A stretch of 34,121 nt of DNA. Origin: Stramenopiles sp. TOSAG23-2. Lineage: Eukaryota. Position numbers and translations under genes: made by a program. Of the stretch, positions 1-34,121 are shown piece after piece. The notes under the pieces are model-generated. The model ran no database searches, had not been told where the DNA came from, and was given only the letters and a program-made list of their open reading frames with translations. Position 1 is the first letter of the stretch, and every line of letters starts with the position of its first letter. Location of the stretch: contig LT649352.1 of assembly GCA_900128395.1 (NCBI GenBank), positions 1 to 34,121 of the forward strand, read 5' to 3'.

Positions 1-466
1 CATTTCGACCATTATGTTGTGAATTTTTTTTCGTGTGGTGTGTGGGGGGGGGTGTGGTGGGGTGGCCGGACTTCATCGAAAAGTATTCATAAGAGCACCA
101 TGTATTCCTATTAATTAATTAAACAACAAGAAATGGGAACCAACGGAAAAAATGTTGCTTAACGGAATAGCTACAGTAAGGTATTTTAGTATGGGATAGT
201 ATGGTTGTTAGACACAAATAATAATACAAATATTTGAATCTTGAATAGCAATATATGCATTTGTACATATATATAATTACATAATAATATTAAAATTCGA
301 TTGATATAAATTTATAAAATCATCATTATTATTATTCAACAATAATTATAAAGAAACTCAAATCAACAAGTTTTCCAAGGGAAAAAAAGAAAGAGAAAAA
401 ATTCTATTATTAAATATTTATATTAAAGGTTTAATAACAAAAAAAAATTATTTGAAAAATTGCAAC

Positions 467-676
467 ATGAAATATATATATATCATGTTGTGCTTGGCGG
501 GATTGGTAGTTCATTGGCCAATAGCCGTCACATCATCTACGTGGCTTGCAAGCGATTATGCAACCGAAAACTGGTCCAATACTAACATCACTTGCACCCG
601 TAGGAAAATCGCTTTCAGTAACGATTACGACTATTGTAATTATTATGATCTAGTTGCAATTTGTGTATGCAAATAA
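467..676 (+). CDS. Possible small secreted/membrane peptide (69 aa) or first exon of a gene
   Basis: ATG in a gcaacATG context like other genes here; hydrophobic N-terminus MKYIYIMLCLAGLVVHWPIAVTS; two N-glycosylation sequons (NWS, NIT); several Cys; GC higher than flanks. No recognisable family. Confidence 0.3.
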   Translation: MKYIYIMLCLAGLVVHWPIAVTSSTWLASDYATENWSNTNITCTRRKIAFSNDYDYCNYYDLVAICVCK

Positions 677-810
677 CAAAAAAATGTATGGTTTTCGATT
701 TCCGCCTATCAAATTTATACTTGAAGGAAAATTAGAATATGCACATATCTATATATTACCATAATAATAATCTTTCCAAAATCCAAAATCCAAATCCAAA
801 ATATTAAAGT

Positions 811-958
811 TTATTAGGTAAATAGCATTGTTCACCATTTGTATTATTATTAGGTAAAGAGCATAGCATATATCATAATACTAATATTTTAACAATCATA
901 ATTTACGAGGACAATACCAGTATTAATATTATAATATAATATTAGGGAAATAGCATTG
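811..958 (-). promoter_or_regulatory. Three copies of a (CAA)TGCTATTTACCTAATAA-like motif upstream of the giant gene
   Basis: + strand TTATTAGGTAAATAGCATTG (811-830), TTATTAGGTAAAGAGCAT (847-864), TATTAGGGAAATAGCATTG (940-958). Regulatory role is inferred from position only. Confidence 0.45.
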
Positions 959-1276
959 CCACATCTACTTAATATAAATCTGCACGGCACCACGTTGCCA
1001 AAAAATGAATGAAATGAATAAACACGTCTTTTTTTGTTGGTGGTTGTGGAGAGGTGAAAAGTGGCACCAAAAATGATGATGAGATGCAGATGATGATCAA
1101 AAAGAAGTCATTCACAAATACAACAACTAATCGATGCAGCACCGAGAGAAAAAGATATTGATATATATATATATACAAACACAGTTTCCCGCACAAATTA
1201 TATTAAGAAACAAAACATTTAAGACATTATCAATCGTATTGCAAGGAAAGAATCACCAACAACAAGACACAATCCC

Positions 1277-2567
1277 ATGATGTCAAATAATAACCAAGAG
1301 GTAACGACGACGACGACGACAACTAATATTCCACATTTTGAAACAAATAATCAAAATGATGATAATAATAATAATAATAACAATAATACAATAGTTATGA
1401 ACGAGAATAACTCAAATGATATCCCATGCAAATTAGATAAATATTCAGAGCCTGAGATGACAATTGCAAGAATGTTGACAAACTTCAATATGGTTAGTAT
1501 TGCAACGAATGAGAGTTGCCCTATTGTACAACTTGGTGACTTGGTAAAGTCCAGAGGACGTACCATGGTAGGTACGAAACTAGTTCGATGTGATGGTGTA
1601 TTGATTATATCACCTTTGAAATCGTCGGTACCACCTTTATTGACGAAAATGGAATGGGAAAAAATATTAAAAAACATGTGTAATAGTAAATCCATACATC
1701 ATAATAAATCTGTAAAATTATATCGGGAAAAAATGAAACACATTATAAAGCAAACTGGATATAATATTTTTGTTGAACGGCCAATGTCGTTTGAAATATT
1801 ACTTGAGAATTTACAACGTGGTTTCTACGATGAAAGCAATGGACAACGTATATTATATCATGAAGATACTAATGTAACCATGGAGAAATCGAACCCAGGT
1901 ATTAGCAATGATACTGTTGGTAATGATACTAGTAAAGCCATTTTTGATTATTGGAATATCGAAGTGTTACCAAAAGAACAGCGTCCAGTCGATATGTTGT
2001 TTTTACAAGATTTAAATTTACTATGGGAAAATGTTGCTGCATATGATTGCCAATTAAGGCGCACCATGAATACAAGCGTAGCTGATGAAATGTTGATGAT
2101 TGCAAAAAATGTAGAATATGGATTGACCGAAGAGGCCATGAAAGTATGGTTTGAACGGAAAGAAGTATTTAAACCTACCATACAAAATGTAGATAAAGAT
2201 AAAGACACTTTGCAGAAAGCCTACTTGCAATTAATTGATAACATGGTAAATGATCCGCAGTGTGAAATATTTTTGGAACCAGTAGATGTGGAGGGTCTCG
2301 GCTTGATCGATTACAACGATGTTATTAAGAAACCGATGGATTTTAGTACGCTAAGGCAAAATGTCTTAGAAAAAAATGTATATAACAATATCGAAGCATT
2401 TGCATATGACTTACGCTTAATTTTTCAAAATTGCTGCACATATAATCCACCCGATTCTTATTTATGGGTTTTAAGCAGGGTATTGTTGCAACGAACAGAA
2501 CGTGCATTGCTTGCCGTTTTTGGAAGATCAGAACAAATTATGCCATCAATTGCAAAGAAACACGACG

Positions 2568-2604
<37 letters not shown>

Positions 2605-5600
2605 TATTTATTCACCAAACCCACCGCTATTGCCATTTATATCCTTTGAAAACAATTATTTTAATAGTACTACCATTAATAACAGTAATAAAAACAGCAA
2701 TAGTATGAGTAGTATTAGTAGTAATAGTAATAGTAGCAGCAGTACGATGGACAATTTAATTGTAAAATATACATATGAAATCGATCATATTGAAGAGGAA
2801 ACAATAGATTTTGGAAAAGGAGGTGCAAACGGTATATTGTGGATAAAAAGTGGAAATGGAATATATTATGAAATTGCTCATACAGTACATCCAAGTGCTG
2901 GAATGGCAAACATTGAACCATCTCCAATTTACGTTGGCTGCTTTGAAAATTCATTGAAAAATTTAAATTTTACATCAACATTAAAGCAATTGTTATTATT
3001 TTCACTAGTACCGAATGAGATCTCCGAAGGGGGTAGCCGCAAAAGGAAGAAAACAGCAACAACCGACCCTGATGAAATTATTTCCAACGCATTGTCATTG
3101 AATAATTTAGATGAGGATTTTTTAGAAGAGTATGGTGAAATTGTATCCAGCCAAGTACAAGCTTTTAAACATGCGAATAAAAGCATGCAAAATTTGCATC
3201 GATTGGTCTCTTATTTATCTTCAAAAAGTACAGTCCAAGGCAAACGTCAAATGCGAATGCAAGGTAATTTGATTAAGAAGAAAGAATCTGAAAAAGAGAG
3301 GCGAATGCGTTTAAAATTAGAGGACAAGGAAGAAAAAAGGAAGAGGAAGGAACTAGAAAAAATGGCAAAGGTGATTCAAAAAGAAAAGATGCAAAAAATA
3401 AAAGAAGAGAAGAAGCGATTGAAAGAAGAGTTACGTATGGAAAAAATTAATGAAAAGAAACGTAAATTAGAAGAGAAAGAACAAAAGCGTGTGTTGAAAG
3501 AGATGGAAAAAGAAAAGAAGCAGGAGTTAAAACGTTTAAAGAAAGAAAATTTGATGAAAGAGAAAGAGCAAAAAAAATTAATGAAGAAAAAGAAAAAGGA
3601 AAACAAGAATATGCCAAGAACGGACAAGGATGATGATTTAGATTTACTCGAAAAGTTGAAAGCGAATAATACATTACCAAAGCTGATGGAAGATATACCA
3701 ACCCCTGGGTTACTAACAATGTATATAGATCCAGATGTTCGAACTCGACGAGTTTTACAAGAACCTTTAATTGCAAATAAATCAGTGAAAGATGTCGATT
3801 GGAAATCTGAGAAATATTTTACCAATAACTCTTTCCATGGTGTAAGGAAAATCGTGTTGAAGAATAACGAGAGCAATAGTGGGAATACTGGCACATCCTT
3901 TAAGACGATGTACAAGGCAGACTTTGTATATAATCGTAAAAGCACACCCTTGGGTATTTTTTCAACAATAACAGAAGCCGCAAGGGCGTTTGATAAAGCA
4001 GCTTTGAAAAGTTTTGGCCCTCGTGCTAGGTTGAATTTTAATTTTAACAATTACACTAGTGAAGGTGGCGCAACTGCTATTTCCCTATTACGAAATGTTA
4101 GTGACATTATGGGGAACAACAAAGACGGTGATGACCAATTAGGTGATGGTAAAATGGAAATTGATGATGGTAATCATGCTGCTAACAAACTTATTTTGCC
4201 TCGATTAGTCGAGCATTCGTCACCACACCCATTTCATAAGCTCGTAATACCTCCTAATTTACTTGGAAAATGTATGCACGTAGCAGAGTGCTTTGATTTA
4301 TTTAGCAAAGCTTTTAGATTTCCGCATGTAGACATAACTACATTGATCTCGTCTCTATTTTTAGAGACGGTTACAGATAAAAGCAAGAAAGACGCAACTG
4401 TGTTGGGTGAAAAAGGTGAAGTGAATGATTCTATATACAATTCAAATGTTGATTATGATTCACATGTGCTTGGGCAGATGCACATTTTGTTAATGCGTGC
4501 CATTTTCAATCAGCAGCGACAGGACCGGACCGGTTTGTTTTGCAAGGAAAGAATCGAAAAAGCGGAAAAAACATCGAAGAAATCATCACGTCAATGGTTG
4601 TTAGATACTGCCATAAATGAAATGCACGATTTATCCAGTGACATACGTGGCCAAATTGGAATTTATGATGATACTATAAATTTAATGGCAAACCCAAAAC
4701 TTGAAAAAGAGTTTGAAGCGAAGATGCAAGATGCAACGAGGAATAGTAGATACAATAATTACAGTACAAACTATGACTCAAATTATAACATGATGGCTTT
4801 AAAATCTCCTGTCACTAGCAATAATGCATTTAACACTCCCATTAATCGGCAAGAAACGTATAAACGTTCTAATAATTATAATTCTATCAGCAGATTCAAC
4901 ATGATTGAATGCAAAGCGCAAGAAAATGTCGAGAGGGAAATTGAATGGGTTGAAGCAGCAACGGGAGCAGTACATTTTTCACCTTTGACTGCAGCTTTTG
5001 ATAGTACTTGGAATCGTACACATGTAGCATTTGCTCGCAGTTTAAGAGCATTTTTTGAGGCAAGAGGTTTAGATTTCCCTAAAGCACCTGTTTTAAACAG
5101 GGAATCAATTGATATGTATATGTTGTACAGCTGGGTCATCAAACGGGGTGGTTATAGAGCTTTCACTAAAAAGTCAATGTGGAAGGATGCCAGGCCATTT
5201 ATTGATAATTATGTCGAGGATCACGTCCAAGCCCCATATATCCTTAGCCGTAATTATGAAAAATACTTGAAGGATTACGAGGAATTTTACAATGATGGAT
5301 TTGGTAGTACGGAGCAAGCGAGATACATTGGCAATAATTTTTATGGTGCTCCTATCGGAAAACCTTTGACCAATGCAATTGTCTTGCTTAATGCAAAAAA
5401 GTATGATTTTCCTGTAAAAAATGACCCAAATGAAGAGCAAACTATTCAGACACGAGTGGATGAGATGATTGAATCTATGAATGTAGATGCAATTTTTTCA
5501 CACATTGATCAAGATGAATCAAAGGATGAAAAAGGAAAGCCATACAGGAAAGCTATTTTTTTTGATAAATGTAATTTAAGGCCCCCTTTGCATTACTCAT

Positions 5601-6637
5601 CTCCAATGGGATCTTTTGTTAAAGAATGCTTAAACAAAGAAGATAGCAAATCCATGGCTGATTTGTTGAAAGATGTTTCACAGAAATGGGATAATCTAGA
5701 TCTTAAAACACGAAAAACGTATGAAGATTTAGCAACAATTAAAAATCAAAAATACTTCAAAGATAAATGCATATACGATAAGTGCGTCAAGATTTTAGAC
5801 GAAAAGTATCATTCAAAATATGGGAAACTTGATGCAGATGGCAAAATGGAAGTTGAAAGCACAGCTGCCCTTATTGTTTCAACGAGTACTACTAGTACTA
5901 CTAGTACTACCACTACCACCACTACTAGTAGTACTACCCCAATCACGACCACAACTGATACGTCCGTTACCGAATCAATACAAAAGGAAAACACTGAGAA
6001 TAATAATAATAATGAATCAAAGACTATGGAGGACGTTTCAGAAAGTATTGTTGATGAGAACAAGGACGAGATGGACATTGATGAAAGGTTAAAAAATTCA
6101 AATGACAATCAAATTGCAACAGAAAAAGTATTGTTACAAAATGCAAACAAAAATGATATCTCGCCAGTAATTAAGACCGCTCATAGAAAAAATGCTGTTC
6201 ATTATGCCCATATTGAATGTATCCCAAATTTTGATAATTCAATTTTAAATTTACAAACATGGAGCGGCATTTTATCAACATTTGTTAAAGAAATGGATAC
6301 GGCCAAAAGTGAATATGTAAGTGATGATGAAGGAGAAGAAGAACGGCAAAACGTAGGCGTGACCACCTTTGTAGAAACAACAGAGCGAGCATTACAAAGA
6401 AAAAAGAGGAAGAAAATTAAAGATGCACTGGATAATTTACGTTATGTTAGTGAAAAACCTGTTAAAAATAAACCTGTAACATGGGGCGAAAATCTGGTGG
6501 ACGAAAACCACACAGTCATTATAAAACGAAAGAGCATGAATAAAAACCTCGAGCCATATTCAATGGTAAAGTTCCTATTAGAGATGATACTGCTTAGCCC
6601 AGTGAGCGGATTATTTTATGATCGCGAGAATACACAA

Positions 6638-6669
<32 letters not shown>

Positions 6670-9600
6670 AGAGGAAGAAGAAGAGGATGAAGAAGAGGAA
6701 GATGATAAATATTTAATGCATGATTTAGAAAATCTTTACAAAAAGTTTGCTCTTGGATATTACTTAGAACCGTACAATTGTTTAGATGTAGAAACGTTCG
6801 AAAAAGAAGTAAATGAGATATTTGATTCATTTGGAGTTGTGAAGCAGAAAGATGCAAACGCAGATTTGCCAATCATTGAACAAATAGAAATGGCCGATAA
6901 AAGTAAAATTGAAGATGCAAAAGCATTCCAAACGAAGTTACAAATGAACGCTTTGAAGCAGCTTTTTTATAAATATTGGCCTGAAATTAAATTGTTATGC
7001 GTCGAACATGCAAATAAATTGAAGGAATATTACAAAACGTCTTTCCTTGAAGATGATTGCAACGAAGAAGAAATAGATTTATTTGATTTATCATTTGCAC
7101 CTGGCGATCAAGTTCAGACTATATATGGAAAAGGAACGGTTGCGCGTGTTGAAAATAACCTAAAAAAGTTAATCATAGAGTTGGACGATTGGATACTTGC
7201 AAACGAGACACGACCAACATTATTTTGTGATCCATCTCAAGTCACTTTGTTAAAACGTTGTCTTGAAGTCAATAGCAATTCCATTTTCCCGCCTCACAAG
7301 TGGGTAAATATTAAAAAACTCAGCGTCGTTGGCGATGTAATACCCGAAGAAGATGAATTTTATGGCAAAGATGTAGTTCTCGAAGAAACATATGGCATCG
7401 ATTCAAAATATGCCGGCTATGTGGGAAAAGTTCTTGATGCTGGGTTAGATCAAAGATGGAGACGTGTTCAATTGTATCCGACAAGATACCAAAGAATTAG
7501 ACAACAATTGGAATACTACAAGATCCATGACATGACTGAAAACGGTGAAATTCTCACTACATTAGAAAAAAAAAGAATGGAAAGGCAGATGGTGAAAGCA
7601 AAATATGGTGTTTCATTTGAATTTGTAAACAATAATAGCATTCAAAGGATGATCGATAGAAATAAAGATGCAATTTCCAACGGTATGCCTGTTGTTACCT
7701 GGAAACAAGCAGCACTTTCACTTTTACTGCCATACGAAAGTATAACTAAGGAGAAAAAAAGTTATGAGCAAAAAAAAGCAGCAGAAGATAGAGCAAAGGT
7801 TGTGTCAGCAGGTTTGCCTGAATTGAGAGAAGGAATATATAAGAATATGCCGATTTCTAAAATAGTTCGTGATGCTAAAAAGAATATGAAATCTATGGAT
7901 ACTAGTATCAATGATGCAATTAATATAAATGTTGAGATTAATAAGAGAAGGGAAGCCAGTTACAAATCGCTATTTAAGAATATTCTTACATCTTTAATGG
8001 CTACTAAGCCAGGTGCGGTGTTTTGTAGTTCCTTAGATTCCGCAACATTCGGTTACATTTCACCCAGAAAGGAAAACAATGGTACTGAGAATGAAAGTAG
8101 AGTATATGGTTTAAATGATTTAATCGAGAAGCTGGATGATAATAAATACAACATTCACAATGACGAAGATGTAAATAAGGATAGCGGCAATACAAAATCC
8201 ATGCAGGAGCATTTTGTTGGAGATATGAATAGTATATTTTCAAACATTTACAACACTTTCTTTGTTGGTTCGAAAATTGCTATGTGGGGGCAGGAAGCGC
8301 ATATATATTTCAATGAACAGTATACCTTTGCTTGTAGAAAGAGACCGTCATTGTCTATAGCAAAAATATTTGCACCGAAATTGGTAACCATGTCATCAAA
8401 CTGCAATACAATATTGAATGCAGTAGTTTTAATATTGAAAGAGTTAAATTATTTATGTGACGCTATTCAAGAAATATCTTCCAAGTTAAAGAGTGGCGAT
8501 TATACTTCAGCACGTTCTGGGATTAGCTCTACATTTGCAAATGATGTTCGAGAAGCGTTAAAAGAAGCAAATGACGAAGATAAAACTGTTGCATTGGACG
8601 CTCTTTCATGTTTTGATCAAAGATTATTACACATGTGCATTGTTGCTCCCACAAAATATTTTTGGATTGGTGAAAGGATTGTATATCAAGATGGCAGAAA
8701 TAAGGTGTATGGAACTATTGTTGAGTATATTAAGAACTTTGAAGACGAAGATCATACCTATGATCTTGAGGATGAATATTATGGTTTATGCAAGATATTA
8801 CCCGATGGTGTGATAGCAAACGATAATAATTACACTTATTTAGATTTGTGGACGCCATTAACCTGTTTTGAGGCGACAACACAAGTTGATATAGATGACG
8901 AATATGTGCTTTTATATGGAGTAGACTGGCTGTTCGCTAATGACAACAATCATGTATTAGAAAAACAAAAACGTGGAAAAGCAAATCTTGCGAAGGATCG
9001 TTTCCAATACGTTAATTACAAGACTATTTTAGAGAAAGCAGATAATGTTCTTGTTGGACTTCTCCCTAAATTTACAGGTACAGTTACCGATGATGAGATG
9101 GTCCAAGGAAACAAGTTGAAACTATTTAATGTAGAAATGAAGTATCATGAATCAAAAGATATGGATATAATTGATGAGAAAACAATAAATGATTCTACAT
9201 TAGGCGAAAGTTCTTTTGTAATGAACAAGATTGCAGACAAGATATATCAAGAGAGCTATTCTGCACTAAACGCAGCTGAGAAAATTTTGGTGCTGTCCTG
9301 GCTTTGCGATACATTGCTCAATAGTAGCCAAATTCGAGAAGGAATAACAACGGAGTATGAATCTATTCCAGGATCTTTAAAAAGTCAAAAACATTGGATA
9401 CAAAAACGGGCACAAAGACAGCGGAGAGAAACTATGATGAAAAACCTGAAGAAAAAAGCGGATGCTAAGAAGAAAAACGGTAAAACCAAGAAGAAGAAGA
9501 AAGGCGACAGTGAATCTGAAAGCGATGAAGAAGAATCTAGTGATAGTTCAAATGAAAGCAGTGATTCCGATGATGATGAGGAAATGAACGATAAGAAGAA

Positions 9601-12600
9601 AGGTACTTTGAATGGGAAACGCAAGCGGAAAGGAATCGCTGCTACTGCAACTGCAACAGATGGAAATAGTAAGCATCAAACGAAGAAGAAAGCTAAGTTG
9701 TATGCACATAATCCTTACAACGACAAAATAAGAAAAGTTACCGCAAAAACTTTAGGATTAAAAAAACATGATATGGAAATATCAACGGCAGAAAGGTATA
9801 AATTTCATAAAAACGCTGTGAAATTTGAAATTGGATATGCAAAGGAGTTGCTAAAATATCTCAACAAAGAAGGAAACAGTCCAGGAACCTTCCAAGAATA
9901 TGTCGTGAAGGAGGGTAGGACTAAGGAAGATGATGTAATGGAATACGATCCGATGACAGCTTCACGGGACTTTCCACAATCTGATATTCTTTATAAGAAG
10001 CTAGGGATGCAACTGGAAAATGTCGATATAAATGAATTTGGTTCCATGGGATTTTATCGCGGCGCAGGATTTACGGCCGCATGTGACCAGGCTTTAGGTA
10101 TATTGAATAAATTTATTAAACAGAAGACGATACGCAAGGAGATCTATGACATACGTGCCGATTTGCGAACCGAGCAAAATGCGACCGTTACAAATCAGTT
10201 TGAACACCAGGTGTATGTGAATATTTCTAAAGTTCTGAAAAACTGTGGCAAGATATTTTTTAGTTATTTTAATTTATTAGTTGTACCAAGAATTTTGCAA
10301 AAAAAATCGCTTTTGTGGAGGTTACAAGAGATTTTTTTAATAGTCGACTCCGGTAAATGTGGGAAAATGCGAAAAGGTTATATTCAGGATAGTCTTAAAT
10401 CTATTATTGTAGATGATGGAGCCGAATTACCATTGGAACGGTTCACAACGGAGCAGAATGACAGTAAAGGATTGCAACAAGCTAATGCAAACGAAGACGT
10501 TGCTATGAAATGGCGATATGGTGTGCATTGGGCATTTATTCACGACGAGAATACATGCAAAAAACTGTTCAAAATGCGATTTGATTATGTTGACCGTTAT
10601 ATATTTACAGAGCGACAGACTACCCTTTCATCACGGAAACTTTTAAAATATTTAAGACAAGAATATCCGGTTAAAGAAGCGATTGATAAGACTATGTCCA
10701 TGATGAGAAAGCAATACATTGGCGAAGATAGATATTATAATCGATATTGGTACTTTGTTCGTGGGGCAAGCGATCCTTACAGATCCAGCTATATATTTGT
10801 TGAATTATCTACCTTCGGGGCAAAACGGTACCACAGTGCATGGTATGCAGCATCAAATATTATCGGAAAAAGTTCCATAAATGATTTAAACAGTGGCATG
10901 ATGATGCAAATTGAAGATGATGAGAAAGATACGTCATATCTAGCAGGTTCATGGTTCTGTGTAGCTGGTGAAACACAATTAAAACGATTGATGCTTTCTT
11001 TAAACCCAGAAGGCAGAAGAGAATCTAAATTGCTTATTTCTCTAGCGAAACAATACGAACTGTTCATACACGTTTCTAAAAATATTAACCCAACGATATA
11101 TAACCCACGTGTTTCCATGTCAGCGTTTCCACAAGAAATAGTTTCTGTCCAATTAATGTTGAATATAGATGATGGGCATTGTGGTGTAACATTAAAGAGC
11201 ATACCGTGGTTTTTTGGCGGTTGCACGTTTATTGAGATTATTGAGCCAGGTTCTCAACTCCCTGATGTCAGCAACGGTATAACAGAAGTTCAAAGAGTGC
11301 AGTTGGGAGATTTCGTTGTATCAGTTGATGGTGTTAATGTAGAAAATTACACAACTAAAGATATATCAATGTTGATCTTGGACCGATTTGCACTTGCTGC
11401 TACGAAAGGGAAGGATTTTATACGACTCGCAGTGTGGAGAAATGATAAGCAAGTCAATATTGTCAATAGGCCGTTGTTAGCCAGCGCTCCACGTCTAGCC
11501 TACGGGCCTATACAATTAATGCATATTCATTTATTGCGTTGTGAAACGTTTGCATTTAGCGCAATTCATTTGCCAGAGGTACAAGCTATTACAGATAAAT
11601 GGTTATTCATGAATGATACGGATATACATTGGACGTGGCCATGCCTTCGTAATAATTGGCGCAAAAGGTTAATAAGTGCATGTGAAAGTGGTATCTTTAT
11701 AAAACCAAAGGAACTGGCGAAAATGATTGAAGTGTTTGAAGAGGCCTTTGAAACGTTATTACCCCCAGTTAACCTAGGATTTGCAACCCCTGAAGATATG
11801 GAGGAGGCGTATGAAAAGATCACATTTCGAATCAATTCAACAAAGAATGTTGGCCCAGGATTTTACTTGAAAAGGAATTTCGGTTTCTTTGTTGACTTCA
11901 ATGTTTCAAATGATACATTTCCGAAGCCATTTGAATGGAAAAAAGAGTTTGAAAATGTAAAAAATTATACAGACACCGTAAATTTATTAACCTGTGTATG
12001 TACCGAGGTCGGGAGAAGAATAATAAATGCGTTTACATTCAATTCTAAATTACTAGCAATTGAAGACTCTGGAGCAACACATTGGAACTCAACATTTAAA
12101 ATGGAAATTTTGAATTCAGTTAGTAAACAATATGGTTCTATGTTCGATTTTGAAAATAAATCTACGTATGAAAAGCAAGTAAATATTGCATTGAAACATG
12201 TTGCCAATGGTAATAAGAATAGCAGTAATGGCAGTAATAGTAGCAAAGGAACAAAAAAGAGAAATAAAAGAAATTCAAATATATTTGACAAGCAAGGTAA
12301 AGGTATTGATGTTTTAAATTGTATTGATGTAAAACGCAATTCGGATATCGTTAAATATTTCCCGTACTTGCAGAAGCGAAAGAAAACATCATTTATAATA
12401 AATAAAGATGTAGATGGTATTAGCAATGTTGAATACGATTCGGATATCGAGAAAGCTAATCGTGATAATTTAGTCTCAAAATTAGGTGAAGGTGTTTTGC
12501 AAAAGGCAAAAGACTTGGAAAAAAAGATCAAGTACCTTGAGAAACATGGAATGGACAAGATATGGGATTTATGTGGAACAGATATTGACAAGGAACAAGA

Positions 12601-14218
12601 GAAAAAAAGCCTGGAAAAAATTGAGTCAATGAAAGCAAAAAGAGGAACTTATGCTCAAAAGATGAAAAAGGCAGCAGCCGTTCCATCAACAGGGAAAAAA
12701 GGACCAAAAACAAGATGGTTGAATGAATACAAACGGTATGCAAGAGAATTGCGGGAAAAGATGGAATCTGGCGATACGGATTTAGAAAAAATAGCAATTG
12801 AGATGAAGAAGGTAAATAAAAGGCATTCATATTTGATGGTAAACATGGCAAAGTCCCCAGACAAAATATCACCAGAGTTCAAAGAAATGTCCAAGGAGAT
12901 GGCACTTGTTCGAGGGCGAAAAAAAGCATTGACAGAGGTGAGGGACGAAATCTTAAATGAACGTGGGGCTTCAAATGCAAATCTCGCCCCGGCAGAAATT
13001 AGCAAAGCAGAAAAAGAAAAGGAGGAAGCAAAAAGATTAATCAGAGTGAAACGCGCGAAATACTGGGAAAACCAAATGCAGCAAAACGAGGATGCAATTA
13101 AGGAAGAATATAGAAAGGTAAAGAAAAGAAGAGATGAGAAATTGCAGAAAGAGAAACTCAATGTATATAGGAATGCAAATGGAACCGTTGTTGAAGTCTT
13201 CAAAAGAAGAAAAGATGAATATTTTAGAGGTGTAATAGAATTTCAATCGAATAAACCAGGCCATGAGATTCTATATGGTATTATTGTGTATTTGAACACA
13301 AATAAAAAACCATATGATTCTGGCCCAATATATGAGACAAGATATGAAGCTGCACTCCAATATGATTTCTTGGTCAGAAATTTACTCGGTGTAAAACTCA
13401 GTGAAGGTTTTGTCAATTTTAGTTATAATTCCAGTCTACGAGTAGCACCATTCAATCAATTCAAATATTATTCCAATTTACGTAGTGAAAAATATTTTGT
13501 AGAAGATACCGATACCGCTATAGTAAAAAGATACGTGAAAGGTGGAAACAATAATCACATTAGATCATTGGTTTATTGTCCAATTTCTGGGAAAGGATTC
13601 GATAACGAATTAGCATTTGGAGAATATTTCATAACTACGCATATGGAAGTACAAAATATTAAAACGCAAAAATTGCAGGAAAATTCATTATTAGGTAACA
13701 CTCTCTCCACCGTATTTACAAAGAATGCGAAAAATGTAGGATATAACAGTAACTTCCCCTCAGCGAATCAGCTGATGCATTATTCCACTAATAAGAAAGC
13801 AACTACCATAACTTTAAGTGCACGCAAATTTAAGAGTAGTAGCCAAAAAAGCACGAAGATTAAATTATCACCTAGATCCAGTCAAAGAAAATCTTTCCCA
13901 TGTACCGTTTGTAACGCGGTCTTAATGAGTAGAGATAGTTTTAAGAAACATATGTACGTACAACATCAAGGTGGAAGAGAATCATGGCAGTGTCATATGT
14001 GCAAGAGTGTTCTAGGTTCTAAAGACAGTTTGAAACGGCACTATAGACATGTTCATCAAATTGATCGAAGTATCATTATGGTGGAAGATGGGCATCAATG
14101 CGATATTTGTAAATTATTTTTTGGTACTAATGAAAGTTTAGTAAAACATAAGGACGAAACTATTTGTACGCCAAGACTTGCTTCAGTTGATGGTGCATGT
14201 ATTGTGGTTCCTAAATAA
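1277..14218 (+). CDS. Giant DDT/WHIM-WSD (BAZ/ISWI-partner-like) multidomain chromatin protein with bromodomain, two AP2, ARID, HMG-box, PDZ and C2H2 fingers
   Basis: Uninterrupted 4313-aa ORF. Motifs: bromodomain IFLEPVD..DYNDVIKKPMDF..NCCTYN; AP2 FHGV..LGIFSTITEAARAFDKAA..ARLNF; DDT-like CMHVAECFDLFSKAF..LGQMHILLMRAI; ARID PVLNRESIDMYMLYSWVIKRGGY..W..YEKYL; HMG MADLLKDVSQKWDNLD..YEDLA; WHIM1 YSALNAAEKILVLSWLCD; WSD IGEDRYYNRYWYF..LNPEGRRESKL; PDZ VQLGDFVVSVDGVNV; second AP2 YFRGV..YETRYEAALQYD; C2H2 fingers at the C-terminus. Confidence 0.93.
2568..2603 (+). repeat. (AAT)n coding microsatellite (poly-Asn)
   Basis: Run of aat triplets in frame; a similar tract lies at about 1363-1390. Confidence 0.9.
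6636..6705 (+). repeat. (GAA/GAG)n coding repeat (poly-Glu acidic tract)
   Basis: gaagaagaa... encoding a long Glu run ending ..DEEEEDD. Confidence 0.9.
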
Positions 14219-14698
14219 TTATGAGAATACGGGGGTCGTAAATAATTTTTTATATTATATGACATATATATATGATTATATGATATATTGATTTTTTTAC
14301 TTCGTATAAATTTAACGAGTAATAACCCCCCCCCTTCTTTTTTGCGTAGTTTTTTTTTCTATGTGCATTAGAAAATATTTTTTTATGATTAATGCATTTA
14401 TAAACTGATACACTGTGTACTGATGAAATGTATGACACTGATATAATTCGTATCATACGTGTAATATTTTGATATATATATATATGAGAGGAAGTTATGT
14501 ACTTCGTATGATATGATATCATACATTTAATATTAATATATTATATATATACCATTATTATATGTCTCATTAAATTAAAAAACATCTCATTTTTTATGCA
14601 GAGAGATACAAATTATATCATATTTTGGTATGATACGAAGATCTATTTTCGACATATCATATCATATTTCCGACACACACATACACACTCCTCTTGCT

Positions 14699-15658
14699 TT
14701 ATTTTTGACTCTTATGATGGCTACTATGATGATGTGACGATTTTGTATGATGATTATGATGATGATGATGAGTATGGTGTTGACTTGTTTTTTTATCATT
14801 ATTACTATTCGTTTTTTCCTTGGCAGCTGTTTTTGCCTTATGTATATCACTGTAAGTTTTGCTGCTTTTCATTAATTTTTTTAATATCTCGTGAGCTGGA
14901 TGCACAGAATCATCATCATCAGTAGCAGCAGATGTTGAATCCTTTGAACTAGTACTTTTTGACGTCTTTATCAATTTCTTGTTACTATTAATGGATGATA
15001 TTTCCTTGTTTACAGGCGACTTAGATAATTTTGACATGTCGTTGTTAGATGATACAATCGATTTTGGTATGGTTAAACCTTCATGTAGTTGATGGATTTT
15101 AGCTAAATATACACTTCCATGTTTTTTCTTCCGATTTAATAATCGTGATATGACATCGTGGCTAAATTTCCTTTGCGGAGTTATTGTTGGAGGAGCTGGA
15201 GGCGGCCCATCTTTCGCTGCACGTGCTAACACTATATTTTGCCCAGCATAAACTTGTTGCATAGTTTGTTGATATTGCTGTACTTGTTGTTGTTGAGCTT
15301 GCATTTGCATTTGTATATTTTCTTCATATAAATTCTTCATATGTAGGTTATTTTTGACCGTCAACATTTTCTTATCCATAATTTCTTTATGATGCAATTT
15401 CATCGCTTCTTCATCCAATTTCTTTTTTTCTGTTTTAGGCAGTACAGGTTTTTGTCCTTTTCTGTAAGCAGATGGTTTGTTCATCATCTTATTATTATTA
15501 TTGTGACTATTTTTAGTATGATGAATATCAAGTGTTGACATGACTCTAGGTTCAGATGCATTTGTGGTTCCTATAAAAAATATTTGACAATATATAATTA
15601 TCATAGCTATTATATAATATATATGTAATAATGGAATATTTGAACGTTGATGATGCAT
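14699..15658 (-). CDS. Secreted low-complexity protein with His-rich C-terminus, unknown function
   Basis: 319-aa ORF; signal-peptide-like IYYIIAMIIIYCQIFFIGTTNA; Gln-rich segment, PPPAPP, Ser/Lys-rich region; tail HHTHHHHHNHHTKSSHHHSSHHK. Confidence 0.75.
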   Translation of the reverse strand: MHHQRSNIPLLHIYYIIAMIIIYCQIFFIGTTNASEPRVMSTLDIHHTKNSHNNNNKMMNKPSAYRKGQKPVLPKTEKKKLDEEAMKLHHKEIMDKKMLTVKNNLHMKNLYEENIQMQMQAQQQQVQQYQQTMQQVYAGQNIVLARAAKDGPPPAPPTITPQRKFSHDVISRLLNRKKKHGSVYLAKIHQLHEGLTIPKSIVSSNNDMSKLSKSPVNKEISSINSNKKLIKTSKSTSSKDSTSAATDDDDSVHPAHEILKKLMKSSKTYSDIHKAKTAAKEKTNSNNDKKTSQHHTHHHHHNHHTKSSHHHSSHHKSQK

Positions 15659-15856
15659 ATTGTATATGTATATATATATATATAAATTTGATTTGCTTTT
15701 TGTTTTATTTTATTATGTGTGAGTAAATACGTAGATAATTATAAAATGATCAACAATGATATATCTATATATATATATCTATAAATCTCTATGTATAATG
15801 AAAATAGTTGTGTGGAAGTGTATATTCAACAATTTGTTCTCTTAATTCATATATAT

Positions 15857-16237
15857 ATCCGGATGTGATGAGCAAAAAATATTGGGAGGAGAGGCCCGTA
15901 AAATAAGACGAGATGAAAACCTCCTCAAAACAGGGGGGTTGAAATAAGTACAGATTTAGTATACTATAGATATAGATTTATATAGGATAATATAAAAAAA
16001 TCGGATATTCTAGATATTTTCCTCCAACTTAACATTGGCCATTTTTGGATTTTATGGATTTATGATCTTCCAAGATCTACACATATCAAATATCTATAGT
16101 ATACTAAATATGTACTTATTTCAACCCAACTACCACACTGGTGGTATTTTGAGTTTTGAGGAGGTTTTCATCCTACTGGCCTACTTATTTACAAGGATTA
16201 GGATGGGGATATGCTCTGCAAATATTTTTTTCCGGAT
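15857..16237. mobile_element. Fold-back / MITE-like non-coding element with long inverted arms
   Basis: 15912-15931 is the exact reverse complement of 16153-16172 (20/20); 15936-15973 pairs with 16090-16127 (37/38); degenerate outer arms end in TCCGGAT/ATCCGGA. The inverted repeat is certain, mobility is inferred. Confidence 0.55.
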
Positions 16238-16282
16238 GAATCACTTCTAAAAATTTAAATATAAATCACGGCAAATATATAT

Positions 16283-16323
16283 TATAAGACTACGGAAATT
16301 TATACTCAACGTTCAAAAATATA
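16283..16323 (+). repeat. 41-bp dispersed repeat, copy 1 (copy 2 at 31133-31173)
   Basis: TATAAGACTACGGAAATTTATACTCAACGTTCAAAAATATA; 37/41 identical to copy 2, no gaps. Confidence 0.85.
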
Positions 16324-16885
16324 TCGGCCCAAGATGACAAATTCATGATATCACGATATCACATAAAAATCTAGAAAGATAAAAAATCATAATCAGCACA
16401 TCTTAATCTTCTTTTGGCACAGATCTCGATCTTTTTCCATCAGGTTTGATTAATATATCGATATATAATACCATGGAAATAGTATTACAGTTTTAGTTTG
16501 GATATATTTGGATTCTGCTTGCAATTTATTAAAAGATATTATTTTCCAATCACACAGGTTCAAGTCGAACACTCCATGACGCTATTTACCTGCTATTTAC
16601 CTCCTATCAAATAACCATAGTAAATAGTTATACTTAAAAGGCACCGGAATCCACACAATTTTCCATCAAAAGAAGGGAAAAGAGGATTTAGATAAATGTA
16701 TTTATAGATGCACAGGTAGATCTTAGCAAGTTATTATAGTTGATATTATAGAAATACAACTCTTATTATATTCAAAAATAACAACCCAATCGTAGTATTG
16801 TACACAAAGAAAAAAATTTAGTATATAAATATAACATATATTTAAAATAAAAAAATATTAATATAAAAAAAAATATAAAATCATC

Positions 16886-18163
16886 ATGTTATCCAAACTT
16901 TCACAAACATTTACAAAACGTGTTGTTGCAACAACATCACGTAAATTTCATACAACACCTGCTGCCGCAGATAAAATTGTATGCGTTTTATACCCAGATG
17001 CAGAGGAAGGTCATCCACCAAATTACATCCGTGAAGACATTCCTGAAATCACTGGATATGCTGATGGTACTACAACACCATCCCCATCGAAAATTGATTT
17101 CACTCCTGGTGACTTATTAGGTTGTGTATCTGGTAAACTTGGTTTACAACAATGGGCAGATGAAAACGGCCACGAGTTAGTTATTACCGCTGATAAAGAT
17201 GGTGATGGCTGTCAATTAGAAAAAGAATTAGCAGATGCACATTACGTCATCTCGCAGCCATTTTACCCGGCATACATGACGGCAGAGAGACAAGCTATGG
17301 CGCCAAACTTGAAAATGGCTATTACCGCAGGTATTGGTAGTGACCACGTTGATTTGGAAGCTGCTATTAAAAATAATGTGGATGTATCCGAAGTTACATT
17401 TTGTAACAGTATTAGTGTTGCTGAACATGTTGTTATGATGATCTTATCATTGGTAAGAAATTACATTCCATCGTACAAGATTATCTGTGACGGCGGATGG
17501 AATATCGCCGATGCTGTCAAACGCTCATACGATGTTGAAGGTATGAAAGTTGGTACAGTAGCTGCTGGACGTATCGGTTTAGCCGTATTGAGACGTATGG
17601 CACCATTTGATTGCGAATTGCATTATTGTGATCGTCATCGTTTACCAAAAGATGTGGAAGACGAGCTTAACTTGACTTACTGGGAAAACTGGCAAGATAT
17701 GGCAAAAGAAATGGACGTAGTCACCTTGAATTGCCCATTGCACCCAGAAACGGAACATATGGTGAACTCAGAAACCATTAATTTGTTCAAAAAAGGTGCA
17801 TACATTGTGAACACGGCACGTGGTAAATTATGTGATAAAGATGTAATTGCAAAAGCATTGCGTGAAAATCGTATTGGTGGATATGCTGGTGATGTATGGT
17901 TCCCACAACCACCACCAGGTGACCATCCATGGAGAGATATGCCATACCATGGCATGACACCTCATATTTCTGGTACAAGTTTATCTGCACAAACACGTTA
18001 TGCAGCGGGTGTTCGTGAAATTTTGGAAAATCATATGGCTGGTACCCCAATTCGTGATGAATACCAAATTGTTACTAATGGTAAACTTGCTGGTGTTGGT
18101 GCACATAGTTACAGTGAAGGTAATGCAACTGGCGGTTCCGAAGATGCAGTTGGTAAAGTTTAA
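16886..18163 (+). CDS. fdh: NAD-dependent formate dehydrogenase, bacterial type, with N-terminal mitochondrial-type presequence
   Basis: Motifs KIVCVLY, ISQPFYPAY, TAGIGSDHVDL, CNSISVAEH, Rossmann AAGRIG, YCDRH (NAD-selective Asp), NTARG, GDVWFPQP, TPHISG; C-terminus GAHSYSEGNATGGSE as in Pseudomonas sp. 101-type FDH. No introns. Confidence 0.97.
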   Translation: MLSKLSQTFTKRVVATTSRKFHTTPAAADKIVCVLYPDAEEGHPPNYIREDIPEITGYADGTTTPSPSKIDFTPGDLLGCVSGKLGLQQWADENGHELVITADKDGDGCQLEKELADAHYVISQPFYPAYMTAERQAMAPNLKMAITAGIGSDHVDLEAAIKNNVDVSEVTFCNSISVAEHVVMMILSLVRNYIPSYKIICDGGWNIADAVKRSYDVEGMKVGTVAAGRIGLAVLRRMAPFDCELHYCDRHRLPKDVEDELNLTYWENWQDMAKEMDVVTLNCPLHPETEHMVNSETINLFKKGAYIVNTARGKLCDKDVIAKALRENRIGGYAGDVWFPQPPPGDHPWRDMPYHGMTPHISGTSLSAQTRYAAGVREILENHMAGTPIRDEYQIVTNGKLAGVGAHSYSEGNATGGSEDAVGKV

Positions 18164-18814
18164 ATAAATTTTCCTTTTTTTTGTAACAAAAAACAAACCA
18201 ACCCAAAGAAAAAAAGTGGATGAAAATTTGTATGTGTAATGTATACGTATATATATATACGTATATGATAGAAGAACAATTGATCAACAAGGTAAAGCAC
18301 AAATGCAATACATATATATATATGCATGTATGAAATTTTTAAATTGGAGTACATAGATACGTATATACATATAGCATTTGTTTTTAAACGGGCCCACTAT
18401 AGAAAAAAAATAAAAATAAACAATCCCTTGTAGTTTTTTAAATTGTTCTTTGGAAAATATGTGTTTTTACAAAGAGTGTAAAAGAAAAAGAGAACACAGG
18501 AATATGTATATATATATATATTACATTTGAGAAGAGAGTTTAAGTTTATTTTAAATGGAAATATATATAATATACGAAGTACCAAAAATAAAAAGTAAAA
18601 AAACAATTTTTATGCGTGTGTGAAAATTTTTTATTGTGTGTGTACGTTCTAGTATTTGACCTATCATACCTAATAATTACTATATATTTTCTTTCACATA
18701 TTTTTTTACAAAAGTGATGATGTATCCAATGTTTAAAATTTTCTATTTATATTTTCATTTATTTCTTCGATTTCTTTACATATTATTTATTATTCTATTA
18801 ATTATTCGTATAAA

Positions 18815-19099
18815 CTACCTTTTGAAACTTCTTACTACTTTTCTATATAAAATTGCAGCTAATAATGCAAATAATATTATTGCTAAATTAAACATTGTTA
18901 TCGCAATCCAATAACAAAATGTTCCCTTTTCACCAAAAATACTAGTATCATTATTATTAGATATCTTATTGTTATTGTCATGATCATCTGTTTTATTTAA
19001 AAGTTTTGCTTCTGCATTTTTAATTTCTTCGTCATTTAAATAATCAACATTGATACTCCGCCGTTGCCTCATTTTTTTTACATCTTTATACAATATCAT
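18815..19099 (-). CDS. Small single-pass (tail-anchored-like) membrane protein
   Basis: 94-aa ORF: hydrophilic N-terminus, one TM segment YWIAITMFNLAIILFALLAAILY, then basic RKVVRSFKR. Start (M1 or M10) and possible extra exons are uncertain. Confidence 0.55.
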   Translation of the reverse strand: MILYKDVKKMRQRRSINVDYLNDEEIKNAEAKLLNKTDDHDNNNKISNNNDTSIFGEKGTFCYWIAITMFNLAIILFALLAAILYRKVVRSFKR

Positions 19100-19374
19100 T
19101 TGATCTATACATCACAGTATATTATTTTTTCATTATTATTTATTATATTGAATATTGGCACATTGTTGATGAAAAAAGTGAGCTTTTTTGCGTGCACCTC
19201 TCTTTTGAATAATAATTATATATGTCGAATCAAATGAAATATAGTTGTGGTAATACTATAAGTTCGATATATAACTTCTGATAAAACAAATCCTTTACTA
19301 TTGTCTAAGAAAAAATCACAAAGTATTAATAATAACAACAACAACAACAAGTAGAAGTAAAAATAAACAACAAC

Positions 19375-20562
19375 ATGCCACGTGGTGCAAAAAAACCTCG
19401 TCGTCGTTCATCATCTAGAAAAAAAATTAATAATAATGATAAGAAAAAGAAAACATCAACGGCAACAATGCAAAATATTGAAGAAGAGAAGGAACGCGTA
19501 TGGCATCTTGTCAGGCCATTGTTTGTATTATTTGGAGCTGGTTTAGTCATGAACTTTTCGATGTATGTAGAAGAACATCCAACTGGTGGTGTACCAGATG
19601 GTGATCCAAATACAATTTTAGATACTGGTTTTGTTGCAACAAGAAATGCACATCAATATCTGTCAAATCATCGTTTTATTAATGATATTGCTGCATTTGG
19701 AAATTCTATTTTAGTTGTATTTGCATTAGTATATGTTGGATATATTGCGTTGTGGATTGGTGATTTTGGATTGACATTTCGTTTATTATCTTGCCAATTC
19801 TTTCGTGCATATTGTGGTTGGTTTACATATTTACCACCATCACCAGAATTCTTACAAAGTAATTATGATGTCCCAGAACTATTTAACTCTGGTGCAATAG
19901 GTGAAATGTTACAATTGAAATTTCCTGTTACCGTAGTTGATGGAGAAGCTGGTTTAATACCATTTGTTAGTTTCTTTAGTGGTCATGTAGCAAATATTGT
20001 AATTGTTGCAAATCATATGTATATCAATGGATATAAAAAATTAGGAATTTTATTTCATGTATTAAATTGTTTACAAGTATATAGATTATTAGCAACGCGT
20101 GGTCATTATTCAATTGATATCATTGTTGGATTTGTTGTTGCTATTCATGTAACTAATCCAGCAGAACGATTAGGTTTATATTTTTCCTCTGTATCAAGAA
20201 AAGAACTACGTAGATTACGTAAACAACCAGCGGAGAAAAATATATTTATTAAATATTTTGAAAACATTATTGATGTAGAAAACAATACATTTACTACATT
20301 ACGTAAATCAAATCCAATTCAAAAACCACCATTAAGAGAATTAGCTGAAAATTTAGAAGAAATAGGTAATAGGAAATATACAGAAATTGGCGATGTGGTG
20401 ACCCAATCATTAAATGATACGCCGCAAAATATAAGAAAACATTTAGAAACAATGAATCAATCATATAATCAGATGCTTGAAAATTTAACTGAACGACATG
20501 AACAAAACATGAGAAAATTGGAGGAAAATATAAAAGAAGTAGAAAGGAAATTCAGGAATTAA
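19375..20562 (+). CDS. Phosphatidylcholine:diacylglycerol cholinephosphotransferase (PDCT/ROD1)-like, PAP2/SMS superfamily
   Basis: Multiple TM helices; DTGFVAT; FFSGHVA and RLLATRGHYSIDI (His/His/Asp triad), closely resembling plant ROD1 FSGHVA / RLLGTRGHYTIDL; coiled-coil-like C-terminal tail. Confidence 0.85.
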   Translation: MPRGAKKPRRRSSSRKKINNNDKKKKTSTATMQNIEEEKERVWHLVRPLFVLFGAGLVMNFSMYVEEHPTGGVPDGDPNTILDTGFVATRNAHQYLSNHRFINDIAAFGNSILVVFALVYVGYIALWIGDFGLTFRLLSCQFFRAYCGWFTYLPPSPEFLQSNYDVPELFNSGAIGEMLQLKFPVTVVDGEAGLIPFVSFFSGHVANIVIVANHMYINGYKKLGILFHVLNCLQVYRLLATRGHYSIDIIVGFVVAIHVTNPAERLGLYFSSVSRKELRRLRKQPAEKNIFIKYFENIIDVENNTFTTLRKSNPIQKPPLRELAENLEEIGNRKYTEIGDVVTQSLNDTPQNIRKHLETMNQSYNQMLENLTERHEQNMRKLEENIKEVERKFRN

Positions 20563-20700
20563 AATTATTAAAGTATTCAGTACATGCGATTTGTTTCCGA
20601 GAGTGGTATGATATATATATATATATATAGCTATATCTGTTTATATTTATTAAAGCCCGTTCAACGAACGAACATGGAAGGATAGAAACCTACACATGCT

Positions 20701-21116
20701 TGTAATAGAGTATTAGTTTGCAGACGTGCATTAGAGCTTTATACTACTACGAAAAATATTTCGTGTTGTAGGATTGAATTAATATTCCTGCTGAGATAGA
20801 GTATTGAGGCATAATATTTATATATATACCACATATATAAGGAAGTAAAAATTTATTATTAAGTGTGTTAGATTTTTAGACTATCCTTACTTTTTAATTA
20901 TATATAATTTTTACGGTGTGTGTATTTTATTTTTTTAAAAGATCTACTTCGTATCTTGTGTCATGTAATGTAATAGTCTATGCGCAGTATAGTTTTGCAG
21001 AGGGTGCATTAGAGCTTCGTATAGTAGGATAGAGTATTATTCTTGTGATTGAGTAATGAGCATATTACTTAACACGGGAAGTGTAAAATTATTATAAATA
21101 AACACTTAGATTTTAA
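20701..21116 (+). repeat. Degenerate direct repeat pair (~20701-20878 and ~20969-21116)
   Basis: Collinear shared blocks TGTAATAG, TAGTTT(T)GCAGA, GTGCATTAGAGCTT, GTAGGAT, GAGTA(T/A)TGAG, GGAAGT, TTAGATTTT. Confidence 0.7.
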
Positions 21117-21267
21117 CCAATATTTTTTTATTTTATTACTCGTATGTCTTAATGCATATATATATCATAATGTAATATGTGTGAAATGCATTTTTATTTT
21201 TTTTAAAAAGTTTATAAAAGTATTTATGGTACGATCCCTAACCCCCCACTTAATTTTTTTTATATTT

Positions 21268-21996
21268 TTACAATTCTTCATTCGTATCTCCTACAGTGAT
21301 GTCTTCATATGGTAATATTTCAAGATATAATTCTAAAAATGCATTTGGTGGAATTCCTTTATAATAATTTCCCATTTCACCATGTCCTTTATCAGGTGGA
21401 ATGATTATTCTTGCCATTTCGCCATAATGCATATGGTGCTCAATAATCTCTTCAAATCCTTCTTCGATATGTTTATTATGTCTCAATTCATGGAAAAACG
21501 AATGTCCCGTATCATAATTTTGTAGATTCACAATGCGTTTATGACTTACAACAAATTCCAACGGTTTATCTGGATGTGATAATGAATGTATATGTTCTCG
21601 ATTATGTAACAGATACATTTTGTAAAGGAGTTTTATTTTATCATTTTGTTTTATTTTTCGTTTGTTACTTTGATCAACACCTTCCACATGACCAATAATT
21701 TTATATTGCATTCCAGTAAATTTATGCGTATTTCTATCTTCAACCATATTATAACCTGTATCCGGGATACCGTCTTCCTCTTTTCTTCTCAATTCATTGC
21801 GATATTGAGTTACCCATTCCATTTCATCATGCTTCTCTTCGTTTCTCCCTTTCAAATCGTGTTTCATATTTGTATGATATAATGAATCAATATTGTAAAT
21901 ACATGAATTGATGATAATCATACAAAGGATGATAATGGTATTACTAATAATAATGGATTGAACAACACCACGTCGAGTAGTAGTATATTTGTTCAT
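21268..21996 (-). CDS. Secretory-pathway FKBP-type PPIase-like protein (divergent)
   Basis: N-terminal hydrophobic signal/anchor; FKBP C-half GFEEIIEHHMHYGEMARIIIPPDKGHG..GIPPNAFLELYLEIL; C-terminal NEEL resembles an ER-retrieval signal. Confidence 0.85.
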   Translation of the reverse strand: MNKYTTTRRGVVQSIIISNTIIILCMIIINSCIYNIDSLYHTNMKHDLKGRNEEKHDEMEWVTQYRNELRRKEEDGIPDTGYNMVEDRNTHKFTGMQYKIIGHVEGVDQSNKRKIKQNDKIKLLYKMYLLHNREHIHSLSHPDKPLEFVVSHKRIVNLQNYDTGHSFFHELRHNKHIEEGFEEIIEHHMHYGEMARIIIPPDKGHGEMGNYYKGIPPNAFLELYLEILPYEDITVGDTNEEL

Positions 21997-22447
21997 TCTT
22001 TTTTTCTTTGATTAAATAAAAAATACAAATTATTTAAATTATAAACTAATATTTCTTTTTATATTAAAACACAAAGATACATATGTATGCAAATATATAT
22101 AATCAGGAAAACATGGCATGACGATCCACGCCATGTATAAAATAAATTTGTTGTAAAAATATATATTTTTACTCAAAATTTGTACAATTTAAAAATGTGT
22201 CCAATCATCGGGTTCTGTTTGTTCTTCTGATTTTTTGATATTATATAGCACAATTGTACTTATTAGAATATAAAAGGAAGCTTTAATATTTTATTAAAAA
22301 ATCAGTTTTTTTTTTTGCTGTGTCTAATATTAGATATTACAGTATTTAGAATAGTTGATCAGTGTATATTGTACAGTGTTTTGTTTTAACAGAGTTAATA
22401 TTATATTACATTTATATAGTGCTGTGTAGTATTTTTTTAAATAAATT

Positions 22448-23947
22448 TTAAAATGTTTTGCCTTCTTCATCTTTACCACTACCACCATCATCATCACCAC
22501 CATCTTCTTTCTTCTTTGGTACTAATACGATAGATGGTCGTTTCTTTTTTTTAAATGGATTTGTAAATGCAGCAATTGCTTTAATTTTTACCTCTGCAGT
22601 TTTAAATTTTGCTTCATATGTAGTAATTGTTTTCGTTGGATATACTAATAAATCCTCAATATCTAAATTTCTACTTTCTCGTTTTTTCGATATCTCTACA
22701 GGTGTCAATCCATCTTTATTTTTTATTTTCAATGCCTCTTTCCCTAATGTTGATAATAGAAATGGTATAATTTCTATACGTTGATATTTAGCAGCTTCAT
22801 GAAGCAATGTATCGTTTTCATGATAACGTATATATGGACCATCAATATATGGGATTCTCATATTTTTCACCATTTCTACACCCATTATGTCTTTACCAAG
22901 CCATTCAATGAAATCTAATTTTGGTCCTGTTTTATTACAAACTGCCCAATGCATTAATGTATATCCATTTTTACTTTTATGACTTTTACAAAATTCAAAA
23001 CCCGTTTGTTCGCATAAATCTGTATAAATTTTAAAATCTACACTTGGTCCACCAAATCGTATGGCATAATATATTGGTATTTCATCATCATCTCCACCTA
23101 GTTGATGCAATATATTTGGTGGCTTTTCTTTATTCTTTTCGTCCTCTTCTTCTAAATCTTTGACATTTTGCATGGATTTTGCTCTACCTTGTAATGATTT
23201 TTTTCTTGATGAATTAGAATTTGATAAAGAGGATTGTGATCTACGTAATGATTTTCGGCGTGATGGTGATGGACTTTTACTCTTTCGCCGTCTACTACGA
23301 CTCAAACGACGACGACGTTTATTTTCTTCTTCTTCCTTTTTTTTCTTTTCAATAAATTCTTTTTCTAATTTTTTATTCGTCCGTCGAATTATTTTTTTTA
23401 CATATGATAAATCACTTTCATCCCATCCTTGTTTAGAATGTAAATCCCAAATCATGTATTCTATTTCATCCTCCACACGTTCTTGATATTTTTTAACAGT
23501 CTCTTCTGGATTTGTTAAAAGCTCCACACATCGTTTTTTTCTCTTTTTTAAACTTAAATCTTTAGCAAATTCCATTGGTGTAAACATATTGTCATCTTCC
23601 GTTTCAATTTTTAATAAGTCTGTTCCTAGCAAATCCAGGAGATAGGGTATTAAATGTGGATGATTACGATATACAACATGATGAAGCAAGTTCCATTTAT
23701 GATTAAATTCTAATTTTCTTACAAAGTCTTTTCCTGTCTTTTCTACTAGCCAGACGACTATTTTTAATTTTGCACCACAAATAATAGCATAATATACTGG
23801 ATAACTATTCCATATAGTCATCTCTTCATGTAAAGCTTTATTATTACGTTGCAATAACATTTCAATGTGTGGTATAGTTGTTATTGACCAACGTTGTTGA
23901 TGAAACTCATGCAAGGATTTGATCATCCTATCTCCTCCATACGACAT
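22448..23947 (-). CDS. Ankyrin-repeat protein built from two tandem modules, with an Arg/Ser-rich insert
   Basis: Ankyrin-like NLLHHVV, GYTLMHWAV, DTLLHEAAKY..KNKDGLTPVEI. Probable start MSYGG at 23947 (the ORF extends to 24004). Confidence 0.85.
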   Translation of the reverse strand: MSYGGDRMIKSLHEFHQQRWSITTIPHIEMLLQRNNKALHEEMTIWNSYPVYYAIICGAKLKIVVWLVEKTGKDFVRKLEFNHKWNLLHHVVYRNHPHLIPYLLDLLGTDLLKIETEDDNMFTPMEFAKDLSLKKRKKRCVELLTNPEETVKKYQERVEDEIEYMIWDLHSKQGWDESDLSYVKKIIRRTNKKLEKEFIEKKKKEEEENKRRRRLSRSRRRKSKSPSPSRRKSLRRSQSSLSNSNSSRKKSLQGRAKSMQNVKDLEEEDEKNKEKPPNILHQLGGDDDEIPIYYAIRFGGPSVDFKIYTDLCEQTGFEFCKSHKSKNGYTLMHWAVCNKTGPKLDFIEWLGKDIMGVEMVKNMRIPYIDGPYIRYHENDTLLHEAAKYQRIEIIPFLLSTLGKEALKIKNKDGLTPVEISKKRESRNLDIEDLLVYPTKTITTYEAKFKTAEVKIKAIAAFTNPFKKKKRPSIVLVPKKKEDGGDDDGGSGKDEEGKTF

Positions 23948-24652
23948 GGTAATTTTTAATTTTTGAATCACGTGAGCAATCGGAATGTGCGTATATATGT
24001 ACAATAAATTGAGATAAGTCTTATGGGTGTATATGTTTTGTGTTTGGTTGGTTAAATATAAATAGTATTAATATTATAATTATATATTAGTATTATTTTT
24101 TACGTTATTATTATACTTGCACATTTACATTACATATATTATTCCAATACTAATAATATGTTAATGTACTAGTATACTAATACTATACTATTAATACTAC
24201 TAAATAATAATTAGTACTATATGTACAATAGTCGTCTATTATTATTACACAGCGTCGCTAAATGTCAAAAATGGCCATTATTCTAGAATTATAGCACGCC
24301 ATTTTTTTTTTTGAAAAATCACAATCATAAATACCTGCTATTTCGTCCATATAGAAATTAGACTACAAATAAGTACAAAAATGTTTTTTTTTTTTTTTTC
24401 TTATTTCCCACACCCCACACTCTATTTACCGTATATTGGAAGTATAAACCTGTTTTTTTTCTCCTATCAAAACATCAAAACCGCTTACATTATTAAAAAT
24501 GAATATAATAAAAAAAAATAAATATTTATAACGCGTTGGAAGAAAAAAGAAAGAATGTGTAAATCTTTTTTCATATATATGTGTGTGTGTTTCAATTTCA
24601 TATTTTAAACATTTATAATTCTAGTTTCTATTTTAAAAGAGAGAAAAATAAA

Positions 24653-25619
24653 ATGGGTGCAATCTTTTCGAAATTATTTGCAAATATCATTGGTGTAGAT
24701 GTAGCATTGAATTTATTAATGTGGGGACATTCAAGTATTTTTTCCACAGAGAAATATTTTGATATGACAGGAGCTATCACATATTGGACCATGATCATTA
24801 CTGGCTTATTGCAACGCGATGGTAATGTGAGCAGTAGACAAATTTTAAATTCAGCATTGACAATGTTATGGAGTGGTAGACTAGGATCATTTTTAGTAAG
24901 TCGTATTGGTGTAGATCATATTGATGTTCGTTTTGATTATGTTCGCACAAGACCATTGAACTTTTTAGTATTTTGGACGTTTCAAATGTTTTGGTGCTTT
25001 TTTACAGCATTCCCCTTATATACACTATTAGCAAAAGATGATACAAAAAATGAACAAGGTACAACGTTAGATTATGGTTGTTGGGCTTTATGGGCGTTTG
25101 GATTTGCTATTGAAGTGATTGCTGATAGTCAAAAACGTACATTTCGTAGTAATCCAATTAATAAAGGTAAATTTATTACGTCAGGTTTATGGTCATATTC
25201 TCAACATCCAAATTACGCTGGAGAAATGATCATGGCATTTGCAATGTGGTTATCGTCATCACAAAGTTTCACATCAACAGAATCATTAGCAACATTTTCA
25301 TCACCAATTTTTGTTTGGTATTTGTTGAAACATATATCAGGAGTTGTAAGTATGACTATTTTCTGTATATATACATATATATATACGCATGTCTATTTAT
25401 ATGTTATCTGTATCTATATTGGTTGTGACTCTAACATCTATATATATATATATATATCATATAATATTTTAAATATCTATCTATCTTCCATTCGTGCAAC
25501 AAACACACCAGAGATTACTTGATGGTATTGCAAAAAAACGATGGGGTAATGATCCAGCATATGCAGCATATTATGCAAGAACACCTGTATTATTTCCATT
25601 ATTAAGTCGATTTATTTGA
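24653..25619 (+). CDS. DUF1295 / steroid 5-alpha-reductase-like membrane protein, 2 exons (24653-25345, 25512-25619), 266 aa
   Basis: EKYFDMTG, WSGRLGSFL..R....D.RF, EVIADSQK..F, FITSGLWSYSQHPNYAGE. Splicing restores the family C-terminus SGV-RLLDGIAKKRWGNDPAYAAYYARTPVLFP. Confidence 0.92.
25346..25511 (+). other. Spliceosomal intron, 166 nt, phase 0
   Basis: GTAAGT donor, CAG acceptor, (TA)n-rich interior; removal restores the conserved C-terminus. Confidence 0.9.
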
Positions 25620-26274
25620 AATTTAATTTTAATAGAGAGAGCATTAAAATAGAAGCGTTATTTTATACATTTTCAGATACGACCCGTTCGAATAATTAAA
25701 ATAAAAATGGATGTTCATATTGAATACATTTTTATTTATATATATAAAATATACTTCGTATTATATATTTAACCCGAGAGTAAATATAATAAATAATGAA
25801 TACATGTTTTTATAAATTTAACATATATACAGTCAGAGAGGATACAGTATATTATATTTATTGAGCATTAGGATTTATAATTAAAAAATGCAACAATTTG
25901 ATGTGCAAAATTAAAATGAAAAATCCGCAAAAAAAAGCTGGTAATAATGATATTCCTATGCTAGTAGCGATTTTCAGTTTGTGTGTCGCACCTTCTTCAA
26001 CAACACAAAACAACAACAAAATCTTTGCTTTTACTACTATTACTATTATTATAATTACTATATCGATATAATTACTATATATATACATGAATTAACAATT
26101 TTCAAGTTGAACTAAAATATATATTTATACACAAACTATAGTAACAAGAGGTTCATACAAAAGATAATATATAATATTTATAATAACAACACGAATAAAT
26201 TGTAACTCATATATATACATACATTTATTACAGTATATATATATATATATATAGAAAAATATATATTACAAACA

Positions 26275-27657
26275 ATGGCGACAAATTTAAAAGTACAAGG
26301 ATATGTAGCACCAGGGTTTGAACTGGTAGTTGAAGCATTTAAAGAAAATTTTGCAACGGGAGATGAACTTGGTGCATCATTTTGTGCATATCATCATGGT
26401 GTCAAAGTAGTTGACATATGGGGTGGCGGAGATGCAACAGGTGGATTATGGCGCCAGGATACGTTATGCAATGTGTATAGCACGACTAAAGCGCTTGGTG
26501 CGTTATGTGTTGCAATATTAGCTGATAGAAATTTCATTGATTATGAAGAAAAAGTAACAAAATATTGGCCGGAGTTTGGAAAAGCTGGGAAAGAAAATTT
26601 GACGGTAGCTACAATTTTAAGTCATCAAGGTGGGATTAGTGGAATTGAAGAAAGCAATATGAAGCTAGAACCAAATGATTGGTACGATCATGCTAAAATA
26701 TGCCGTGCAATTGAAAATCAAGCACCATTGTTTGAGCCACGAACTGCAAATGGTTACCATGCTTATATTATTGGATTTCTATTTGCAGAGCTTGTTCGGC
26801 GATGTGATCCTCAACATCGAACTATTGGCCAATTCTTAAAAGAAGAAGTAACATCAAAATTAGGCGCCGATGCATTCATTGGTTGTCCAGCAGAAGAACA
26901 TCATCGCATATCTCCACTTCAAGGAAGCAAACCGGTACCAGGACAGCCACAAGTTGGACTCGAAAGATTTTTTGAGGAAGCAAAAAAGAATGGAACTATG
27001 AAATTAATGCGTGCAGTATGGGCAAATCCAAGTCAACGTAGTAGTAGCGCCACTACTGATAACAAAGACGATATGGACAATATAAACATGCAAGCAAATT
27101 CAAAAGAATGGCGTGAGGCAGAAATAGCTAGTGTGAACTGTCAAGCAAATGCTGCTGGTTTGGCTCGAATTTTTGCCGCATTAGCTAATGGTGGTATTTT
27201 GGATGGTGTACGAATTATTTCCAAAACTGGAATTGATTTAGCAACGAAGGTGGAAGTTCCGCATGGGACTCGACTGGACTTAGTTCTAGGGCGAGATGCA
27301 CAATGGGCAAGAGGATTTATGACATCACATCCTTCAACAGCACAATATGGACCAAACCCAGGTACATTTGGCCATAGTGGTGCAGGTGGTAGTTTAGTCT
27401 TTGCTGATCGTGTTGCTAACTTAGGTGTAGGTTATGTAATGAATCAAATGTTGAGTAACTTGAATGGAGATCCACGAAGTCTCCGATTGATTGAAGCATT
27501 ATATCATTGTATTGGTCAACCATGCACTTATCCAACCGATGAAAAAGGATATCCAGTGAGTGGCCGCGGCCAGAATCAAGAAGAATTTGGCAGATTTAAA
27601 AGTACAGTTTTAGGCGATGTTGTTCCTAACAGAGCAACTGGAAGTGCAAGGTTGTAA
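26275..27657 (+). CDS. Beta-lactamase-family (EstB / family VIII esterase-like) serine hydrolase with C-terminal PTS1
   Basis: GASFCAY..G.KVVDIWGG, SxxK (YSTTK), WPEFG..GKE..TV..ILSHQGG, GYH, FGHSGAGGS..FAD; ends in ARL. No introns. Confidence 0.93.
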   Translation: MATNLKVQGYVAPGFELVVEAFKENFATGDELGASFCAYHHGVKVVDIWGGGDATGGLWRQDTLCNVYSTTKALGALCVAILADRNFIDYEEKVTKYWPEFGKAGKENLTVATILSHQGGISGIEESNMKLEPNDWYDHAKICRAIENQAPLFEPRTANGYHAYIIGFLFAELVRRCDPQHRTIGQFLKEEVTSKLGADAFIGCPAEEHHRISPLQGSKPVPGQPQVGLERFFEEAKKNGTMKLMRAVWANPSQRSSSATTDNKDDMDNINMQANSKEWREAEIASVNCQANAAGLARIFAALANGGILDGVRIISKTGIDLATKVEVPHGTRLDLVLGRDAQWARGFMTSHPSTAQYGPNPGTFGHSGAGGSLVFADRVANLGVGYVMNQMLSNLNGDPRSLRLIEALYHCIGQPCTYPTDEKGYPVSGRGQNQEEFGRFKSTVLGDVVPNRATGSARL

Positions 27658-27665
27658 TTTCTACT

Positions 27666-27710
27666 AGAGAGAGAAGAGAGAGAGAGAGAGCGCGCGCGTG
27701 CAAGTGTGTG
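27666..27710 (+). repeat. Compound microsatellite (AG)n(CG)n(TG)n just after the hydrolase stop codon
   Basis: agagagagaagagagagagagagagcgcgcgcgtgcaagtgtgtg. Confidence 0.8.
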
Positions 27711-28215
27711 TAAAAAAAGCTTTTTTTAAAAATTTAAAAAAAGTAAAACTTTTCATCGTTTTTAAAATATATATAATGTATTTAAATAAAAATATAAAGA
27801 ATGGAATAATATTTTGATGTATTATATGATGCATAAATTTACTCGTACACTATAATATGTTTTTTGTTCAAATAAAAAATAGATATCTCAATATCATACG
27901 ACGTCGTATTTTATTACTTCGTACGTATAATTTACGCGTATAATTATTAAAACGAAACATACCGCACATGTACGAGTAACTCATAATTATGCATTATCAT
28001 AAAAAACATACATGTAATGATGTGTATAATGTATTTTCTTCAAAATAAATTGATTCATATCTCATCTATCAACCAAATCAAATCTATAATACATTACGCT
28101 TCGTATTACGTATACATAATATATGCATGCATATATATAATATCATTGCAGCAGCATGAATTTTACTAAACATTTTATTACGATATAAAAACACAAGTCA
28201 TTCTAACTCCCTCCC

Positions 28216-30449
28216 TTAATTATCATCTTTACGTGCTTTTTTCTTTTTCTTTTTGTTCTTTTTTTTTGGACTATCTGGTGTAGCAGTTTTTGCATCACCT
28301 TCAACATTTTTTTTGTCAGCTTTGCCATCTTCACCTTTTGACTTAACTTTTCCAACATCTTTTTCCTCTTCACCTTTTTGTTCATCATCATCAACAATAT
28401 CTTTATCTTCCTCCTCTTCTGTGTATGCAAAGTTATCCTCCTCATCATCACCAGCAATGCAACAATAATAAATCATTCCAATTGCACCAAGTGAGATAGT
28501 TACAACTGTTGCAATTAAATTTTCTGCCAAGACATCTCCAACTTCACCCAAGTAATAATTCATTGTATTTGAAAATCCACCTTCCTCGAATTTCTTTAAA
28601 CGTTCTTCTGCACGTTTATTTGCTATTTTTTCTTTTCTGATAGCAGCTTCTTTTGCATCTTTTGCACCGAAACTAGCGGCTGCCCAACTTTGTGCTGCAC
28701 TTAAATCGTTACCAATGTAAATATTATCAAAATGAATACCGCTACTCATTGTCCAAATTTCAATGGCAACACCACCGATTGGCGCGACAAGCGTGTGGAA
28801 TGCTTCTGGGTGCGTTTCCTCTGAGAAATATTCTGGATTTGGAATTTGAGCAGGAGACCATACACCAATGTAATCTGGATTATCAATCATTGGATGTTCC
28901 CATTTACCTTTGTAATCTGGATTGTCGATCATAGGACGTTTCCATTCGCCACAACCTGGTGCAGATGCACAATCCGGGTTTTTAATTTGCGGTGCTTCCC
29001 ATTCACCATCTTCCTCTTCATCCCAATCTTCAGGCATTTCAGCATCTGGATCATCAATGAAATCTGGCGCATCTTCTAACCAACCATCTGGCATTTCAGC
29101 TTCCATATCTAATATACGTTTTGGCGCATCTTCATCCCAATCGTCTGGCTTGGATGCTTCTGGATCTTTGATTTTTGCCTCATCGACCCAATCTTCCGGT
29201 TTGGTATCACTTGGATCATCAATTTCTTTTGGTGGAACAAAATTATAATCTTTTAAATTTCCATCAACAAATGCATTCATATCTTCTTTCAAATTACCAC
29301 TTGCAACACTTTCGCTGTCTACTAAAATTTCAAACGTATGATCTTTACGTAAAATAGCAGTGTACAAATGCGTTTGCTTATCAGTCTTAATCCCGGTTTC
29401 TTTCTTCAAATGCTTTTCTTCCCATTTTTTTGATACAGGATTTTGATGTCTTAAAATTAAATGAATTTTATTCGTTGTACCACATTTATCTGGACCAAAC
29501 ATGACACTGTATCCACTTTTTTCACTTAATGTTTTTGCACTTAAATCTTCTTCAGCACTTAAAAATTTCAAATACGCACCACCACATTCCAAACCTTCTT
29601 GTAAAGTCACTTCGTATTGTACAATTAAATCTTTATCAAGTGTATCAATAGGTTCATCAAGTACGTGTGATAAACCATAACGTTTTGCTTTTTCAGCAAC
29701 AGTTATACCCTTGAATATTTATATAATAATATATTACATGTTAGTTTTTTTTTTTTCTTTCTTGTTTTTTTCATTTGAAATTTATGTGTATATATATATG
29801 TTTTGGTATGTATGTTATTCTAAATACGTAGTCGTATATATGTATATATAAATATATATACAAAATGTACATGCAAATGGAGGCGCCAACAGAAGAGAAT
29901 ATATTATAATATTGAATATTTTCAATATAAACTGCGACGTACTATGGAGCATAGATTAGATATATCTTTTTGTTTTGTTCTAGGGGCACCTCCAGTAATG
30001 AAATAAATATAACGAACGAATACCGCCCTTTATATTTCACTTGTATACAATTTACAAGGCCACCATTTGATTTGATAACAAATACAAAATGCCCCCCCTT
30101 GTATGTGTGTGTCTACATCACATATTTTAAAGGAAAGATATGTAAAAAAATATATAATATATATATATAGATATAAATAACAACTTACTTTGTCACTAGC
30201 ATAAAATTCAGATGAATCTTGGCGTGCTTCATGTACCCATTTCTGTCCATCGTAGGTACTGTCGGAACTTTCAACCCATCGTGAGAATGGATCATCTTGA
30301 AAGGTTTCAAGGAATGCATGGCCAGTTGATTCTGGTACGGAGAAAGTTTCTTCCACCTCAACAGTTTCATCACCTTCATCTGCGTTACAATAATTATTAC
30401 TATTAATTAATAATAATATTGTCAAGGATAATATCAATGTTTTCATCAT
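28216..30449 (-). CDS. CANX: Calnexin, 2 exons (30449-30189, 29709-28216), about 584 aa
   Basis: Signal peptide; [29 protein letters not shown]-domain repeats ([37 protein letters not shown]); EIWTM; TM helix; acidic then Lys-rich cytosolic tail. Confidence 0.96.
29710..30188 (-). other. Spliceosomal intron, 479 nt, phase 0
   Basis: GTAAGT donor after ..ASDK; AAG acceptor before [12 protein letters not shown], in frame with the calnexin ORF. Confidence 0.85.
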
Positions 30450-30823
30450 TTTTTTAAAATTTTTTTTCACAAATTTTGTTTGTTTGTTTTTTCTTCTTGT
30501 AAAATAATACTCTACTACGTGTAACAAATTCAACAACAACTAGCTACCTGAAATTATACTTTGTTATGTATATATATAGTTTGTTCTGTGTACTCTACAC
30601 CAACATAACAATCTGTTTCATCCATCTAGTCGATATATTTATCGCCACGTGGTCCGGTTCGGAGCAATTCTATTCAATATCGCAACACCCGTTGTACTAT
30701 ATCGTAGTCTTCAGCGGATAAATGTCCCTATATATATAGAAATATATCAGAAAGGTAAAACAAACAAAAAGACGACAACAAAATTTCAAAGAACCATAAT
30801 TGTGTGGTTACCAAACCATCTGA

Positions 30824-31122
30824 CAATGCTATGTACCTACTAACGAACACCTGACTGCTATGTACCTCCTAAATGGTATACAATGCTATGTACACACTAA
30901 ATAACATGACTGCTATGTACCTACTAAATAACATGCCTGCTATGTACCTACTAAATAACATGCCTGCTATGTACCTCCCAGATGCTATGTACCTACTAAA
31001 TAATTATTTTCACATCCTGTATGATACCTCCCTACTAACACCTGATGCCTGATGCCTTTTGTACCTTATACCTTCGCTTAGATATACCTACTAAATAACA
31101 TCTTCTTTGCTGTGCTATGTCT
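30824..31122 (+). repeat. Minisatellite, ~27-bp unit TGCTATGTACCTACTAAATAACATGCC
   Basis: TGCTATGTAC starts at 30827, 30856, 30884, 30911, 30938, 30965 and 30983; degenerate copies continue to about 31122. Confidence 0.92.
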
Positions 31123-31132
31123 ATAGTAAAGA

Positions 31133-31173
31133 TATAAGACTACAGAAAATTATACTTAATGTTCAAAAATATA
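31133..31173 (+). repeat. 41-bp dispersed repeat, copy 2
   Basis: TATAAGACTACAGAAAATTATACTTAATGTTCAAAAATATA; 37/41 identical to 16283-16323. Confidence 0.85.
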
Positions 31174-31424
31174 GGCGAAATGGCCCGAGGTGTTTCGAGT
31201 TTCTACCTTAACCTCTACTATTATTGTTGCTATTACATTATTAACATTGGTTATTATTGGAAAAATTTATTATTTATTATATTTATATATATATCCACAG
31301 TATAATTATTGGAACATAGACATCTACAACAACGAGAGATACACAATTACATCATGTCTATTTATCAATTATTATCATTACATGTATAAATATTTATTAT
31401 AATCATCAAGGAAAACCTATTAAT

Positions 31425-33879
31425 ATGGAAAAGCGGCCACGTTCACCCACATTAAACGAATTACCAACATCTCCATCACTAAAAGTTCAAAAACGAAATC
31501 CAACGGAAGAGAACCGTAGTGTGCCAGCTACTACAGGAGGCACTGATGTCGAAATTGGGACATTAAATAGCACGAACATTGATTTAATAAATACATTTCT
31601 TTCTCCTAGTAGCAAAAATAATGATTCGTTTCCAATAAGTAGAAACAGCAGCGAAAGTACTGTTAGTCGGTCAACCTCAAGAAGTAGTGACGAGCTAGTA
31701 ACTTCAGAATTAGCAACCATGACAACGATGACTACTAACAATAAAACCATAGCATCAACAGCTATAAACGTAACCCCGCAACATTCTAATAGAGCCATTG
31801 GAAAAGCAAATATCAAAACAAAAAAAAGTTCGTCACCAAGACCCCCGTCATTAAAAATTAATATTGCATCTTCAAATACGTTTGAACGACCTAGTGCAAT
31901 ATTGCCAGCTATTAAGACACCTGTTAGTGTGAAAAGTGAACGGGCAACACAATTGCACCGTGCAGTTTTATCAAGAAACATCACAGATGTTGATACAATT
32001 TTAAAAACTACAGGATTTTCTTTAATTAACAAGCAAGATGATAATGGCTACACTGCTTTGATGTCTGCGGCTGCATTGGCAGACAGTAAAGTAGGATTAG
32101 CAATATGTAAATTATTATTAAATGAGAATGCTGACGTTGATTTGTTTGATCATGAAGGCTTCACTGCATTTCACTGGGCGAGTGCAGTGGGCAACGATGC
32201 CATTTGTATCTACTTAGCAACGGAAACTGCTATTGATGTAAATGCAAGAAGTAAGTATAAATATTAGATTAAAATGAAAAAAACTGCAAAGGAAACTAAC
32301 CATGTCCAACGTATCAATACAAATCGTAAATGGCATATTTTTACATGTAGGCAATAACGGTGATACGGCATTACATCGTGCATCTCGTTTAGGTATGGAA
32401 AAAACCATTAAAACAATAATTGAGAAATGTGGTACAAAGTTGGATACCAACATTCGAAACAACCGTTCTTTAACGGCATTTGATGTTGCTGGAATGTTTG
32501 AAAATGGTCGCAAACATGTGCTATTTCGCAAAAAATCACGGCGTGCGCTGGCAAGTGCAATTGGTGGAGAACATTTAAAATCATTAATTTTGCATCATGA
32601 TGATTGTAACCAACATGTAACACCAGATGGTCATTATGAAGGGACGGAAAGAATTCCAGCAATATTGAAACATTTAAAAGATGATAAAACAATGAAAAGC
32701 CCATTATGCTTAATAACATCAGATTTTCCAAAATTAAAGAAAGAATTTTTATTATATGCACATTCAAAAACATACGTAGATGTCGTTTACAACTTGCATG
32801 AAACAGTAACATCCACAGGGAAAGCAATGCCATTTACACCAAGAGTCAAGGAAGGTGTGCAACATGTACCTAGTAAAAAAAGTTGGAGTGATACTAGTTT
32901 TAGCCCTGGATCCTTAAGTGCGGCATTATATGCTGCTGGTGGTGCAGTGCATGCGGTGGAGAAAGTGATGAATGGTGAACGTCGCAATGCATTTGTATTA
33001 ACTCGACCACCTGGTCACCATGCCGGTTTAAATGGTTTAGAGGAGGAAAGTAAATCATGTGGTTTTTGTATATTTAATAACGTAGCAATTGCAGCATTAT
33101 ATGCAATTAAGCATAAATTAGCGAAACGAGTTGCCATTATTGATTTCGATGTGCATCATGGGCAAGGCACGGAAGAAATTATTGAACATATAAATCAACC
33201 TGAGAATTTATTATTTGTTAGTTCCCATTTATTTCAAAAGACAAAAGGATATGAATTTTATCCTGGTACAGGTAAGGAAATGGGAAAGTTAGAAGAAAAT
33301 ATAATCAACGTACCATTGGCACCGCTATGGACAAAAGGTTCTAATACACCAACAAGTAGTGGTGGATTATCATCTACACGCTCTGGCAAAGCAAAAGCTA
33401 ACGTTTCAAATGAAAGAAAAAGCAATAATAATCATAATAAAAATGAGAAACAATCTCCACGTATTCCAACTCTTGGTGTTAGTTGTTGTTGTGGTATGGG
33501 CAGACAGTGTTGGAAAAATCAAATTGAAAACCGCGTATTACCAGCTGTACGAGCATTTAATCCAGATTTAATTTTATTATCTGCTGGTTTTGATGCTGGA
33601 AAACATGATGTTGGTAATATGAATTTATTAGATGAATTGAAACCACGAGTTGGAATGGATTTAAGTGTAGAGGATTATACATGGTTAACCGATAAAATAA
33701 ATAATGTTGCTAATTTATGTTGCGATGGACGCGTTGTTTCTGTATTAGAAGGTGGTTCTGGACGATGGACACGAAGACGAAATGGGAACATGACAGAATT
33801 TGTGATTGATCGTACATTATTAGCAGATAATTGTACTGCACATATACGAGCAATGGTTGGTAATTATTTTGATGATTGA
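31425..33879 (+). CDS. Ankyrin-repeat + class II-like histone deacetylase, 2 exons (31425-32250, 32351-33879), 784 aa
   Basis: Ser/Thr/Pro-rich N-terminus; ankyrins TQLHRAV, GYTALMSAA, GFTAFHWA, GDTALHRA; HDAC motifs HYEGTERI, RPPGHHA, GFCIFNNVAIA, DFDVHHGQGT, SAGFD, VLEGG. Confidence 0.95.
32251..32350 (+). other. Spliceosomal intron, 100 nt, phase 1
   Basis: GTAAGT...TAG; the join gives VNARSNNGDTALHRA, an intact ankyrin junction. Confidence 0.92.
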
Positions 33880-34121
33880 GAGAGGGTGTAAAATGTAATG
33901 AAAATTAATGAACACAAAACATTACTGTCCAGTAATAAAAATATACTCTTCTCGGTAAAATAAAAAAATATAATCATATCACAGAACATATACCAAATAG
34001 TTTATATTTTTATACATTATATAAAATGTTCTCTTATACTCATATATTATATAAATTTCTTTTACACCCGTTCATTAACATCTCAAATCAAAAATGATTT
34101 ATAAAGTTTTAGTAAAAAATC

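Follow-up and report, generated by a model that had tools for sequence, protein, structure and literature searches.

A probable ISWI accessory subunit carrying its own targeting modules on a single chain in an uncultured marine stramenopile

A single reading frame of 4313 codons

The window analysed here is the whole 34,121-nucleotide contig LT649352.1 of Stramenopiles sp. TOSAG23-2, whose 18S carries the MAST-4 probe site. As originally predicted, positions 1277-14218 (+) form a single ORF of 4313 codons that requires no intron, and its product is referred to below as P0001. The ORF is real: it is stop-free over its entire length at ~35% GC. Two further assemblies also keep the frame uninterrupted, L010 over aa 385-4313 and L011 over aa 774-4313, with pN/pS values of 0.28 and 0.30. 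Two ENA contigs cover aa 1-484 (P0157) and aa 3281-4313 (P0152) in the same open frame, and orthologue fragments of ~50% identity are colinear with P0001 over aa 41-137, 228-549, 796-1244, 1296-1425, 1629-2100 and 3022-3482. A search for homologues along aa 300-4313 among proteins of 2372-7548 aa scored none of 1761 candidates, an outcome set by its word index that says nothing about whether such proteins exist. RNA-library contigs can be placed along the ORF and show no splice joints. No single RNA contig was found across the whole ORF, the longest displayed being 1470 nt, and ORF stretches lacking RNA-contig cover were assigned no weight. The features of the ORF, with the basis of each call, are:

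1454..1624, +, beta-rich conserved segment, putative N-terminal part of a divided RFTS (by eye)
1652..2146, +, degenerate bromodomain BD1, ~55-aa insertion, Tyr-Asp replacing Tyr-Asn (Pfam E 0.0099; local profile)
2204..2521, +, canonical bromodomain BD2, aa 317-397, Tyr-Asn kept (Pfam E 4.6e-20)
2765..3010, +, RFTS-like segment, putative C-terminal part of a divided RFTS (by eye; conserved in orthologue P0159)
3269..3616, +, probable Lys/Glu-rich coiled coil (composition only)
3833..4051, +, AP2 domain 1 (phmmer; local profile)
4244..4522, +, divergent DDT domain (Pfam E 0.044; alignment to paralogue; helix 1 modelled on ISWI SLIDE)
5027..5374, +, ARID, then conserved GAPIG motif (Pfam)
5582..5776, +, probable HMG box (Pfam segment scan; orthologue)
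6209..6301, +, helix with TW..IL pattern (conserved in P0112 and P0010; aligned to paralogue)
6545..7012, +, degenerate bromodomain BD3, poly-Glu insert, without Tyr-Asn (orthologue Pfam/profile; model)
7088..7261, +, Tudor/KOW-like SH3 barrel (structure model)
7961..8311, +, probable degenerate bromodomain BD4 (local profile)
8654..8836, +, candidate second barrel (by-eye call of the original prediction)
9239..9367, +, WHIM1 (Pfam segment scan)
10700..11053, +, WSD (WHIM2+3) (Pfam; GxD signature G3149-E-D3151)
11144..11446, +, PDZ-like domain between WSD and helical module (Pfam, below cut-off)
11504..11761, +, helical module of post-WSD type (by eye; conserved in P0153)
13214..13426, +, weak, divergent AP2-like domain 2 (local AP2 profile)
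13895..14146, +, three C2H2 zinc fingers (Pfam segment scan)

The original prediction had placed its domains correctly to within tens of bases. Its bromodomain, ARID, WSD, WHIM1, C2H2, first AP2 and barrel at 7094-7250 are all borne out; the rest of its list is probable, weak or unsupported, as detailed below.

The ISWI-binding core

The WSD passes the Pfam cut-off at aa 3143-3259 (E 1.9e-15, profile positions 1-68 of 69) and scores 63.6 bits, against 54.2 and 48 for the two other WSD proteins of the genome. WHIM1 (aa 2660-2688) reaches 20.9 bits in a segment scan, where the cut-off is 19.1, and 16.9 in the whole-protein scan; WHIM1 followed by WSD is the canonical order. The DDT domain is less clear-cut. 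Pfam places it under cut-off (E 0.044, covering 18 of the 58 profile positions), hhalign to the Pfam-positive DDT of a paralogue (G000:C1391:6067-16725) gives a probability of 9%, a paralogue-derived DDT profile scores P0001 no better than shuffles, and the DDT alignment found no match in PDB. In its favour, the two domains align end to end at 20% identity with the IP.NLLG and helix pattern kept, and DDT is matched by three of the four rows of alignment A9, one of the three being the paralogue. Both DDT and WSD cores are conserved among orthologues. Two further elements accompany the core. Judged by alignment, the TW..IL helix appears to be the counterpart of a paralogue helix, lying ~580 aa after DDT here and ~35 aa after it there; a single-sequence profile derived from the paralogue performed at chance level and did not detect it. 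The helical module at 11504..11761 has no family match in Pfam. The paralogue fragment C6213 also carries a helical module directly after its WSD.

One of three candidates scored in the same genome is a SLIDE-bearing ISWI (C1355, E 2.6e-40). When DDT, WHIM1 and WSD pieces of P0001, which are spaced 1,600-2,100 residues apart, were modelled together with this SLIDE domain, as the original prediction had proposed, all three docked, with a score of 0.74 against 0.00 for the best of three controls, contact agreement between runs of at least 52% and partner pLDDT of at least 77. Each of the three motifs meets SLIDE at its segment RFDWFIKS; the modelled contacts are G997, M1000, H1001, E1004 and L1008 of DDT helix 1, the C-terminal helix of WHIM1 (aa 2678-2697) and aa 3142-3145 of WSD. 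In calibration, 51 of 78 solved microbial pairs reached the pass mark, as against 2 of 108 mismatched ones; for eukaryotic pairs the counts were 39 of 65 and 2 of 126. Unlike the calibration pairs, the job held four chains, with non-partner chains at pLDDT 41-45. Since a similar complex has been solved (Ioc3-Isw1, 2Y9Y), the pass may reflect that structure. Nor does it specify which family member binds ISWI: the two other WSD proteins of the genome could be the main partners. DDT together with WHIM1-3 has been described as a SLIDE-binding pocket (PMC8536118).

DNA-binding domains, bromodomains and other modules

The four kinds of DNA-binding domain originally proposed (AP2, ARID, HMG and C2H2) are supported at family level by sequence comparison. 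The ARID (aa 1251-1335) is over the Pfam cut-off (E 2.7e-14), and the GAPIG motif after it is common to P0010, P0026, P0030 and P0040. The C2H2 fingers, in three stretches, score 33.3 bits in a segment scan with a cut-off of 27. AP2 domain 1 has no match to Pfam AP2 itself; it finds WRI1 by phmmer (E 4.7e-9) and scores 44.3 bits, against 2.2 for the best control, with a profile built from 424 AP2 domains of non-orthologous proteins. The second AP2 that had been called is rated weak, since the same profile gives it 5.5 bits at E 0.0011, against 2.2 for the best control, and no PDB AP2 matches it. The HMG box is probable, with 21.0 bits in P0001 against a cut-off of 22.4; the orthologue P0016 passes at 23.3, and the box is missing in the distant orthologue P0010. 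A PDZ is likewise probable, falling under the Pfam cut-off both here (E 0.0013) and in the orthologue P0153 (E 0.0073), and a PDZ occupies the same position in the C1391 paralogue.

A Tyr-Asn pair at the end of helix B is the mark of an acetyl-lysine-binding bromodomain, and it is present only in BD2 (Y389-N390), being missing at the equivalent place in BD1, BD3 and BD4. The BD2 model resembles bromodomains (Z 8.1, rmsd 3.5, 103 aligned). BD1 scores 20.2 bits with a profile free of rows from the window, and BD4 scores 4.9 bits when aligned to positions 5-79 of the 115 in the profile, with no Pfam match in its region; the best of 100 shuffles reaches 1.1 in each case. BD3 compares with BRD3 at E 0.12 in P0001 itself, and in the orthologue P0010 at E 0.0017 by Pfam and 20.2 bits by local profile; its model is a four-helix bundle whose match to the PHIP bromodomain (Z 7.2, rmsd 4.2, 102 aligned) is equalled by unrelated bundles. 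The three degenerate copies and the nested layout had been overlooked in the first reading of the sequence.

The barrel at 7088-7261 is modelled at pLDDT 67-84, and the TDRD3 Tudor (Z 7.9, rmsd 1.7, 54 aligned) and KOW/NusG match it equally well; Foldseek returns NusG/KOW with a best E of 0.023 and nothing at E <= 0.001, and a genome search found no further copies. The second barrel, called by eye at 8660-8820, was matched neither by Pfam nor by a profile of the first. An AlphaFold model of aa 975-2008 is confident for BD3 and the barrel only, and the ESM Atlas gave no usable match for this region. The probable coiled coil reflects the composition of aa 701-800 (39 K/R, 24 D/E).

A candidate split RFTS

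Two segments flank the tandem bromodomains BD1 and BD2. The first, 1454..1624, a putative RFTS half picked out by eye from the motifs of that domain, is conserved in the orthologue P0166 (58% over aa 41-137); the second includes the RFTS-like stretch called by eye at 2774-2950, for which no search gave support. For an RFTS split by a ~380-aa insert, a difficult target for all the search types used, DNMT1-RFD (PF12047) had no match in Pfam, PDB, the own-genome family search or the paralogue search. The ESM Atlas placed the RFTS-like piece in unnamed bacterial clusters, all under 0.9. The AlphaFold model of aa 45-600 was unusable (mean pLDDT 32, the RFTS-like segment under 50), and a fold search with it recognised BD2 alone. 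Among the three of six listed DNA-methylase loci examined by eye, none offered a DNMT1-like N-terminus as an in-genome comparator. We put forward only tentatively, as less likely than not, that aa 60-116 and 497-578 are halves of one RFTS split by the tandem bromodomains, and that P0001 would combine on one chain what Toxoplasma SNF2h has as partners, namely an RFTS protein, an AP2 factor and a WHIM docking module.

Alternative and favoured readings

Could P0001 be an assembly chimera, or a read-through of several adjacent genes? One might think so from the lack of a single displayed transcript, from the frame-shifting indels in seven of eight indel rows of the RNA contigs, and from one RNA contig that joins 3486 to 5990. 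Each indel row is however a single contig, six of the eight are A insertions at A-runs, and the joint has just 22 letters on its short side. The open frame shared by L010, L011 and both ENA contigs, and its stop-free length at such a GC content, make a chimera highly improbable.

The other two readings concern the core. If the DDT were not functional, P0001 would be a WHIM1/WSD-only ISWI partner whose N-terminal half is an independent DNA-binding arm; the sub-threshold profile scores given above point this way, as do those ciliate ICOP proteins in which WSD is the only domain detected (PMC11789628). The A9 rows and the end-to-end alignment speak for a DDT, and the complex model sets its helix on SLIDE with an expected error of 1.1 A, beside WHIM1 and WSD, so we regard this reading as unlikely. 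P0001 could also be a transcription-factor-like scaffold with a decayed ISWI module that uses its DNA-binding domains, its bromodomain and its PDZ independently of ISWI, leaving the C1391 paralogue as the true ISWI subunit. The paralogue's DDT is canonical (E 9e-11) and its spacing compact, and in P0001 degeneracy affects three of four bromodomains, the DDT and the second AP2. Yet it is P0001 that has the highest-scoring WSD of the genome's three; it retains GxD, its DDT and WSD cores are conserved in orthologues, and its complex model with SLIDE passes, which leaves an ISWI-independent scaffold quite improbable.

The matches to WHIM1 and WSD, their order, the SLIDE-bearing ISWI of the genome and the complex model support the predicted DDT/WHIM1/WSD ISWI partner, and we consider it likely that P0001 is a non-catalytic DDT/WHIM accessory subunit of the host ISWI remodeller carrying its own targeting modules.

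Comparison with known systems

Members of the ACF1/BAZ1/Itc1 subfamily have an N-terminal WAC and, in animals, a C-terminal PHD-bromodomain; BAZ2/TIP5 proteins have MBD/TAM and a C-terminal PHD-bromodomain; and plant RLT proteins have a homeodomain and HARE-HTH. P0001 shows no match to WAC or PHD in the whole-protein and 30 segment scans, nor to MBD/TAM, homeodomain or HARE-HTH in the whole-protein and segment scans, and is assigned to none of the three. It shares with animal BAZ1A/ACF1, BAZ1B/WSTF and BAZ2A/B the DDT-WHIM1-WSD order, counting its candidate DDT, and a bromodomain, and its modelled docking is like the SLIDE pocket described for BAZ1B (PMC8536118). Bromodomains are however N-terminal and inside the module here and C-terminal in BAZ proteins, DDT and WHIM1 lie ~1,580 aa apart in P0001 versus ~56 aa in BAZ1B (668 to 724) (PMC8536118), and P0001 additionally carries AP2, ARID, HMG, PDZ and C2H2.

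In yeast Ioc3 (ISW1a) and Itc1 (ISW2), as modelled for P0001, a WHIM module docks on the C-terminal domain of ISWI, and a 'protein ruler' model has been described; to our knowledge they have no reader array of this kind. Isw2 is reportedly targeted by separate sequence-specific factors (PMC7968928), whereas P0001 has DNA-binding domains in cis. Plant RLT, DDR1-3, PTM and DDW1 also fuse DDT and WHIM1 to a DNA-binding domain, and DDR1/3 bind the ISWI orthologues CHR11/17. Plant DDT proteins use a homeodomain, zf-4CXXC_R1 or PHD, none of which has a Pfam match in P0001. In the Toxoplasma complexes TgSNF2h-AP2VIII-2-TgRFTS and TgSNF2L-AP2X-4, an ISWI of another SAR lineage is bound by an AP2 protein and by one named RFTS, and WHIM1 proteins are present; the likeness is one of description, the Toxoplasma partners being separate polypeptides whereas P0001 is one chain in which RFTS is a candidate. 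The C1391 paralogue resembles P0001 in having a split bromodomain before WHIM1 and a WSD followed by PDZ, and its DDT corresponds to the candidate DDT of P0001. It differs in its length of ~3,530 aa, N-terminal Tudor, canonical DDT and a canonical bromodomain after the PDZs; ARID, AP2, HMG and C2H2 had no match in it, and its BLAST similarity to P0001 is at bromodomain level only.

The original prediction had recognised this architecture from no characterised protein. The combination was indeed absent from the literature searched, as was any stramenopile DDT/WHIM subunit, but its strangeness was overrated, given the similar PDZ and bromodomain placement in the paralogue and the multiple architectures described for WHIM proteins (PMC11789628). 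The DDT/WHIM family is known and architecturally promiscuous, and P0001 is a new variation within it, not a new kind.

Proposed mechanism and implications

ISWI is conserved across eukaryotes, and little is known of its targeting beyond animals, plants and yeast. In the mechanism suggested by the complex model, the first DDT helix, WHIM1 and the beginning of WSD would converge across their long linkers to clamp the ISWI SLIDE and, by analogy with the family, this clamp may contact linker DNA and help to set nucleosome spacing. The remaining modules, which loop out between the parts of the clamp or extend from its ends, would bring ISWI to chosen chromatin: the predicted AP2, ARID, HMG and C2H2 domains through DNA, the intact BD2 through acetylated histone tails, and the Tudor/KOW barrel through nucleic acid or methylated tails. 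BD1, BD3 and BD4, which lack Tyr-Asn, probably serve to space the modules or to contact other proteins, and the PDZ may act as an adaptor. P0001 would then be a self-targeting ISWI subunit, with functions built into its own chain that ISWI of yeast and Toxoplasma obtains from separate transcription factors.

Should the split RFTS hold, it would link P0001 to the Toxoplasma AP2/RFTS ISWI complex controlling stage-specific expression, and an ISWI-AP2-RFTS targeting complex would be common to stramenopiles and alveolates; P0001 would also be a natural three-level nested protein, in which the ISWI clamp and the RFTS fold both outlast very large insertions. The core itself suggests that inserts of more than 1,500 residues can be accommodated by the SLIDE clamp, which bears on how far the 'protein ruler' depends on the chain linking its motifs. 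The prediction from P0001 is that ISWI targeting is hard-wired into the accessory subunit in this uncultured but abundant marine protist.

Gene structure, conservation and host

The analysis concerns one feature of the window, which encodes the protein P0001:

1277-14218 (+), a single open frame of 4313 codons, preceded by an in-frame stop 18 codons 5' of its start

This large ORF is a real gene, and its open frame is not an accident of assembly. In two relatives out of 170 pattern matches, at loci L010 and L011 of two other assemblies, the frame is open over aa 385-4313 and aa 774-4313, respectively, with a DNA identity of ~99%. The matching protein pieces P0157 and P0152 span aa 1-484, from an identical start, and aa 3281-4313. 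The ORF is under selection: pN/pS is 0.28 against L010 (34 replacement and 30 silent changes over 3923 codons) and 0.30 against L011 (29 and 24 over 3538 codons), the two comparisons not being independent because many changes are common to both.

Twenty-one sequencing runs were listed, 14 of them on record as RNA, and contigs, possibly including DNA, were aligned from four of the 21, belonging to four studies. These contigs cover 22, 20, 26 and 24 of 30 bins, and the bin upstream is empty in all four runs. Among the matches listed (32 pieces, with 185 further) for the four runs, there is neither a GT-AG joint nor a contig spanning the whole ORF. The matches listed also include eight indels, each from one contig: six are A insertions at A-runs, one is in frame and one is a single-base loss. 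The whole ORF is likely covered by one transcript.

The host is a eukaryote with an assembly of 32.8 Mb. Its 18S contains an exact site for the probe 'MAST 4' given in PMC4234645, and it is therefore probably a MAST-4 stramenopile, on the basis of a single 18-base match.

The rest of the window contains:

15900-16130, a MITE-like element whose inverted arms, 38 nt each and 97% complementary, stand 116 nt apart; 88 matching stretches occur over ~40 scored genome places
16886-18163, an intronless 2-hydroxyacid dehydrogenase family gene, GC 41%, above its surroundings; by eye, presumably an NAD-dependent formate dehydrogenase
26275-27657, an intronless gene with a beta-lactamase (esterase-like) fold (Pfam PF00144, E 2.9e-50)
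31425-33879, two ORFs, probably one spliced gene, encoding ankyrin repeats and, after them, a histone deacetylase domain

Domain content of P0001

The original prediction described an unusual chromatin scaffold, and most of the domain families it listed are present. Whole-protein Pfam searches matched the bromodomain, ARID and WSD, and segment scans matched WHIM1 and C2H2. The first AP2 has a PDB match and scores 44.3 bits with a local profile built from 424 non-orthologous AP2 domains, the best control (50 shuffles and the reversal) reaching 2.2; the proposed second AP2 exceeds that control with the same profile, but weakly, at 5.5 bits. HMG narrowly misses the cut-off and PDZ misses it by a wider margin; both gain support from orthologues. 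The first proposed barrel (window 7088-7261) was modelled at pLDDT 67-84, Tudor and KOW matching equally, whereas neither the second (8660-8820) nor the RFTS-like segment found support in any search.

Three further bromodomains, overlooked initially, precede or follow the one already proposed (BD2). With a profile free of window rows, for which the best of 100 shuffles scored 1.1, BD1 (aa 126-290) reaches 20.2 bits and BD4 (aa 2229-2345) 4.9 bits. BD3 (aa 1757-1912) scores 7.0 bits with this profile, which contains its own orthologues; independent support comes from the orthologue P0010 (Pfam E 0.0017, and 20.2 bits) and from a four-helix model of BD3 for which bromodomains tied with unrelated bundles. 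The Tyr-Asn pair is kept only in BD2 among the four, and BD2 is accordingly the one predicted to bind acetyl-lysine.

BD1 and BD2 are inserted between two segments conserved in orthologues, aa 60-116 and aa 497-578, which by eye, from their motifs, resemble the first and second halves of an RFTS. All RFTS searches of P0001 were blank and the structure model of the region was unusable; that the segments are halves of one split RFTS seems doubtful. Elsewhere in the genome, an 887-codon frame on contig C749 (L015, 2361-5024) has a C5 DNA methylase domain, with no DNMT1-like N-terminus seen by eye, and contigs C774 and C1429 resemble DNMT2-type enzymes. In a 995-codon frame on contig C1413 (L018, 917-3904), an AP2-like domain precedes what look by eye like a SANT-like domain and a PHD finger.

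A nested layout

The layout of P0001 is nested relative to that of its paralogue C1391. The DDT end, the helix with a TW..IL pattern (TW helix), WHIM1 and WSD lie at positions 423, 457, 726 and 991 in C1391, versus ~1080, ~1659, ~2660 and ~3143 in P0001. The stretch from DDT to the TW helix holds ARID and HMG, that from the TW helix to WHIM1 holds BD3, barrel 1 and BD4, and the PDZ separates WSD from the helical module that comes after it. In the distant orthologue P0010, ARID, TW, BD3 and the barrel are present but HMG is missing, so accretion differs among relatives.

Two stretches of P0001, aa 2005-2075 and 2790-3130 (window 7289-7501 and 9644-10670), look conserved or globular and may be further domains; neither has a family match. 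Proteins P0030 and P0040 share with P0001 an ARID and a downstream GAPIG motif, possibly marking a wider ARID subfamily. C1391 itself (C1391:6067-16725, ~3,530 aa) combines Tudor, DDT, a split bromodomain, WHIM1, AT-hook, WSD, PDZ and a bromodomain, followed C-terminally by about five copies of a ~70-aa repeat with no Pfam match. A third WSD gene, a fragment (C6213:295-945), has the helical module directly after WSD, with no PDZ.

Relation to ISWI partners

On sequence grounds, WHIM1 and WSD place P0001 in the DDT/WHIM class; whole-protein and segment Pfam scans did not find the domains expected of the ACF1, BAZ2 or RLT subfamilies. WHIM proteins have multiple architectures according to PMC11789628, plant members join DDT and WHIM1 to other DNA-binding domains (10.1101/2023.01.30.526367), and the partners of TgSNF2L include AP2X-4 and WHIM1 proteins (10.1101/2025.09.03.673926 and PMC12215852). 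The combination in P0001 was not found in full-text searches of the literature; published figures or supplements may already show similar stramenopile or apicomplexan architectures.

A genome search found one SLIDE-bearing ISWI. Its SANT-SLIDE was modelled, without alignments, with DDT (984-1088), TW (1640-1682) and WHIM1-to-WSD (2640-3268), and the predicted docking passed with a score of 0.74 (best control 0.00), run-to-run contact agreement of at least 52% and partner pLDDT of at least 77. Among solved pairs, 51 of 78 pass the score mark, compared with 2 of 108 among mismatched ones (39/65 and 2/126 for eukaryotes); because a like complex is solved, this pass indicates likeness rather than binding. 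The modelled interface lies on the SLIDE segment RFDWFIKS and is formed by helix 1 of DDT, the C-terminal helix of WHIM1 and residues just before the WSD signature GxD, a pocket matching that described for BAZ1B in PMC8536118. GxD is absent from the modelled contacts listed, in agreement with PMC11789628. By sequence the DDT is the weak point, its segment being sub-threshold; the strongest argument for calling it a DDT comes from the model, which gives it the DDT's part in the docking.

P0001 is proposed to work like BAZ/ACF1, Ioc3/Itc1 and plant DDT proteins, and is most probably an ISWI accessory subunit that clamps SLIDE and linker DNA, its modules choosing the site. The clamp would hold SLIDE, as in the docking model, together with linker DNA; the DNA- and histone-binding modules, with their putative ligands, would pick the target site. 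The pseudo-bromodomains and PDZ may also have roles, and P0001 would have nucleosome spacing activity.
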